64,000 nucleotides of DNA from Armatimonadota bacterium (GTDB taxonomy: Bacteria; Armatimonadota; HRBIN16), in assembly GCA_963677485.1 (NCBI GenBank), contig OY781964.1:2112001-2176000 (forward strand), in the 5' to 3' direction. The position numbers and the translations under genes are program-made. Position 1 is the stretch's first letter. Each line of letters begins with the position of its first letter. The notes below the pieces were generated by a model. It did not search any database and had not been told where the DNA came from. It saw only the letters and a list, made by a program, of their open reading frames with translations. Shown here piece after piece: positions 1 through 64,000 of this stretch.

Positions 1-221
1 TTTTGAAAGCTCAGCTCCTGAAGCCATACACTGCTGGTGGTGGCGACCGTCAGGCGGCCGTCACGGAATAGCTCCGGCCAACTGTTCTGAGCAATCACCT
101 CACCGAACATCTCATTCCATCGGCGCAGAATGGTATTGGCCTTTAATGAGTGGTGAAATCCCAGCGGGTCGGATTCACTGTCCAGCAGATCGCGGAACTG
201 CTTCATGTTCTCGCGTTTCAT
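1..221 (-). CDS. DUF721/DciA-family protein, runs off the window edge (C-terminus missing)
   Basis: Not in the ORF track. Manual translation: MKRENMKQFRDLL...LRRWNEMFGEVIAQNSWPELFRDGRLTVATTSSVWLQELSFQ, a typical DUF721 pattern (W..ivG..ia....P.....G.L.V...ss.W.qEL). Its ATG overlaps the recF stop (ATGA); recF-DUF721 synteny is common. Confidence 0.85.
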   Translation of the reverse strand, partial: MKRENMKQFRDLLDSESDPLGFHHSLKANTILRRWNEMFGEVIAQNSWPELFRDGRLTVATTSSVWLQELSFQ

Positions 222-1348
222 GTGATCTGACCTGCCTGAACGTGGAAAATGGTGGCTTGCTCCAGCAGTTCCGCTGGCAAAGAGCTCACTTCGGTGCAGG
301 TGATGATGCTCTGGGCACCCAGCAGATTCATTTTGAGCAGACGAGCACGCCGCCCCTCGTCCAGGTCACTTAACACGTCATCCAGCAATAGCACCGGTGC
401 TTCACCCTTTAGTTTGGTCACCAACTGGTACTCGGCACGCTTTAAAGCAAGGGTGGCGGTTCTCTGCTGACCCTGACTGCCGTAATGACGGGCGTCCATG
501 CCATTAACCGAGATGAGCAGATCATCGCGGTGCGGCCCCACGCAGGTGGTTCCCCTGCGAAGCTCATCGCCCGCCGTGGACAGTAACCCCTCATCGAAGC
601 TCTGCTTGATCTGCTCCAGCATAACGCCAGATGTGAACGGGCAGACATATTCCAGCTTCAAATACTCCGTGCTGTCAGAAAGCAGGCAATGTGCTTCCGC
701 CGCATATGGCAGGAGCTGGTTTATGAAATGCAAGCGCGAATGGATGATCTCAGCACCATAGCTGGTGAGCTGCTGGGACAGCACCTCGAAACTCGCCTGA
801 TCCATTGGGTCGATCTGCCCGCTTCGTTCTTTCGCGGTTTTCAGTATTTTGTTGCGCTGGTCCAGCACCTTTCGGTACCGGCTGAGGTTGTTGGCGTAGC
901 GGCTGCTGATCATGCCGATGGAGGAATCGAGATACTGCCTCCGCCCGGATGGTTCCCCCCGCACAGTCTCCAGATCCAGGCTGCTGAACACCACCACGTT
1001 GAGTTTTCCCAGTAAAGATACTAGCTCCACGAATTTGCTGTCAATCACTGCCTGCTTGTGTGCTGGCTTTCCGGCTTCAAGCTGGTAGTTGATCCGAATC
1101 TCCACCGGCACGGTATTCACCCTGTGAACCAGCGCTTCAACGCTCATGAATGGCGCGCCGCTTTTCAGTAGTTCGAGATCGCGGCTTGTTCTGAGTGCTC
1201 GGCCAGTCGCCAGATAGTATATAGATTCCAGCAGGTTGGTTTTGCCCTGAGCATTGGCACCCGTCAGGATGTTCAGACCTTCACTGGGTGTGAAAGCCAG
1301 TTTTTCGTAGTTCCGGAAGTTGGTGAGTGTAATATGTTTTATCTGCAT
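218..1348 (-). CDS. recF: DNA replication/repair protein RecF
   Basis: NFRNY N-terminal motif, Walker A GANAQGKTN, GPHRDD, SQGQQR and LLLDDVLSDLD. Start placed at ATG 1348 (MQIKHITL) rather than the ORF-track start of 1528. Confidence 0.97.
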   Translation of the reverse strand: MQIKHITLTNFRNYEKLAFTPSEGLNILTGANAQGKTNLLESIYYLATGRALRTSRDLELLKSGAPFMSVEALVHRVNTVPVEIRINYQLEAGKPAHKQAVIDSKFVELVSLLGKLNVVVFSSLDLETVRGEPSGRRQYLDSSIGMISSRYANNLSRYRKVLDQRNKILKTAKERSGQIDPMDQASFEVLSQQLTSYGAEIIHSRLHFINQLLPYAAEAHCLLSDSTEYLKLEYVCPFTSGVMLEQIKQSFDEGLLSTAGDELRRGTTCVGPHRDDLLISVNGMDARHYGSQGQQRTATLALKRAEYQLVTKLKGEAPVLLLDDVLSDLDEGRRARLLKMNLLGAQSIITCTEVSSLPAELLEQATIFHVQAGQIT

Positions 1349-1636
1349 ATGAGTTGGCAGGGTTGTCATTGCCCCTTGATTATTATATGCCACTGGCTCG
1401 TTATATCGAGGAAGGTCTGTCATTATGCTGACAATGGCTACACCTTCACCCACGGGTACCGCCGCGATGCCTGCTGCCGAAAATGTCATTGCGGCAAGAT
1501 GTGAATACGGCTGAGAAGTTTCTACCAATACATCATATATGAAGGATAAGCAGGCAGACGAATCGAACTCTACAGTGAGCCTGACACGCCGGATGCATGA
1601 ATATCAATGCACAAAATACTCCCAACCAGGCAGGAT

Positions 1637-3712
1637 ATGACTATGAATGTCCGAGTAGTGAAAAAGCGCGGTACACCGGTCTTACTCATCGATGGCAAAC
1701 CCACCGCACCCTGCATGTTCTTCATCAACACCGAGATGCCCACCTGGGCCTCGCGTCTGCCTGAAAATCTGGATGATCTGCGTCAGATGGCCGCTCGGGG
1801 GATTGACCTCATCAGCATCGTCATCCATATGGAATGGCTGAAACCGGGAGTGACGGCACTGGAATCATGGGTGGAGGATGACCTGCTGCGCCAGATCATC
1901 GAGGTTCACCCCAAATGCAAGCTGCTGTTGAGGGTTCTGATGACAGCACCGCCAGATTGGTGGTTGACCGAACACCAGCAGGAGTATGCGGTTACCCAGA
2001 AGGGCGTGCGTCTGCTGCCCTCCATGTTTTCGGAGGTGTGGCGTCGCGATGCCTCACGCTCGCTGGAGGCGTTGGTGCGCCATATCGAGAGTAAGTTCAA
2101 CGCCAATGTGCTGGGCTACCACCCCTCTGGACTGAATACGGGCGAATGGTTCTGTGAGGGCACATGGGACGGGGTGCTGACGGGCTTCGAGCCAGGTGCT
2201 CAGGCTGTATTTCAGGAGTGGCTGCGCAAGAAGTATCGAAATGACGCTGGCTTGCGCCGGGCTTCGGGTGACAGCTCGCTCAGCATCGACAGCGTGCAGG
2301 TACCCACCGAGCCGCAACGGCTCAGCGGCGTGACTGTTGATTTCCGCGACCCGAAGCGTGATTTCATCGCCTGTGCGTATGCTGAGTGCGAAAATGAGTA
2401 TGTAGCCAAAGCTGCCATCAGCATGTGTGAGGCCGTCAAACGCGCGGCACCGAACAAGCTGACGGTCATCTTCTACGGTTATGTCTACGAACTCTGTGCG
2501 GCTGTGCGCGGCTACCAAAGCTGCGGTCATGCCGCCATGGATCTGGTGCTTCGCAGTAAAGCGGTCGATGCCGTGGCTTCGCCCTACAGCTATGTGCTGC
2601 GGAACGCTGGTGGTCTGGGTGCTTACATGGTGTCAGTGGACTCTATACTGGCCGCGGGGAAGCTTTATTTCACGGAAGATGACACACGAACGCACCACCT
2701 GCTCAACACCCCATTTGCCGCGGAAGCAGAGAAGAGCCAGCGGGAGACTAATGGGGTGATCCTGCGCAATTTCGCGCATGTGCTGACGCACGGACATGCC
2801 ATCTGGTGGATGGACCTGATGACCGAAGGCGCCTACCGCGGCCGTGAGACCCAGGATCTCATGAAGAAGTGTCAGGATGCCTACCAGGCTGTGCTCACTA
2901 AGCTGGAGTTGTATCAGCCCGAGATCGCCTCCATCACCGACGATAATAGTGAGTTCGCGATCACGGCCAATGGGGAATTAGCCAGATGCTCGATGGGCAA
3001 CATCCGGCTGGGGTTATACCGTGTCGGAGCCCCGTTGGGTTACTACCGGCTGGCCGACCTGCAGGAAGGACGCCTGCCAGCAGTCAAGCTGTTGGTCATG
3101 CACAACCTGCACGAGCTCCACAAGACCCAGCGCCGGAAGATCGACGAATATATCCAGCGGACGGGATGCAGCGTGGTCTGGATCGGTACTCCTGGCATCA
3201 TCAGCGAGCGGGGATATGATCCGAATTACACCCAGGCGGTCACAGGAATGAGCAGCCGTGAGATACAGCCCGGAGCCAGTATCATCGTCACACCGGACGG
3301 AAAAGAGACCGAGGTCGCCGGCCGACGCATATACCCCTCGCTGGCCATCAACCAACCGGGCGCAGAGGTGTTGGGCACGCACAAAGACACCGGCCTGCCC
3401 TGCCTGGCTTTGAGGCTCAAACCTGATGGCAGTTTCGTGGCCTGGAGCACGTTGACCAACATCCCGCTGGCTCAATTGAAAATACTCATCAAGCTGGCCA
3501 ATGTGCATCAAGTGGTGGACAGCGACGACGGTGTGATGGCAGGCAACAACTATGTGGCTGTCCATGCCTGGACCGCTGGTGAGAAGCTTCTATCGCTTCC
3601 CGGTCCACGGCGGTGGGTGAATGCGGTCACCGGCCAGGATTACGGCCAGATCTCGCGATTACGAGTACCGATGCAGAAGGGTGACACCATCCTGCTGCGC
3701 CAAACCGAATAA
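1637..3712 (+). CDS. Putative glycoside hydrolase (GH42/beta-galactosidase-like TIM barrel plus trimerisation-like domain), paralog 1
   Basis: GEWF motif, FQEWLRKKY..D.GL, DAVASPYSY, YFTEDDTRT. The start may be 1637 or 1643. Confidence 0.65.
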   Translation: MTMNVRVVKKRGTPVLLIDGKPTAPCMFFINTEMPTWASRLPENLDDLRQMAARGIDLISIVIHMEWLKPGVTALESWVEDDLLRQIIEVHPKCKLLLRVLMTAPPDWWLTEHQQEYAVTQKGVRLLPSMFSEVWRRDASRSLEALVRHIESKFNANVLGYHPSGLNTGEWFCEGTWDGVLTGFEPGAQAVFQEWLRKKYRNDAGLRRASGDSSLSIDSVQVPTEPQRLSGVTVDFRDPKRDFIACAYAECENEYVAKAAISMCEAVKRAAPNKLTVIFYGYVYELCAAVRGYQSCGHAAMDLVLRSKAVDAVASPYSYVLRNAGGLGAYMVSVDSILAAGKLYFTEDDTRTHHLLNTPFAAEAEKSQRETNGVILRNFAHVLTHGHAIWWMDLMTEGAYRGRETQDLMKKCQDAYQAVLTKLELYQPEIASITDDNSEFAITANGELARCSMGNIRLGLYRVGAPLGYYRLADLQEGRLPAVKLLVMHNLHELHKTQRRKIDEYIQRTGCSVVWIGTPGIISERGYDPNYTQAVTGMSSREIQPGASIIVTPDGKETEVAGRRIYPSLAINQPGAEVLGTHKDTGLPCLALRLKPDGSFVAWSTLTNIPLAQLKILIKLANVHQVVDSDDGVMAGNNYVAVHAWTAGEKLLSLPGPRRWVNAVTGQDYGQISRLRVPMQKGDTILLRQTE

Positions 3713-3737
3713 CAGCCCTACAGGCAGGTCGTACCTA

Positions 3738-5807
3738 ATGTATGTTCGTGTAGCCAAACGACGCGGCACACCCGTGCTGCTGATCGATAACAAACCGATA
3801 CCGCCCTGTATGTTCTTCATCAACACGGAGGCGCCCAACTGGGCACCGCGGCTGGCGGAGAACCTGGACGACATCCGGCAGATGGGCCTGCGGGGCATCG
3901 ACCTCATCAGCATCATGATCCATATGGAATGGCTGAAAGAGGGTGAGACCGAGCTGAAGTCCTGGACGGAAGATGAGCTGCTGAAGCAGATCATCGCCGT
4001 CCATCCGCGCTGCAAGCTCCTGCTCAGGGTATTTATCACCTGGCCGCCGCAGTGGTGGAAGGAGCAGAACCCGGATGAGTATTCGGTCACGCAGACGGGT
4101 AAGTCGGACATCATCTCGGTCTACTCTGAGAAGTGGCGCAGCGACACCGCCCGCTCTCTTGAGGCGATGGTGCGGCACATCGAACGCAAATTCGGCAGCA
4201 ACGTGCTGGGTTACCAGCCATCTGGACTGAACACCGGCGAGTGGTTCTGCGATGGCACCGGAGCCGGTACGCTGATGGGCTTTGAGCCGATTGCCGGAGT
4301 GGCATTTCGTGGGTGGTTGCGGAAGAAATACCGCAATGACGAAGGTCTGCAAAAAGCCGCTGGTCACAGCGACATCAGCCTGAGCAGCGTCACGGTGCCC
4401 ACCGTTGAGCAGCGCATGAGGGGTATCACGCAGGACTTCCGCGACCCAAAACGCGACTTTGTGGCCATACAGTATGCGATGTGCGAGAACGAGTTTGTGG
4501 CTAAAGCCGCTATCAGCATGTGCGAGGCGGCCAAGAGGGCGGCGCCCAACAAGCTGACGGTGATATTCTACGGCTATATCTATGAGCTGGCCTGGTGCCC
4601 TCGCGGATTCCAGAGCAGCGGCCATGCGGCCATCGATCTCGTGCTGCGCAGTAAAGCGGTGGATGCACTCGCCTCACCCTATAGTTATATGGAGCGCAGC
4701 GCGGGAGGCATCGGTGGCTATATGGTGCCTGTGGACTCCATACTGGCCGCCGGGAAGCTCTATTTTACAGAGGATGACACCCGCACGCACCATCTGCTCT
4801 CCACCGCATTTGCGGCGGAGTCAGAGAAGAGCCAGCGGGAGACCAACGGCGTGCTGCTGCGCAACTTCGCGCATGTGCTGACGCACGGGCACGCCATCTG
4901 GTGGATGGACCTGATGACCGAAGGGGCCTATCGTGGGCGTGAGACACAGGACCTCATGAAGAAGTGTAAAGACGCGTATCAGGCGGTGCTGCCCCAACTG
5001 GAGCCGTATCACGCCGAAATCGCCTCCATCACGGACGAAAACAGCGAGTTCGCCATTACCGCAAATGGGGAGTTGGGCAGGAGCTCGATGGTGTTCATCC
5101 GATTGGGGCTATATCGAATGGGAGCTCCTCTGGGATACTACCGGCTGGCCGATCTGCTGGAGGGGCGGCTGCCCAAGCTGAAGCTGCTGATCATGCACAA
5201 CCTGCACGCACTCAACGCCGACCAGCGTGGGAAGATCGCAGCCTATATCAGGCGCACAGGCTGCAGCGTGATCTGGCTGGGTGCCCCGGGCATCATCAGC
5301 GAACGGGGATATAATCCCAAAAACACGCTGGCGGTCACCGGAATGCGGAGCCGCGAAACCGAGCAGGGGGCAGGCGTGATGGTGACGCCCGGCGGCACTG
5401 AAGTCGCGATCGCTGACCGCCGGATGGCCCCCGCACTGGCGATTAACCAGCCCGGCGTCGAGGTGCTGGGTCGGCTTAAAGACACCAGCCTTCCCTGCCT
5501 TGCCGGAAAAACAAACCCAAACGGAAGCTTCACCGCCTGGAGCACCTTGAACGCAGTGCCGTTGGCGCAGCTTCAACTGCTGGCCACACGGGCGGGGGTT
5601 CACCGGGTGGTGGAGAGCGATGATGTGGTGATCGCCGGCAACGGCTACCTGGCCGTCCATGCCTGTTCCGATGGCGAGAAGCGGCTGGAACTGCCCAGTC
5701 CTGGCCCTTGGCGCGATGCCATATCGGGTAAAGAGTATGGCGAGGTATCGCAGATATGTCTCACGATGCAGAAGGGCGACACCATCTTGCTGCGGTCTGG
5801 TGGATGA
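3738..5807 (+). CDS. Putative glycoside hydrolase (GH42-like), paralog 2 (tandem duplicate)
   Basis: Colinear with the upstream gene end to end, with long identical peptide blocks. ATG 3738 (MYVRVAKRRG) aligns with MNVRVVKKRG. Confidence 0.65.
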   Translation: MYVRVAKRRGTPVLLIDNKPIPPCMFFINTEAPNWAPRLAENLDDIRQMGLRGIDLISIMIHMEWLKEGETELKSWTEDELLKQIIAVHPRCKLLLRVFITWPPQWWKEQNPDEYSVTQTGKSDIISVYSEKWRSDTARSLEAMVRHIERKFGSNVLGYQPSGLNTGEWFCDGTGAGTLMGFEPIAGVAFRGWLRKKYRNDEGLQKAAGHSDISLSSVTVPTVEQRMRGITQDFRDPKRDFVAIQYAMCENEFVAKAAISMCEAAKRAAPNKLTVIFYGYIYELAWCPRGFQSSGHAAIDLVLRSKAVDALASPYSYMERSAGGIGGYMVPVDSILAAGKLYFTEDDTRTHHLLSTAFAAESEKSQRETNGVLLRNFAHVLTHGHAIWWMDLMTEGAYRGRETQDLMKKCKDAYQAVLPQLEPYHAEIASITDENSEFAITANGELGRSSMVFIRLGLYRMGAPLGYYRLADLLEGRLPKLKLLIMHNLHALNADQRGKIAAYIRRTGCSVIWLGAPGIISERGYNPKNTLAVTGMRSRETEQGAGVMVTPGGTEVAIADRRMAPALAINQPGVEVLGRLKDTSLPCLAGKTNPNGSFTAWSTLNAVPLAQLQLLATRAGVHRVVESDDVVIAGNGYLAVHACSDGEKRLELPSPGPWRDAISGKEYGEVSQICLTMQKGDTILLRSGG

Positions 5808-6100
5808 TCTCACGCGGAGACGCGGAGAGCACGGAGGGGAATCATTTCACGCGAAGACGCGAAGACGCGAAGGGTTGTACGGTAGTGGTCCGGGAACCTT
5901 AACCACGAATAGACACGAATGGACACTAATACCGGAAGAGCAGCGCAAAGACACTAAGACGAATGGGAAATCGCTGGGAACGCCAATCTCCTGATTGGCC
6001 TCCCCCTCCCATCCGAATCCATCCGTGTAATCCGTGGTTCAGACAACGCAGCGCGCCGGTCTGGCGGAGTGCCTTTCGCGCCTTCGCGTCTTCGCGTGAC
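5808..6100. repeat. Intergenic mosaic of short-period repeats plus a GCCAATC..GATTGGC hairpin module
   Basis: CACGCGGAG/CACGCGAAG/AACCACGAAT periodic units; perfect 18-bp inverted pair at 5847-5864 and 6082-6099. Confidence 0.85.
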
Positions 6101-6180
6101 ATCTTTTCGGCAATATGCATGACTTTCCGCATCCGATGGCGAATATATACTTAATACTACTTGCCAAGCGAGGTCAGTCC

Positions 6181-9100
6181 ATGATCCACCATATGCGATG
6201 CGAACACCTTGAGAACCCACTCGCCATCGATACCGCCAAGCCGATGCTCAGTTGGTGGTGCCTGGCACCCAGACGCGGCCAACGAAGCATGAGCGCGCAG
6301 ATTCAAGTGGCGTCACGCCTGGAGCTGCTGCGTATCAGCCGGCCTGATCTGTGGGACAGCGGGGCCAAAACGCTGTCGCATGGTGACCCCTGGTTGCTCT
6401 ATGCGGGAAAACCTCTGCACAGTCGGCAGCAGTGTCACTGGCGGGTCAGGGTGCGCGATGAGCAGGGTCGGTGGTGTCCTTGGAGCCAGTCTGCTCAGTT
6501 CGGCATCGGCTTGCTGCAGAAGTCGGACTGGCGCGCCAAGTGGATCACTCACCCGAAGCTGGCCGATGCGATGTCAATGAAGCGCGTGAACGGCTGGCAC
6601 AGCCAGTTCGCAGAGCAGGATGTGCCTTGCAGCATCACGCTGCGCTGGGACTCACCACAGCATATAGACGGACTGCGCCTTTTCCCCACCATGCCCTTCG
6701 ACTATCCTGAAGACGTGCCCGGGTTCCTGTTCCCCGTGCGCTACCGTGTGGAGGGCGGCCTCGGAGCCGATGAGTCAGCACCGAAGCTTCTGGCCGATGG
6801 CACCGCGCTTGATCAGGCGAACCCGAAAGACAAACCTGTCACCCTCTACTGGCCAGCGCAGAACCTGCAGTGGGTGCGGCTGACCATCACCAAACGGCCC
6901 AAGCACCCTAACATGCCCCAATATGCCTGCACACTGGCCGAAATTCAAGCGGTGTCTCAGGGCAAAACACTCGCGCCACCCAGCCAGTGCAGCGCTTCTG
7001 AGAGCTACCCCAGTGGCACCTGGGATGTATCTTGCCTGACGGATGGTCAGACCACCAGCCCCCCTCGTATCGCTCTCGCGGCTGAAGCGAGCTCCGTGCC
7101 GATGATCAAGAAGAGGTTCGCTGTGCCGGTCCAACCGCTGCGGGCCATTCTACGGGTGACCGCGAGAGGGCTATACGAAATATATCTGAATGGCCACCGC
7201 GTGGGTGACCAGGTTCTCGCGCCTGAGTGGACACAATACGAAAAGCGGCTGCTGGTGCAGAGCTATGATGTCACCAAACTGTTACCCAAGGGGCAAGCAG
7301 AGCTGAAGGCGCAACTGGGCTCTGGCTGGTGGTGCGGCCGCTTCGGTTGGCAAGGGCAGGCCGCCTTCTGGGGTGAAAGTCCCTGGCTGTTGGCGCAACT
7401 TGAGATCGAGATGCCGGGAGGTCAGCGCACGATTATCGCCACTGACGGGACCTGGCAGGCGACGCTGGATGGCCCCATCAAGGCCGAGAACCTGTATGAC
7501 GGCGAATCCTATGATGCCCGCTCCACCAGTTTCCGCTGGAGCCCAACCGTGGCCAAACCGCTGGATGATGTGCGGCTTCAGCCACAGATGAACCAGCCGA
7601 TGCGCATCCAAAACCGCGCCTTCCCCAAAAGTATCACCCCGATGGCCGACGGAAAATATCTGGTGGATTTCGGCACGGATATCACGGGCGTCTGCTCTAT
7701 CTCAGGCACAGGCAAGGCGGGTGAGCCGGTGGTGCTTCGCCATGCGGAGATACTGGAGCCGAACGGTCAGATCTATACCGCCAATCTGCGGAGTGCCCAA
7801 TGCACCGACCGCTATATCCCGGCCGACTCCAAGCCGTTCCAGTTCACCCCGAGTTTCACTTATCGGTGCTTCCGCTATGTGGAGATATCCGGCCTGGCCG
7901 CCCCGCCCACTCTGCAGCAGATTCGCCGGCTGGAGTTCTGCTCGGACAGCCCGGTGCTGGCGGAGATCAACACGCCAGACCCCACCCTGAACTGGATTGT
8001 GGCCGCCGCCATCCGAACCCAGCGGAACAACACGACCAGCGTGCCCACCGACTGCCCCCAGCGCGATGAGCGTATGGGATACGGCGGGGATGCCATGGCC
8101 ATGAGCCTGCCCACCATGATGGCGCTGGATGCCACCGCCTTTTACGAGAAGGTGAGTTACGACTGGCTGGACGGCCAAACCCCGGAGGGCACCACCCAGT
8201 GGATCGCCCCCAGCGTGGGCACCATGACCACTGTACCGGAGGTCTGCCCGGGCTGGAACGATGCGCTGGTGGTGATCCCCTGGCACAACTTCCTGACCAG
8301 CGGCGACCCCCGCCCACTTGCCGATGTTTTACCGTGCGCAGAGAAGTATATCGAGTGGATCAGCAGCCGAAATCCCGACGGCATATGGTCGGTGGCCAAC
8401 GGGCCGGATATCGGCGACTGGCTGAACGGTGATACGATCTCACGGATACCAGGGTTCCCACAGGGCGAAGGGCGGATTCCCATCGATCTTTTCGGCACCA
8501 TGATGTGGTATCGCAGCACACGCGTCACCGCTCAGATGGCGGCTGAACTGGGCAACCGCAGCTTGCAGGCCAAATATGAAGCATTAGCTTTGAAAATCCG
8601 GCAGGCGTTTGCTGCGAAGTGGTTGAATCCCGATGGCGGTTTGGCCACCAACACGCAGGGCATAATCTCCATGGCCATCGGCTTTGGACTGCTGGACGAT
8701 GCGAAGATGCAGGCCCTGATCCCCAGGCTTGAGGGGGCGATCGCCCGCTATGACGGCCGCTTCAGCACCGGCTTTCACACCACGCCGCAGATGCTGATGT
8801 CGCTCAGTCGGTTTGGCAAGCACGAGCTGGCGCTGAAGATGGCTATGCAGCACCGCCCGCCGAGTTGGGGTTACATGATGGATCTGGGCCATCACACCAT
8901 CTGGGAGCGTTGGGACGGCTACCAGAAGGATGTGGGCCCGAACGATCCGGGCATGAACTCCTTCAGCCACCCAGCCTTTGGAGCTGTTTTGGAGTGGATC
9001 ATCCGTTATGTGGTGGGCATCCAGCTACAATCCGATTCGCCAGCCTACCGCAGCGTGCGGCTGATGCCGCAGCCTTCAGAGGCTCTGCCGAATGCCTCGG

Positions 9101-9339
9101 GTCGAATCGCCACACCCCGCGGCTGGATAAGTATGAACTGGAGCTCCAGCGCCGGTAAGTTGAGCGTCGAGATAGAGATACCTTGCGACAGCCGCGCCAC
9201 GCTGATACTTCCGCGCGCGTTCACTCGCCGGATTAGTGAAGGTGGCAAAGAGTGGAAGGGTGGGGTGAAACCCATCAGCGATACCCAGGTATCGATCAGC
9301 CTGTCATCTGGCCGGTATCAGTTTGGATTACTCAAGTAG
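6181..9339 (+). CDS. Alpha-L-rhamnosidase (GH78) with an inserted discoidin/CBM-like segment
   Basis: CEHLENPLAID N-terminus, DFG, PTDCPQRDERMGYGGD, TIWERWD, MNSFSHPAFG. Confidence 0.92.
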   Translation: MIHHMRCEHLENPLAIDTAKPMLSWWCLAPRRGQRSMSAQIQVASRLELLRISRPDLWDSGAKTLSHGDPWLLYAGKPLHSRQQCHWRVRVRDEQGRWCPWSQSAQFGIGLLQKSDWRAKWITHPKLADAMSMKRVNGWHSQFAEQDVPCSITLRWDSPQHIDGLRLFPTMPFDYPEDVPGFLFPVRYRVEGGLGADESAPKLLADGTALDQANPKDKPVTLYWPAQNLQWVRLTITKRPKHPNMPQYACTLAEIQAVSQGKTLAPPSQCSASESYPSGTWDVSCLTDGQTTSPPRIALAAEASSVPMIKKRFAVPVQPLRAILRVTARGLYEIYLNGHRVGDQVLAPEWTQYEKRLLVQSYDVTKLLPKGQAELKAQLGSGWWCGRFGWQGQAAFWGESPWLLAQLEIEMPGGQRTIIATDGTWQATLDGPIKAENLYDGESYDARSTSFRWSPTVAKPLDDVRLQPQMNQPMRIQNRAFPKSITPMADGKYLVDFGTDITGVCSISGTGKAGEPVVLRHAEILEPNGQIYTANLRSAQCTDRYIPADSKPFQFTPSFTYRCFRYVEISGLAAPPTLQQIRRLEFCSDSPVLAEINTPDPTLNWIVAAAIRTQRNNTTSVPTDCPQRDERMGYGGDAMAMSLPTMMALDATAFYEKVSYDWLDGQTPEGTTQWIAPSVGTMTTVPEVCPGWNDALVVIPWHNFLTSGDPRPLADVLPCAEKYIEWISSRNPDGIWSVANGPDIGDWLNGDTISRIPGFPQGEGRIPIDLFGTMMWYRSTRVTAQMAAELGNRSLQAKYEALALKIRQAFAAKWLNPDGGLATNTQGIISMAIGFGLLDDAKMQALIPRLEGAIARYDGRFSTGFHTTPQMLMSLSRFGKHELALKMAMQHRPPSWGYMMDLGHHTIWERWDGYQKDVGPNDPGMNSFSHPAFGAVLEWIIRYVVGIQLQSDSPAYRSVRLMPQPSEALPNASGRIATPRGWISMNWSSSAGKLSVEIEIPCDSRATLILPRAFTRRISEGGKEWKGGVKPISDTQVSISLSSGRYQFGLLK

Positions 9340-9371
9340 AAGCCATCACGCAAACATGAAGGGCAAACAGC

Positions 9372-10856
9372 ATGAAGCGAATACCTAATCTGGCCGCCGA
9401 ATCGGTCGACCGCGAAAAGCAGCGGCGTTACTACGTCAACAGCATCTACAATATGTGGCGCATATACGACCAGCCCGAGGTCTACACCAAATGGTATGAC
9501 CATTGCGATGACATCGGCTTCAACAGCGTGAATATGGACAGCTCCTGGTCATCGGAACGCCCCGATGGCAGCTATGACTGGGAGGTGCTTGATGCGCAGA
9601 TGGACATCGGCATCGCACGCGGATACACCATCTGGCCGCGCATCAACTGCACTTTGATACGCAAGGCCTCCGGTGAGCCGCAAAGGCCCTACTGGCTGAC
9701 CGATGAGATGCTGATGTGCCGTCCCGATGGCTCCACGTACAGCCACGCCAACGGTCCGATAGCGGCCATCACCCACCCGCTGGTGTTCCAGAAGATGGTG
9801 CGGTTTGCCGGTGAGTTTGCCCTGCACCTGGAAGGCTATCTGAAGTCCCGCGGCATCCGCAACAATCCGATGGTGTGCATGCCCTTCAGCTTCACCCCCA
9901 CCGCGGAGGCCGAATACTTCTTTGACGGCGAATTGGACCACTCGCCCAGTGCCAAAGCGGCTTTCACCAGATGGATCCGCACACGGTATCAGAGTCTGGC
10001 TGCTTTGAACCGTGCCTGGGATAGCAGTCACACCAGTTGGGATGCCCCCCAACTGGGTAATAGCCACCAGACAGACCGGCACCTCTTCTACGAAGCGCAA
10101 CTGCAGAAGCTGTTCGACGCTGTGGCGGATGCTGTTCACAAGGCCAGTCCGCGTATGAGGTTGGGGCTGCAGGTGGGTTGCGTGTGGGATGTGCCCCAGC
10201 GCCGAATGATCAACATCAACAAGCTGATGCGCAAAGTAGACTGGCTGCTGGTGGCGGATGCGCACTCCTACCCCACCGCCTTCACCATGGACATCTTGCG
10301 GGCCAACCTGCCCGGGAAACAGCTCAGCAACGAGATCGACGGTCCCGGGTTTGGCGGCACCGATGAGCAGCGGTTGACTCAGGGGCAGCTTACCTGGCAG
10401 CGCGGCGGCCGGAGTGTGTACACCAGCAACTGGGTGCCCATTGAAACCATGGCAGAGACGGACAAGTGGCGGTTCCTGAAAACACTGGCTCTGCAGAAAG
10501 ACACTCCGCTGCCCAAGCTGCAGCCAACCACCGCCATGCTGCTGTCTACCTGGGACATCATATGCGGTTACACCAGCTCGCAGGCGGTGTATATCCCCGC
10601 GCATAGCCGCCTGTGCGACGACGGTAAGCAGATCATCGATGTGCTGACCGACAGCTTCCTGCAGGACAACCCCCGTGTGCTGGCACGCTATAGGAAGATC
10701 GTGCTGCCATACAACAAGGTGGTGCCTGCCAAGCTGATCCCGCTGCTGAAAGCCAACAAGCTGCGGGTGGTGCTGGAGCGGCCGGACATCGCCGGCACAT
10801 CGGATGCTTACGGGCACCGCACCGCCAGCTCGCTGAGTGCATCGCTTGGCAGCTAA
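9372..10856 (+). CDS. Putative glycoside hydrolase (GH42-like, clan A)
   Basis: E.PDGSYDW..LD motif and FTRWIRTRYQSLAALNRAW, typical of GH42-like proteins. Confidence 0.6.
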   Translation: MKRIPNLAAESVDREKQRRYYVNSIYNMWRIYDQPEVYTKWYDHCDDIGFNSVNMDSSWSSERPDGSYDWEVLDAQMDIGIARGYTIWPRINCTLIRKASGEPQRPYWLTDEMLMCRPDGSTYSHANGPIAAITHPLVFQKMVRFAGEFALHLEGYLKSRGIRNNPMVCMPFSFTPTAEAEYFFDGELDHSPSAKAAFTRWIRTRYQSLAALNRAWDSSHTSWDAPQLGNSHQTDRHLFYEAQLQKLFDAVADAVHKASPRMRLGLQVGCVWDVPQRRMININKLMRKVDWLLVADAHSYPTAFTMDILRANLPGKQLSNEIDGPGFGGTDEQRLTQGQLTWQRGGRSVYTSNWVPIETMAETDKWRFLKTLALQKDTPLPKLQPTTAMLLSTWDIICGYTSSQAVYIPAHSRLCDDGKQIIDVLTDSFLQDNPRVLARYRKIVLPYNKVVPAKLIPLLKANKLRVVLERPDIAGTSDAYGHRTASSLSASLGS

Positions 10857-10894
10857 TAGATTACGCACAATAGCCAACACATAAGGAGAGAAAA

Positions 10895-11197
10895 ATGCCC
10901 GAATTTGGAAGTCCATTTTCCGGATTGATGAGCGATCGTAAGCTTACCCATACCGAGCTGGTGCGCGCCATCCGCTTCATGGTCTCCGCAGAGTATGAAG
11001 CGATACAGCTCTACATGCAGCTTGCCGAATCCACCGACCATTTACTGGCGATTGATGTTCTGACGGACATCGCCAACGAAGAGCGCGTTCATGCCGGTGA
11101 GTTCCTGCGGCTGCTGAAGGCGCTTGAACCCGACGAGGAGGCCTTCTACCAGCAAGGTGCCGCGGAGGTTGAGGAGGAGATCGAGAAGCAAGGCTAG
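10895..11197 (+). CDS. Ferritin-like (rubrerythrin/EncFtn-type) protein
   Basis: AEYEAIQLY...DIANEERVHAGEF di-iron motifs; RBS AGGAG upstream. Confidence 0.88.
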   Translation: MPEFGSPFSGLMSDRKLTHTELVRAIRFMVSAEYEAIQLYMQLAESTDHLLAIDVLTDIANEERVHAGEFLRLLKALEPDEEAFYQQGAAEVEEEIEKQG

Positions 11198-11204
11198 GAT
11201 TGGG

Positions 11205-11605
11205 GGATTCTCAATCCACAGATTACACAGATTACGCAGATAAACGCGGATACAGGAGCACAACGCAAAGGCGCAGAGGGGCAAAGGACGCAAAGGAATT
11301 CGAAATAGCCCCAGCCCAATTGGCTATGTCCGGGGCGGTCTGGCAGTACGCTAGCGGGTGCTCAAGACCCAAGACCGCGCCGGTCTTTCTCCAATGCGGG
11401 TGGTTATTGGCACGAAAGAGTGTGATTCTATTCTCAACCACGAATCAACACGGATAGACACGAATGGACACAGATGAACGCGGATGGTCAATGAACAACG
11501 CAAAGGCCCAGGGTGTATTCGCGGTATAGAACGACCACTCGGCGCAGTCACATGCCTTTGCGTCTTTGCTTCTTTGCGTCTTTGCGTTGAATCCCGATTC
11601 CCATC
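11205..11605. repeat. Intergenic mosaic: CACAGATT, CGCAAAG and CACGAAT periodic repeats plus an inverted half of REPIN family A
   Basis: ccacagattacacagattacgcagat; aacgcaaaggcgcagag; gtccggggcggtc...gaccgcgccggtc at about 11328-11385; aaccacgaat units; ctttgcgtctttgcgttg. Confidence 0.85.
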
Positions 11606-11677
11606 CGTTGGGTTATTCCATCTCCTGAGTGGTATCACTAAGATGTATGCACTGTAGTAGCAAGCGAGGTTGATCCC

Positions 11678-12751
11678 GTGGTTGACAATCTGAAGCATTC
11701 TAGTCAAGCGATGGAGACACTGGTGTCCACCTATTTCACGCAAAACGCGGATTTCCACTCCCAGTATTTTCGCATCCCGTTTTGTGACATCACCAACAAT
11801 GGTGTGCTGATCGCCGGCGGGGATGTTCGCTACGGGGGCGCAACCGACTTCCAGCAGATTGATATCGGCATCGCGAGAAGCGTAGACTTCGGCCAGAGCT
11901 GGTCCGACAAGAAGATCGTGTTGAAGCACAACAACCGGTGCGCGCACTCCCGTAAGATGGACGCCACAATCCTAGTCAACCGCAGCACGAACCGCGTGTT
12001 CTTGTTTGGTCACTGCGTGGACAGCGACCTGCTGTGGGAGGAGACCTCCGATCCTGCCGCGATTATCACCGACTGCGTCTACAAGTACTCAGATGATGAC
12101 GGAAAGACCTGGTCCAGGGAGTATTCGCTGAACTCCATCCGACCCAAATCGGCGGTGACCATGTTTGCAGGAGCCAGCAAGGGCATCACCATGGCCGACG
12201 GCACGCTGATTCTACCGATGCAGATACGGGGCAGCAATAACGCATTGAGTATACAGAGCGGCCTGTTGGTCAGCCAGGACAACGGCACTTCCTGGCAGTT
12301 TAGTGGGGCGTTACTGCCGGTTTTCTCATGTGAGACGCAAGTGGTGGAATATAAACGGGGTCAGTTGATGCTGAACTGCCGCGGCAACATCGGCCATCGG
12401 CGCGTATTTGTGACATCCAACAAGGGCCGCACATACACGCCCCATTCCACAGATGCCAACACGCTGATCGAGCCAGAGGGGTGCCAGGGCAGCATCGACA
12501 AGATCACCATTGGCCGCACGACCTACGGGCTGTTCACAAACCCAAATGATGCGGAGCAACGGGCGAATATCACCTTGAAGGTCAGCAAGGACTTCACCCA
12601 CTGGCGGGAGCTCTGCTGTCTCGTGCCCGGATCCACAGACGGGTATACGTGCATCACCCATTACAAGAATGATGTGTATATTGCCATCGAACGGCACGGC
12701 TCACAGGAAATGCACCGGATCACGGATATTGGGTCGATGATCGGTAGGTGA
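11678..12751 (+). CDS. Exo-alpha-sialidase (GH33)
   Basis: FRIP motif; Asp boxes SVDFGQSW, SDDDGKTW, SQDNGTSW, TSNKGRTY; candidate Arg triad and Tyr nucleophile (GYT). Confidence 0.9.
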   Translation: MVDNLKHSSQAMETLVSTYFTQNADFHSQYFRIPFCDITNNGVLIAGGDVRYGGATDFQQIDIGIARSVDFGQSWSDKKIVLKHNNRCAHSRKMDATILVNRSTNRVFLFGHCVDSDLLWEETSDPAAIITDCVYKYSDDDGKTWSREYSLNSIRPKSAVTMFAGASKGITMADGTLILPMQIRGSNNALSIQSGLLVSQDNGTSWQFSGALLPVFSCETQVVEYKRGQLMLNCRGNIGHRRVFVTSNKGRTYTPHSTDANTLIEPEGCQGSIDKITIGRTTYGLFTNPNDAEQRANITLKVSKDFTHWRELCCLVPGSTDGYTCITHYKNDVYIAIERHGSQEMHRITDIGSMIGR

Positions 12752-13542
12752 ACGAAATGTATGCATTGGATAACACAGATCCCAGGCTGATCGAGGTATC
12801 CACCACTGGCGATTATTGGAGGCTTGTGATGGAAAAGCCTTGGAGCTTGGTAGGATACTCGTTCAACGCGTTGCTGCTTCAAAACGGGGGCAAGCTGGTA
12901 GTTCAGTTTGCCGATGCCAGGATGGACTATGTGGTGACAGCACAGCCCATCATACAGCACAAAATCGAACACAGATTTGTCCTGTTCAATATCAGTGATC
13001 AGCGGATACTTTGCTACGCTCGGTGGCACGATAAATATGCACTATATGATCGTGCCAGCAAGAAGTCTGTAATGATCAAAGGGGCCTCGATGCGCATGAG
13101 CGAACGCGGTGATCTGTGGAGCATTGGAAAACCGGAATGCTCCGGCGCGATGCCTCTCCACCCGCATCAGCTCACCATACCGGCAAAATATAAGCTTGAT
13201 CTATGGTATGTGTGGCAGGGTCATGCTGTGTTGTTATGTGGTGATCGTCAGAACGGTGATCTGCCGTATCTGATGATGATCAAAGATGCACACGATCGGA
13301 TGATAAACCAGGTAGAGCTTAAGGAAAGGCCGGTACGGGTTGTTGCCTGTCAACACGGTGTGATGCTGGCTTACTGGCATTACAAAAGCTACGTGCAGGA
13401 TAACTACAACTGGGCACTTAAAAAAACCGGAACCGACCGATATGTGGGTTCCAACGATCCGTTTTTATCATCTGTGCTCGAGGATGGCGTTTATAAGCGG
13501 CTCGCGAAGGTATCTCACAGGCGCGCCGGTGCCTGGAAGTAG
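12748..13542 (+). CDS. Hypothetical protein
   Basis: 264-aa ORF coupled to the sialidase stop (GTGA overlap); no recognisable motif. Confidence 0.65.
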   Translation: MNEMYALDNTDPRLIEVSTTGDYWRLVMEKPWSLVGYSFNALLLQNGGKLVVQFADARMDYVVTAQPIIQHKIEHRFVLFNISDQRILCYARWHDKYALYDRASKKSVMIKGASMRMSERGDLWSIGKPECSGAMPLHPHQLTIPAKYKLDLWYVWQGHAVLLCGDRQNGDLPYLMMIKDAHDRMINQVELKERPVRVVACQHGVMLAYWHYKSYVQDNYNWALKKTGTDRYVGSNDPFLSSVLEDGVYKRLAKVSHRRAGAWK

Positions 13543-13805
13543 CGGGTTGAAAGATGAAGGCCCATATGGTCAACCATCGTGCTGAGAGTTTCGTCACCCA
13601 AACCTATTGTGATTGGTCCGATCCGTCTGATCCGTCCGATGTAATAGGCGCGGAGGTACCGTGTCGCCCGCCGAACTTACTTTCTCCAGTTGAAATCTTG
13701 TACAATGATAGTTGTGATAAGGTTAATACCATATATACTTTTCTGTATGATATCGATAAGCATCTGTGATCGATCACTGTTCGACATGAATTTGGGGGAT
13801 ATCTG

Positions 13806-14159
13806 ATGAGTGTTAGTCCGATAAGTTACGAAGTTGGATCTGTAGAACAACCAACCAAAGTGCTGCGGGAATGGCCATGTCCTGGTGGAAAGAAGGCCCT
13901 GCACTTCATCGAGAACGCAGATGGAGAGGGCGCCAACCTTTTCCTGATCGTGTTTCATTTCCCTGCTAACTGCGCTAAAAAGCCGGTTACTTTAGCATCT
14001 GGGCAAACCGAGGCGGAAGCCTTGGAAAATGAGGTTGTCTATCTGAAAAACCAGACTAAAGACTACTCAGAACGTCGCGCCCAGGAGATTCAAAGAAGAG
14101 AACAGGAAGAGGCCCTGGGGCACCCGAAAAGAGCACTTGGCGCGCGGAAAAGCTCATAG
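13806..14159 (+). CDS. Hypothetical protein
   Basis: 117-aa ORF after an AT-rich leader, with a GGGGG RBS-like stretch and a coiled-coil-like C-terminus. Confidence 0.55.
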   Translation: MSVSPISYEVGSVEQPTKVLREWPCPGGKKALHFIENADGEGANLFLIVFHFPANCAKKPVTLASGQTEAEALENEVVYLKNQTKDYSERRAQEIQRREQEEALGHPKRALGARKSS

Positions 14160-14255
14160 CACTGGGATGTGATCAGGCGAAGGTTTGGACGCATCGGGGC
14201 AGTCCCCGCATCTTGTAAAATGTAGATACAGACATCTATATACAGTGAGGGTAAT

Positions 14256-14636
14256 ATGCCGATCTATGAATTCCGATGCAGTCAGTGCCACCGCCGATTT
14301 AGCGAGCTGGTGGGTGTGGTGGCCAACAATAACGACCCCATCAAATGCCCCAAATGCGGCTGCCTTGAGGTGGAACGCCTGATGAGCCGCTTTTCGCGTG
14401 TCCGCAATGAGGATGACATGATGGAGCAGATGTTGGACCCATCCAAGCTGGGCGACATTGAGGACCCCAAGAACCTTGCCCGTGTGGCCAAGGAGATGGG
14501 GAAAGAGATGGGTGAGGACTTCTCCGACGAAATCGACGCCGCTCTGGAAGAAGAGATGGGCGGCGGTGCGGGTGAAGGTGGTGCAGAAGACGGATCGGCA
14601 TCCGCATCTGATGGCATGGGAGACAGCGGGTTTTAG
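14256..14636 (+). CDS. FmdB-family zinc-ribbon protein
   Basis: MPIYEFRCxxC...CPKCG...ERLMS with an acidic C-terminus. Confidence 0.9.
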   Translation: MPIYEFRCSQCHRRFSELVGVVANNNDPIKCPKCGCLEVERLMSRFSRVRNEDDMMEQMLDPSKLGDIEDPKNLARVAKEMGKEMGEDFSDEIDAALEEEMGGGAGEGGAEDGSASASDGMGDSGF

Positions 14637-14638
14637 GA

Positions 14639-15079
14639 TTGGATAAATTAGGACTAGGCTACCTGCTGATGTTCGCGGCAATTCTGGGCTTCGGACTATA
14701 TGGCGTCAGCTTCAAATATAGTGCCGTGAAGAAGCTAAACCTCAAAGCGGTCAACATCACGATGTATCTGGTGACCACACTGACTATCGCCATCACGGCC
14801 AAAATGACCGTGGGGATTCCGCTAGACTGGAAATTCCTGTTGTTTGGCAGTGTGCTGGGGTTGAGTTCCTACGCTTTTGTGCTTTACTTCCGGCGGGCCA
14901 GTGCCATAGGCTCTACAGCCGTGTGCTGGACCATCCTGCAGATGGCCATCGTGCTGCCCTTCCTAACATCCGCGTTGATTTACCACGAGGTTCCGAAGTG
15001 GAACCACTGGCTGGGACTGGTCTGCACCGGTATCGGTGTGGCACTGCTGGGCCGAGATGTGAAGAGGCAGCAGCAATGA
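14639..15079 (+). CDS. EamA/DMT-family half transporter
   Basis: About 5 hydrophobic helices; C-terminal HE.P....WLG....IGV.LL pattern; TTG start. Confidence 0.75.
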   Translation: MDKLGLGYLLMFAAILGFGLYGVSFKYSAVKKLNLKAVNITMYLVTTLTIAITAKMTVGIPLDWKFLLFGSVLGLSSYAFVLYFRRASAIGSTAVCWTILQMAIVLPFLTSALIYHEVPKWNHWLGLVCTGIGVALLGRDVKRQQQ

Positions 15080-15489
15080 AATACTCCCATGCGGTGATCG
15101 GCACTTTTGCCATGAATGGATTCGGCATGTTGATCATGCAGTATCTGGCGAAGTATGATGCCAAATACGGCGTCCCCTGCCTGGCTCTGTCCTGCTTGAC
15201 GGCTTTTATCTTCGTGGCGATTTTCGGCGAAAAGGCGGAGACTCACGGTGCCATCACGGCCTCTGTGGTGACCGGGCTTGTGGCCGGGCTCGGCTGGGCC
15301 GGTGGCTTGATCTGGCAGATGCAGGCGATGAGCCTGGTGCCGGGTTACATCCTGTTCCCCTGCATCGCCGGTAGCTGCACGCTGCTGGTTTCTGTGGTGT
15401 CGCGGTTTGTGTTTGGCGAGAAGATCGGCGTGAATGGCATGGTGGGCATCGGCTTCTGCGTGCTCGCGGTGGTTCTTCTCAGCGTGTAA
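15076..15489 (+). CDS. EamA/DMT-family half transporter
   Basis: ATG at 15076 overlaps the upstream TGA; FGEKIG...GI......VLL pattern. Confidence 0.75.
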   Translation: MKYSHAVIGTFAMNGFGMLIMQYLAKYDAKYGVPCLALSCLTAFIFVAIFGEKAETHGAITASVVTGLVAGLGWAGGLIWQMQAMSLVPGYILFPCIAGSCTLLVSVVSRFVFGEKIGVNGMVGIGFCVLAVVLLSV

Positions 15490-15504
15490 TCGCCACCCTA
15501 CATT

Positions 15505-16160
15505 CGGATGACCACTAAACCCGCACCAACGTGGCTGGTAGCCTGCGACCCACGCCTCTGGCCTTTGGCGACGGGTTCGGTGGCCCGTCCGTGACTTCGT
15601 CCCGGTACGGGCACTGTCACCCGTCGCTGATCAATACCGGCCCGCGTTCCGGCGGGCGTTGGGAAGGCCACCCTCCCTTGCGCCGGTGATGGGCTGCATG
15701 GCGTTTGGGTTTGGGCTGACAAACAGTCACGATCTTGACCCCTCCGCGATCTCCGCGTCTCCGCGTGAGACCGCTCCCTTCGTGCCAATCGCCGTCCGCC
15801 GTAGAGAAAGACCGGCGCGGTCTTGGGTCTTCTGCAACCGCTAGCGTACCGCCAGACCGCCCCGGACATAGGCATCGCTTGGCTTAAGGAACTGCTACCC
15901 ACTTCGTGGGTGCCCAGAGCCCCGGACATAACCCACCAGCCGTGGGGGCCACCTCCTTTACGCCGGTGATGGGCTGCATGGCGTTTGGGTTTGGGCTGAC
16001 AAACAGTCACGGCCGTGACCCCTCCGCGATCTCCGCGTCTCCGCGTGAGACCGTACCCTTCGTGCCAATCGACGTCCGCCGTAGAGAAAGACCGGCGCGG
16101 TCTTGGGCCTTCTGCAGCCGCTAGCGTACCGTCAGACCGCCCCGGACATAGGCATTCAAG
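15505..16160. repeat. Repeat mosaic: family C+B module followed by a 280-bp-period duplication containing half REPIN A
   Basis: 15666-15875 is repeated at 15947-16155; 15570-15664 matches 52036-52131 in reverse. Confidence 0.88.
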
Positions 16161-16254
16161 CCCGAGTAGTAAGACAATCAACCCACTAAAAAGGCCGTTC
16201 GGGGCACCCTTAAAGTGCTCCAAACGGCCTGCGTGATACTGAAACCCGGTGCGA

Positions 16255-17277
16255 CTAAAGAACCTGGCGTTTGCCCGTCTTAGCCGACTCAATCGCGGCT
16301 AAGGCGACAGCCACCGCACTGATGCCCGCATCGATGCCCATGGGGAAATCTTTGCCCTTCAGTATGGTGTCCATGAAGTAGTCGATCTCAATACTCCAGC
16401 TTTCGGGGTTTGGATTGCGGCGGATGGTGCGCCATTTGAACTCGGGAGCCGCCTTCCAGTCTGGACTGGACTTGCCCACGCACACGCGCAGCGGCTCGGT
16501 GTAGTTGTTAATCACTGTGCCGTTGTCAGCGTATATTTCCAAACCGTTGAAACCTGGGCCGCTGGTCCAGCCGCATTCGATGTAGGCCATGGCTTTGTTC
16601 TCAAACTCCAGCGTCATGATGGCGTTGTCGTCCAGCTTAATGTCCTTGCGCAGTGTCTTCATGCAGGCGCTGACCGCGGTGATGCGTCCGATCATCCACT
16701 GGCAAAGGTCGATGGCATGGATACCCATGTCAAACAACGCCCCACCGAAGGCGATCTCAGGATCGTAGAACCAGTCAGTCTTCGCCCACCCTGGGAAAGG
16801 TCCGCCATGTGCGAATCGCACACGCATCATGAAGGGATCGCCAATTTCGTCGCGGTCGAGAAGGGCTTTGATCTTGTTGTTGGAGTGAATCAAGCGGTGC
16901 GAAAAGCCGATCATCACCTTCTTGCCGGATGCTTTGGCAGCGGCTTTTACCGCACTGGCTTCGGCCAGGCTGATGGTCATGGGTTTCTCAAGCAGCAGGT
17001 TGGCACCCGCATTCAGAGCGGCGATGGCGTGCTCCGCGTGGAATTTGTTGGGTGAGCAGACCGATACGAAGTCAGGCTTCTCCGCGGCCAGCATCTCGCG
17101 GTAGTCGGAATAGGCTTTGGCGATCTTGAACTGACCTTTCGCCTCAGCGATGCGTTCCGGCACGGGGTCCGCGATGACGATGCGGCCCACATCCTCGCGT
17201 TTGTCGTAGCCAGGCAGGTGCAGTGCCTGTGCGATGGCACCAGCCCCGATGGTGGCTACTGTGTATGATTTGCTCAT
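16255..17277 (-). CDS. Gfo/Idh/MocA-family oxidoreductase
   Basis: IGAGAIA Rossmann motif, LLEKP, GGALFDMGIHAID. Start placed at ATG 17277; the longer ORF only reads through repeats. Confidence 0.93.
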   Translation of the reverse strand: MSKSYTVATIGAGAIAQALHLPGYDKREDVGRIVIADPVPERIAEAKGQFKIAKAYSDYREMLAAEKPDFVSVCSPNKFHAEHAIAALNAGANLLLEKPMTISLAEASAVKAAAKASGKKVMIGFSHRLIHSNNKIKALLDRDEIGDPFMMRVRFAHGGPFPGWAKTDWFYDPEIAFGGALFDMGIHAIDLCQWMIGRITAVSACMKTLRKDIKLDDNAIMTLEFENKAMAYIECGWTSGPGFNGLEIYADNGTVINNYTEPLRVCVGKSSPDWKAAPEFKWRTIRRNPNPESWSIEIDYFMDTILKGKDFPMGIDAGISAVAVALAAIESAKTGKRQVL

Positions 17278-17344
17278 TCTAGTCGTTCTCCTTGATGATA
17301 GATGTTTATAGATTGCATGGTTTGCATATGTAACATTATTGCCA

Positions 17345-17625
17345 TTGTCCGGGGCGGTCTGTCCACCCTTGGGCACGCCAATCTCCCGATTGGCATTTCC
17401 CGTCCCCATCCGTGTCATCCTGAAAATCCGTGTAATCCGTGGTTCAGACAATACAGGCAAGGGCACCGCACGCGATGCCCCTACGATCCGGATATCCAGG
17501 ACGCGATGTTCACGAACGGTAGGGGCATGGCGTGCCGTGCCCCAGGGTCGGGAGACCCGACCCCTACGTTCCGATTGGGCACCGCACGCGATGCCCCTAC
17601 GATTGGGCACCGCACCCCCGGGCGT
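17345..17625. repeat. REP cluster (GTAGGGGC../..GCCCCTAC hairpins) plus a family A arm and the GCCAATC module
   Basis: gggcaccgcacgcgatgcccctac twice, gtaggggcatggcgtgccgtgccc, gggtcgggagacccgacccctac. Confidence 0.88.
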
Positions 17626-17668
17626 CGTGCCCCGTCGGAATCACTCATTAGGCAGATGATACCACTTT

Positions 17669-18319
17669 TTACTCTCCAAAGAGAGTCTGTTCCGCCAGCA
17701 GGCAGATCACATGGTAAATCACCATGTGAAGATTTTGAATCTGGTAGGTCTGTTCGGCAGGCACGCCGATAACTTGCTCGCAGTGACTGTCAAAGGGTGA
17801 AGGCTGGCACCCCGTGAAACCCACGGTGTGCAACCCAAACGCCTTGGCGACAGTGAAGGCGTTCAGCACGTTGGCGGAGTGGCCGGATGTGCTGAAGCCG
17901 ATCAGCACATCACCCGGTCGGCCGTAAGCATACACCTGCTGGGCATACACCAGATCGGCACCCAAGTCGTTGCTGATGGCAGAGATAAGTGCCGTCTGCT
18001 GCGTGAGGTCGATGGCCCTCATACCGCGCTGCATCCGGTCGGCCATGGCCGACCAGTTGGCGGCACCGGTGGCCTGCAGCTTCGCACGGTCCGCCTCCGG
18101 CATCCGCCGAGGAAGGGCAAAGGCTTTCACCATCTCGCCCACAATGTGCCCGCAGTCGGCGGCACTCCCGCCGTTGCCGCAAAGCAGTATCTGCCCGTTC
18201 CCGCGATGGGCGGTGCAGATCATCTCCACCGTGTCCAAGATCGTATCCGAAAGCGGTGTCAGCTCAGGGTGCTGCTGCAGCATGGTCTGGAAGTGTTGGT
18301 TGTCTCGTAGTCCGTTCAA
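17669..18319 (-). CDS. SIS-domain phosphosugar isomerase (GmhA-like)
   Basis: CGNGGSAAD, SND, FSTSGHSANV, IQNLH. The TTG start overlaps the ROK stop. Confidence 0.88.
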   Translation of the reverse strand: MNGLRDNQHFQTMLQQHPELTPLSDTILDTVEMICTAHRGNGQILLCGNGGSAADCGHIVGEMVKAFALPRRMPEADRAKLQATGAANWSAMADRMQRGMRAIDLTQQTALISAISNDLGADLVYAQQVYAYGRPGDVLIGFSTSGHSANVLNAFTVAKAFGLHTVGFTGCQPSPFDSHCEQVIGVPAEQTYQIQNLHMVIYHVICLLAEQTLFGE

Positions 18320-19302
18320 AATCCTTCTCCTAATGCCACGCACAGGCTGGCATAATCTCCAATTGCTTCACCCAAAGCAGCAGGCACCACTCGGCAGACG
18401 GAGGCACTGAGTGCCAGTGCTTCCTCCGCGATGGTCTGCGCAGCGATGGGCCAGAGCAGCTCATGCTGTCGCACAAACACGCTGCCGATCACGATGTACT
18501 CCGGGTTCAGCAGGTCAATCAAAATCGACAGCCCCTCACCTAGCCTGCGGGCCACCGTGTTGTAGATGTCGGTTGCAACCGGGTCGCCCGCTCGCGCGGC
18601 TTCCGCTACCGACTGCGCGGTGAGTTCCGAAACCTGCTCCATACTGGGGCAAAACTGGACATAATCTCCACGCTCAAGCAGCTTTTTCACATGCGCTTGC
18701 GCCAGACGAGCGATGCCGCCACCGCTGCAGAAGCCCTCGAAGGAACCCTCTTTACCATAACCGACAGGGCCCTGTTTGGCCAGCCGGATGTGTCCCGCTT
18801 CACCGGCCATATCGTTGGTGCCGGAATAGAGCCTGCCGTCAAGGATCAACCCCGCGCCCAGGCCGGTGCCGAAGGTCATGAACACCATGTTCTGGCAGCC
18901 TTTGCCCGCGCCCCACTTCCATTCTGCCAAAGCGCAGGCGTTGGCGTCATTCACCAGGTAGACTGGCAGACCGTAGCGCTGCTCGAATCGGCTGACGATA
19001 TGCACTTCGTCCCAGCCATGGAGGTTGGGAGGGCTAAGGATCACGCCAGTTTTGCCGTCCAACGGTCCGCCGCAACTGATGCCTATGCCTCTCATCAGCC
19101 CGATCTGCAGCTTGTGGCGCTCCAATATCCGCTGGGTTTGCTGTTCAAACTGCGCCAGAGTCTGCTTTACCCCCTCGCTGGTGAGGGTCGGGAAGGCGAT
19201 CTTGTCCAGAATCTCCACCCGGTCCGACTCTGCGCGGCCCAGCACGACCGCACATTTGGTGCCGCCGATATCGTAGCCCAGCAGGTAACTGTCTGTCGCC
19301 AT
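18316..19302 (-). CDS. ROK-family sugar kinase
   Basis: DIGGTK, NDANACALAE, GTGLGAG, GEAGH. Confidence 0.93.
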   Translation of the reverse strand: MATDSYLLGYDIGGTKCAVVLGRAESDRVEILDKIAFPTLTSEGVKQTLAQFEQQTQRILERHKLQIGLMRGIGISCGGPLDGKTGVILSPPNLHGWDEVHIVSRFEQRYGLPVYLVNDANACALAEWKWGAGKGCQNMVFMTFGTGLGAGLILDGRLYSGTNDMAGEAGHIRLAKQGPVGYGKEGSFEGFCSGGGIARLAQAHVKKLLERGDYVQFCPSMEQVSELTAQSVAEAARAGDPVATDIYNTVARRLGEGLSILIDLLNPEYIVIGSVFVRQHELLWPIAAQTIAEEALALSASVCRVVPAALGEAIGDYASLCVALGEGF

Positions 19303-21602
19303 TAAGCTTGAGCCTTTTCGGACAGCATCTGCGTCCACTTGCGGTATGCCTGCAGCGAGTAGGGCGGCTTGCCGGTGAGGTAGTAGTTGTGACCACTGCC
19401 GTTAGCCGATTGCCAGCAGATCATCCAGACGCCTTGTCCCTCTGTGCTGCTAACCTGCTGCACGCTGACGGAACTGTCGGCTGGCACATGCGCTTTGGCA
19501 TCGCAGAGCTGCTGGCCGGTCTCCACATCGATGATCTGGTAGCTGATGTCCAGCTCTTCCCGCGTGTCGTTGCATGCGATCAGCCGTTGCACGCCCTCGG
19601 CAGGCTCGCTGAGTGTCATTACGAACGGCTGCTGGCACTGCTTAATCACATGGTAAGCGCGCTTTTTGCTGAAGTAATAGTCGACCACAGCATCGGATAT
19701 CTGCGGGGCGCCATCGATGATGTTCCACCAGATGATGCCGGTGCGGCACCACTTGGTCATTCGGAACCGCTCGATGAAGAACTTCATCGCCTCGGCCTGC
19801 GAGATCTGGCTGGCATCCGCAAAGTCCTCCAGATTGTCCGGCACCTCGCCAAACAGCACCTTGATGTGGCTGGCCATCAGCTCCACTCGGTAGTCGAACA
19901 GGTCGATGCCCGGCACCGGTGAGATGGAGTGCAGCAGCCACTCCTTGTTGTCTTTGTATGGCCAGAGGGACTCGGGCGAGATAAACTTGCGCATCGACTC
20001 GGGAGAGGGACATCCGTGATAGCCCGTCTCGCTGGCGAAGTGGCAGATGTTGGTCTGGTAGTACGGGCCTTTGTAGTAGTCGCGCGGACCCCACAAGTGG
20101 TCTTCCGACATCGTGTTGCTACCGTTGGCGTAGGCCACGGTGTCGATGTAGGGTGAGCTGGGCAGATAGGGCGCTCCAGGCACCTCTTCACGCAGCACTC
20201 TGGGCAGCAGCTCGCGGGTGAGCACATTGGTGTTGGGGTCCACGTCGTCGTTCACGTAGCCGTAGTCGCACTCATTGTCGCCTGACCACAGCGCGATACA
20301 GGGGTGTTGGCGCAGCCGCTGCACCACCAGGCGCGCCTCATGCTCCAACCGCGACTGGAACTGCGCATCCTGGGGATAGTTGGCGCAGGCCATCGAAAAG
20401 TCCTGCCAGATCATGATGCCTTTACGGTCGCAGATCTCGTAGAATAGGTTGTTCTCATACACGTTCCCGCCCCAGCAGCGGATCATGTTGCAGCCGATGT
20501 CATCCACCAGCTCCAGCATGGCGGGGATGCGTTCTACATCGCGCGAATGGTAGGCGTCGGCGGGCACCCAGTTTGTGCCCAGCACGAACAGCTTTTCGTC
20601 ATTCACCTCAAAGCAGAACTCGCCGTTCCCCTCCGCATCGGTGATGCTGGTGCGGTTGAGCTTCACCGTGCGGATGCCGTGTGTAAAGCTTAGGGTGTCG
20701 ATCAGCTCACCATTCTTGAGCAGTTGCACCTGCACATCGTATAGCGACTGATCGCCACGGCCTTTCGGCCACCAGAGTCTGGGCTGAGTGAGATAGATAT
20801 TGAGTTTGCCAACATCAAACAGCATTTTGCTGCTGGCCGAGAACTGCGAATCACCGCAGGTGGCGGTCAACACGATCTGGTAGTTGTCGTCAATGCCCAT
20901 CTGCGTGCTGGCTTGATAGCTCAGGTAGAGATGCGCGCTTTGATGGTCTGGCGAGATGTGGCTGGTGCGCAGATACACCCGCTCCAGATGCTCCACGGGC
21001 CGGTAACGCAGCGTGATGGGCCGCCAAATTCCAGCGGATACCGCGCGGGGCATGATGTCCCAGCCGTACATATGGGCCGCTTTGCGTACATACAGCGAAT
21101 CATAGTTGGAACCCAGTGTTCGCAGGATCGGCGGGTAGTCGTATTTCTTCGCCTCCAGCACGGCCGGGCGGATGTGAATCAACAGCTCGTTGTGCGGCTG
21201 CAACAGACCTGTGAGGTCGAAGCAGTGCTCAATCAGCATGTTATCGGTGGAGGCCAGCAGCACGCTGTTGAGGTAGATGCCGGCATAGCAGTCCAGACCC
21301 TCCAGCAGCAGTTCCGGCGTCATGCCAGGCACGTCAAGCGCGTCGAACTCGCGGAAATACCATATGTGGCACTTTTCATACTGGAACAGCTTCGGCATGT
21401 TCATACTGTAGAACGGCTCACCGATGATGCCATTCGCCTGGAGGTCCAGCTCGAAGTTGCCAGGCACGGTGCAGGGCATGACCGGCAGCTCCGATGCCCG
21501 CAGTTCGTCTATGCTCTGAAAACTGTGATGCTGGGCGTCGGTATATGCAAACTGCCAGTTTCCACCTAGATCGATTTGGTGCTGCTGTGTCCTAAAGTCC
21601 AT
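19302..21602 (-). CDS. Beta-mannosidase-like GH2
   Basis: RKAAHMYGWD, GTNWVP, NMIRCWGG, WSGDNE, FASETG. Confidence 0.9.
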   Translation of the reverse strand: MDFRTQQHQIDLGGNWQFAYTDAQHHSFQSIDELRASELPVMPCTVPGNFELDLQANGIIGEPFYSMNMPKLFQYEKCHIWYFREFDALDVPGMTPELLLEGLDCYAGIYLNSVLLASTDNMLIEHCFDLTGLLQPHNELLIHIRPAVLEAKKYDYPPILRTLGSNYDSLYVRKAAHMYGWDIMPRAVSAGIWRPITLRYRPVEHLERVYLRTSHISPDHQSAHLYLSYQASTQMGIDDNYQIVLTATCGDSQFSASSKMLFDVGKLNIYLTQPRLWWPKGRGDQSLYDVQVQLLKNGELIDTLSFTHGIRTVKLNRTSITDAEGNGEFCFEVNDEKLFVLGTNWVPADAYHSRDVERIPAMLELVDDIGCNMIRCWGGNVYENNLFYEICDRKGIMIWQDFSMACANYPQDAQFQSRLEHEARLVVQRLRQHPCIALWSGDNECDYGYVNDDVDPNTNVLTRELLPRVLREEVPGAPYLPSSPYIDTVAYANGSNTMSEDHLWGPRDYYKGPYYQTNICHFASETGYHGCPSPESMRKFISPESLWPYKDNKEWLLHSISPVPGIDLFDYRVELMASHIKVLFGEVPDNLEDFADASQISQAEAMKFFIERFRMTKWCRTGIIWWNIIDGAPQISDAVVDYYFSKKRAYHVIKQCQQPFVMTLSEPAEGVQRLIACNDTREELDISYQIIDVETGQQLCDAKAHVPADSSVSVQQVSSTEGQGVWMICWQSANGSGHNYYLTGKPPYSLQAYRKWTQMLSEKAQA

Positions 21603-21699
21603 GGATGCCAATCCCCGCCTAGTGCTGTGTGATGCGTCGCACTATAGCAATTCGACTTTTGGGTGGCTTTTCCCTGCTCAGGGGTGTCGATAGCCGAAC

Positions 21700-22127
21700 A
21701 GCCACACCTGGGCTGGCCGTCCATATCGCGGCTACCAGCCACGCTGCCGCGGGTTTTGTCACCCCATGGGGCGATGGAACCCGTCGACACTGGGCTGACT
21801 GTCCATGTCGCAGGCTGCCAGCCATGCTGCCGCGGGTTTAGTCACCCCATGAATGGGGTTCCCTCACCGCGCGTCTAATGATTCGCAGCCCGCAAGCGGG
21901 CGTAGGGGGTGTCTGCGATGCGTCCGCTTCAGCGGACTACCAACTGATCAGCGACGGGTGATGGAGCCCCCTGAGGCGATGGAACCCGTCGACACTGGGC
22001 TGACTGTCCATATCGCTGCTACCAGCCACGCTGCCGCGGGTTTAGTCACCCCATGAATGGGGTTCCCTCACCGCGCGTCTAGACATTTGCAGCCCGCGAG
22101 CGTCCGCTTCAGCGGACTGCCTACTAA
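21700..22127. repeat. Tandem copies (205-bp period) of repeat family B
   Basis: gcgatggaacccgtcgacactgggctgactgtccat...gctgccgcgggtttagtcaccccatgaatggggttccctcaccgcgcgtcta at 21771 and 21976, plus a partial copy before them. Confidence 0.9.
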
Positions 22128-22523
22128 TCACTCTTGATAACTGACGAAACCTGCGTCCAGAAAGTGTTTATCAAAGCCGATGAACTCATGGCATCCGTGC
22201 TTGCGCATTACCTGAAAACTGACTACATCGACCAGGCTTAGCTGCGACTTGGCACTCAGTTCCAGGGCGTTTATCGCCTGAGTGTGCATCTCTGCGTCTA
22301 CCCATACCACGTGAAATAACTCCGTTGACCTCATGAAGAGCATGGCTGCATCTAGCCCGATCCTTCTTTGAAGCAGAGCCACTGCTTCCACGATCACATA
22401 GTTGTGAAGTAGAAATTCTGCACCATTAGTATCTGCTGACTGCATCATACTCAGTGCCTGTGCATGGTAGATATCTGTGGGCATTGCCAGGGCGATGATG
22501 CCGGAGGTGTCAAGAAATATCAA
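22128..22523 (-). CDS. vapC: PIN-domain toxin (VapC family)
   Basis: IFLDTSG, E, SLVD, GFDKHF acidic PIN residues. Confidence 0.92.
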   Translation of the reverse strand: MIFLDTSGIIALAMPTDIYHAQALSMMQSADTNGAEFLLHNYVIVEAVALLQRRIGLDAAMLFMRSTELFHVVWVDAEMHTQAINALELSAKSQLSLVDVVSFQVMRKHGCHEFIGFDKHFLDAGFVSYQE

Positions 22524-22774
22524 CCGAGTTCCTCAGCCAGGTAGTCATCGTGACGAATTGAGAGCTCCGTTTCGCCCGTTTTGCCTGTGCCAATCCAACC
22601 GTATTTGGCCTGAAGTGCCGTATGGTCCGCAGCGACGTCCAAGTTCACAGCCAAACCAAGCTTTTCATGCAGTATTTCACGCACTACCGCCGACATCGAG
22701 CGCTTCTGCTTATGTGCGGCATCCCGCAATGCTTCATACGTCACATTGTCTATCTGTAGTTGTGTTCTGACCAT
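22520..22774 (-). CDS. Ribbon-helix-helix antitoxin (VapB/CopG-like)
   Basis: MVRTQLQID...SMSAVVRE; C-terminal S.RHDDYL; overlaps the vapC start. Confidence 0.85.
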   Translation of the reverse strand: MVRTQLQIDNVTYEALRDAAHKQKRSMSAVVREILHEKLGLAVNLDVAADHTALQAKYGWIGTGKTGETELSIRHDDYLAEELG

Positions 22775-23009
22775 CGTAACCTCCGCATATCATTGGCTAA
22801 GTATATCCAGTACATCATAACATCATGTCGTCATGTATCCATCAGCTCCAGTATACCCGCAGATGAGCGTTCATTGGCGTTGATGCAGCCGTATCATGGC
22901 CGAAACGCTGTTGGTACGCATATGCCTCTCCAGAAGGAATACACAGCCATCAGCGTGAACCTAATATCGACAGGAAAGAACGCATAATCTTTCATGAGGT
23001 GCCAATATC

Positions 23010-25682
23010 ATGCCCAACACGCCGAAAATCATCGCAGAATGGCAATACAATAAGCCTGGAGTGCCCACTAACTGGGTTGTTGCTCAGGATATCTCAGGTT
23101 TCGGTATCAAGGGGGGGCTGTTGTCGGGTGATGTCACGGCGCAGACATGCTTCATGATGTGCAACGGGCTGTCTTTTCCCACAAGCCCCTACCAATGCCT
23201 TCATATGCGGGTGCGAGCCAAGCAGACCGGTGAGGGCAATATGCTGTGGATGGGGCCGACAGACCCCACACATAACTGGGACCGGCGTGTGCCCTTCAGC
23301 ATCAAGCAATCGGGCAAGTGGCAGGATGTGGTTCTGTACCCGTTCTGGCAGACGGAAAAAAGCATCAGCGGACTGCGGATCGACCTTCGCGGTCCTGGCA
23401 GATTTGACATCGAATTTATTCGCGTCATCCAGTGGGCAGAGGCCGAATCGGCCAGCCAGCAGACATCGTGGCAGTTTGACCAGCAGCAGCAACAGTCCTG
23501 GCGGAGCGGGCCAGACCCCTTGACGATGTTTGCACCTCCGGTCAAGCTCGATCTGTTTGCACGGCGTTATGTCACGCTGAAACTCCGAAGCGCTGTCTCC
23601 GGTAGCTGCCGGCTGGTATACGCAGCCGAAACGGCATCCGGTATGCTCTGGGAGCCGTTTGAGGTGCAAGCCAGTCCGCAGACTCAAAACTACACGGTGG
23701 AACTGCAGGGCGCCTGGCCAGGCCGGGCGAACTGGAGTTGGCGTGACCCCATCATCGCACTGGGTGTTCAAATTCCCGATCAGATGCAGGGCAAGCTGGT
23801 TTGGGAAGGCATGGATATCAATGCCCGACCCCAAGGCCCGGCTGAAATCCAGGTGAAGTATTTCGGCTTCGATGAGGCGATCAACCGCACGGGCCGACCA
23901 AGCCGTATAGTGGCGGAGCTGCTCAACTCAGGCGGGGTCGACGCACCCAGGCAAGAGGTTAGCCTCGGTCTGCCGATGGGCGTCAAAGCGGATACAGCCA
24001 GTTTGAGACAGACGGTGGACTTGCCATCAGGCGGCGCCGTCACCCGCGTGAGCTGGATGGTCACGGCGGAGAGTGCCAAGAGATACGGATTCAAGCTGTC
24101 CGTTCAGGGTAAGCAGCAGGCATCAACGCAGTTGCAGTTCATGAACGCCGTGGAGCTGACCAACGAAACTTCCGTGCCCAAGCCGAAACCAGTGAAGACC
24201 CTCACCGACATCTATATGTATTACTTCCCGGGCTGGGAGATTGATGCGCGCTGGGATTGCGTGCGCCGAGTCGCCCCAGAGCGCAAACCCTGGCTGGGAT
24301 ACTACGATGAAACACGCCCCGAGCTGGTCGACTGGCAGATCAAGGCCGCGGTGGATAACGGCATCACAGGCTACATTCTGGACTGGTACTGGGCCGACGG
24401 CCGCCTCAGCTTGAATCACTGGCTGGAGAACTACGCCAAGTCGCGGTATCGCGATATGCTCAAAATTTCGCTCATGTGGTGCAACCATGTGGGTGTGCAG
24501 GACCGCCACGATTTCCTGAAGTTGATCCGTTACTGCATCGAAAACGCCTTTGGCTGGAAGAGCTACATCACCATAGACCAGAAGCCGCTGATCGTGGTGT
24601 GGGATAGCGACCGGCTGCGGAATGGGATGGGCGGCAGCACGGCAGTGGCCAACCTGTTTTCCGAGGCCGAACAACTGGCGGTCCAAGCCGGTTATAAAGG
24701 CATCACATTCATGGAATCCGGCATGTATATGCCCGCCACCAGAGCCCGCACCGCGATCGTCAAAGCCGATGGTTATACCGGCTTCATGACGTATCATGAC
24801 TGGTGGAAGGCCAGCTTCCTGGCACCCAGCGGCCGCGAGGTTGGCTTCGATGACATCGTCAAGACGGCGGAGCAAACCTGGGATGAGAAGCGCAAGGCGG
24901 CCAGCGGGATGCGGTACTATCGGGTGCTCGACAGCGGTTGGGATCCTCGTCCCTGGCATGGCGATGGACCCAGAGCTGGCCGTATCATCCACCGCACGCC
25001 AGAGCTTTTCGAGGCGTTGCTGCACAAGACGCGCACCGACTGGCAGCGGCACAAACAAGAATTCATATTGCTGGGCCCGGCCAACGAATGGGGTGAAGGC
25101 AGCTACATTGAGCCGAATGTGGAGCACGGCTTCCGCATGTACGAGGCGGTGCGCAACGTCTTCGCCACCACACCCAAACGGAACTGGCCAGAGAACATTG
25201 GGCCGGTGGATGTGGGTCTACCGCCGATCGAGTTCCCGCCCCTGCCTTTGCAATCAAGCTGGCATTTCGATCGGTCAGTTCAGGGATGGAGCCCCATGAT
25301 GTGCATCACCCAATTTGGTGTCACAGATGGTGCTTTACGCTTCCACAGCTCGCTGGATGACCCTGCGATAGAGTGCCATGCCCGGGTAGATATGCGCACC
25401 GCCAACCGTCTGCGTGTGAAAATGCAGGTTAAGAGCTATACACAGCAGGCACTGTCGGCTCGATTGTTTTGGGGAACTGCGAAGGGTGAGTTCAGCATAC
25501 AAGCTAGTGTTGGTATATGGATACAACATGATATACCTTTGGAGTTAAACACGATCATGCGGACATATACGGTTGACATACCACCCGAATTCCGAACAGG
25601 CGAAACCCGCATTTTACGCTTCGACCCATGTGAGGTGGCTGATGCAGACATCGCGATCGAAAGCATCGAACTGCTGCCGTAG
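23010..25682 (+). CDS. GH99-like (WbsX-like) domain protein with N- and C-terminal beta-sandwich modules
   Basis: YYFPGW, PWLGYYDE, DWQIK.A, DWYW, GWDPRPW, NEWGEGSYIEP. Confidence 0.8.
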   Translation: MPNTPKIIAEWQYNKPGVPTNWVVAQDISGFGIKGGLLSGDVTAQTCFMMCNGLSFPTSPYQCLHMRVRAKQTGEGNMLWMGPTDPTHNWDRRVPFSIKQSGKWQDVVLYPFWQTEKSISGLRIDLRGPGRFDIEFIRVIQWAEAESASQQTSWQFDQQQQQSWRSGPDPLTMFAPPVKLDLFARRYVTLKLRSAVSGSCRLVYAAETASGMLWEPFEVQASPQTQNYTVELQGAWPGRANWSWRDPIIALGVQIPDQMQGKLVWEGMDINARPQGPAEIQVKYFGFDEAINRTGRPSRIVAELLNSGGVDAPRQEVSLGLPMGVKADTASLRQTVDLPSGGAVTRVSWMVTAESAKRYGFKLSVQGKQQASTQLQFMNAVELTNETSVPKPKPVKTLTDIYMYYFPGWEIDARWDCVRRVAPERKPWLGYYDETRPELVDWQIKAAVDNGITGYILDWYWADGRLSLNHWLENYAKSRYRDMLKISLMWCNHVGVQDRHDFLKLIRYCIENAFGWKSYITIDQKPLIVVWDSDRLRNGMGGSTAVANLFSEAEQLAVQAGYKGITFMESGMYMPATRARTAIVKADGYTGFMTYHDWWKASFLAPSGREVGFDDIVKTAEQTWDEKRKAASGMRYYRVLDSGWDPRPWHGDGPRAGRIIHRTPELFEALLHKTRTDWQRHKQEFILLGPANEWGEGSYIEPNVEHGFRMYEAVRNVFATTPKRNWPENIGPVDVGLPPIEFPPLPLQSSWHFDRSVQGWSPMMCITQFGVTDGALRFHSSLDDPAIECHARVDMRTANRLRVKMQVKSYTQQALSARLFWGTAKGEFSIQASVGIWIQHDIPLELNTIMRTYTVDIPPEFRTGETRILRFDPCEVADADIAIESIELLP

Positions 25683-25698
25683 AGTTGGGGGGATCTGT

Positions 25699-25845
25699 AT
25701 TGCCTAAGTCCGGGGCGGTTTTCTCCTAACCGCGCCGGTCTTGATTGATTCGTGACAAGTGGTATCGGGTTATCCGCCAGACCGGCGCGGTCTTGAGCCT
25801 TCTGCAGTCGCTGGCTTACTGACAGACCGCCCCGGACATTGGCAG
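25699..25845. repeat. Solo REPIN family A unit
   Basis: attgcctaagtccggggcggttttctcctaaccgcgccggtc...agaccggcgcggtc...agaccgccccggacattggca, between convergent genes. Confidence 0.92.
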
Positions 25846-25875
25846 CTCGTGACGTTGTACACGGATATCCGGTGT

Positions 25876-27093
25876 CTACAGATGCAGCCGCAGTTTGCGC
25901 AGCACCGCCGCGAAGTTGGTGTCGCCATGAATGCCCCAGGCGCGCAGGTAGGCTGCCCGCAGATCGGTCTGCTTTGTGCTGAAAGCGCCCAAGGCGATCT
26001 GAGCGGCCCGGGCCAGACTGACTGAGCTGACATGATAGGCCACCGCGGGATAGATGATGGGCATCAAACCACGCACTCCGGCGGTACAAAAGCCTAGCCG
26101 CGCCTTCATGCTGCCAAAACCAATGGTTTTGCCTTTACACATATTCATGGCCTTTTTGGCCAGCCCTTTCAGGCTCATTCCTTCATGCAGCGTGTGCGCC
26201 AAGGCCTTATCGCAATACTCATCCCAGCTCATTTCGAATGATTTTAACCGGATCCGTTCCACCATCAAGTGTACCGGGGCCAATGCCGCACGAATTTCGT
26301 CCATCCAGGCCGCCAGGTCGCGCGTCATATATGGGGCGTAATTTGGTCGGAACCGGAACTCCATACAGTCATCGTAAAGCGTCTGGAACCCAGGGTCGAC
26401 ATCTTTGCGTGCCTGCATTCTCTTTTGTTTTTCCAGGTAGCTCCAGTCATAGTCGTTCAAGAAGAACAACAGTGCATCGCCGTAGCCAATCACGCCTTTC
26501 ACCACGTGCTTGACGATGGTACGACGGTCATCTTCGCTCAATCCGCCCCGTTCAAGGATGGCGTCGTTGATGATGAACAGGGTACCGCGGTTGGTCAGCA
26601 GGTTGCGCGCATCAGCGGGAACCACCCGATCAAGGTTAAACTGATGAAGACCAGGCACATAGCCCGCATCCCCCAGAATGGTCTTGTGCCCATACCGCAT
26701 GTCATACCACATGACCAGGCACTCACTGCCCTCAAGTTTCGCAGTGTTGATGGTGCTCAAATCCATACCCAGCCCATACAGCTCAATTAACGGTTGCAAG
26801 CCGGTGTCTATGCGTTCTTTCAGTTCCGCCAACCGACTCTCAGGAAGGTTGTTGCATATCAGCAAAAAATCCAGGTTGTTATGGGGCACTTCATTGCCGT
26901 CGGGCTGTGTTTCTACGCCGCCTTCACCACGCCCATATCCGCCCAGCATGATCAAGCAGCGCATCTCTTGCGGTGCCACCGCGTTAGTCACCACCATGCC
27001 AACATCCTTAGCGGCACTGGTCACCAACCGCTCCACTTCAACCCCGCCTTTGGCGGTGAAACGTCCGAATGGCCTTTCAGCGCTGGTCATCAT
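25876..27093 (-). CDS. Uncharacterised nucleotidyltransferase-fold protein at the end of the polysaccharide operon
   Basis: hhhGGYGRGEGG...NNLDFLLI resembles the Pol-beta NTase signature. Confidence 0.6.
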   Translation of the reverse strand: MMTSAERPFGRFTAKGGVEVERLVTSAAKDVGMVVTNAVAPQEMRCLIMLGGYGRGEGGVETQPDGNEVPHNNLDFLLICNNLPESRLAELKERIDTGLQPLIELYGLGMDLSTINTAKLEGSECLVMWYDMRYGHKTILGDAGYVPGLHQFNLDRVVPADARNLLTNRGTLFIINDAILERGGLSEDDRRTIVKHVVKGVIGYGDALLFFLNDYDWSYLEKQKRMQARKDVDPGFQTLYDDCMEFRFRPNYAPYMTRDLAAWMDEIRAALAPVHLMVERIRLKSFEMSWDEYCDKALAHTLHEGMSLKGLAKKAMNMCKGKTIGFGSMKARLGFCTAGVRGLMPIIYPAVAYHVSSVSLARAAQIALGAFSTKQTDLRAAYLRAWGIHGDTNFAAVLRKLRLHL

Positions 27094-28241
27094 GGCCTCC
27101 TGTTGGCCTCAAAAAGGGCCAGTAACCGTGAGATATGGCAGTCCGGTGTAAAGGACTGCAGGTAGTTGTTCATGGCATTTTGCCCCATCTTGCGTGCCTC
27201 TTCAGGTTGGTTCAGCACCGCCATCATCTTTTCAGCGAGCTGTTCCGGGTGATTGGGCTGGATGCCATATCCGTTGTGGCCGTCCTGCAGCCATTCGGTC
27301 ACGCCGCCGATCTGGCTGGCTATGACGGGGGTGCCCACGCGGAAGGCTTCAGGGCCTCCTAGACCGAACGTCTCCGGCGTGCGGCTGGGCATCAGTGCCG
27401 CGGCAGCGCGTGCATTCCATTCAATCAAGGTGTCAGAGTTGACCCGCCCTTCAAAATGCACAGAATCTCCCACTCCAAGCTGTTGGCACAGTGCTTTGTG
27501 TTCGAGCTCTTTACGACCGCTGCCGAATATGCGCACCTCAGCGCGGCCATCCAGCAGCTTTGCAGCCTGCAGAGTGGTGTCGATGCCTTTACCCGTCACA
27601 AGCTGCGCGGCCAGAACAAACAGGTTTGGCTGCCGAGGCACATCAGGCACTTGAACAGGCAGGGCGTAAAGCGGGATACCATGAACCTGTGAGCGGTCAA
27701 ACCCGTGGGCGATGATATGCTCTGCCATATAGCTGGATCCGGTCACAACACCCTGCATTTGCATCATGATGCGGTGGTGTTTCCTCAAGCTTCCGCAGGT
27801 GGTGATGCCCAACGGGGGGAAGCCATCCCGCCGGTTCAAGAAGCCCAGGCACGGCAGATAACAATACGGCCCGATGGTGCGTGAACAGGTATGCCATCCA
27901 ATGGCGGTGTACTTATGCTCCCTCAAACAAAACAGTTTGTGGTCATGGATAAACCGGAAGGTGGGCACTGCACTATCAGCAAACTGCTTCAGTAATCCAA
28001 TGTCTTCAAGCCGGTGTATGTAGATCACATCCGGCGTCAATTCAGTCATCTGGCGGGGGATGTCCACCATAGGGTAGGCTTGCGTAAACGGGGCCAGGAA
28101 TGCAGCATCTGCGCGTGAGCGTACATCATACAGCAGGACATTCTCGTGCCCCGCATCGGCCAGCAGTTTGGCCGTGTTGTGGATGTATCCTTCTGCGCCA
28201 CCCATCGGATAAGCGTTCTCATTGACCCACAGTATACGCAT
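27090..28241 (-). CDS. Glycosyltransferase family 4
   Basis: GGAE, KG, PETFGLGGPEA, PVIASQIGG. Confidence 0.9.
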   Translation of the reverse strand: MRILWVNENAYPMGGAEGYIHNTAKLLADAGHENVLLYDVRSRADAAFLAPFTQAYPMVDIPRQMTELTPDVIYIHRLEDIGLLKQFADSAVPTFRFIHDHKLFCLREHKYTAIGWHTCSRTIGPYCYLPCLGFLNRRDGFPPLGITTCGSLRKHHRIMMQMQGVVTGSSYMAEHIIAHGFDRSQVHGIPLYALPVQVPDVPRQPNLFVLAAQLVTGKGIDTTLQAAKLLDGRAEVRIFGSGRKELEHKALCQQLGVGDSVHFEGRVNSDTLIEWNARAAAALMPSRTPETFGLGGPEAFRVGTPVIASQIGGVTEWLQDGHNGYGIQPNHPEQLAEKMMAVLNQPEEARKMGQNAMNNYLQSFTPDCHISRLLALFEANRRP

Positions 28242-29492
28242 CTAGTTTTGAATCACCTTGCGGCGGGCCGTACGGACCTCATTGTAGATGGCGACCATGC
28301 GTTTGGTAATGATCTCCCAGCTATATTGTTGTTGTGCCTTGACCAGGCCCTTCTCGGCCAGGCCTTGGCTGATAGCCGGATGCATCAGCACATCACACAC
28401 CGTCCGAGCCATTGCGGAGATATCCGAGGGATCAAACATCATCGCATCATATTCGTGCTTCACAAAACTGGGAACCCCGCCCACCCGGGCGGCGGCAACT
28501 GGCAAGCCAGCGGCCCATGCCTCTAGTATCACAATGCCGAAAGGCTCATGGATGGAGGGCAGTAAGAACATATCTGCGGCGTGGTATGCGTTCACCAGGT
28601 CGGGTGAATGAGCATCAATCCCCGGAATCAGCACCACACGGTCAGCGACACCCAACTGCTGAGCCATCTGAACAACCTTCTCCATGTAAGGCGTATTGGT
28701 CACATGCCCGATCAGCAGAAGATAGACATCGGGCAGTTGTTTACGGATTTCCACTAAAGCCTGGACGGCACCAAGCTGGTTCTTCTGGTGATCGATCCGT
28801 CCCATCACCAATACCAGTTGGGCGTGTTCAGGTATTCCATGCGCCGCGCGGAAAGCGGTGCGGTCACCCTTCGCAAACCGTGCCACATCAACTCCGTTAG
28901 GCACATGCTCTACCCGCAAACTCGGGTAACGCTTGCGGACCTGCTCACACTCAGTCGTACCAACACAGATCACCGCATCGGCATCAGGCACCACCTGACG
29001 TGAACCGAGCATCACGCCCAGAGGCTTGCCCCACTCAAACGATCCTTTGAACGGCGACACCACCGAGGCGAACTCCTCGTCGGGAACATCAAATAACCCA
29101 CCATGCAGGGTCACCACATAGGGGATTTTCCGCTGTTTTGCGACCACTCGGGCCGATCCGCCCAGTCTTTTGAAGGTATGAAGATGGATGATATCGAGGT
29201 TCGGTTCCTTACGCAGTGCGTTCATCAGAGGTAGAGAGACTAAATTGCCGCCTTTTCGGTCCATTTGCAGCCTGGCATCATCGGTAAGTCCCCACCAAGG
29301 ATAGCAGTAGTCAAAACGGCGCACTGGAATCCCGTCAATCAGCTCAGCGTGGTCCTTAGCAAGTGCCATAGAAGTGAAAATCGAGGTGTCATGGCCCAGT
29401 TGCTGCAGTTGCTTGCTAGTCTCGAGGATCACCGTCTCGGTGCCTCCCCAGTCTGACTGGACAAACCGGCGTGGAATCTGAATCACCTTCAC
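28242..29492 (-). CDS. Glycosyltransferase family 4
   Basis: GGTE, QKNQ, EPFGIVILEAWAAG; GTG start with GGAGG RBS. Confidence 0.92.
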   Translation of the reverse strand: MKVIQIPRRFVQSDWGGTETVILETSKQLQQLGHDTSIFTSMALAKDHAELIDGIPVRRFDYCYPWWGLTDDARLQMDRKGGNLVSLPLMNALRKEPNLDIIHLHTFKRLGGSARVVAKQRKIPYVVTLHGGLFDVPDEEFASVVSPFKGSFEWGKPLGVMLGSRQVVPDADAVICVGTTECEQVRKRYPSLRVEHVPNGVDVARFAKGDRTAFRAAHGIPEHAQLVLVMGRIDHQKNQLGAVQALVEIRKQLPDVYLLLIGHVTNTPYMEKVVQMAQQLGVADRVVLIPGIDAHSPDLVNAYHAADMFLLPSIHEPFGIVILEAWAAGLPVAAARVGGVPSFVKHEYDAMMFDPSDISAMARTVCDVLMHPAISQGLAEKGLVKAQQQYSWEIITKRMVAIYNEVRTARRKVIQN

Positions 29493-29578
29493 GCTAAACG
29501 CACCTCCTACGGTATGAGCCGTGGAAATAGTGGGCTGTATAGTCACGGACAGTGTTTTGCCAGCAACAGCCCGGCAGA

Positions 29579-31774
29579 TCACACAAGATAGAGCTTGTCT
29601 ATCTCATTGGCCACGGCACCATACACGGGGCATCCACCCAGTTTCAGACGGTCCATTGCCTTGCGAATATTGGAAGCTGTTTGATACCTGCTTTTGACAA
29701 CAAAAACACCATAATCTATCGTTTGGGAAAGCAACTCAGCATCCACATTATCCAGCACAGCCGAGGCTTCTACCATCACGATGCTATAACGCCGGCCAAG
29801 TTCATCCATAAGTGTAGCCATGCGTTTACTGCTGATCATATCGGGGGTGACAGTAGTGCCGATACGGGGGATGATGCTCACCCCTCGCAGCTTTGTAGCC
29901 TTGATGATTTCATCAATATTGGTCACTTTACCTTCAAGGTAGTCACCTATACCAGCACCCTCAAGTTGTTCGGGTGTACACAACTCCGTGATGCTGATAT
30001 CCTCGCTGCCGCCGTCGATAATCAACACGTTCTCGTCTTGTCTTCCCAGCGATGCAGCGACATGAGCTAAGACCGTGGTGGTGCCTTCACTGTGTCGGGC
30101 ACTGCAGACCAGCAGCCGGTTTCCGTGCTGCTGACAAAGCTGCCTGATAAGACGCGCGATCACGCTGAATTCCTCTACGGTCACGACACCCTGTTCCGTT
30201 GGCATTTGGCGCTGATTCTTGTCAAGATACGGCAGTTGTCCAATGGCTGGCACACCCAAACGAGCAGACATGTCGGGGGCGGACTTTATCCTGGTGTCGG
30301 AGAGTTCCATTCCGAGTATAGCGGCCAGTGTGATGATGACACCAAAGGCGAAGATACCCATTGTCAATGTCTTGCGGTTGCTCTTGATGGGGTTCGAGGG
30401 CACCTTGGCATCTGAGATCAGTACGAAGTCATAGCTGTCGCTTCCGTAGAACCGCTTCGCCTTGCCAAGCACATCAAGTAACTGACCCTTTTCATCTTCC
30501 AGGTTCTTCAGGTTGCGGCTCAGCACTAGATACTGCCGCTGGGTGCTGGGCAGCGATTCTACCCTGGCACTTGCTGCCTGACGTGCCAGCTCAAAGCTCT
30601 TGACGCGTTCTGCCACCGATATCTGGTCGAGTTGGAGATCAAACTCTTTCTTTAGCATCTCTTGCAGCATATCGCCAGAGGGTGTAGATCCCAGGTTGGA
30701 GGGGATTACCACACGATAAAGCTGCTCCAACTGATCTTTCCACTGCTTGACCTGGTCACTGTCAATCGAACGCACTTTCTGTTCTTCGTAGGCCAGTCTA
30801 GCGGCTTCATACTGTGTCTGGCTGATGGCGCCACTTTCCAGCAGTCGTTTGGCTCTTGCCAGTTCCAGCTCCCGCTGGGCCAACTGTGCAGCATTTGAGC
30901 GCAGTTCTTTGTCGTCAGTGATCTTCTGGCGCAGGTTCTCTATGCGGGTATTGATGTTGCTCAGGCGATCCAGCTCAAACATTTGCTTCTGCTCACCAGA
31001 AACGCGGTCCTTAAGCTGTTTGATCACTGTGCCGAGGTTCCTGACCTGCTCACGAAGCGTCTTCTGGTCGCTCTTTGCCTGTTCCCAGAGCAAATCCATC
31101 TGGTTGAACTGGTCGAGCGCGGCTTTACTCATCTCTACAAACTCGGTATAGTTCGTCTTTTCACTGAAGACCTGAAGCTCACCGTCAATCTTTTTCAGTG
31201 CCTCGGTGACCACCGCCAGCCGTTTGCTGACATCGCGGATCTGTCCCGATGCGGCCTCTTTATCAATGCGAACGCCATTTTCGAGGAAGGTGTCTCTGGT
31301 CATGTTTGCGATATCGGCGCATAACTTCGCATCATCCCAGGTGACCACGATACTCATTATCTCCGTGTTCTTCTCCACTGAGACATCAATCGCCTGACCA
31401 ACGGAATCAAGGGACGCTGCCAGGTTCAGTTTGCGGCGGACATCTTCCAGGTTGGGCTTCACTTTGACCATGCTGACCTGGGTCATCAGCGATTTGCCGA
31501 TATCGAGAATTTCACGTTTCTTTTCTTCAGAGGGTTTATAGAGAAGCACTGTGGTGGTCTGGTAGATGCTCTTATTCATCAATTGGCCACCATAATAGGC
31601 CAGAGCTGCAAAAAGTGCGATCATGATCACCAATATGAATTTCCTACGCCATAGGCCAATTAATAGCGTGCGGATATCTATTGGTAATTTCGCTTCTTGT
31701 TCAGCTTCAGGGTTGACGAAAGGCTCCGACAACGTGGCTTCTCCTAATGTATCGGTGGATTCATACAACGCCAC
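29579..31774 (-). CDS. Wzc/GumC-like polysaccharide co-polymerase with a degenerate BY-kinase domain
   Basis: Two transmembrane segments around a long coiled coil; C-terminal kinase-like domain. Confidence 0.85.
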   Translation of the reverse strand: MALYESTDTLGEATLSEPFVNPEAEQEAKLPIDIRTLLIGLWRRKFILVIMIALFAALAYYGGQLMNKSIYQTTTVLLYKPSEEKKREILDIGKSLMTQVSMVKVKPNLEDVRRKLNLAASLDSVGQAIDVSVEKNTEIMSIVVTWDDAKLCADIANMTRDTFLENGVRIDKEAASGQIRDVSKRLAVVTEALKKIDGELQVFSEKTNYTEFVEMSKAALDQFNQMDLLWEQAKSDQKTLREQVRNLGTVIKQLKDRVSGEQKQMFELDRLSNINTRIENLRQKITDDKELRSNAAQLAQRELELARAKRLLESGAISQTQYEAARLAYEEQKVRSIDSDQVKQWKDQLEQLYRVVIPSNLGSTPSGDMLQEMLKKEFDLQLDQISVAERVKSFELARQAASARVESLPSTQRQYLVLSRNLKNLEDEKGQLLDVLGKAKRFYGSDSYDFVLISDAKVPSNPIKSNRKTLTMGIFAFGVIITLAAILGMELSDTRIKSAPDMSARLGVPAIGQLPYLDKNQRQMPTEQGVVTVEEFSVIARLIRQLCQQHGNRLLVCSARHSEGTTTVLAHVAASLGRQDENVLIIDGGSEDISITELCTPEQLEGAGIGDYLEGKVTNIDEIIKATKLRGVSIIPRIGTTVTPDMISSKRMATLMDELGRRYSIVMVEASAVLDNVDAELLSQTIDYGVFVVKSRYQTASNIRKAMDRLKLGGCPVYGAVANEIDKLYLV

Positions 31775-31821
31775 CGTAATATCACTATATCACCCGCAAG
31801 CACCAGCTTGGCACATTCATA

Positions 31822-33360
31822 TTATTTTCGGCTGAATTTCGACAACAATTTCTGTCGTTCGGTTCGTTCCAGGCTGATTAGTATGAACAACGCCGTAAAT
31901 ACGGCCATGCCGGGCAGGCTGTCAACGACAACATGCATCAACGTTAAAGGCGGAAGCACACGTATCATACCCAGCGTCACTACAAGCTGAGCTAACGCCG
32001 GAATGACGGCTGGGAACAGTACCCCCAGCAGGTAGTCCTTTAAATCCACCCGGAACTTCGCACATGCCATGCGTACGACATAAAGAAGGTTGACGAGGAT
32101 GGCAGTTAACAGTGTGCCATACGCCACACCGTTCAAGCCGATCCAGTAACCCAGCAGGAAGCTGAATCCGATGTTGACGGCTATTCCCAGAACAGCCGCC
32201 TTGGCAGCCATTTTGTGAAAGCCGGTCATGGCAAGCACCATAGAGGCTACTTCCTGCAGCATCGATATGGACATGGCCGTGACGAGGATGATGAGCACGG
32301 GCCCTGCTTTCACGAAATGTTCACTTCTCATCCAGGTGACGATCAGGTGGGTGCCCAGCGTATAGATGACCACGGTGATCATGATGGTGATGGCCCAGGC
32401 ATATTTACTGCCTCTCAACAGCACATTGCGGATGGCCCAGAAATCATCTTTGCCTTTTAACTCAGCCACATAGGGCGACAAGACATTCACGACCTGCTTG
32501 GTCAGCAGGTAAAGTGTCTCCGAAATCTTCAAGGCGATGCCATAATAACTGACCTGCATGGTGTCTTTGAGCACCAGGTTGACCACAATGGGGTCGGTGC
32601 GCAGATATACCAACGCAGCCACATTGATCACCAGTTGCGTGGCACCAAAGCTGGCGGCTTCCCGCAGCAGTTTGGGATCCCACTTCCGTGGATCAATGTG
32701 CAGGCGATCCACCAATTTGTAGCTGAGCACGACGAATGGCAGATTATCAATGAACAGGCACACCAGGTTGACTATGGCCAGTGCCACCATGCGGTCTTTG
32801 ATGGCCAGACCGCTGGCTGGTGAGAGCACATACCAGCCAATGAGCGCATAACTTGTGGCTGCGATCGCTTGATAGACGTTGATCATGCTGATGCGCTGTT
32901 CGCCAAAGAGGATGCCGCGGAACATGGCCAGCGGTAGCCCAAGCGTGACGAACCGGGCGAGCAGGATATAATAGGTCAACATCGAGGCTCCCTGCCGGTC
33001 GACAGGGATGTGCAGGGTATGCAGCATGATCAGCGAAAACAAAATACCGACTACGGTAGTTCCTGCAGATATCCACAGATACACAGCGGCAAAGGTGCTA
33101 AGCATCTTGTTGCGGAATTCTATATCGCCGCTGCCCTTGCAGTGCGCCACATACTTCACAACGCTGGTGGCGAAGCCGAAGTCGGCCAGACCGAAAATAC
33201 CGACCACAGACATCACCAGAGTCCATATACCGAACTCACGTTCGCCCAACTGTCGGACCATGTATGGGGTGTAGAAGAAGAAGATGATGATGGTCAGCAG
33301 TGTCTGAAGATAGTTCGACACGCTGTTTTTCATGACTGTTTTGACGCTGTCGTCGTTCAT
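31822..33360 (-). CDS. Wzx-type flippase
   Basis: About 14 transmembrane helices, LG..EFG.W, DFG motif. Confidence 0.88.
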   Translation of the reverse strand: MNDDSVKTVMKNSVSNYLQTLLTIIIFFFYTPYMVRQLGEREFGIWTLVMSVVGIFGLADFGFATSVVKYVAHCKGSGDIEFRNKMLSTFAAVYLWISAGTTVVGILFSLIMLHTLHIPVDRQGASMLTYYILLARFVTLGLPLAMFRGILFGEQRISMINVYQAIAATSYALIGWYVLSPASGLAIKDRMVALAIVNLVCLFIDNLPFVVLSYKLVDRLHIDPRKWDPKLLREAASFGATQLVINVAALVYLRTDPIVVNLVLKDTMQVSYYGIALKISETLYLLTKQVVNVLSPYVAELKGKDDFWAIRNVLLRGSKYAWAITIMITVVIYTLGTHLIVTWMRSEHFVKAGPVLIILVTAMSISMLQEVASMVLAMTGFHKMAAKAAVLGIAVNIGFSFLLGYWIGLNGVAYGTLLTAILVNLLYVVRMACAKFRVDLKDYLLGVLFPAVIPALAQLVVTLGMIRVLPPLTLMHVVVDSLPGMAVFTALFILISLERTERQKLLSKFSRK

Positions 33361-34817
33361 GCCTGCTCATTCTCCTTCTGCAGCTGCAGCATCCGCTTTT
33401 CTCTGCGCGCGGCTAACATCTTTTGTATCTTGAATGCATGTTGTTTCTTTACCATCACCTGATCACGGTGGACGATACCGGCTACTGTGCCCATCATGAA
33501 GTGAACGAGCAGGAATAAAGGGGTTTGACGGAACTCCCATTCTGTCTGGCTTTGAATCAACGCAGCCGTGAGACCCCAAAAAGCACCGGTGCCCATCATT
33601 CGGAACAGGTCATTGCCTTTTTTGAACAGGAATGGGGTCACCAGACTATACCAGCGCAGCCACACTATCGCAAAAAACAGCACACCCGGATACCCCAGCT
33701 CCCCCTGTGTGAGAGCAGACAGGCTGTGTCCAGGTGCGGCCTGTGCCAAGTCAGGAGAGTTTCTGGGCACTTCCATGTCTGGCATCGTGTTTACGTCAGT
33801 GTAGGGGTTATATTCCATTCCCAGCATCGCACCATATTTATTGGTAGCTGCCCAACTCCAGTTGTTCAATCCAACCCCCAACGGCTCATCTGCACGCATC
33901 AATGCAGCAAGGTTGAAATAATAACCACGGCCTTGTGTGGGGTCATCGGTTATTTCCTCCTTGTTCTCCTCCATGCGTCCGCCGATGGTGTCCCAGCTTT
34001 GTGCAATCACGAAACTTCCTGCGATGACGGCGATCGACATGATGATGATGTTGCGCGGCTTCGGCTTGAACAATCCCGCACTCCAGGCGGAACCAGCACT
34101 CACCAGCATCACGGTCACAAATCCAGTGCGGCTTTGCGTCAGCACCACGGCAATGATAGCTAAAGGTATGCCGATGAAACAGAGTGTCCTGGTTTTCGAC
34201 GGGGCGTTACTGAAAGCCACCGAGATGCACACTGCCACACAGATACAACAATACATCGAGAGTGTGTTCGGGTTATCTGTCAGTCCCTTTACACGGTTCA
34301 TGCCCATACGGTATCTCTGCGTGATCGCCTCGTAACCCTGGTATATCGCCACCATGGCGAAGGCGTTGACGACTAAGATCAGATCATTCCGGTCCCGTAT
34401 ATTGATAGCCACCGTGGAATAAGCGACGATACCTCGAAGTATCTTCGAAAGCTCGTATACCCCAAAGAGCTTGGGTTCATGCATCAGCACATTGATGATG
34501 CAATAGACGAAGTAAAGCAACAAAGGAGCCATACCAGCCGGTGTGAATGGCTTCTTATCACGTTTGGTCTGGATTAATGCGACTCCAAGCAGAATCCACA
34601 CCATCATGTCGACGTAGCTGACTTCGATCCCGCGTGTGGTGCCTCTGTACCAATCGCGCCCTATGAAGTTGATATCCACCAGGTCTGTTTTCGTGGTGCA
34701 AAACACCAGTAAAAACATCAGCGCGTTTCGGAGCATCTTGTTATTCATCGCCAACACGATCCCAATTGGTGTTGCGATGATGAAGAGTCCGAGAACAATC
34801 GCCTCTTTAGCGGTCAA
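33357..34817 (-). CDS. O-antigen ligase/Wzy-family membrane protein
   Basis: R..G..DNPN, LTQSRTG, PLGVG..N, H......ELG.PG. Confidence 0.85.
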   Translation of the reverse strand: MTAKEAIVLGLFIIATPIGIVLAMNNKMLRNALMFLLVFCTTKTDLVDINFIGRDWYRGTTRGIEVSYVDMMVWILLGVALIQTKRDKKPFTPAGMAPLLLYFVYCIINVLMHEPKLFGVYELSKILRGIVAYSTVAINIRDRNDLILVVNAFAMVAIYQGYEAITQRYRMGMNRVKGLTDNPNTLSMYCCICVAVCISVAFSNAPSKTRTLCFIGIPLAIIAVVLTQSRTGFVTVMLVSAGSAWSAGLFKPKPRNIIIMSIAVIAGSFVIAQSWDTIGGRMEENKEEITDDPTQGRGYYFNLAALMRADEPLGVGLNNWSWAATNKYGAMLGMEYNPYTDVNTMPDMEVPRNSPDLAQAAPGHSLSALTQGELGYPGVLFFAIVWLRWYSLVTPFLFKKGNDLFRMMGTGAFWGLTAALIQSQTEWEFRQTPLFLLVHFMMGTVAGIVHRDQVMVKKQHAFKIQKMLAARREKRMLQLQKENEQA

Positions 34818-34820
34818 GTG

Positions 34821-35894
34821 CTATACCGCCTGCTGCGCGTCTGGGCGGAGTTCGCCCTTACTCTTCAACTCCATAAATAGCTTATCTAGCAGCCGACTGC
34901 CGGCATCATCGAACAGATACTGCTGTGCATATTCAAGACCCTGCGTGATCAGCTTCTGACGCAAAACCTCATCTGTGCTGACCCTCTCGATGGCCTGCTT
35001 CAACCCCTCTACATCACCCATCTCCACAAACAGCGCGTTTTCGCCATCCTGGATATAGTCTTCGGTACCGATACATCGTGTGGCGATACACGGGGTTTCA
35101 AGGGCAAGACTTTGGATGAAGGTCATCTGGCCGCTGGCGGTATCTTTGTTGCTGACCGGGATCACGCAGATGTCACTCTCCGCGATGATGCTCAGATAGT
35201 CGTATTGCGAAATACTTTGCAGCAAGGTGACATTTTCGGGCATTGGAAGCCCTTCCACCGCATAGGGATGCGTCACCACTACCAGGTGTACGGGCAGATT
35301 CTCGATCGCTTTGAACAGAGAGGCATAGTCGCGGCTGCTGCTGCCCAGCGCACTGATGAAGTGCTCAGGCAGTTTATATTTCTCGCGTGTTCCTGAATAT
35401 TCCTGACGGGTGATCTTGCTGATAGTCAGTGGTGTGAATACAAACTTCTCAATGGGCAGCTCCAGGGTTTGTGAATAAGCGGTGCGCTCATGATTACTAT
35501 AAACAATGAAACGGTTCACACTGCGCAGGAACTTCTTGCTTAGCCGCTGAGTAAGCCCCTGGTAGGCATGCCCCATGTTGAACAGCCACACGATGTGAGG
35601 TGTGGTGTCATGAAACATCAACTGCATCACACTCATTGCGAAGCCCACCTGGGGGAAAGATGTGACCACCAAATCGTAACGATGAAAGAACATATGCCAT
35701 CGCGCTTTGGCTGCCAGTCTGAAATACATCAGCCACTTCAAGGCACCTGTGCGTTTTTGGGTGATATCTGGTTTGATGTTGAGGCCGATATAGCCACATT
35801 CGTATTCCTCAGCGTTCAGGTACTCCCCCAGCCAGGTGCGCTCGGGGCGAAGGAACCAGGCAACGAATAGAATCCTTCGTTTACGTGGAGCCAT
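34821..35894 (-). CDS. Glycosyltransferase (GT-B, family 4-like)
   Basis: G..RDY, SGQ...Q.LA...P.IAT. Confidence 0.82.
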   Translation of the reverse strand: MAPRKRRILFVAWFLRPERTWLGEYLNAEEYECGYIGLNIKPDITQKRTGALKWLMYFRLAAKARWHMFFHRYDLVVTSFPQVGFAMSVMQLMFHDTTPHIVWLFNMGHAYQGLTQRLSKKFLRSVNRFIVYSNHERTAYSQTLELPIEKFVFTPLTISKITRQEYSGTREKYKLPEHFISALGSSSRDYASLFKAIENLPVHLVVVTHPYAVEGLPMPENVTLLQSISQYDYLSIIAESDICVIPVSNKDTASGQMTFIQSLALETPCIATRCIGTEDYIQDGENALFVEMGDVEGLKQAIERVSTDEVLRQKLITQGLEYAQQYLFDDAGSRLLDKLFMELKSKGELRPDAQQAV

Positions 35895-36242
35895 AGAGTA
35901 TCCCCCTTATGATAGATGATGAATCAATAAACCGATAGATGATATGCAACAACAACCCGCACCCAATCTGGCCGAGTAGTTACTAGATGCATTTATTCTA
36001 CCATTCATGGTCATGTAATTGGTGTGTTGCGTGTTTACAGCTTATGTGAGGGGTGGTTGGCATCCGTAGCACGTTGGCACGGCTACACCTCCCCATGATG
36101 ATATGTTTGGGATATTTGAAATATGGCTAAAATCACACCCACATTGGCACATGCAAATGATAAAATGTTAAAGGCCTGTTAATCGGGCTTTAGACGATGT
36201 CCACAATGATGCTGATTGCACCATTTGAGAGGAGCCAACAGA

Positions 36243-36869
36243 TTGCGATTCACTAAGAAGGATAGCATCTTCTACGATATGCTGATTAAGCAGGCGGAGC
36301 TAGCATGTGAAGCCGCCGAAGCTTTCAAAACTATGGTCTCTGACATGGAGAACGCCTCCATGTATCAAAAACAAATCGTGACACTAGAGCACGATGCCGA
36401 CGAAGTGACCCATCAATTAGCCAATAAGGCGGATGCGACGTTCGTCACACCTTTGGATAAAGAGGATCTTCGCGTTTTAAGCTCGCAGTTGGATGATGTG
36501 ATGGACCACATAGAATCCGCTGCCAGTCGGCTGCTGTTATACCGACTGACGGAAGTACGCCCTGACCTGCTTCGGCATCTCGACATTCTATGCCGTGCGA
36601 CGCAGGCAACCAGAGTTGCAGTGACCAGTATGAAAGATGCCAGCCATCGCGCCGCTATGCATGACACCATCGTGGCCATTCACCGCATAGAAAATGAGGG
36701 AGACCTGGCTTTCCGTAAAGCACTGTCTGACCTGCATTTTGAAGTTGAACACCCAGATCCGCTGATGGTCATGCGTTGGAAAGAGATATACGACCGAGTA
36801 GAAGTCTCCGTAGATGCGTGTGAGGATGTAGCCAACTCAATAGAGAGCGTGCTGATCAAATATGCCTGA
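36243..36869 (+). CDS. DUF47 phosphate-transport regulator (PhoU-like)
   Basis: LEHDAD, TFVTPLDKED, IENEGD, WKEIY..E..D.CED; TTG start after GAGGAG. Confidence 0.92.
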   Translation: MRFTKKDSIFYDMLIKQAELACEAAEAFKTMVSDMENASMYQKQIVTLEHDADEVTHQLANKADATFVTPLDKEDLRVLSSQLDDVMDHIESAASRLLLYRLTEVRPDLLRHLDILCRATQATRVAVTSMKDASHRAAMHDTIVAIHRIENEGDLAFRKALSDLHFEVEHPDPLMVMRWKEIYDRVEVSVDACEDVANSIESVLIKYA

Positions 36870-37884
36870 TTTCGCGCACATCCCGCCTGTCGTGATACTC
36901 ACGATTATTTTCGCGTTGGCATTTGACTACATCAATGGATTTCACGATACCGCCAACTCGATCGCCACTGTAGTCAGTACCCGAGTCATGACCCCGCGAT
37001 CCGCCATCATGATGGCGGCGATCTTAAACTTCGTAGGGGCTCTGGTAGCACACAATGTTTCGAAAACAATCTCTCAAGGACTAGTAGATCCTTCCGGTGC
37101 CCCGCAGACGGTGGTTTTGGCTGCCGTGATGGCAGGTATCGTATGGAATCTGATCACGTGGAAATACGGCATCCCAAGCTCCAGTTCTCATGCGTTGATT
37201 GGGGGACTGGTTGGCGCGGCCATCGTGCATGCCGGGACTGATGTGGTGAAGTGGGAAGGCGTCATCCATAAAGTGGTGCTTCCGCTGTTTTTATCACCCA
37301 TGATGGGCTTCCTGGTAGGCTGGATCATCATGCATGTCATCTACCGCGTGTTTAGCGATGCTCATCCTGGCAAAATCGGTGCAGGATTTAGAAATCTCCA
37401 GAGGTTCTCAGCCGCTTTCATGGCCTATAGTCATGGTATGAATGATGCGCAGAAGAGCATGGGCATCATCATGCTAGCTTTGGTTTCTGGAGGCATGGTT
37501 CCTCAATCGCAACTCAATAACCACCCACTCCTCTGGGTCATGATCGCTTGTGCCACTGCCATGGCCCTGGGAACTTCGGCTGGAGGCTGGCGCATCATCA
37601 AGACCATGGGCCATAAAATCATCCGCTTGGAACCCGTCCATGGTTTTGCAGCAGAAACAGCCGCCGCCACAGTGATTACACTAGCCAGCCGGTGGGGTAT
37701 GCCTGTCAGCACCACGCATGTGATCGCGGGCAGTATATTCGGCGTAGGCTGCAGCAAGCGGGCAAGTGCCGTCCGATGGGGTGTGGCCATAGAGATGGTC
37801 ATCGCCTGGTTCCTGACGCTTCCCGCCGCGGCAGCTTTGGCAGCCGTCATCTACTGGCTTCTAGAACATGTGTTCCATATCTAA
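36862..37884 (+). CDS. pit: Inorganic phosphate transporter (PiT family)
   Basis: NGFHDTANSIAT, GIPSSSSHA, HGMNDAQK, PVSTTH. Confidence 0.95.
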   Translation: MPDFAHIPPVVILTIIFALAFDYINGFHDTANSIATVVSTRVMTPRSAIMMAAILNFVGALVAHNVSKTISQGLVDPSGAPQTVVLAAVMAGIVWNLITWKYGIPSSSSHALIGGLVGAAIVHAGTDVVKWEGVIHKVVLPLFLSPMMGFLVGWIIMHVIYRVFSDAHPGKIGAGFRNLQRFSAAFMAYSHGMNDAQKSMGIIMLALVSGGMVPQSQLNNHPLLWVMIACATAMALGTSAGGWRIIKTMGHKIIRLEPVHGFAAETAAATVITLASRWGMPVSTTHVIAGSIFGVGCSKRASAVRWGVAIEMVIAWFLTLPAAAALAAVIYWLLEHVFHI

Positions 37885-38081
37885 TAGTAAGATCCGAAGA
37901 CCCGTTTGTCCGATCGCTGGGCGTCTGGTATTGGCTAGCGTAATACATCGTCCAGCGAATTCTCTCTAGATTTCGCAAAACCCCTCTGAAATGCTTGAAT
38001 CGGCATACCAGCTCTGGTAACATAGGTTTAAGAGCAACCGGCTGCCGTCAATCATCATCTAAGGAACAAGAGAATAAGCCA

Positions 38082-38753
38082 GTGTCTTCGGATATAGAAG
38101 CAATGAACCTTAGCGATTTTCGACGTTTCCAGGGGCAGACAGACCGAGAGGTCATTGTCTGTGCGCAATATGGAGACCAAACAGCGTCAGAGTATATACT
38201 TTTTAAGTATCGAAACCTTGTGCGCACCAAAGTGAAGACCTACTTCCTTTTGGGCGCCGAGCGTGACGACCTGCTTCAGGTGGGCATGATCGGTCTGTGG
38301 CAAGCTATTATTGACTACAGCGTGGAGCGGCCCATCTCCTTCCCCGCTTTTGCCAAAGTGTGCATTCAGCGGCACATCATCACGGCGATTAAAGCTGCCA
38401 CACGCCAAAAGCAGATGCCTCTCAACCACTCACTTTCGTTGGAGATATCTTCGTCTGACGAGGATTCCGACTGGAGCCTGGCAGACATGCTGCCCGCCAG
38501 CAACGAAAATGACCCTGAGAACCGGCTGCTGCGGGCCGAAGACACCCGGAACCTGAAACACGACCTGGATAACATGCTGAGCCACTTCGAGTGGAACGTG
38601 CTGCAGCACTACCGCTACGGCAAGTCCTACAAAGAGATCGCCGACAGCTTGGGCTGTAAGCCGAAGTCGGTAGATAACGCCCTGGCGCGCATCAAGCGCA
38701 AGGTGCTGGACATGCAGATCGGCGACGCCGACTTGCGGGATATTTTCGTGTAG
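38082..38753 (+). CDS. sigH: RNA polymerase sigma-H-type factor
   Basis: YFL.GAERDDLLQ.GMIGL, ITAIKAATRQKQ.PLN, SY.EIA..L...KSVDNAL.RIKRK. Start uncertain (38082 or 38103). Confidence 0.88.
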   Translation: MSSDIEAMNLSDFRRFQGQTDREVIVCAQYGDQTASEYILFKYRNLVRTKVKTYFLLGAERDDLLQVGMIGLWQAIIDYSVERPISFPAFAKVCIQRHIITAIKAATRQKQMPLNHSLSLEISSSDEDSDWSLADMLPASNENDPENRLLRAEDTRNLKHDLDNMLSHFEWNVLQHYRYGKSYKEIADSLGCKPKSVDNALARIKRKVLDMQIGDADLRDIFV

Positions 38754-38771
38754 GGGTTTGAGGGTCGGTTT

Positions 38772-39545
38772 TGATTGCCACAGTCCGGGGCGGTTTTCTC
38801 CTAACCGCGCCGGTCTTTTTTTCGGGCCAAAGGCTTTCCGGCTATCCGTGGCGGTTTTCGTTGCCTGAGTCCGGGGAGTAATTCCATATCTACACCTGTC
38901 TTGATTGCCTGTGTCCGGGGCGGTTTTCTCCTAACCGCGCCGGTCTTGGTTTTTTCGGGCCAAGCGATTTCCGGCTAACCGCCAGACCGGCGCGGTCTTA
39001 AGCCATCCTCTACCGCTAGCTTACTGACAGACCGCCCCGGACATAGCCAATAGAGATTTATGGAAAAAAGACGCGCCTAAGTTTGGCGCGGTTTTCTCTA
39101 ACCACGCCTGTCTTGATTGCCTGAGTCCGGGGCGGTTTTCTCCTAACCGCGCCGGTCTTGATTTTTCGGGACAAGGGACTTTCAGGCTAACCGCCAGACC
39201 GGCGCGGTCTATAGCCTTCCTCTACCGCTAGCTTCCTGTCAGACCGCCCCGGACATAGCCAATGAGGATTTTCGGAAAGAAGATACGCCTAAGTCCGGGG
39301 CGGTTTTCCCCTAACCGCCCCGGTCTTGATTTTTCGGGCCAAGCGATTTCCGGCTAACCGTCAGACCGGCGCGGTCTTAAGCCATCCTCTACCGCTAGCT
39401 TACTGACAGACCGCCCCGGACATAGCCAATGGGGATTTTAGGAAAAGAAGAGGTGCCAACTTCCAGGGCAGTTATTTCTAACCTCGCCGGTCTTGATTTC
39501 GGGACAAGAGATATAGGGTTATCCGCCAGACCGCCCCGGCCAGTG
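38772..39545. repeat. Tandem array of REPIN family A units, downstream of the RAYT gene
   Basis: Three full units plus several half or degenerate units; each full unit has ~21-bp terminal inverted repeats and two imperfect hairpins. Confidence 0.95.
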
Positions 39546-39579
39546 CCGATGGGTGCTTATTTATTCGCGGCCATTGGCC

Positions 39580-40176
39580 TTAGTCACTGTCATTGTCAAA
39601 CATATGATCCATGACGCCATATGAGATTACTTGCTTGTGGAACTCAATAATACTACTGCGGTTACCGAACAACTCCAGCAGCTCTTCGCGCTTGAGTATT
39701 GTCGGCTCATCCGATATAAGTGCGTGGTATGACGAATGTGGCCATGATGTAAAGTCATTGGTAAACGAGTGCTTCACCGGGTTCGTATGGATATAATAGA
39801 TCACTCTCGTCAAATAACTCTCAGACAAGATCAGTTGACGGCCGAATGGTTGCCGCCACAACCCACCAGATCGTTTGTAGGTATTGTTGTATGATTTGGC
39901 ATAGGCGTTTAGCAGGTTGTTGAAGCCGTGACTGACAGTGTTGGATGCATCTCCTACAGGGCCATCTACCGGTTTTGGTTTGACCTTGATTAGCATATGG
40001 AAGTGATTGCCCATGAGGCAATAAGCGTAGATATCCACAAGAGACGTCAGATGTTTATATGAAAGCTCAAGGAAATACGAGTAGTTTCGTTCTTCAATAA
40101 AAATGCGGGCATCTTGTATCCCTTTACCATAAATATGGTAAAAACACCCCTCACGAAAGACTGCACTCGCAGGCAT
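39580..40176 (-). CDS. REP-associated tyrosine transposase (RAYT, HUH/Y1 family)
   Basis: YHIY.KG, YCLMGNHFH (HUH), R.GGLW..PF, YIHTNPVKH (catalytic Tyr), W.HSSY; ATG 40176 after GAGGTG. Confidence 0.92.
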   Translation of the reverse strand: MPASAVFREGCFYHIYGKGIQDARIFIEERNYSYFLELSYKHLTSLVDIYAYCLMGNHFHMLIKVKPKPVDGPVGDASNTVSHGFNNLLNAYAKSYNNTYKRSGGLWRQPFGRQLILSESYLTRVIYYIHTNPVKHSFTNDFTSWPHSSYHALISDEPTILKREELLELFGNRSSIIEFHKQVISYGVMDHMFDNDSD

Positions 40177-40292
40177 ATCACCACCTCGTGTGACGAGAAC
40201 TGTGGCTTCAGTATACCGTAGAAAATAAGGTGATGGAAACCTGGAGACGGTAAGGTGAAGTTCGTGGGCAGTTGTCACCAGCGTCGGCCTTC

Positions 40293-41025
40293 GTTGCCTA
40301 AGTCCGGGGCGGTTTTCTCCTAACCGCGCCGGTCTTGGTGTTCGGGCCGAGCGATTTCCGGCTATCCGCCAGACCGGCGCGGTCTCAAGCCTTCCGCAGT
40401 CGCTAGCTTACTGACAGTCCGCCCCGGACATAGGCAATGGGGATTTTTGGAAAGAAGAGGCGCCAAAGTTGGGGGGCGGTATATGCTCACCGCGCTGGTC
40501 TTGATTTTTCGGGACAAGGGATTTCGGGCTATCCGCCAGACCGGCGCGGTCTAGAGCCTTCCGTTACCGCTAGCCTACTGACAGACCGCCCCGGACATAG
40601 GCAATGGGGGTTTTAGGAATGAAGACGCGCTTAAGTCCGGGCGGTATTCCTTGACTTCGCCGGTCTTGATTGCCTGTGTCCGGGGCGGTTTTCTCCTAAC
40701 CGCGCCGGTCTTGATTTCGGGACAAGCGATTTCAGGCTAACCGCCAGACCGGCGCGGTCTCAAGCCATCCGCTACCGCTAGCGTACTGTCAGACCGCCCC
40801 GGACATAGGCAATGGGGATTTTTGGAAAGAAGACGCGCCTAAGTTCGAGTAATATGCTAACGGCATCGGTCTTGATTTCGGGACAAGGGATTTAGGGCTA
40901 TCCGCCAGACCGGCGCGGTCTCAAGCCTTCCGCTACCGCTAGCTTCCTGACAGACCGCCCCGGACATAGGCAATAAGGACCACCCGAGCCGCCCCGGACA
41001 TTGGCAATCCAGACCGGCGCGGATA
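40293..41025. repeat. Tandem array of REPIN family A units, upstream of the RAYT gene
   Basis: Four units (some with a degenerate first hairpin) plus fragments, in the same orientation as the other array. Confidence 0.95.
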
Positions 41026-41055
41026 CAGCATTTCAACAACCCCCCCACGCGCACG

Positions 41056-41847
41056 CTACCGGTTCTGGCGGCGGGCCTCGAAGAGCAAGATGCCGCTGGC
41101 GACGACGACGTTCAGCGAATGCGCGCCGCCGCCCATGGGGATGGTGGCCATGTCGTCCAGCGAGCCTCGGGTGTCAGCGGTGAGGCCGCTGTCCTCGGTA
41201 CCGACCCACAGGCAGAGGGGCGCCTTGAGGGGGGCATCCCAGTGTGCCTGGTGCGAGCGGCTGGTGCTTCCTACCTGACGCCATCCCGACTGCCGGAAGG
41301 CCTGTATCGCCGGTTGCGAGTTATCCACGATGCACACCGGCACATCCGCGATGCTGCCGGTGGTGGCACGCACGCCAGCGCGGCTGTAGAGGTCGCCACA
41401 GGGGTGAATGAACACCACAGCCTTCACTCCCGCCGCATCGGCGGTACGCACCAGCATACCGCAGTTCCGGGGGTCTTGCAGGCACTCCGCCACCAGCACG
41501 ATGCCATCAGCCAGCTGCGCCAGGTCGCTCAAGCTAATCTGCTGCATCGGCATCACCGCCACCGCCATGCAGTTGGTGTCATACCCGGTGCCCATCAGTT
41601 TGGGAAACAGCCCCTTCTTGACCAGCATCACATGGACATGGGCCTTCAGGAGCTGTTCAGTGACCTGCGGGTCCACGTCCTCACGCAGCAGAACCCGTTC
41701 GGGTTTGATGCGGGCGTGGAGGGTTTTGAGCACCTGCTGCGCCCCCTCCAACAGAAACTTGCGTTCCTGCTGACGGGGGGCATTCTGGTTCAATCGGCTG
41801 GCGGAGACGAACAGAGGGTGTTTCTGCTCGGTGATCAGATCGGGCAT
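41056..41847 (-). CDS. TrmH/SpoU-family RNA methyltransferase
   Basis: QDPRN.G...RTA.AAG, G.E..GL, IPM.G..HSLNV..A. Confidence 0.92.
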   Translation of the reverse strand: MPDLITEQKHPLFVSASRLNQNAPRQQERKFLLEGAQQVLKTLHARIKPERVLLREDVDPQVTEQLLKAHVHVMLVKKGLFPKLMGTGYDTNCMAVAVMPMQQISLSDLAQLADGIVLVAECLQDPRNCGMLVRTADAAGVKAVVFIHPCGDLYSRAGVRATTGSIADVPVCIVDNSQPAIQAFRQSGWRQVGSTSRSHQAHWDAPLKAPLCLWVGTEDSGLTADTRGSLDDMATIPMGGGAHSLNVVVASGILLFEARRQNR

Positions 41848-41849
41848 GA

Positions 41850-43661
41850 CTAGCTTTCCGCTACTTTAAGCACACTGAGGAAGGCCTCCTGCGGAAGCTC
41901 CACGGAGCCCACCTGCTTCATGCGCTTCTTGCCCTCTTTTTGCTTCTCGAGCAGCTTGCGCTTTCGGCTGATGTCACCACCGTAGCACTTGGCAATCACG
42001 TTCTTGCGGAGTGCAGACACTTTTTCCGCCGCGATGACCTTCGCGCCGATGGCGGCTTGCAGACGCACCTCGAACTGCTGCTTGGGCACTACTGTGCGAA
42101 GACGCTCTACGAGCGCCTTCCCACGGTTGAAAGCGCGGTCACGGTGTGTGATGAAGCTGAGCGCATCCACCGTATCACCGTTGATCATGATGTCCAGCTT
42201 CACTAGCTCGCTGCGCAGATAGCCGATGGGGTCGTAATCAAATGATGCGTAGCCTTTGCTGCGGCTTTTCAACTGGTCGTAAAAGTCCAGCAGGATTTCC
42301 GACAGCGGCAGGTTATAGGTCAGCATCACACGCTTGGGTGTGGGATACTCCATCTTCACGAACTCGCCGCGACGTTCGATGGCGAGGTCCATCATGGGCC
42401 CCACATACTCCTTGGGCACATAGATGTTTGATCGGATGAAGGGCTCTTCCACATAATCGATGAGCGTAGATGACGGCCAGTGGGCCGGGTTGTCAATGGT
42501 GGTAAATTCCCCATCGGTCTTCATCACGCGATAACTCACGGATGGTGCCGTCGCGATCAGGCTGATACCAAACTCGCGTTCCAGCCGTTCCTGCACGATG
42601 TCCATATGCAGCAGCCCGAGGAATCCGCATCGGAACCCAAACCCGAGGGCCGCAGAACTCTCCGCCTCGAAAATGAGAGAGGCGTCATTGAGTTGGAGTT
42701 TCTCCAACGCGTCGCGTAGCTCGTTGAAGTTTTCGCCATCCATGGGGAAGAGCCCGCAGAAGACCATCGGCAGCACCGGCTTATATCCGGGCAGCGGTCT
42801 TTTGGCGGGGAACTCCGCATTCGTCAGCGTGTCGCCCACGTTCACATCGCCCACGGTTTTCATGCTGGCTACCAGATAGCCCACTTCGCCGCAGCTCAAC
42901 TGCTCGCTGGCCAGCATTTTGGGCTGGAAGGTGCCCACGCCGGTGACTTCGAACTCTTTGCCGGTGCCCATACAACGAACCATGTCACCGGGTTTGACAC
43001 TGCCGTCGATGACGCGCAGATAGGTGACCACGCCCAGGTAGGCATCGAAATGGCTGTCGAAAACCAAGGCACGTAGCGGAGCTTCGGGCCGGCCGCTGGG
43101 TGCCGGCACCCGTGTGATGATCGCCTCCAGAATATCCTTAATACCCACGCCCGTCTTCGCACTGCAGGCGATGGCTTCGGTGGCATCAATCATCAAAACA
43201 TCGTCGATCTCTTCTGCGGCTCGATCAATATCGGCGGCAGGAAGGTCGATCTTGTTGATCACCGGGATGATGGTGAGGTTGGCGTTCATCGCCAGGTTTA
43301 CGTTCGCGATGGTCTGCGCTTCCACGCCCTGAGTGCTATCAACCACCAGAATCGCACCCTCGCAAGCGGCGAGGCTGCGTGACACTTCATAAGCAAAGTC
43401 CACGTGACCAGGGGTGTCAATCAAGTTCACTTGATAGGTCTGGCCATCTAAAGCGGTATAGTGAAGCCGCACGGTCGCCATTTTGATGGTGATACCGCGC
43501 TCGCGCTCCAGGTCCATTTGGTCCAGCATCTGCTCATGCATATGCCTTGGATCCACAGCCCCAGTGACCTCAAGGATGCGGTCAGCAAGTGTGGATTTAC
43601 CATGGTCGATGTGAGCGATGATACAGAAATTACGGATGTGAGATTGTGGGTCTAGTGACAT
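41850..43661 (-). CDS. lepA: Elongation factor 4
   Basis: [49 protein letters not shown]. Confidence 0.99.
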
Positions 43662-43757
43662 TCGGCCCCTCCCTGCATCCTTGATTTTACCATATACGGG
43701 GGCCTGGGCATGAATGCGGGACCATGAGACGGGTGGTTATCGTTTGTTTGGCTGCAG

Positions 43758-43975
43758 GAAGGGCGATTCGCGGTTCGCCCCTACACGGAACCTCCGCGCC
43801 GGTTTTCCCCTAACCGGGGCGGTGTTGTTCCGTCCCCCTGGGTACGCCAATCTCCCGATTGGCTCCCTCCCCATCCGAACCTATCCGTGTAATCCGTGGT
43901 TCAGACAATCCGGGTATCGGACGGATGAGACCGATTGGACTGACAACATAGTGGGCAACCACAGGGACTGCCCAT
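43758..43975. repeat. Repeat mosaic (REP D, family A fragment, GCCAATC module, ATCGG..CGGAT repeats)
   Basis: gggcgattcgcggttcgcccctac; gggtacgccaatctcccgattggc...atccgtgtaatccgtggttcagacaa; gggcaaccacagggactgccc. Confidence 0.85.
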
Positions 43976-43999
43976 AGTAAGCGTTCCGGCGGCTATTCG

Positions 44000-46486
44000 C
44001 TAATTCGCGACCACGTTCACGAGCTTGCCGGGCACGACGATCACCTTGCGCACGGTCATGCCTTCGGAGAAGCGCAGAACGGTGGGGTGGGCTAATGCCA
44101 GCTCCTCCAGCGTCTGCTGGTCGGTATCGACCGGTACGCTGATGTTGTCGCGCAGCTTGCCGTTGACCTGCAGCACGATGGTCAGCGCCTCGGCCGCCAT
44201 AGCGTCCTCGTCCACCTTCGGCCAGTTCTGCTTCTGCGTGAAGCCGGTATGGCCGATTTCCTGCCAGAGCTCATCGCAAAGGTGTGGGCAGATGGGCGAA
44301 AGAACCAGCACGAGATACTCAATCGCCTCGCTGAGTGCGGGGCTGCCGGGGATCTTTGACTTCATATCGTAGATCAGGTTCACCCATTCCATAATCACGG
44401 CCACGGCGGTGTTGTAGCTGAAGCGTTGGATGTCGTCGGCGACTTTCGCAGTGACCTGGTGCGTCTTGCGACGCAGCGCGCGCTCGTTGGCATCAAGATC
44501 GGTCAGCTTCTTCGCGTATTTACCGTCGAAGCTGCCGCGCAACTCTCCTACTAATCGCCACACACGACCCAGGAAGCGGTTGCCTCCGGCCACGCCTTCG
44601 TCACGCCATTCGATGGTCTGATCAAACGGCGCTACAAACAGCTCGTAGAGGCGCAGCGTATCGGCCCCAAACTTGGATACAACCTCATCGGGAGTGATCA
44701 CGTTGCCCTTACTCTTGCTCATCTTGATCATCGTGCCAGGGTTCTTGGGATCGGGTGCCAGCACCATCCCTTGATTCTTCAAGTTGCTGAAGGGCTCAAT
44801 GAAATCAATCAGATCAGCGTCATACATCACTTTGGTCCAGAAGCGGGCATACAGCAGGTGCATGACCGCATGCTCCGCGCCGCCCACATAGGTATCGACC
44901 GGAAGCCAGTATTTCACCTTCTCAGGGTCAAAAGGCCGGTCGTCTTCCTTCGGGCTGGCGAAACGCAGGAAATACCAGCTGCTACACGCGAAGCCGCCCA
45001 TCGTGTCGGTCTCACGTGAAGCCAGACCGCCGCACAGAGGGCAACTGACGTTCACGAAATCGGGGATTAGGGCCAACGGGCTGCGGCCGTCACCGGTGGG
45101 TTTGTAGTTCTCCACATCGGGCAGCACTACCGGCAGTTGGTCGTCGGGCACGGGCACCGCACCGCACTTGGGGCAGTGGATGATGGGGATCGGGGCGCCC
45201 CAATATCGCTGCCGGCTGATTAGCCAGTCGCGCAGGCGGTAGTTCACCACGCGGTGACCCACCTTGTGCGCTTCCATCCAGTCGGCGATGGCACTCTTGG
45301 CAGCGATGCTGCCCATGCCGTCGAACTCACCACTGTTCATCATGGTGCCGGGCTCGGTGTAGGCCTCGGTGAAGTCAGAGCCGTCCCAGCCGTCTGGCCG
45401 GATAACCACAGTGATGGGCAGGTTCTGCTGCTTCGCAAAGTCGTAGTCGCGGCTGTCATGCGCTGGCACCGCCATGATCGCTCCCGAGCCGTATCCTGCC
45501 AGCACGTAGTCGGCGATGAAGAGCGGCAGCTCCTGACCATTGACCGGGTTGATGGCGTAAGCCCCGGTGAACACACCGGTGCGCTCGTGCTCCGTGCTCA
45601 GCCGGTCGATCTCGCTGGTGCGCTTCGCCTCGGCGACATAATCCTCGACGGCGGCCAGGCACTCCGGCGTGGTGATCTCCGCCACCAGCGGATGCTCGGG
45701 GGCCAACACCGCGAAGCTCATACCAAACACGGTGTCGACACGGGTGGTGAATACTTCAAAACTCTTGTCCGAACCGGCGATGGGCATGGTAAACTGCACG
45801 CCTTCGCTGCGGCCGATCCAGTTGCGCTGCATCATCTTGATGCCGTCTGGCCAGTCCACGGTGTCCAGATCGTCCGCCAGGCGGTCGGCGTAGTCGGTGA
45901 TCTTGAAGAACCACTGGGGAAGGTTCTTCTTCTCTACCGGGTTACCGCATCGCCAGCAGTTGCCGTTCTCTACCTCTTCGTTGGCCAGAACAGTGCTGCA
46001 GCTCCCGCACCAGTTGGCGGGTGCACCGCTGCGGTAGGCCAACCCGCGCTTGAACAGCAGCAGGAAGAACCACTGGGTCCACTTGTAGTAGTCGGGGCTG
46101 CTGGAGTTGACTTCGCGCTCCCAGTCGAAGCTGATGCCCACCAGGTTCATCTGGCGGGTGTAGTTCGCGATGTAGGCCGGTACGGTCTTATTGGGGTGGC
46201 TGTTCTTCTTGATCGCCTCGTTCTCGGCAGGCAGTCCGAAGGCATCCCAGCCCATGGGATGCATCACGTTGCGGCCGTTCATGCGCATGAAGCGGCAAAG
46301 CACGTCAGTGGGGATATAGTTGCGGCAATGCCCCACAGAGAGCCCGTTGCCCGAGGGGTATGGGAAGAAGTCCAGCCCGTAGAACTTGGGTTTTCCACCT
46401 TCTTCCGTGGCCTTGAATAGCTTGGCCTCTTTCCAGGCTTGCTGCCACTTGGCCTCTATCTGTTCGGGAATGTATCGCTCATCCAT
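44000..46486 (-). CDS. leuS: Leucyl-tRNA synthetase
   Basis: FPYPSG.GL.VGH, GWDAFGLPAEN, AVPAHD.RD, SRQRYWG.PIP, KMSKSKGN; start at ATG 46486. Confidence 0.98.
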   Translation of the reverse strand: MDERYIPEQIEAKWQQAWKEAKLFKATEEGGKPKFYGLDFFPYPSGNGLSVGHCRNYIPTDVLCRFMRMNGRNVMHPMGWDAFGLPAENEAIKKNSHPNKTVPAYIANYTRQMNLVGISFDWEREVNSSSPDYYKWTQWFFLLLFKRGLAYRSGAPANWCGSCSTVLANEEVENGNCWRCGNPVEKKNLPQWFFKITDYADRLADDLDTVDWPDGIKMMQRNWIGRSEGVQFTMPIAGSDKSFEVFTTRVDTVFGMSFAVLAPEHPLVAEITTPECLAAVEDYVAEAKRTSEIDRLSTEHERTGVFTGAYAINPVNGQELPLFIADYVLAGYGSGAIMAVPAHDSRDYDFAKQQNLPITVVIRPDGWDGSDFTEAYTEPGTMMNSGEFDGMGSIAAKSAIADWMEAHKVGHRVVNYRLRDWLISRQRYWGAPIPIIHCPKCGAVPVPDDQLPVVLPDVENYKPTGDGRSPLALIPDFVNVSCPLCGGLASRETDTMGGFACSSWYFLRFASPKEDDRPFDPEKVKYWLPVDTYVGGAEHAVMHLLYARFWTKVMYDADLIDFIEPFSNLKNQGMVLAPDPKNPGTMIKMSKSKGNVITPDEVVSKFGADTLRLYELFVAPFDQTIEWRDEGVAGGNRFLGRVWRLVGELRGSFDGKYAKKLTDLDANERALRRKTHQVTAKVADDIQRFSYNTAVAVIMEWVNLIYDMKSKIPGSPALSEAIEYLVLVLSPICPHLCDELWQEIGHTGFTQKQNWPKVDEDAMAAEALTIVLQVNGKLRDNISVPVDTDQQTLEELALAHPTVLRFSEGMTVRKVIVVPGKLVNVVAN

Positions 46487-46577
46487 TTGGGTATCACCTC
46501 TAGCACGAAAAACGCTGATTGGAAACTGCTTTCCTAGTATATTTAGTATAACCCAACGCATGAGGGGAGGCGGGCTG

Positions 46578-46705
46578 CCTCACACGGAGACGCAGAGGAC
46601 GCGGAGAGGGGGGTAAAGAGCCACCGTTTGGGTTGTGCGCAGCTTGTGATGCCACGAACTAACCGTGGTAGGGGATCCGACGGATTCGACCGATCCGACC
46701 GATAA
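46578..46705. repeat. Short-period repeats in the divergent leuS/queA intergenic region
   Basis: cacacggagacgcagaggacgcggag; atccgacggattcgaccgatccgaccgat. Confidence 0.75.
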
Positions 46706-46767
46706 CCCGCCCATGACCCAAAACCACCCCTCGCGGCTGATATCCGGCGAACCAAACTGATCACCCC

Positions 46768-47874
46768 GTGCCATGCAGTACAATAAAACCTGTGAACACA
46801 CCGTCTAGCACCACCGTACAACTGGCCCAGACGACACTGCGGTATGATGAGCATATCCTTGATCTGGAGGCCTACAACTACCCGCTGCCAGAGGAGCGCA
46901 TCGCGCAAAGGCCCATTGAGCCGCGCGATAGCTCCAAGCTGCTGGTGGTCAACCCCGCCACGGATACCCTGTCTGACCTGGTGTTCCACCAGATCACCGA
47001 GCTGCTGCAGCCTGGTGACACGCTGGTGATGAACAACACCCGCGTGACGGCGCGGCGGCTTTTTGGTCAGCGGCCCACCGGCGGCAAGGTGGAAGTGGTG
47101 ATGATCCAGCAGCTTAACCACTCGGACTGGCTGTGCATCGTGAAACCCGGCAAGAAGTTGATGCCTGGCGCGCAGATGGAGCTGGACGACGGCATCTGTG
47201 CTGAGGTGCTGGAGCACCAGCCAAGAGGGCTGCGCGTTCTGCGGTTCGCCGACCCGGAGCTGCTGATGAGCTCCAAACACGGCGTGATCCCGCTGCCGCC
47301 TTACATACACGTGCCGCTGCCCAACGAGGAGCGGTACCAAACGGTCTATTCCCAGGCACCCGGCAGCGCGGCGGCTCCCACGGCTGGATTGCACTTTACC
47401 CCTCCGCTGCTTGAGAAAATCAGGCTGATGGGGGTCAGTATCGCCTTTGTCACCCTTGATGTAGGCCTGGGCACCTTCCATCCGCCGGATCCCGGCATGA
47501 TGCGCGAGTCGCGGCTCCATCGCGAGCATGTGACCATCAGCCCTGAGACTGCGCAGACCATCAACAACACATCTGGGCGAATCATCTGCGTGGGCACCAC
47601 CTCGATCCGCGCGGTCGAATCCGCGGCAGTGGGACCTCGTATACTTCAGGCTTTTTCGGGTGAAACGGAGATATTCATCGCACCAGGGTATGAGTTTCAG
47701 ATAGCCGAGGCGATGCTGACCAACTTCCATGTGCCGGCCAGCACTCCGTTGTTCATGACCTGCGCCTTTGGCGGACGACAGCGGATTTTGAATGCCTATG
47801 ATCATGCGCTGGCTGATAGCTACCGCTTTTTGAGTTTTGGCGACGCGATGTTCATCACCTGTAGGGGGAGTTGA
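46768..47874 (+). CDS. queA: S-adenosylmethionine:tRNA ribosyltransferase-isomerase
   Basis: Y.LP.E.IAQ.P, PLPPYI, YQTVY, AAPTAGLHF, TNFH.P, YRF.SFGDAM. The true start is probably slightly downstream. Confidence 0.96.
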   Translation: MPCSTIKPVNTPSSTTVQLAQTTLRYDEHILDLEAYNYPLPEERIAQRPIEPRDSSKLLVVNPATDTLSDLVFHQITELLQPGDTLVMNNTRVTARRLFGQRPTGGKVEVVMIQQLNHSDWLCIVKPGKKLMPGAQMELDDGICAEVLEHQPRGLRVLRFADPELLMSSKHGVIPLPPYIHVPLPNEERYQTVYSQAPGSAAAPTAGLHFTPPLLEKIRLMGVSIAFVTLDVGLGTFHPPDPGMMRESRLHREHVTISPETAQTINNTSGRIICVGTTSIRAVESAAVGPRILQAFSGETEIFIAPGYEFQIAEAMLTNFHVPASTPLFMTCAFGGRQRILNAYDHALADSYRFLSFGDAMFITCRGS

Positions 47875-47875
47875 T

Positions 47876-48355
47876 ATGGCTTTACAAAGATTTGAGGATT
47901 GGATGGATCAGTTGGAGCGGCAATACGCACCCTCAGGTATATCTATGCCTGCCGTGCTCATCCAGCCATTGGCACTCAGTAAGCACGCCTCCAGCCGTAG
48001 GGCACCCTACACCCGCCACATGCAGCCCAGCTCTGTGGTAGTGCCAGGCCTGGGCACGCTGCCTCAGCACATCCAGATATTGGCCAATCTGCCAGATGAA
48101 ACCAGTGAGGTGGCTGACAAGCATTATAAAAGGTATAAAGAGACGCGGCGTGAGATGCTGGAGCGTCTGCTGAACCCCGTGCTGAACCTTGAGGAAGCGG
48201 CACGCCTGCTTGGTGTCTGCCCGGCATCGGTCAGACGATACACCGACCGCGGGCTGCTGGCGCACCATCGCACCGAAGGCAACCAGCGCCGGTTCCATCT
48301 GGCGGATGTGGTGGCGTTCATTCAAGCCCGAGATCAGGTAGAGGACACACTGTAA
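47876..48355 (+). CDS. Helix-turn-helix protein (excisionase/BldC-like HTH_17 domain at the C-terminus)
   Basis: L..EEAARLLGV...SVRRY...G.L..HRTEGNQRRF...DV. Confidence 0.82.
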   Translation: MALQRFEDWMDQLERQYAPSGISMPAVLIQPLALSKHASSRRAPYTRHMQPSSVVVPGLGTLPQHIQILANLPDETSEVADKHYKRYKETRREMLERLLNPVLNLEEAARLLGVCPASVRRYTDRGLLAHHRTEGNQRRFHLADVVAFIQARDQVEDTL

Positions 48356-48358
48356 GTT

Positions 48359-49498
48359 ATGCACATCGCAATGTTTTCCGAAAGCTATACCCCTGTCACT
48401 AATGGTGTGGCGGTCAGCATCACCACCCTGAAGGACCAACTGGAAGCCCGCGGGCACAGGGTCACCATCGTCACCACCCGCCACGCCAAATATCGGGCAA
48501 AACAGGGTGAGCTGCGGGTGCCCTCCTTCCGGCTGCCTTACTGGCCCGAATATACGCTGCCCATGAGCACTATCTACGGCAAACTTGACAGGTTTTTCGA
48601 GCAAGAGCATGTCGATATTATTCATACGCACATCCCCTTCATATTGGGATGGGCCGCTATCCGCCTCAGCAAAATGCACCACATCCCAATGGTCGGTCAC
48701 TACCACACGCTGTATGACCATTATCTGCACTACGCGCCGTTCCTGCCGAAAAAGTTAATGTATAAAGGGCTCTCCACACACATCTGCGGATTCTACGGCC
48801 ATTGCCGGCAGATTATCACCCCTTCGCAGTTCTCCAAAGAGCGGCTGAGTGCCTTTGGGGTCGAAGCTGAGAAGATTAACATCATCCCCACCGGTTATAT
48901 TGATGAACCAGACCTTGTTCCGCGAGATGAGGCGAGGCAGCTCTACCACATTGAGCCGCAGCAGCGGGCATTGTTGTTTGTGGGGCGTATTGCCATCGAA
49001 AAGAACATCGGTCTGCTGATGGACATGATGGCGATCATCAAAGGCAAGCATCCCAACGCCTTCCTATGGATAGTGGGCAGCGGACCAGCAATCCACATCG
49101 TGCGACGCCAGGCACGCAAGGCGGGTGTGATGGACCGTGTTCGCTTCCAAGGCAAGGTGCCGCATAAGCAGATCGGTGCGGTTTACAGCGCGGCGGACCT
49201 GTTTGTATTCCCCTCTATCACCGAAACGCAAGGACTGGTGGTGGGCGAAGCGCAGGGTTACAGTCTGCCTTGCATCGCCGCCGATCATGCGGCCGCCGCG
49301 GAAAGCATTTTGAACGACGTTAGCGGTATGATAGTAGACGGAAGCCCTGAGTACTTCGCTGCGGCGGTCGATGAGCTTCTGTGTGATGAGGACAAACGTA
49401 ATCGGCTGGCCGCTGGTGCCTTGTCTGCCCCGCGAGTTTCTGCCGCGCAGATGGCTGATATGGTGACGAAAGTCTACGAGCACGCCATCAGCCGGTAG
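48359..49498 (+). CDS. Glycosyltransferase family 4 (glycolipid synthase-like)
   Basis: SESY.P..NGV..S, HT.Y, GR...EKN, ETQGLV..EA. Confidence 0.9.
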   Translation: MHIAMFSESYTPVTNGVAVSITTLKDQLEARGHRVTIVTTRHAKYRAKQGELRVPSFRLPYWPEYTLPMSTIYGKLDRFFEQEHVDIIHTHIPFILGWAAIRLSKMHHIPMVGHYHTLYDHYLHYAPFLPKKLMYKGLSTHICGFYGHCRQIITPSQFSKERLSAFGVEAEKINIIPTGYIDEPDLVPRDEARQLYHIEPQQRALLFVGRIAIEKNIGLLMDMMAIIKGKHPNAFLWIVGSGPAIHIVRRQARKAGVMDRVRFQGKVPHKQIGAVYSAADLFVFPSITETQGLVVGEAQGYSLPCIAADHAAAAESILNDVSGMIVDGSPEYFAAAVDELLCDEDKRNRLAAGALSAPRVSAAQMADMVTKVYEHAISR

Positions 49499-49538
49499 GG
49501 CAGCAGCATCACGCAATAACCCATTGAGGGGTGGCTGC

Positions 49539-50453
49539 ATGAAACTTAACGACGATCGTTGGTGTCCGGCGCGGTTCGCGCTGATGCTGAGTTGCGTTCC
49601 TAACCTGGGTGAAAAGCAGATGCTGCACGTGATGCATCACCAGGCCTTGAACTGCGTGCCTGTGGGGGTGTTCCTGCACCTGCCCATTGAGGAGCTTCAA
49701 GCCGATTGGGGCTTAACCGAAGAAGCGGCTTACGCCATCTCAGAGGAACGGCACTTGTGGTGGAACAGGTTTTTGGAGTCCGATGAGCTGGTGAAGCAGC
49801 ACGGCGTTCAGATCATTACCGAACAGCACCACCTCTACCCTCAACAACTCAACGAATTCTGCGAAACCCCTCCCCCTGTTCTCCACGCCGCCGGTAACAT
49901 GCAGCTCATCACCGAGGGCTGGCGGTTTGCGGTGGTCTGCTCACGCGATATGCCCTCCGTGGCTGGCGATGCGGCGGATGAGCTTTGCTGCAGGGCCATC
50001 GAGGCCGGCGGCACGCTGGTCACCGGCCACAATACCCGCGCCTATCAACGCGCGGCCCTGGCGGCGCTGCGGCAGGATCGCGAGCATATCATGGTGCTGG
50101 ACCGCGGCTTGTGGGCGGCTCTGGGACCCGAGTTCAACCGTCCGCTGTTCAACGCCGCGCGGCTATACCAGCTTCAATTCGCCTTTGAGCGTGACCTGGT
50201 GCTGTCGCCATTCCCGCTGAAGCTGGGCTGTTTCGGGCTCAGCAACCAGCGGCGCGACGAGTTGATCTTTGCGCTGTGCGATGTGATTTTCGCCGTCTGG
50301 GTGCGCGAAGATGGCGTGATGCAGCGGTTGTGCGAGCAGGCGGTGCGGCTGGGCAAGCGGGTGAAGGTGTGGCAGAGCCCCAGCGGGGTGGTCAGCCCCG
50401 GCGGCCAGCGTATCCTGGTTGCTCAGGAGCGTTTCGAGGCGGGTGAGGGGTAG
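49539..50453 (+). CDS. Divergent DprA/Smf-like protein
   Basis: YP..L.....PPPVL...GN..L, R.AVV.SR, LVLSPF, RD..I.AL. Confidence 0.7.
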   Translation: MKLNDDRWCPARFALMLSCVPNLGEKQMLHVMHHQALNCVPVGVFLHLPIEELQADWGLTEEAAYAISEERHLWWNRFLESDELVKQHGVQIITEQHHLYPQQLNEFCETPPPVLHAAGNMQLITEGWRFAVVCSRDMPSVAGDAADELCCRAIEAGGTLVTGHNTRAYQRAALAALRQDREHIMVLDRGLWAALGPEFNRPLFNAARLYQLQFAFERDLVLSPFPLKLGCFGLSNQRRDELIFALCDVIFAVWVREDGVMQRLCEQAVRLGKRVKVWQSPSGVVSPGGQRILVAQERFEAGEG

Positions 50454-50478
50454 GGGCGAATCACCCGGTCTTTCGGAT

Positions 50479-50637
50479 TCTTTAACCACGAATAAACACG
50501 AATGAACACTAATAGGGACTGCATTCGGCTTGTTCGGTATGCCCGAAACACAACAACTGGTAAACGGCAAATCTCCACGCCAGTCTTGTGGATTACTCTC
50601 CCATTCGTGTCCCTTCGTGTTCATTCGTGGTTAAAGA
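50479..50637. repeat. Inverted pair of AACCACGAAT periodic repeats
   Basis: Perfect 15-bp inverted repeat TCTTTAACCACGAAT (50479-50493 / 50623-50637), each arm continuing with 10-nt units. Confidence 0.88.
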
Positions 50638-50726
50638 CCCCTCCAATAAAGCCGAATTGCCATGAGCAGGCTGTTGTGGTAATCTGTGCCTGTTCCTGCG
50701 AAAACTAACCCGGAGAATGGTGCGCC

Positions 50727-51866
50727 ATGCAAACTGAATTGACCCCTCGCCAGCGATTCCTGAACGTGATGGAATATCAACCCGTAGACCGTGTGCCCAA
50801 CCACGAGGTTGGTGTTTGGCCGCAGACATGGGAGCGCTGGATACATGAGGGTATGAACCCCGCCGAACACAGCGCCTCGTGGTTCTGGGGCGATCCCGGC
50901 TTCAACCTGGACCCCCGTGAGTATGTGCGGACGAACTACCAGATGGTGCCATTGTTCGAACCGCAGGTCATTGAGATCACGGATAAATATGAGACCATTC
51001 GGAACGGGTATGGTATTGTCACGAAAGCGCTGCGCGCAGGCACAGTTCATGGCGGCCGCATGTCGATGGACCAGTATATCAGCTTCCCTGTGACCGACCT
51101 GGCCAGCTTCCGCGAGTTAAAGAAGCGCTACATCGCATCAGACCTTGGTCGGCAGCCCGCGGGTTGGCGTGAGAATGACCTTGAGCGTTGGAAAAACCGC
51201 GAGAATGTGCTGATTCTGGGTGAGAACTGCCAGACACTGGGCTTCTACTGGCGCGCCCGCGAGTGGATGGGCACGGAGGGTATCAGCTACGCGTTCTTTG
51301 AGCAGCCTGAACTCGTGCATGAGATGATGGAGTTTGTGGCGGATTTCACCATCGAGGTCTCACGCCCGTTTGTGGAAGCGGTGGACTTCGACTATGTGTT
51401 CATAAACGAAGACATGGCGATGAAGTCGGGCCCGCTGCTCGGTCCGAACACCTACAAGGAGTTCATCTGGCCGCATATGCGAAGGGTCGTGGAGTTCTTC
51501 AAATCTCGCGGTACTCGGTATGTGATGGTGGACAGCGACGGCAACCCCGACCCCCTGATTCCGCTGCTGATGGATGCCGGAGTGGACGGCATCTGGCCCA
51601 TGGAACGCGCCTCGCTGGATACCGACCCCATCCAACTCCGTAAGAAATACGGGAAACAGCTCAGGCTGTGGGGCGGGGTCGACAAACGCGAGCTGTCGAA
51701 AGACCGCAAAGCGATCGATAACCACCTGCGCACGTTCATCCCGCTGATCGAGCAGGGAGGGTTCATCCCGACGGTCGACCATACCGTGCCGCCGGATATC
51801 TCCTGGGAGAACTTCTGCTACTACATGGAGTGCAAGATGGAGCTGCTCCGTGGCGAGCTGAAGTAG
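50727..51866 (+). CDS. Uroporphyrinogen decarboxylase-family (MtaA/CmuA-like) protein
   Basis: TPRQRF...M....VDR.P, EDMA.K.GP, DSDG, GG.DK, GGFIP..DH.VP. Confidence 0.85.
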   Translation: MQTELTPRQRFLNVMEYQPVDRVPNHEVGVWPQTWERWIHEGMNPAEHSASWFWGDPGFNLDPREYVRTNYQMVPLFEPQVIEITDKYETIRNGYGIVTKALRAGTVHGGRMSMDQYISFPVTDLASFRELKKRYIASDLGRQPAGWRENDLERWKNRENVLILGENCQTLGFYWRAREWMGTEGISYAFFEQPELVHEMMEFVADFTIEVSRPFVEAVDFDYVFINEDMAMKSGPLLGPNTYKEFIWPHMRRVVEFFKSRGTRYVMVDSDGNPDPLIPLLMDAGVDGIWPMERASLDTDPIQLRKKYGKQLRLWGGVDKRELSKDRKAIDNHLRTFIPLIEQGGFIPTVDHTVPPDISWENFCYYMECKMELLRGELK

Positions 51867-51904
51867 ATCGGGGGGCCGTCTGACAGCACAATAGCGGCAT
51901 CTCA

Positions 51905-52300
51905 AGACCGCGTGGGGGCGATTCGCGAATCGCCCTTTTTGAGGGCCACCGGAACGTCTGAACCACGGATTACACGGATGGGCACGGATTGGGAAGGAAA
52001 TGCGGATAGCCGAACCTGTCACAGTCGCAGGTGCATCCCAACGCCCGCCGGAACGCGGGCCGGTACTGGTAAGCGACGGGTGACAGTGCCCGTACCGAGA
52101 CGAAGTCGCGGACGGGCCACGGAACCCGTCCCCATGGGCCAATGCTGTGGATCGGAGCAGTCAGCCACGCTGCCGCGGGTTTAGTCACCCCATGAATGGG
52201 GTTCCCTCACCGCGCGTCTATATTATTGCAGCCCGCAAGCGGGCGCAGGGGGCCCGCCGGAATGCGGGCTGTAAAGGGCGAATCACGAATCGCCCTGGGT
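51905..52300. repeat. Repeat mosaic (REP D, CACGGATT repeats, family C, family B)
   Basis: gggcgattcgcgaatcgccc; tctgaaccacggattacacggat; family C at 52036-52131; family B at 52163-52249. Confidence 0.88.
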
Positions 52301-52329
52301 GATTAATACGGATTAACTGGAGGCGACCT

Positions 52330-53265
52330 ATGCGTTGTAACCAGGCTATCATGTCGGCGTTTCTGGCTCACCCCCGCTATCGCAGCTATATCACATCACG
52401 TGACCTGCTGCATACGGCCGGTGCCGAGGCCGCACGGTTCGCGTCACCTGAAACGGCGCGGGCGATCATCGGGCTGCACACAAGCGACCTGGTGGCCAAT
52501 CAGCTTAAGTCCGGGCTGTGGAAGCAGAATTCGCGGGGCAAGAAACCGCACCAGTATGCTGTTTCGGTAGGCATACTCTGCGCCATCGAACGGGCTGGGA
52601 TGCTGACTGAGATCGGCTCCGAGATTTTACCCCTGCGTTACGATCCATACCGCCCATTTTCTGAGCTCGAAGACCGCCATGGTGTGCTGGTAAGGCGCAT
52701 GTTCGGCCGTTCTCGCCCTGAAGATTCCGCCCTTGCCCGTCGACTGAACCACCAGATCACTGACAACCAGGCATCGGATGGGAGCTGGGGCGGTACGATT
52801 GTGGAAACTGCATACGCCATCGAGCATCTACTGGAACTGGGTGACGCACCCGACTCGAGTGCTATTAAACGGGGAACAAGCTGGCTGTTGGCTCAGTATC
52901 GTGACACTGTGGAGCGGCAGGGCATTTATGTGCCGAGTCTGTTTTCGAGCGGTGATGGCGGCTCTGAACTCGCCAGTGCTCAACGAGTGATACCGGAGGC
53001 CATACCTGTGTTTGCCTGTTATGGGGTGCTGCCGTTGATCCCCACCGGTCTGGCACTGCGTGTGCTTGTGGCCACAGGATACGGCGATGATGAACGCGTG
53101 ATCGCCTCGTTTGAATCACTGCGGAAAATGGCGATACCGGTCGACGCTGCGGCAGGTTCGGGCATCAAAGGCTGGTGCTCGCATACCTGCAGGGATCTCC
53201 TGCTGGGTGCCAAGAAGGCCGATCACCAACACCGCAGGCGGTTAGCCACGCTGCCGCGGGTTTAG
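52330..53265 (+). CDS. Hypothetical protein with prenyltransferase/squalene-cyclase-like helical repeats
   Basis: Q.SDGSWGG...T...L.ELG and G..WLL.Q motifs; GGAGG RBS. The stop codon lies inside a family B repeat. Confidence 0.7.
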   Translation: MRCNQAIMSAFLAHPRYRSYITSRDLLHTAGAEAARFASPETARAIIGLHTSDLVANQLKSGLWKQNSRGKKPHQYAVSVGILCAIERAGMLTEIGSEILPLRYDPYRPFSELEDRHGVLVRRMFGRSRPEDSALARRLNHQITDNQASDGSWGGTIVETAYAIEHLLELGDAPDSSAIKRGTSWLLAQYRDTVERQGIYVPSLFSSGDGGSELASAQRVIPEAIPVFACYGVLPLIPTGLALRVLVATGYGDDERVIASFESLRKMAIPVDAAAGSGIKGWCSHTCRDLLLGAKKADHQHRRRLATLPRV

Positions 53266-53499
53266 TCACCCCACGAATGGGGTTCCCTCACCGCGCGTCT
53301 AGGCATTTGCAGCCCGCAAGCGGGCGCAGGATGCACTCCGCCCGCGAGGCGTAGGGGCGAACGGCGTTCGCCCTGGGGCCACCGAACCCGTCGACACGGG
53401 GCTGATCGCACACATCGCAGGTTACTCGTCAACGCTGCCGCGGGTTTAGGCATTTGCAGCCCGCAAGCGGGCGCAGGGTGCCTCCCGCCAGCGAGGCGT
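53244..53499. repeat. Family B repeats plus GTAGGGGCG REP; the second REP is split by the IS110 insertion
   Basis: Intact gcgaggcgtaggggcgaacggcgttcgccct at 53344-53374; the parallel copy is interrupted at 53500. Confidence 0.9.
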
Positions 53500-53514
53500 A
53501 GATACTGTGGCTTT

Positions 53515-53520
53515 TGTCAA
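53515..53520 (-). promoter_or_regulatory. -35 box (TTGACA) of the IS110 circle-junction promoter
   Basis: Joining the ends at the CT core gives TTGACA-17 nt-TACGCT. Confidence 0.8.
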
Positions 53521-53772
53521 GTCCCCAGGGGCAAATCTGGGGATTTGGACCTGAATATCAGACACTGGCTCTAGACCACGTAGAATAACGTTAATGTGAT
53601 GTTTGTGGCATATAGACCAAACCTGGATCCGCGACAGAAACAGGCTCAGATGGCATCAGTTGGTCCGTAGCACCTCACATGACGCTCGGAGTCGCGAACG
53701 GACGTGCGACATCTTCGTGGCTTCGAAAGATATCGTTATGCTTCGATGCGTGCTATCGGCAGACTGCCGCAG

Positions 53773-55065
53773 CTAGGATACTGGTGTCAGAACCCTCGGT
53801 TTGTTGCCCACCCGACTGCGCGATGGCCGGTTTCGGGATGCGGGCCGACCACCGCCGGCAGGAGTGGGCTCATTGGTGGGATTTCCATCCACGCATCCCC
53901 GTCTTGGAACGCTCACGTCCAGCCCAGGATCATTGCCTACACCGGCTATATCATGGGCCGCTCCGGCACGATCCTGGACATGTCCGTTCGCGTCGGTCAG
54001 CGGTTGCTGGTTGGCCGCATTTGAAGCTTGTTCGATGCCGAAGTTTGGATCATATGGCTGACGGCTGATTAATACCGACCACATGAGCACCAGCTGCTTG
54101 CGCATGATTGCGCGCCGGACAACTCGCTTGGACTTCGGTTTCTTATTGGGATTCTTTACCAAATTCGGATGCTGCAGTTCCTTCACGAAGTCGTGCATGC
54201 TCTGGCCAAGCTTTTTCGACTTACCGTTGACCATCTTCACCACAGTGCTCGATCCACAGTAGAGTAATGTCCGCATATATCGGTCACCCATCTTGGATAT
54301 GGAGCCGTCGTATGTCTTGCAGCTTCCTGACCGTTGCGGGCAGGGGTTCATTCCGAAATAGCGCGCGACCGCTTTCGATGTTTCAAATCGTTTAGCATCA
54401 CCGATTTTCGCAAGGAAATAGCTTGCTGTGACGTCGCCGATACCCGGAATGCTCTTCAGCAGAGCCATATCTTCGGTCATCTGCGGTGAACTCATCACAA
54501 GCTCTTTGATCTGAACATCAAGCTTTTTGATGCCCATGTCATGAAAAGCGATCATCTCGTCCAGCACTGTGCTCCGCGTAAGCCGACAGCTTTGGCGCTG
54601 GGCGATCGCCTGTCTGTGTTGCACCAGCATACGGCGGTCATTGGTGTAACCAATAAGCGCATCATAGCATGCTAGACGAGGGACATAGAGTGAGACATTG
54701 TGACTTTTCACATAGTCAGCGATTAGCACGCTGTCAGAGCAGTCCGTCTTTTGTTCCCAGCCTTTGGCTTTGCGGTGATAGAGAACCCGTTTTGGCTCCA
54801 GTTGGACAGCATCGTGCTGGTGCTCGTAGAGGTAATCAAGCAGCGGTCGGCTGTAAGGCCCGGTGGCTTCAGCCGCATACAAGGCGGGAGTTCGGGTAAG
54901 CTTCTTCACCCATGACAACAACTCCTTGTATCCGGCCTTGTTGTTCTTGAACTCCTTATGGTCTATCGGCTTGTGCGATGAACCTAATACAGACGCGTCA
55001 AACGTCAATTTCGAGATGTCGATCCCGACATAATGGATGTAGATTTTGTCTTCAACTTCGTGCAT
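53773..55065 (-). CDS. IS110-family DEDD recombinase/transposase with a C-terminal extension
   Basis: GIDISK, EATG, KTD..D (DEDD); IPGIG; G..P....SG (catalytic Ser); ATG 55065 after GGAG. Confidence 0.95.
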   Translation of the reverse strand: MHEVEDKIYIHYVGIDISKLTFDASVLGSSHKPIDHKEFKNNKAGYKELLSWVKKLTRTPALYAAEATGPYSRPLLDYLYEHQHDAVQLEPKRVLYHRKAKGWEQKTDCSDSVLIADYVKSHNVSLYVPRLACYDALIGYTNDRRMLVQHRQAIAQRQSCRLTRSTVLDEMIAFHDMGIKKLDVQIKELVMSSPQMTEDMALLKSIPGIGDVTASYFLAKIGDAKRFETSKAVARYFGMNPCPQRSGSCKTYDGSISKMGDRYMRTLLYCGSSTVVKMVNGKSKKLGQSMHDFVKELQHPNLVKNPNKKPKSKRVVRRAIMRKQLVLMWSVLISRQPYDPNFGIEQASNAANQQPLTDANGHVQDRAGAAHDIAGVGNDPGLDVSVPRRGCVDGNPTNEPTPAGGGRPASRNRPSRSRVGNKPRVLTPVS

Positions 55066-55096
55066 GTGGTAATCTCCAGTTGGTAGTGATTGATGG

Positions 55097-55297
55097 TGCA
55101 ATCAACCAAATCAGCCTAGCGAACACGGGGTTTTCTCCCAAGATACTGTTCGATATGGGTTGATTGGGAGAAGGATGCCTATCTACGTCACGGTGTTTTC
55201 CACCAGGGGCGGTTCCGGCATCCAATCCTTCTCCTTCACCCCCAGCTAAGGGGTGAGATTAGCTCCCCGACTGCTTTTGGTGTCCGGGGAGCTCACC
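55097..55297 (-). ncRNA. Bridge RNA of the IS110 element (target-binding and donor-binding loops)
   Basis: Two 5' hairpins. Stem GGAGAAGG..GGATGCC encloses ACCGCCCCT and GACGTAG; stem AATCAACC/GGTTGATT encloses ACAGTATCT and CGCTAG. The guides match the element junctions. Ends are approximate. Confidence 0.87.
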
Positions 55298-55303
55298 ATA
55301 TAT

Positions 55304-55309
55304 AGCGTA
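55304..55309 (-). promoter_or_regulatory. -10 box (TACGCT) of the IS110 circle-junction promoter
   Basis: Lies 17 nt from the right-end TTGACA once the element is circularised, just upstream of the bridge RNA. Confidence 0.75.
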
Positions 55310-55313
55310 CTAG

Positions 55314-55460
55314 GGGCGTTTCGCGAAACGCCCTTCGTGCGTCACAACCGGCCAACTGTCTCGGATGAGATCATAAAAACCCTCGCGATGGGGGCGTACC
55401 ACGGTGGATGGTGTGGCCGTTCCGCCTGCGAGAAGGGCGATTCGCGAATCGCCCCTACGT
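55314..55460. repeat. Remainder of the interrupted REP and an inverted partner REP
   Basis: gggcgtttcgcgaaacgccctt and aagggcgattcgcgaatcgcccctacgt. Confidence 0.85.
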
Positions 55461-55501
55461 ACGCGCACACCGCAGCCGGCGTTCCCCTCCGGTCGCGCGG
55501 C

Positions 55502-57976
55502 CTACCGCTTGAGCATCACGCTGGTCATGGACGCGGGCTCCATGGGAACCGTCACGTTACCGATCCGCTTCATCACCGCCTTGTCGTTGTGGTTATACAC
55601 AATCACCTCTTTGGAGGGCAGCAGCGTGCAATACACACCGTCAAAGGCGGTATCCACCTCGACGGCGTTCTTCAGATGCTTGTCCAGCGAGGACAGATGG
55701 TAGACCACGTCGCGAAGCAGCTCGTAGTATCCCAGCTTGGCTTCCCACATGCCGCAATAGTAGATGCTGTAGCCCTTGCCCAGGGGATTAGCCCAGATCG
55801 CGTTGCCCTCATCGGTCTTGGCTAGCGGAATTACTGTGCTGGCTAACCCGGTCACCGTGCGGTCGACGGTAGTGTTGTGCGCATACTGCAGCAGCGGGGA
55901 GTTGCCCACCGCCTTCCCACCCTTCACCACGGTCAGCTCCTTGGAGAATCCAAACAACTCATACCATTTTGAGAAGTCACCATCGATAGTGGCCATGGGC
56001 CCAAAGTCGCAGGAAACCACCACACCGCCCGCCTTCACCCATTCGGTCAACCGCTGCATAGTCGTGTCATCCACCAGGTTCCCTTCGAACAGCACCAGCA
56101 CGCGGTAGCCCTTCAGCGCACCATCGTTGATCAGGTTGTCATCAAGGATGTCGTAGTCGATGACGTCGCGGATGGCGGATGCACCGTCCACAAGCATGGC
56201 GGGCATAGTGGCCTCAGGATGGAGCAGGAGGTCTGTGGTCGGCCAGAACACCGCCACATCCACCACGGGGTGTTCCTGCGTGAGGTAGGCTTTGTATTTG
56301 CGGAACACATCCGGCGATCCGGTGGGGTTGGCACCCCAATCCCAGAAGCCATATGCGCCGCTGGAGATCGACTCAAAGATGCGGCCCACTTCACCATTGG
56401 CGGTGATGCTGCCTGGCGGTTCGGTCCAGAATGGCACTTTGTAGTATTTGCACGATGTGGCCAGAAGGCGCATCATCGTGGCGTAGTTCTGCGGCATTGG
56501 CAGGTATCCGCCGTGGGTTGAGCGAATATGGGTGTTATACTTTTTGGCGATCTTGGCATATTTGGTATGCTCCATGCCAAGCTTTACGTTGACATCGCCG
56601 CCGCCCACCGGGATCTCCAACAGCGACTTCGGGAAGTACTTCCGTGCCATGCTGGCCACGTCCTCGGTGAGCCGGGTCATAGATCCGTTATACCAGTTGA
56701 TGAAGTCCAGCCAGCGATGGCGTGAGGCTGGGCTATCGATCTTAGGCACCGGCAGCGGGTAACTGAGCTCCATGAAGTATTGGTACTGTGTGCCCCAGGC
56801 TCGGTTCAGGGCGTCGATGGTGGTGTATTTGGCCTGCATCTTCATTCGGAAGTCGTGTTTGGCATATTTATCGCCGCACCACCAGTCATCATGACCGGCA
56901 CCATCGACACCAAACCTCGGGATCTCGCTGGGATGCATACCTAGCGGGTAGATGGTCTCGCCGAAGTCGCCGTGGACGCCTAGATAGATCGCCTTCATCT
57001 TGTCGTTGCCAGAGCCGTAATGGGCTGCCATCGCCTTATAACCGTCGTCCATCATACCCACAAGGTAGGGGCTCCAGACCGACATCGCGCCGATCTCTCT
57101 GCCGTGCGTGATACAGGTAGAGGGCACAAACTTGCTGGTCTTCTTCTGCCACTCGTTCGCCCAGTGCAGGTGCGGGAAATACTGCCAGTCCACGCCTATC
57201 TGTCTGCATCGGTCCAGTTCCGCATCGGTCACGCTCCAGTCCCACACGCCGGGTTCCGTCTGGTTCGTGGCAAGGTGGTCGGAGTCGGTCTGGAACATGG
57301 TGAAGCCGATGCTCTTCGCCTTTCGCATCTCGCGGAAGCTCATGATGCTGGTGCCTTGCGCTATGGGCTTGCCTGTCTTGCCTGCTCTCTTTACGGGCAC
57401 TACCACGACGGCGGCCCGTTTGGTCAGTTTGGGCACATCGGCCTGTGTCACCAAGCCGTCAGGGGTGATCTCTTCATCGGTGATCAGCAGCGCGTCGACG
57501 TAAGTCAGGTAAGCCTTCTCGTTGTTCTTGCGCCGCTCATTCACCATGATCGTGATGGTGTGCTGACCTGCGGAGAGTTTCTGCAGTCCCAGACGCTGCC
57601 AGGCCATGGCATTCGACACCCCGAATATCGTGCTGTCCTCACCATCCATGTCGTCCGAGACATGGTGGTAGGCACCACCGTCCACCCGCCACCAGAAGTT
57701 GGAGGTGCCGCCTGGCATGGCGATGGCAGTCAAGAGGTGGTAACTGCCCGCCTTTTTGACACTGAACTTCCAGTTCGCGGCGTAGCCCTCTTTTCCGGGG
57801 TCGGTATTCATCCACAGCCGCAGCACCTGATCGCCACTGACAACCCCCGGGAAGCGCTCCACCCCCTCGAAGTTTCGAGAGCTGGTGTTTTCGCCTTCAA
57901 TAAAGATGCGTTCCGCATGACAAGCAAGAGGCATCGTCAGCATCAGCCCTAACGCGAGTGCCCAAATATACTTCAT
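55502..57976 (-). CDS. Secreted glycoside hydrolase (GH14/GH42-like) with an N-terminal CBM-like domain
   Basis: Signal peptide; EPG.WDWS, G.HGDFGE..YP, KY.TI.ALN.AWG, WTEP. Confidence 0.7.
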   Translation of the reverse strand: MKYIWALALGLMLTMPLACHAERIFIEGENTSSRNFEGVERFPGVVSGDQVLRLWMNTDPGKEGYAANWKFSVKKAGSYHLLTAIAMPGGTSNFWWRVDGGAYHHVSDDMDGEDSTIFGVSNAMAWQRLGLQKLSAGQHTITIMVNERRKNNEKAYLTYVDALLITDEEITPDGLVTQADVPKLTKRAAVVVVPVKRAGKTGKPIAQGTSIMSFREMRKAKSIGFTMFQTDSDHLATNQTEPGVWDWSVTDAELDRCRQIGVDWQYFPHLHWANEWQKKTSKFVPSTCITHGREIGAMSVWSPYLVGMMDDGYKAMAAHYGSGNDKMKAIYLGVHGDFGETIYPLGMHPSEIPRFGVDGAGHDDWWCGDKYAKHDFRMKMQAKYTTIDALNRAWGTQYQYFMELSYPLPVPKIDSPASRHRWLDFINWYNGSMTRLTEDVASMARKYFPKSLLEIPVGGGDVNVKLGMEHTKYAKIAKKYNTHIRSTHGGYLPMPQNYATMMRLLATSCKYYKVPFWTEPPGSITANGEVGRIFESISSGAYGFWDWGANPTGSPDVFRKYKAYLTQEHPVVDVAVFWPTTDLLLHPEATMPAMLVDGASAIRDVIDYDILDDNLINDGALKGYRVLVLFEGNLVDDTTMQRLTEWVKAGGVVVSCDFGPMATIDGDFSKWYELFGFSKELTVVKGGKAVGNSPLLQYAHNTTVDRTVTGLASTVIPLAKTDEGNAIWANPLGKGYSIYYCGMWEAKLGYYELLRDVVYHLSSLDKHLKNAVEVDTAFDGVYCTLLPSKEVIVYNHNDKAVMKRIGNVTVPMEPASMTSVMLKR

Positions 57977-60900
57977 TTACTTCCCTTTCATCAACTGTTC
58001 GATGGCTTGAGCCACCTTCTCGCGCTGCTGTTTGATCGGGTCTGGGTTGTTGGTATAGCTGGTGAGCGACTGACTGATACTCTCCGGCACCTTCAGCAAA
58101 GCCTCGTATTCGGCTCTCTTCTTGGCAGCTAGTCCGGGGCCTTTTTCGGCCAATAGATGCTTCAGAATGGTCAGATATTCGTAATCCTCCACGCCATCGC
58201 GCAGCATCTCCCAACGGATACTGGGCACAGGGTCGTCCATCACAGACTCGGACTGTATGCCAGTGGCGCTCTCCGGCGGGTAGAAGAAGCGGCCGTCGCC
58301 GGCTTTCCAGCGGAGCTTTGTTCCGGACGGAGTGCCGTAGCCGCTGACCCAGCTCATAGAATCTTGCCAGGGGTTCTGCGGCCCGTCGGGATATGCGGTG
58401 AAACTCGTCCAGTAGCTGCTCTCCCACACGAGGATGCCATCCACGCCGTTCTGCCAGCTCTGCCACAGCCAGACCCGAAGGTCGGTGCCGGGGCGGTCGA
58501 TAAACTCGGCCACGTATGGCGCGGTTGGACCGCAGCAGATGTACCAGTTGTATCGGTCACCGGCAGCCTGCCTGGCCGAGGAGAACTTGGAACTGTGCGA
58601 GTTCAGGATGGGGCACCACTGGTCGATGTAACCCACAAACGCATCGGCAGCACCCAGATTCATCGGCACCATGCGATGCAGGTTCGGGAAGTATTGCTTC
58701 AGCAGCTTCAGTTGGTCGACCACAAACTGGTAGTCCTTCTCAGCAGGCTCATCGAAGGGGTAGACGTAGCCCTTATCGAGAATGCCCAGCCGCTCCAACC
58801 GCTCAGAGGCACCCTGGCACCAGGCTGAGAACAACGCATCATGCTCGGGAGTGCCCACCGGATAACCCAGGATGTTGCCGCCCACCTGCTCGTAGAAAGT
58901 GCCGGTGCCCAGTCCAGGCACACCGAAATTGAAACTGTTGAAGTGGTATTTGGCCATCGCCAGTTTCATGGCGGACTCCCACTTCGCGGTGTCCCACTCC
59001 ACCTTCGCGCTACGTTCGGTGGGGATGGCTCCCTCGAAGCCGTCGCGCAGCACCTGCTGGCCGTGGCTGACTATGGTGAGGTCGTCGATCTGCAACTCGC
59101 CATCTTTGGTGTCCGGCAGCTCAAACCGAGGGCGCACGTAGCCAGTTCCCGCGGTGAAGGTGCTGGTATCAAGACTGTATTCGCGCCATTCGGTGCTGAC
59201 GGGCAGGCTAACGCTCTGTTCTGGCATGGGTTTCATAACCATATCCCACAGCTCTATGTGGAGCTTGGCAGGGCTGTTGCCCTTCACATTTCGATACCAG
59301 AAGCTCAGTTTGCTATTCGAGCTCTGATGGAATTCCACAGGATCAGCGTACTGAGCGGTCAGCTGCGCCTGCACGCTGAGGCACTGCTTGCCGGGATATG
59401 CGCCGACTGTGGCGAATCGGCCGCCCGGCCACTTGTGACCCATCGCAAAGCGGTATTTGAACTCCTCCATGGGTGCCGGGTTGTATGGCGAAATTCGATG
59501 GCTGGCAAACATCTTGAGATACTTGTCCATCATCTCGGCCTTCTGGGCTTCGTCTTTCAGGTTATGATACTGATATACCATTCCCGGGCTGAAGCCGAAC
59601 ATGCTGCGCACGCTGCTTTCGTCCGGCAGACTGAAGCCGTAGACCTGCACGCTGATGGGCACTTTCGCAGAATATCCATCGGCCTTCAGCTTGATCTCCG
59701 CCTTGTAGATGCCCGCCGGGGTGTCCTTTGGCGCGGTGACACAGAGCCATATCGGTAGGTTTTCGCCCGCGGGTAGGTTCAACCCAGCGGGCAGCAGCGG
59801 CAGAGGGTCGGGCCAGTTGCCCACCTGACCGATGGGGTCGGAGGCCGTTTCTACAAACAAATAGCGTACCTGACGGAGCTGCACAGCCTCTTTGGGCAAC
59901 TGCTGCCCATTGGCACCGGTGAGGGTGCCGATGCTGACATTCAGTCCGCGTAGCTCCTTCTCAGGACGCAGCACGAGCTGCACTGCCTCGCTCTCGTTAC
60001 CGGCCAGCGAGAGGCTTATTTGTGCGCTCTTGTCCGTGGGTGCCGGGCGGGTCTGGCTCACCTTCCAGCCGCTATCAGCCCACCACAAGGCCACTGTGCT
60101 ATCTGGGCTTGGCAGGCTTTTGCCGTAGGATTGAGCGTTCAAGATGGATACCGGGTAGTCGGTGCTCAATGCGGGCATCGTAGCATCACCCAAGCTGAGC
60201 GTCAAGCGGTTCATGCCGACCGGCATCGCCGGATATGCGGCTTTCAGTGTGCTGTTTTCGCCCGGTTTTATTGTGAGTTTCGTCAGACGCCTGATAATCG
60301 ATTGGCCGGTATCTGTGGTCACTGAAATAGATGGATTGAGGCTGACACTCTTCGCACCCGTGTTCTTGATATTGATCGTCGCCTGGTTATGGTCATCAAC
60401 TCCGGGCACAGGTGATATCACCAGATCCGCATGCGGATGTTGCACCGCCCAGTAGGTTGTGCTACCCACCAGCTTCGGGAAGCTCTTGTCTGTTTTGGCC
60501 TTTAATGTGTATTGCGTCAGGGCAAACCAGCCGGGTGTTGTGTTATCGCTGCTGTCGATGCTCATGCGTATGTGCAGTTTGTCAGCTGGAAGCATGGTGG
60601 GAGGGATATCGATGCTCGCACTCGTAGTATTACTTCCCACACGGCCTATATCAATGAAGTGAGTGCCGTCGACGCTGGCCTCGACTTTGAGTTTCCATGT
60701 AGTCGGTTGGTGAAACAGGCAGTCGATCGCTATCGCAGCCTGCGTAAAGCGAACGCCATCTAGCTCATGTTGGTATTCCACAAAGGAGTCTTGGTTCATG
60801 AACCAGCGGTTCTCATGGAACTGCGTGTTGTGCGCCTTGAACGCACGGTCGATGGGTGCATCCGCGCTGTAGTCTGGCTTGAACTCATACTGGTTACCCT

Positions 60901-61438
60901 CAAGGCTTTCACCGCGTCCAAGCATCACTCCTTGTTGGATGAGGTGCTGCCGAACGACGGGCAATATCTCGATATCATCGAAGTCGATGTTGCAGTTTGC
61001 TTCCCAATGACGCAGCCGGATTGAGCTTTTCACATCCGGTGTGCCTACACCAGTCACCAGCCTGAATGTGTATGGACGCCATCGGCTATCAGCTTGCACA
61101 GGGAAGATATCAGTGCTGAAGTCAGACTCGACCACAATCGAGCCTTGTCCGGTGCCTTTGGCTGGTCGGCAGCGTGCTGAAAAGCGGAGTTCATAAACTT
61201 CGTTCGCTTTAAAGCTGACGGGGTCGCTTCTCCACTCCGCCTCGGCTGGTGCCGATATGCTGACGTAGCGTGCTCCAGTGGCCCCGCCGTCTTTCAGGTA
61301 CGCGCCTGGACCGGTCAGGTGCCAGCCAGTGGGTGCTGTGCTGCCCTGCTCGAAACCGCCGTTGACCAGTGGGACGGCCTGTCCGCTTCCTGTGATTATT
61401 ATGCTCATGAGTGCAACCAATACCCCGCAAAACCGCAT
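57977..61438 (-). CDS. Secreted DUF4091/GH123-like protein with CBM-like domains
   Basis: Signal peptide; NGGFE, NE.EA.QL, DEP, W.Y.C..P, GDGR.FYP, SIRWEMLRDG.EDYEY. Confidence 0.82.
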   Translation of the reverse strand: MRFCGVLVALMSIIITGSGQAVPLVNGGFEQGSTAPTGWHLTGPGAYLKDGGATGARYVSISAPAEAEWRSDPVSFKANEVYELRFSARCRPAKGTGQGSIVVESDFSTDIFPVQADSRWRPYTFRLVTGVGTPDVKSSIRLRHWEANCNIDFDDIEILPVVRQHLIQQGVMLGRGESLEGNQYEFKPDYSADAPIDRAFKAHNTQFHENRWFMNQDSFVEYQHELDGVRFTQAAIAIDCLFHQPTTWKLKVEASVDGTHFIDIGRVGSNTTSASIDIPPTMLPADKLHIRMSIDSSDNTTPGWFALTQYTLKAKTDKSFPKLVGSTTYWAVQHPHADLVISPVPGVDDHNQATINIKNTGAKSVSLNPSISVTTDTGQSIIRRLTKLTIKPGENSTLKAAYPAMPVGMNRLTLSLGDATMPALSTDYPVSILNAQSYGKSLPSPDSTVALWWADSGWKVSQTRPAPTDKSAQISLSLAGNESEAVQLVLRPEKELRGLNVSIGTLTGANGQQLPKEAVQLRQVRYLFVETASDPIGQVGNWPDPLPLLPAGLNLPAGENLPIWLCVTAPKDTPAGIYKAEIKLKADGYSAKVPISVQVYGFSLPDESSVRSMFGFSPGMVYQYHNLKDEAQKAEMMDKYLKMFASHRISPYNPAPMEEFKYRFAMGHKWPGGRFATVGAYPGKQCLSVQAQLTAQYADPVEFHQSSNSKLSFWYRNVKGNSPAKLHIELWDMVMKPMPEQSVSLPVSTEWREYSLDTSTFTAGTGYVRPRFELPDTKDGELQIDDLTIVSHGQQVLRDGFEGAIPTERSAKVEWDTAKWESAMKLAMAKYHFNSFNFGVPGLGTGTFYEQVGGNILGYPVGTPEHDALFSAWCQGASERLERLGILDKGYVYPFDEPAEKDYQFVVDQLKLLKQYFPNLHRMVPMNLGAADAFVGYIDQWCPILNSHSSKFSSARQAAGDRYNWYICCGPTAPYVAEFIDRPGTDLRVWLWQSWQNGVDGILVWESSYWTSFTAYPDGPQNPWQDSMSWVSGYGTPSGTKLRWKAGDGRFFYPPESATGIQSESVMDDPVPSIRWEMLRDGVEDYEYLTILKHLLAEKGPGLAAKKRAEYEALLKVPESISQSLTSYTNNPDPIKQQREKVAQAIEQLMKGK

Positions 61439-61519
61439 CTGTATTCTCCTTAAGCCTAAAGGCTACAACGTTAGGTTAGTCGTGCGTTTGCATAATCCTG
61501 CATTCGGGGGGAGAGAGAT

Positions 61520-62045
61520 TCTCACGCGGAGACGCGGAGCGCGCGGAGGAGATGGGTTAATCCACAGATGACGCAGATGACACAAATTAGTAGTGAACCA
61601 CGAATGAACACCGATACACACGAATAGACACGCATGAACGCGGATGGTGGGAGTACAACGCAAAGGAATGTTGTAAATCCGTGGTTCAAACGGACCGCCC
61701 AGCGAAGTCACACACCTGTGGGCCATAGCCTCTTGGCGTTTTTGCGTTGAATCCCATCCGCATAGTCCGGTGTTCAGACAGCAAGGAACGACGAATGAAC
61801 ACCGATACACACGAATAGACACAAATGAACGCGGATGGTGGGAGTACAACGCAAAGGAATGCTGAAAATCCGTGGTTCCAACCGACCGCCCAACGAAGTC
61901 ACACACCTCTGCGCCATTGCCTCTTGGCGTCTTTGCGTTGAATCCAAACCGCATAGTCCGGTGTTCAGACAGCAAGGAACCACGAATGAACACCGATGAA
62001 CGCGGATGGCGGGAGTACAACGCAATGACGCAGAGGTGCAAAGGC
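61520..62045. repeat. 191-bp tandem repeat (about 2.3 copies) built from short-period repeats
   Basis: Unit starts at 61595, 61786 and 61977; preceded by cacgcggagacgcggag and ccacagatgacgcagat. Confidence 0.92.
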
Positions 62046-62199
62046 GGCTGCCTGTCCGTTAAGCATATAGCTTAATTTGCATACCATATGGGTAAATGTG
62101 CGCATCTTGCCTACACGGCCTTTTCGGCGCGTCAACACCGACCGTTACCGGGTAGAATAGCCTCAGTAAGTCTATTCGTACCCTTGGAGGTTGACACCT

Positions 62200-64000
62200 A
62201 TGTCTTATCTACGAGTGGCGCTGTGTCTGGCACTGGCGTTCATGATGACGGTATCCATCAACGCGGCCACTCTGCTGGCTGGCGGATCGGCCGGCTGGGA
62301 TGGCTGGCAGGCGGGCAACGGCTGGAGGCTGGGCGTGTTCACTCGCCCTGGCGACCCTTTCCCCGCTTCGCCGCACTACGAAAGTTCGGAGACAAGCACG
62401 GGCAGTCTGTTGTCACCACCCTTCACGGTCACCGGCGAGGTGCTTCGGCTTTCGCTCAACGGCTGGAGTGGCGCCCGCGGCGGAGGCTCGTGCGAGTTCC
62501 GCGTGCTGGATGACAGCGGCTTGGTCGTGGCCTCGGTGAACCCGCCGGATCAAGACGCCTTTGCGACGGTGGTGATTTCCATCGCAGAGCAGATGGGCAA
62601 GAGCATCCGGCTGGAGCTGCGCGACGACAGTCCGGGCGGGATGTTTGCCTGGGCGGGCATCGCCAAGGTGGAGATGTTGAACATGCCTAAATCCACCAAG
62701 CCCCGTAATGTGCTGCTCATCAGCCCCAAGAACGACTTTGGCATCTGGGCGATCACCAAAGACCGACTGGACCGTGCCTGCCTGAACACCCTGACCTCGG
62801 GTGAAAAAGAGAAGGGCACGCTCTGCTCTCCGAAGTTCGAGCTGAAGTCGGCGAAACTGCGAATCCAGTGGCGCGGCTGGAGCGGTCGTGACGGTAAGGA
62901 TGGCCTCTGCCGGATGGACCTGCGCGATGCGGAGAGCCGCCAGGTGCTGGCTACGCTGGCTCCGCCCTGCACCGACTCAGCCACCTGGGCAGAGATGGAC
63001 ACATCCGCGTTTGTGGGCAAGAAAGTGCAGATTTGGCTGGTAGATGACCGTTCAGACCAGGGTTTCTCATGGATCGGTGTGGACAGCATCGATGCCGGCG
63101 ACAACATGCGCGTGGAGTTCAACAACGAACGTAATGTGGTGGGATGGACTAACGCATCCGGCGGTAGCAGCAAGACAATGGTGGGCGGAGTGCCTTTCGC
63201 AGTAGCCACTGGCAGCATGTTCGCTGCGGACGGCACCAGAAAGCTTCCGATCAACCAGAAGCTGGCGGGTCTGTATCTGCTGGGCATGACCAACAACAAT
63301 GACGTGGGCGGTAATGTGTGGGAAGACCCGCGCAATGCCCAAAACCGCAACTGGGTGGGCGACCTGCTGGGCCATGTGGTGATTACCTACGCAGGTGGTA
63401 AGAGTGTTTCGTATCCCATCGTGCTGGGCGAATCCGCCTTTTGGGGCACCATGTTCACGGGTTTTCCTGACCCTTACGGCAAGGACATGGCTTTCACTAA
63501 GGCGCTGGATAACTGTCTGCGACTTTACCCCAAGGGCCCTTCTGATGTGGGACGCTACATCGCCTACATCAAAACGGAGCCCGGGAAACAGGTTGTCAGC
63601 GTGCAACTGGTTGACAACCCCAAAAAGCCTGGCTTCCCCATGGTGTTTGGCATCACCGCAGAGTTAGGTGCTGGTCAGCCGAAGCCCAAAGAGGCCATCT
63701 CCACCGCATGGGAGTTTGAACCAGGCATCAACAGCTTGCGCTCGCTTCTGCCGACCGGGGTCGAAAAGGCTCAACGCAGCAAGGCTCTGACCGCGTTGAT
63801 GGACAACCTGTATAACACCGTCGACCGCGTGAAGAATGCCACCGAGCCGATCATCCCTGCGGGGTATAACGGCCCGAAGGTGCTGTTCGAGGGCACTCCA
63901 GAGGCGAAGGTGCTGAGCGGAATCTTCCACCATAACATACAGGATATGCTGGATAAGCTGGAGCCCAACGGCTTCTATAACACCTCCACACTGAACGCAC
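62200..64000 (+). CDS. Large secreted protein, partial (runs off the window)
   Basis: Not in the ORF track because there is no stop. GGAGG RBS, ATG 62200, signal peptide MSYLRVALCLALAFMMTVSINA, and two tandem G.L.SP.F...GWSG...W.G. modules. Confidence 0.8.
   Translation, partial: MSYLRVALCLALAFMMTVSINAATLLAGGSAGWDGWQAGNGWRLGVFTRPGDPFPASPHYESSETSTGSLLSPPFTVTGEVLRLSLNGWSGARGGGSCEFRVLDDSGLVVASVNPPDQDAFATVVISIAEQMGKSIRLELRDDSPGGMFAWAGIAKVEMLNMPKSTKPRNVLLISPKNDFGIWAITKDRLDRACLNTLTSGEKEKGTLCSPKFELKSAKLRIQWRGWSGRDGKDGLCRMDLRDAESRQVLATLAPPCTDSATWAEMDTSAFVGKKVQIWLVDDRSDQGFSWIGVDSIDAGDNMRVEFNNERNVVGWTNASGGSSKTMVGGVPFAVATGSMFAADGTRKLPINQKLAGLYLLGMTNNNDVGGNVWEDPRNAQNRNWVGDLLGHVVITYAGGKSVSYPIVLGESAFWGTMFTGFPDPYGKDMAFTKALDNCLRLYPKGPSDVGRYIAYIKTEPGKQVVSVQLVDNPKKPGFPMVFGITAELGAGQPKPKEAISTAWEFEPGINSLRSLLPTGVEKAQRSKALTALMDNLYNTVDRVKNATEPIIPAGYNGPKVLFEGTPEAKVLSGIFHHNIQDMLDKLEPNGFYNTSTLNA

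Follow-up and report, generated by a model that had tools for sequence, protein, structure and literature searches.

The window analysed here, a stretch of 64,000 nucleotides from the genome of an Armatimonadota bacterium, carries an insertion sequence, named IS-A, which is very probably an autonomous IS110-group element of the IS621 type, with a predicted bridge RNA whose target loop fits one subtype of a REP-like hairpin family dispersed in the host genome. IS-A occupies positions 53500..55313 on the minus strand, with a copy of the CT core at both junctions, and is 1812 bp long when one CT is counted; all features described below lie on the same strand unless stated otherwise. The element belongs to an already known mechanism, that of IS621 of Escherichia coli, and does not represent a new one. 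The IS621-type identity had been proposed by a sequence-only reading of this DNA, and it is supported by the presence of both IS110 protein domains, by the IS621 and ISCro4 recombinases as the best solved relatives, and by an RNA layout of the IS621 kind.

A comparison of genome copies delimits the element. Twelve copies are present, 99-100% identical to one another, and their left ends are the same in all 12. The left junction reads AACGCCC-CT followed by AGTAC (CT at 55312..55313), and at the right junction ACAGTAT-CT (CT at 53500..53501) runs into the right target, ACGCC. The donor (ACAGTAT-CT-AGTAC) and the target (AACGCCC-CT-ACGCC) rebuilt from these junctions agree with those of the sequence-only reading. 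CT is found at both junctions in 12 of 12 copies with no further duplication, and there are no terminal inverted repeats, both of which are IS110 features; a sub-terminal inverted repeat of 2-3 bp around the donor cannot be made out clearly in IS-A. The non-coding left end (55066..55311, 246 nt) begins with the right donor arm AGTAC and is predicted to encode the bridge RNA, while the non-coding right end (53502..53772, 271 nt) contains the left donor arm ACAGTAT and two hairpins, one small and conserved (TATCTTT...AAAGAT) and one terminal. According to a passage of Durrant et al. (PMC11208160), the IS110 group is distinguished from the IS1111 group by a long, RNA-holding left end and a short right end. 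In IS-A, the left end carries the RNA, and the right end, which reaches ~540 nt when the coding tail described below is included, is not short. An internal ACCAGTATCCTAG at the stop codon was considered as an old element end and set aside, as it is not conserved in sibling elements. Five solo sites retain just 6-8 bases of the IS-A left end; they were considered as left ends of MITEs, which was also rejected, since no ACAGTATCT lies within reach downstream and the sites share no common sequence.

The recombinase gene (53773..55065, stop codon at 53773-53775) encodes 430 aa, of which residues 1 to ~345 form the core. PF01548 is matched at residues 13-158 (E 1.8e-21) and PF02371 at residues 201-285 (E 3.9e-22), both over the curated cut-offs. 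The best solved relative is the IS621 recombinase (8wt6, E 2.3e-28), with the protein ~30% identical, and the second-best is the ISCro4 recombinase (9t56, E 4.6e-26, residues 10-277). In a phmmer alignment counted by hand, residues D16, E66, D108, D111 and S246 align with D11, E60, D102, D105 and S241 of IS621, catalytic residues whose roles are treated in a section of PMC11208158, and these residues are invariant in a 10-sequence alignment. Both domains and the catalytic residues are common to IS621 and IS-A. The domain architecture (DEDD RuvC-like N-terminal and Tnp C-terminal parts), together with the catalytic residues, assigns the element to the IS110 family.

The left end is predicted to be strongly structured. 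Its single-sequence fold has an energy of -89.7 kcal/mol (z = -3.8; none of 200 shuffles was as stable) and forms two internal loops, each enclosed by a stem and with one guide pair on its opposite sides, as the sequence-only reading had supposed. The loops are preceded by two 5' hairpins (55236..55293), the first of which shows compensatory pairs. The target-binding loop (55167..55234) is built from an outer stem, GGAGAAGGA.../...UCCUUCUCC, and an inner hairpin, GGUG-GAAAA-CACC; its helices 1-3 are 100% paired in five sequences, with four pairs altered on both sides. The donor-binding loop (55099..55166) has an outer stem CAAUCAACC/GGUUGAUUG and an inner hairpin GGG-AGAAAA-CCC. The target loop stands before the donor loop, and each consists of a stem, a 5' guide, a hairpin and a 3' guide, which is the IS621-type order. 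Among five related left ends, representing about two lineages, 95.6% of cells are paired and six pairs are changed on both sides, compared with 0-2 in slid controls; this value of six was reached by 2 of 500 shuffles. An Rfam scan of positions 53000-56000 at E up to 10 gave no matching family, its sole match being a chance cobalamin one outside the element. A covariance model built from our own related left ends matched 6 of 100 distant IS110 loci (E 9e-7 to 4e-3), and all six matches are full length, directly upstream of the gene and on its strand. On two Enterobacterales loci (L089 and L087), the best matches of our model were correctly placed and not significant (E 0.58 and 1).

The four guide strings lie where the sequence-only reading had put them, namely the left target guide ACCGCCCCT (55205..55213), the right target guide GUGACGUAG (DNA GTGACGTAG, 55183..55191), the left donor guide ACAGUAUCU (DNA ACAGTATCT, 55141..55149) and the right donor guide GUUCGCUAG (DNA GTTCGCTAG, 55116..55124). 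The published IS621 rules comprise a 9-nt left guide in the top-strand sense, a 4-nt right guide and a CT core, with an 11-mer wild-type target (7 + CT + 2); the left target guide has the top-strand sequence of the left target plus the core, and the right guide is complementary to the core plus the right target. In the 12 IS-A copies, the left flank is identical to the left target guide in six (ACCGCCCCT), one base off in five (ATCGCCCCT in three copies, AACGCCCCT and CCCGCCCCT in one each) and three bases off in one (CCGCCCCCT). The window copy shows the 8/9 match claimed for it, and the perfect 9/9 site is used by six other copies. The 3' GUAG of the right target guide can pair with CT+AC, which follows in 11 of 12 copies (the remaining right flank is AT); the next base is G in only 4 of 12 flanks, the only ones in which the match extends past the 4-nt right guide.

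The donor side follows the same scheme. The left donor guide matches 9/9, as previously claimed, being identical to the terminus of the right end. The right donor guide had been matched at CTAG; that pairing stands, but it is not limited to these bases. In the IS621 scheme, a 9-nt right donor guide pairs discontiguously with seven donor bases (from a passage in PMC11208158), and in IS-A the guide pairs with 7/7 bases of CTAGTAC, provided that U and C flip out and a G-T pair is accepted at donor position 12. An AU (55181..55182) occupies the position of the target-loop handshake guide of IS621, given as A81/U82 in a passage of PMC11208158, and can pair with donor T7 and A6. A GC (55114..55115) stands at the donor-loop handshake position, where its G can pair with target C7; the published IS621 rules likewise have a handshake A for donor T7 and a handshake G for target C7. 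By our own arithmetic, a 9-mer matching at least 8/9 is expected by chance ~0.03 times in the 246-nt left end. What takes the correspondence between guides and flanks beyond chance is its replication, in 12 copies with guide-matching flanks and in sibling elements where a changed guide comes with changed flanks.

The target of the window copy is a REP-type hairpin, GGGCGTTTCGCGAAACGCCC (55314..55333), whose 3' arm forms the left target (AACGCCC, then CT). The rebuilt empty site parallels a neighbouring intact hairpin (~53343..53373), as had been noted from the sequence; it reads GGGCGAACGCCGTTCGCCC-CT-ACGCCTCGC, is unoccupied, belongs to the same superfamily (TTCGCCC-CT-AC) and matches the left target guide at 7/9. 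The IS621 target rule, here as ACCGCCC-CT-AC, fits the 12 IS-A insertions; the one at CCGCCCCCT has three mismatches to the left target guide. For ten of the 12 copies, the insertion point is the 3' end of GGGCG-N-TTC-N-CGAA-N-CGCCC; an eleventh sits in a hairpin of a different type. Among sites of the class NNCGCCCCT+AC, six perfect sites are occupied and three free, against four occupied and 76 free among one-mismatch sites and none occupied and 149 free among two-mismatch sites; perfect sites differ from the rest of the class (4 occupied, 225 free) with Fisher p = 7e-8. Occupancy thus drops stepwise with mismatches at guide positions 1-2. The genome contains 228 ...CGCCCCTAC sites, compared with ~58 expected from base composition, and GGGCG lies within 30 nt upstream in 179 of them. 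These repeats are short GC-rich palindromes present many times in the genome, as REPs are, and fall into four subtypes with consensus hairpins. These counts support the view that IS-A prefers one subtype within a REP-like hairpin family found throughout the genome, and that its target there is the 3' arm. The earlier proposal that the target loop is tuned to a REP family holds in this narrower form, with the guide fitting one subtype.

Sibling elements extend this relation beyond a single guide. IS-B has the guide CGCGCCCCT and the flanks CGCGCCCCT (9/9) and CCTGCCCCT (7/9). IS-C, in a sister genome, has the guide GTCATCCCT, with flanks matching 9/9 in six of nine copies and 8/9 in the other three, and eight of its nine copies are located at the end of a GGATGACCACAAGGGTCATCC-type hairpin. 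Two further loci, L043 and L045, pair the guide GTGGCCCCT with the flank GTTGCCCCT and the guide CGTGCCCCT with the flank CATGCCCCT, respectively. With IS-A included, there are five distinct left target guides, and the flanks follow each. In the siblings from two sister genomes, the scaffold and the donor are kept while 3-6 bases of the left target guide are changed, and each element sits in a different local hairpin repeat.

These data bear directly on the reading in which the protein or the REP structure sets the site preference and the matches between loops and flanks are incidental, for example through a captured REP-like sequence. The target motif is GC-rich and common (780 NNCGCCCCT sites in the genome), so REP-like strings inside a mobile element would be unsurprising. 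Such a capture would have to account for matches on both loops, at the IS621 positions and in the IS621 strand senses, for siblings with near-identical RNA scaffolds whose 9-mers differ and whose flanks differ with them, and for the fall in occupancy with mismatches at guide positions 1-2; we regard it as highly improbable. A role for structure in addition to the guide is a different matter. The RNA may read the 11-mer while the recombinase complex also needs or prefers a GC-rich DNA hairpin with the left target as its 3' arm, an idea that would refine the guide-based explanation, not replace it. The hairpin ends occupied by most IS-A and IS-C copies point in this direction, and a "sequence-structure dual-match", in which the target stem-loop adds specificity, is reported for ISPpu10 in the abstract of a preprint. 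However, the hairpin arm is itself the guide-matched sequence, and the effects of guide and hairpin are therefore inseparable here. One of the three free perfect sites sits in a good hairpin and is still unoccupied, and 93 GACGCCCCTAC hairpins with two guide mismatches have received no insertion, which indicates that structure alone is insufficient. This two-layer specificity is possible, and we lean somewhat against it.

It may also be asked whether the copies are relics without activity that multiplied when larger repeats were duplicated, and not by transposition. Two of the 12 copies share a 16-nt frameshifting deletion, and the window copy lies within a larger composite repeat. Against such an origin, the sequence outside the hairpin is unrelated between the 12 copies, which are 0-3 substitutions apart and have an intact gene in 10 cases, and relatives at 61-94% identity were found in other samples by a protein search. 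Spread by duplication alone is very unlikely, and the low divergence together with the intact genes suggests recent activity of IS-A. Searches for other occurrences gave no match for IS-A in E. coli genomes (blastn) and nothing in single-protein searches of genome and metagenome contigs; profile searches of contigs recovered only elements of the IS-B/IS-C type and distant IS110s.

If IS-A transposes as an IS621-type element, it would leave as a circle, and the junction of its two ends, ACAGTAT-CT-AGTAC, would be the donor site. The same joining would assemble a promoter, because an outward-facing TTGACA (-35; 53515..53520), 15 nt from the element end and conserved in 5 of 5 aligned elements, would be followed after 17 nt by the -10-like hexamer TACGCT (55304..55309). 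The siblings IS-B and IS-C have TTGACA-17-TATGCT, and in the integrated state no promoter-like site was found on the element strand. The junction promoter would drive transcription of a left-end bridge RNA of ~220 nt and then of the recombinase gene. The first internal loop of the RNA would pair with the genomic target ACCGCCC-CT-AC and the second with the donor, and the DEDD/Ser recombinase would exchange strands at the CT core. We infer circle formation, transcription, the RNA-protein complex, strand exchange and reprogrammability of IS-A. In public sequencing data (assembled contigs of 23 listed runs), the left end is covered in three runs from two studies by contigs of RNA libraries that are 90-95% alike, although such libraries may contain DNA, and none of the contigs showed the element's ends joined to each other.

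The IS-A gene differs from that of IS621 in a 3' extension of ~90 codons, within which related sequences reveal a conserved long RNA hairpin of 50 pairs and ~140 nt (53880..54021). The tail peptide has no credible Pfam match and is predicted to be disordered (mean pLDDT 59.7, from a shallow alignment). An antisense ORF (53679-54068, plus strand, 129 aa) was considered as the cause of the odd codon pattern of the tail. This ORF is without a Pfam match, shows dN/dS values between 0.19 and 1.08 and is interrupted by a stop codon in one relative; the RNA hairpin fits the data better. The extension is translated with its protein sequence not under selection, and the embedded hairpin is strand-specific, lying on the sense strand. 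Copies of the hairpin outside the element were not found in a genome search. With close to an even chance, in our estimation, the hairpin may be a third functional part of the IS-A clade, a cis-acting RNA absent from bridge systems outside it. In that role it might affect how stable the recombinase message is or how it is processed or translated, or it might be a site to which the recombinase binds.

The comparison with IS621 shows how closely the two elements correspond. They have in common a left-end bridge RNA whose target loop precedes the donor loop, the 7 + CT + 2 target rule with its CT core, the left donor arm ACAGTAT, a right donor guide that pairs discontiguously and sets G against T at donor position 12, the handshake bases A, U and G, and insertion at the 3' end of REP hairpins. 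The full 14-nt IS621 donor, ACAGTATCTTGTAT, is shared with the siblings IS-B and IS-C. The sequence-only reading had stated that the IS621 donor begins with ACAGTATCT, and this proved correct: a donor oligo printed in PMC13396178 contains ACAGTATCTTGTAT, and donor positions d6-d14 are listed as A,T,C,T,T,G,T,A,T in a passage of PMC11208158. The REP targeting of IS621, which the reading had given as established, is supported by the title of Choi et al. 2003 and by a methods passage on REPs. In contrast, IS-A differs from IS621 in its protein, which is only ~30% identical, in its target (ACCGCCCCTAC, not ATCAGGCCTAC), in its right donor arm AGTAC, in its two 5' hairpins and 271-nt right end, and in its host, Armatimonadota instead of E. 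coli. The distant lineage proposed earlier is plausible given the protein identity, and the named homologues of a neighbouring gene are mostly from Armatimonadota MAGs. The ISCro4 recombinase (PDB 9t56), with 341 residues, is without a tail, unlike that of IS-A. ISPpu10 and ISPpu9, IS110-family elements of Pseudomonas putida, insert into REP or intergenic stem-loops as IS-A does. The published core of ISPpu9 is AG, whereas that of IS-A is CT; ISPpu9 makes no hybrid promoter, and its extra RNA parts are Asr9 and the MITE-borne Ssr9. The extra RNA of IS-A is an in-frame hairpin and differs both from an antisense RNA and from a module placed separately downstream.

The embedded hairpin and the solo left-end stub sites are inexpensive starting points for work on regulation and on recombination that fails or is imprecise. 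A recombinase ~30% identical to that of IS621 and working under the same guide rules would be a reasonable candidate for screens of programmable-recombinase orthologs. Taken together with its siblings, IS-A provides a clean natural record of bridge RNA retuning.

IS-A, the IS110-group element at 53500-55313 (minus strand), carries a 430-aa recombinase ORF (53773-55065, minus) with DEDD_Tnp_IS110 and Transposase_20 domains; among proteins of known structure, it matches the IS621 recombinase (E 2.3e-28) and ISCro4 (E 4.6e-26) best. Its residues D16, E66, D108, D111, and S246 align on the catalytic residues of the IS621 recombinase as named in the structure paper (PMC11208158). In the genome, a single contig of 5.22 Mb, the element occurs 12 times at 99-100% identity, and the left ends (the non-coding bridge-RNA part) are the same in all 12; the gene is intact in ten, and the remaining two share a 16-nt deletion. 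The adjacent gene (55502-57976, minus) encodes an 824-aa family-14 glycosyl-hydrolase-like protein, and its named homologues come mostly from Armatimonadota and Planctomycetota MAGs. Judged solely from these, the host is probably a member of Armatimonadota.

The 248-nt left end has a fold z of -3.8, equaled by none of 200 shuffles. In the single-sequence fold, two 5' hairpins precede two stem-enclosed internal loops, each predicted to contain a small inner hairpin flanked by one guide per side. The guides read from the minus strand are ACCGCCCCT (left target, 55213-55205), GTGACGTAG (right target, 55191-55183), ACAGTATCT (left donor, 55149-55141), and GTTCGCTAG (right donor, 55124-55116), all exactly where the sequence-only reading had placed them. 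The window copy is joined to its flanks at ...GGGCGTTTCGCGAAACGCCC-CT/AGTACGCTATA on the left and ...TTGACAAAAGCCACAGTAT-CT/ACGCCTCGC on the right, and the hairpin at about 53343-53373, of the same target type, is empty. All 9 positions of the left donor guide are identical to the right-end terminus. For the right donor guide, a match at CTAG had been proposed; it holds, but the count was too low. In IS621, pairing by the right donor guide is discontiguous, with two flipped-out bases and a G-T pair at donor position 12 (PMC11208158), and under this scheme G-U-[U-C]-G-C-U-A-G pairs with CTAGTAC at all 7 positions. Immediately 3' of the right guides, the dinucleotides AU in the target loop and GC in the donor loop occupy the positions of the IS621 handshake guides (A81, U82, G166, and U167; PMC11208158), and read by that scheme, IS-A would keep the A:donor-T7 and G:target-C7 handshake pairs. 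The IS621 donor cited in the sequence-only reading is confirmed by a donor oligo printed in PMC13396178. In the right end (53502-53772, minus), a small hairpin combines a conserved stem (TATCTTT/AAAGAT) with a variable loop, and AACGTT motifs are also present; stem and motifs are common to elements only ~42% identical in protein.

Insertion sites follow the target guides. The left flank is ACCGCCCCT in six of the 12 copies, ATCGCCCCT in three, and AACGCCCCT (the window copy), CCCGCCCCT, and CCGCCCCCT in one each. Past the right-hand CT, 11 copies continue with AC (third base G in 4, A in 4, T in 2, C in 1) and one with AT, and for 10/12 copies the insertion point is the 3' end of a GGGCG-N-TTC-N-CGAA-N-CGCCC hairpin. 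In IS621, guides of 9 nt (left) and 4 nt (right) read the wild-type 11-mer target ATCAGGCCTAC (PMC11208160), and the IS-A target pattern is the IS621 rule as described there. When genomic sites of class NNCGCCCCT+AC, which leaves two insertions outside, were sorted by their match to guide positions 1-2, 6 sites were occupied and 3 free with a perfect match (AC), 4 occupied and 76 free with one mismatch, and 0 occupied and 149 free with two. Occupancy thus falls with mismatches (perfect versus rest, Fisher's test, p = 7e-8). Across the whole genome, the REP-like hairpin superfamily ending in CGCCCCTAC comprises 228 sites, with subtypes GGGCGCCCACAAGGGACGCCCC (93 sites), GGGCGGGGAGACCCCGCCCC (44), GGGCGATTCGCGAATCGCCCC (22), and GGGGCGACCGNCGGTCGCCCC (14); near saturation with insertions is confined to the rare ACCG variant. 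A longer composite repeat, ...CTACGCCTCGC-GGCGG...CCTGCGCCCGCTTGCGGGCTGCAAATGCCTA..., includes the hairpin entered by the window copy and occurs a second time directly downstream (53262-53500, 53400-53500).

Sibling elements carry other left target guides. IS-B, present in two copies in the same genome (~42-45% protein identity), has the guide CGCGCCCCT and the flanks CGCGCCCCT (9/9) and CCTGCCCCT (7/9). Its copies lie at 1296596-1298385 and 2667.7-2672.0 kb; one is interrupted by an IS21-type element of 2.56 kb that has 29-nt inverted ends and carries IstA-like and IstB genes. IS-C, with nine copies in a sister genome, has the guide GTCATCCCT and is flanked by GTCATCCCT in six copies, GTCGTCCCT in two, and GCCATCCCT in one; eight of the nine are located at the end of a GGATGACCACAAGGGTCATCC-type hairpin. 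Two metagenome contigs, L043 and L045, pair the guides GTGGCCCCT and CGTGCCCCT with the flanks GTTGCCCCT and CATGCCCCT, respectively. Relatives in two metatranscriptome runs, X15 and X16 (compared over 55183-55216), keep the left target guide of IS-A; two bases differ in the extended right target guide, where ACATC would replace ACGTC.

The left ends of the five elements can be aligned throughout, and 95.6% of cells in the loop region are paired, with 6 pairs changed on both sides versus 0-2 in slid controls (2/500 shuffles reach 6). Because the five represent about two lineages, this co-variation alone lends modest support to the RNA fold. Of 100 distant IS110 loci scanned with a two-loop covariance model, 6 contain a full-length match immediately 5' of the gene (E 9e-7 to 4e-3); in two Enterobacterales loci, the best match was well placed and not significant (E 0.58 and 1).

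TTGACA lies 15 nt from the IS-A right end, so joined ends would give TTGACA-17-TACGCT (TTGACA-17-TATGCT in the siblings), a putative promoter in agreement with the junction promoter described for IS621 (PMC11208160). A sequence scan of integrated IS-A found no promoter-like site on the element strand, and a terminator-like site lies just upstream. Public sequencing runs were examined as assembled contigs only: three metatranscriptome runs, drawn from two studies, contain contigs 90-95% alike with left-end coverage at 54946-55335, 55001-55334, and 55137-55336. This coverage does not prove transcription. No joined-end form was seen among these contigs.

The recombinase gene extends ~90 codons beyond the end of its 320-330-residue relatives, and the stop codon varies among elements (387, 400, or 430 codons). 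In the IS-B group, differences per site in the core rank by codon position as 3 > 1 > 2 (0.176, 0.092, and 0.058), whereas in the tail (codons 346-396) position 2 is the most variable; synonymous difference is 0.23-0.31 in the core and 0.03-0.11 in the tail. The sense-frame dN/dS rises from ~0.24 in the core to 1.0-2.5 in the tail, which is predicted to be disordered (pLDDT 22-34, from a shallow alignment). A 50-pair hairpin occupies the tail-coding stretch (53880-54021, minus) in all five elements, with 94.8% of cells paired and 7 pairs changed on both sides versus 0-1 in slid controls (0/500 shuffles reach 7). It is strand-specific (sense z = -3.6, -4.5, and -4.8; antisense z = -1.0 and -1.6). 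The diverged X16 relative gives independent support for the predicted hairpin: among the differences from IS-A listed, at least 16 when mapped by hand, 5 convert an IS-A mismatch into a pair, 2 preserve existing pairing, 7 affect unpaired columns, 1 occurs at a mismatch that persists, and 1 disrupts a pair. Judged by these substitution patterns, synonymous change is suppressed in this stretch, and its amino-acid sequence is free of purifying selection. We read the hairpin as a conserved RNA element translated through by ribosomes, and we would guess at message stability or translation control as its candidate role. A literature search found no paper on a C-terminal extension in IS110 bridge-RNA elements.

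Four solo sites in the IS-A genome (1990833(+), 2010702(+), 2851073(-), and 2382968(-)) consist of a guide-matched left target, CT, and AGTACG(C)(T), followed by unrelated DNA. A fifth, in the sister genome (~623530, minus), reads GTCATCCCT + TGTATGC before unrelated DNA. Such stubs, which retain just the first 6-8 bases of an element left end, may have been left by imprecise loss or incomplete recombination. For those in the IS-A genome, the origin could be either off-register recombination or a deletion between copies of TACG(C), a string that ACG-type right targets have in common with the left end; the sister-genome stub does not fit the simple model proposed for them. No paper on IS110 footprints or imprecise excision was found in the literature search.

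Among the relatives searched, tailed proteins (387-433 residues) occurred only in two genomes of this genus and a few short contigs, and the next relatives beyond this clade are ~30% identical. Durrant et al. (PMC11208160) predicted a bridge RNA for most catalogued IS110 elements, and REP targeting, junction promoters, handshake guides, and a structural role of target stem-loops are already described in the published accounts. Of the sequence features that define an IS621-type bridge system, IS-A displays each one that could be examined, the exception being its own long right end. The IS-A clade is a further IS621-type bridge system, not a new kind.
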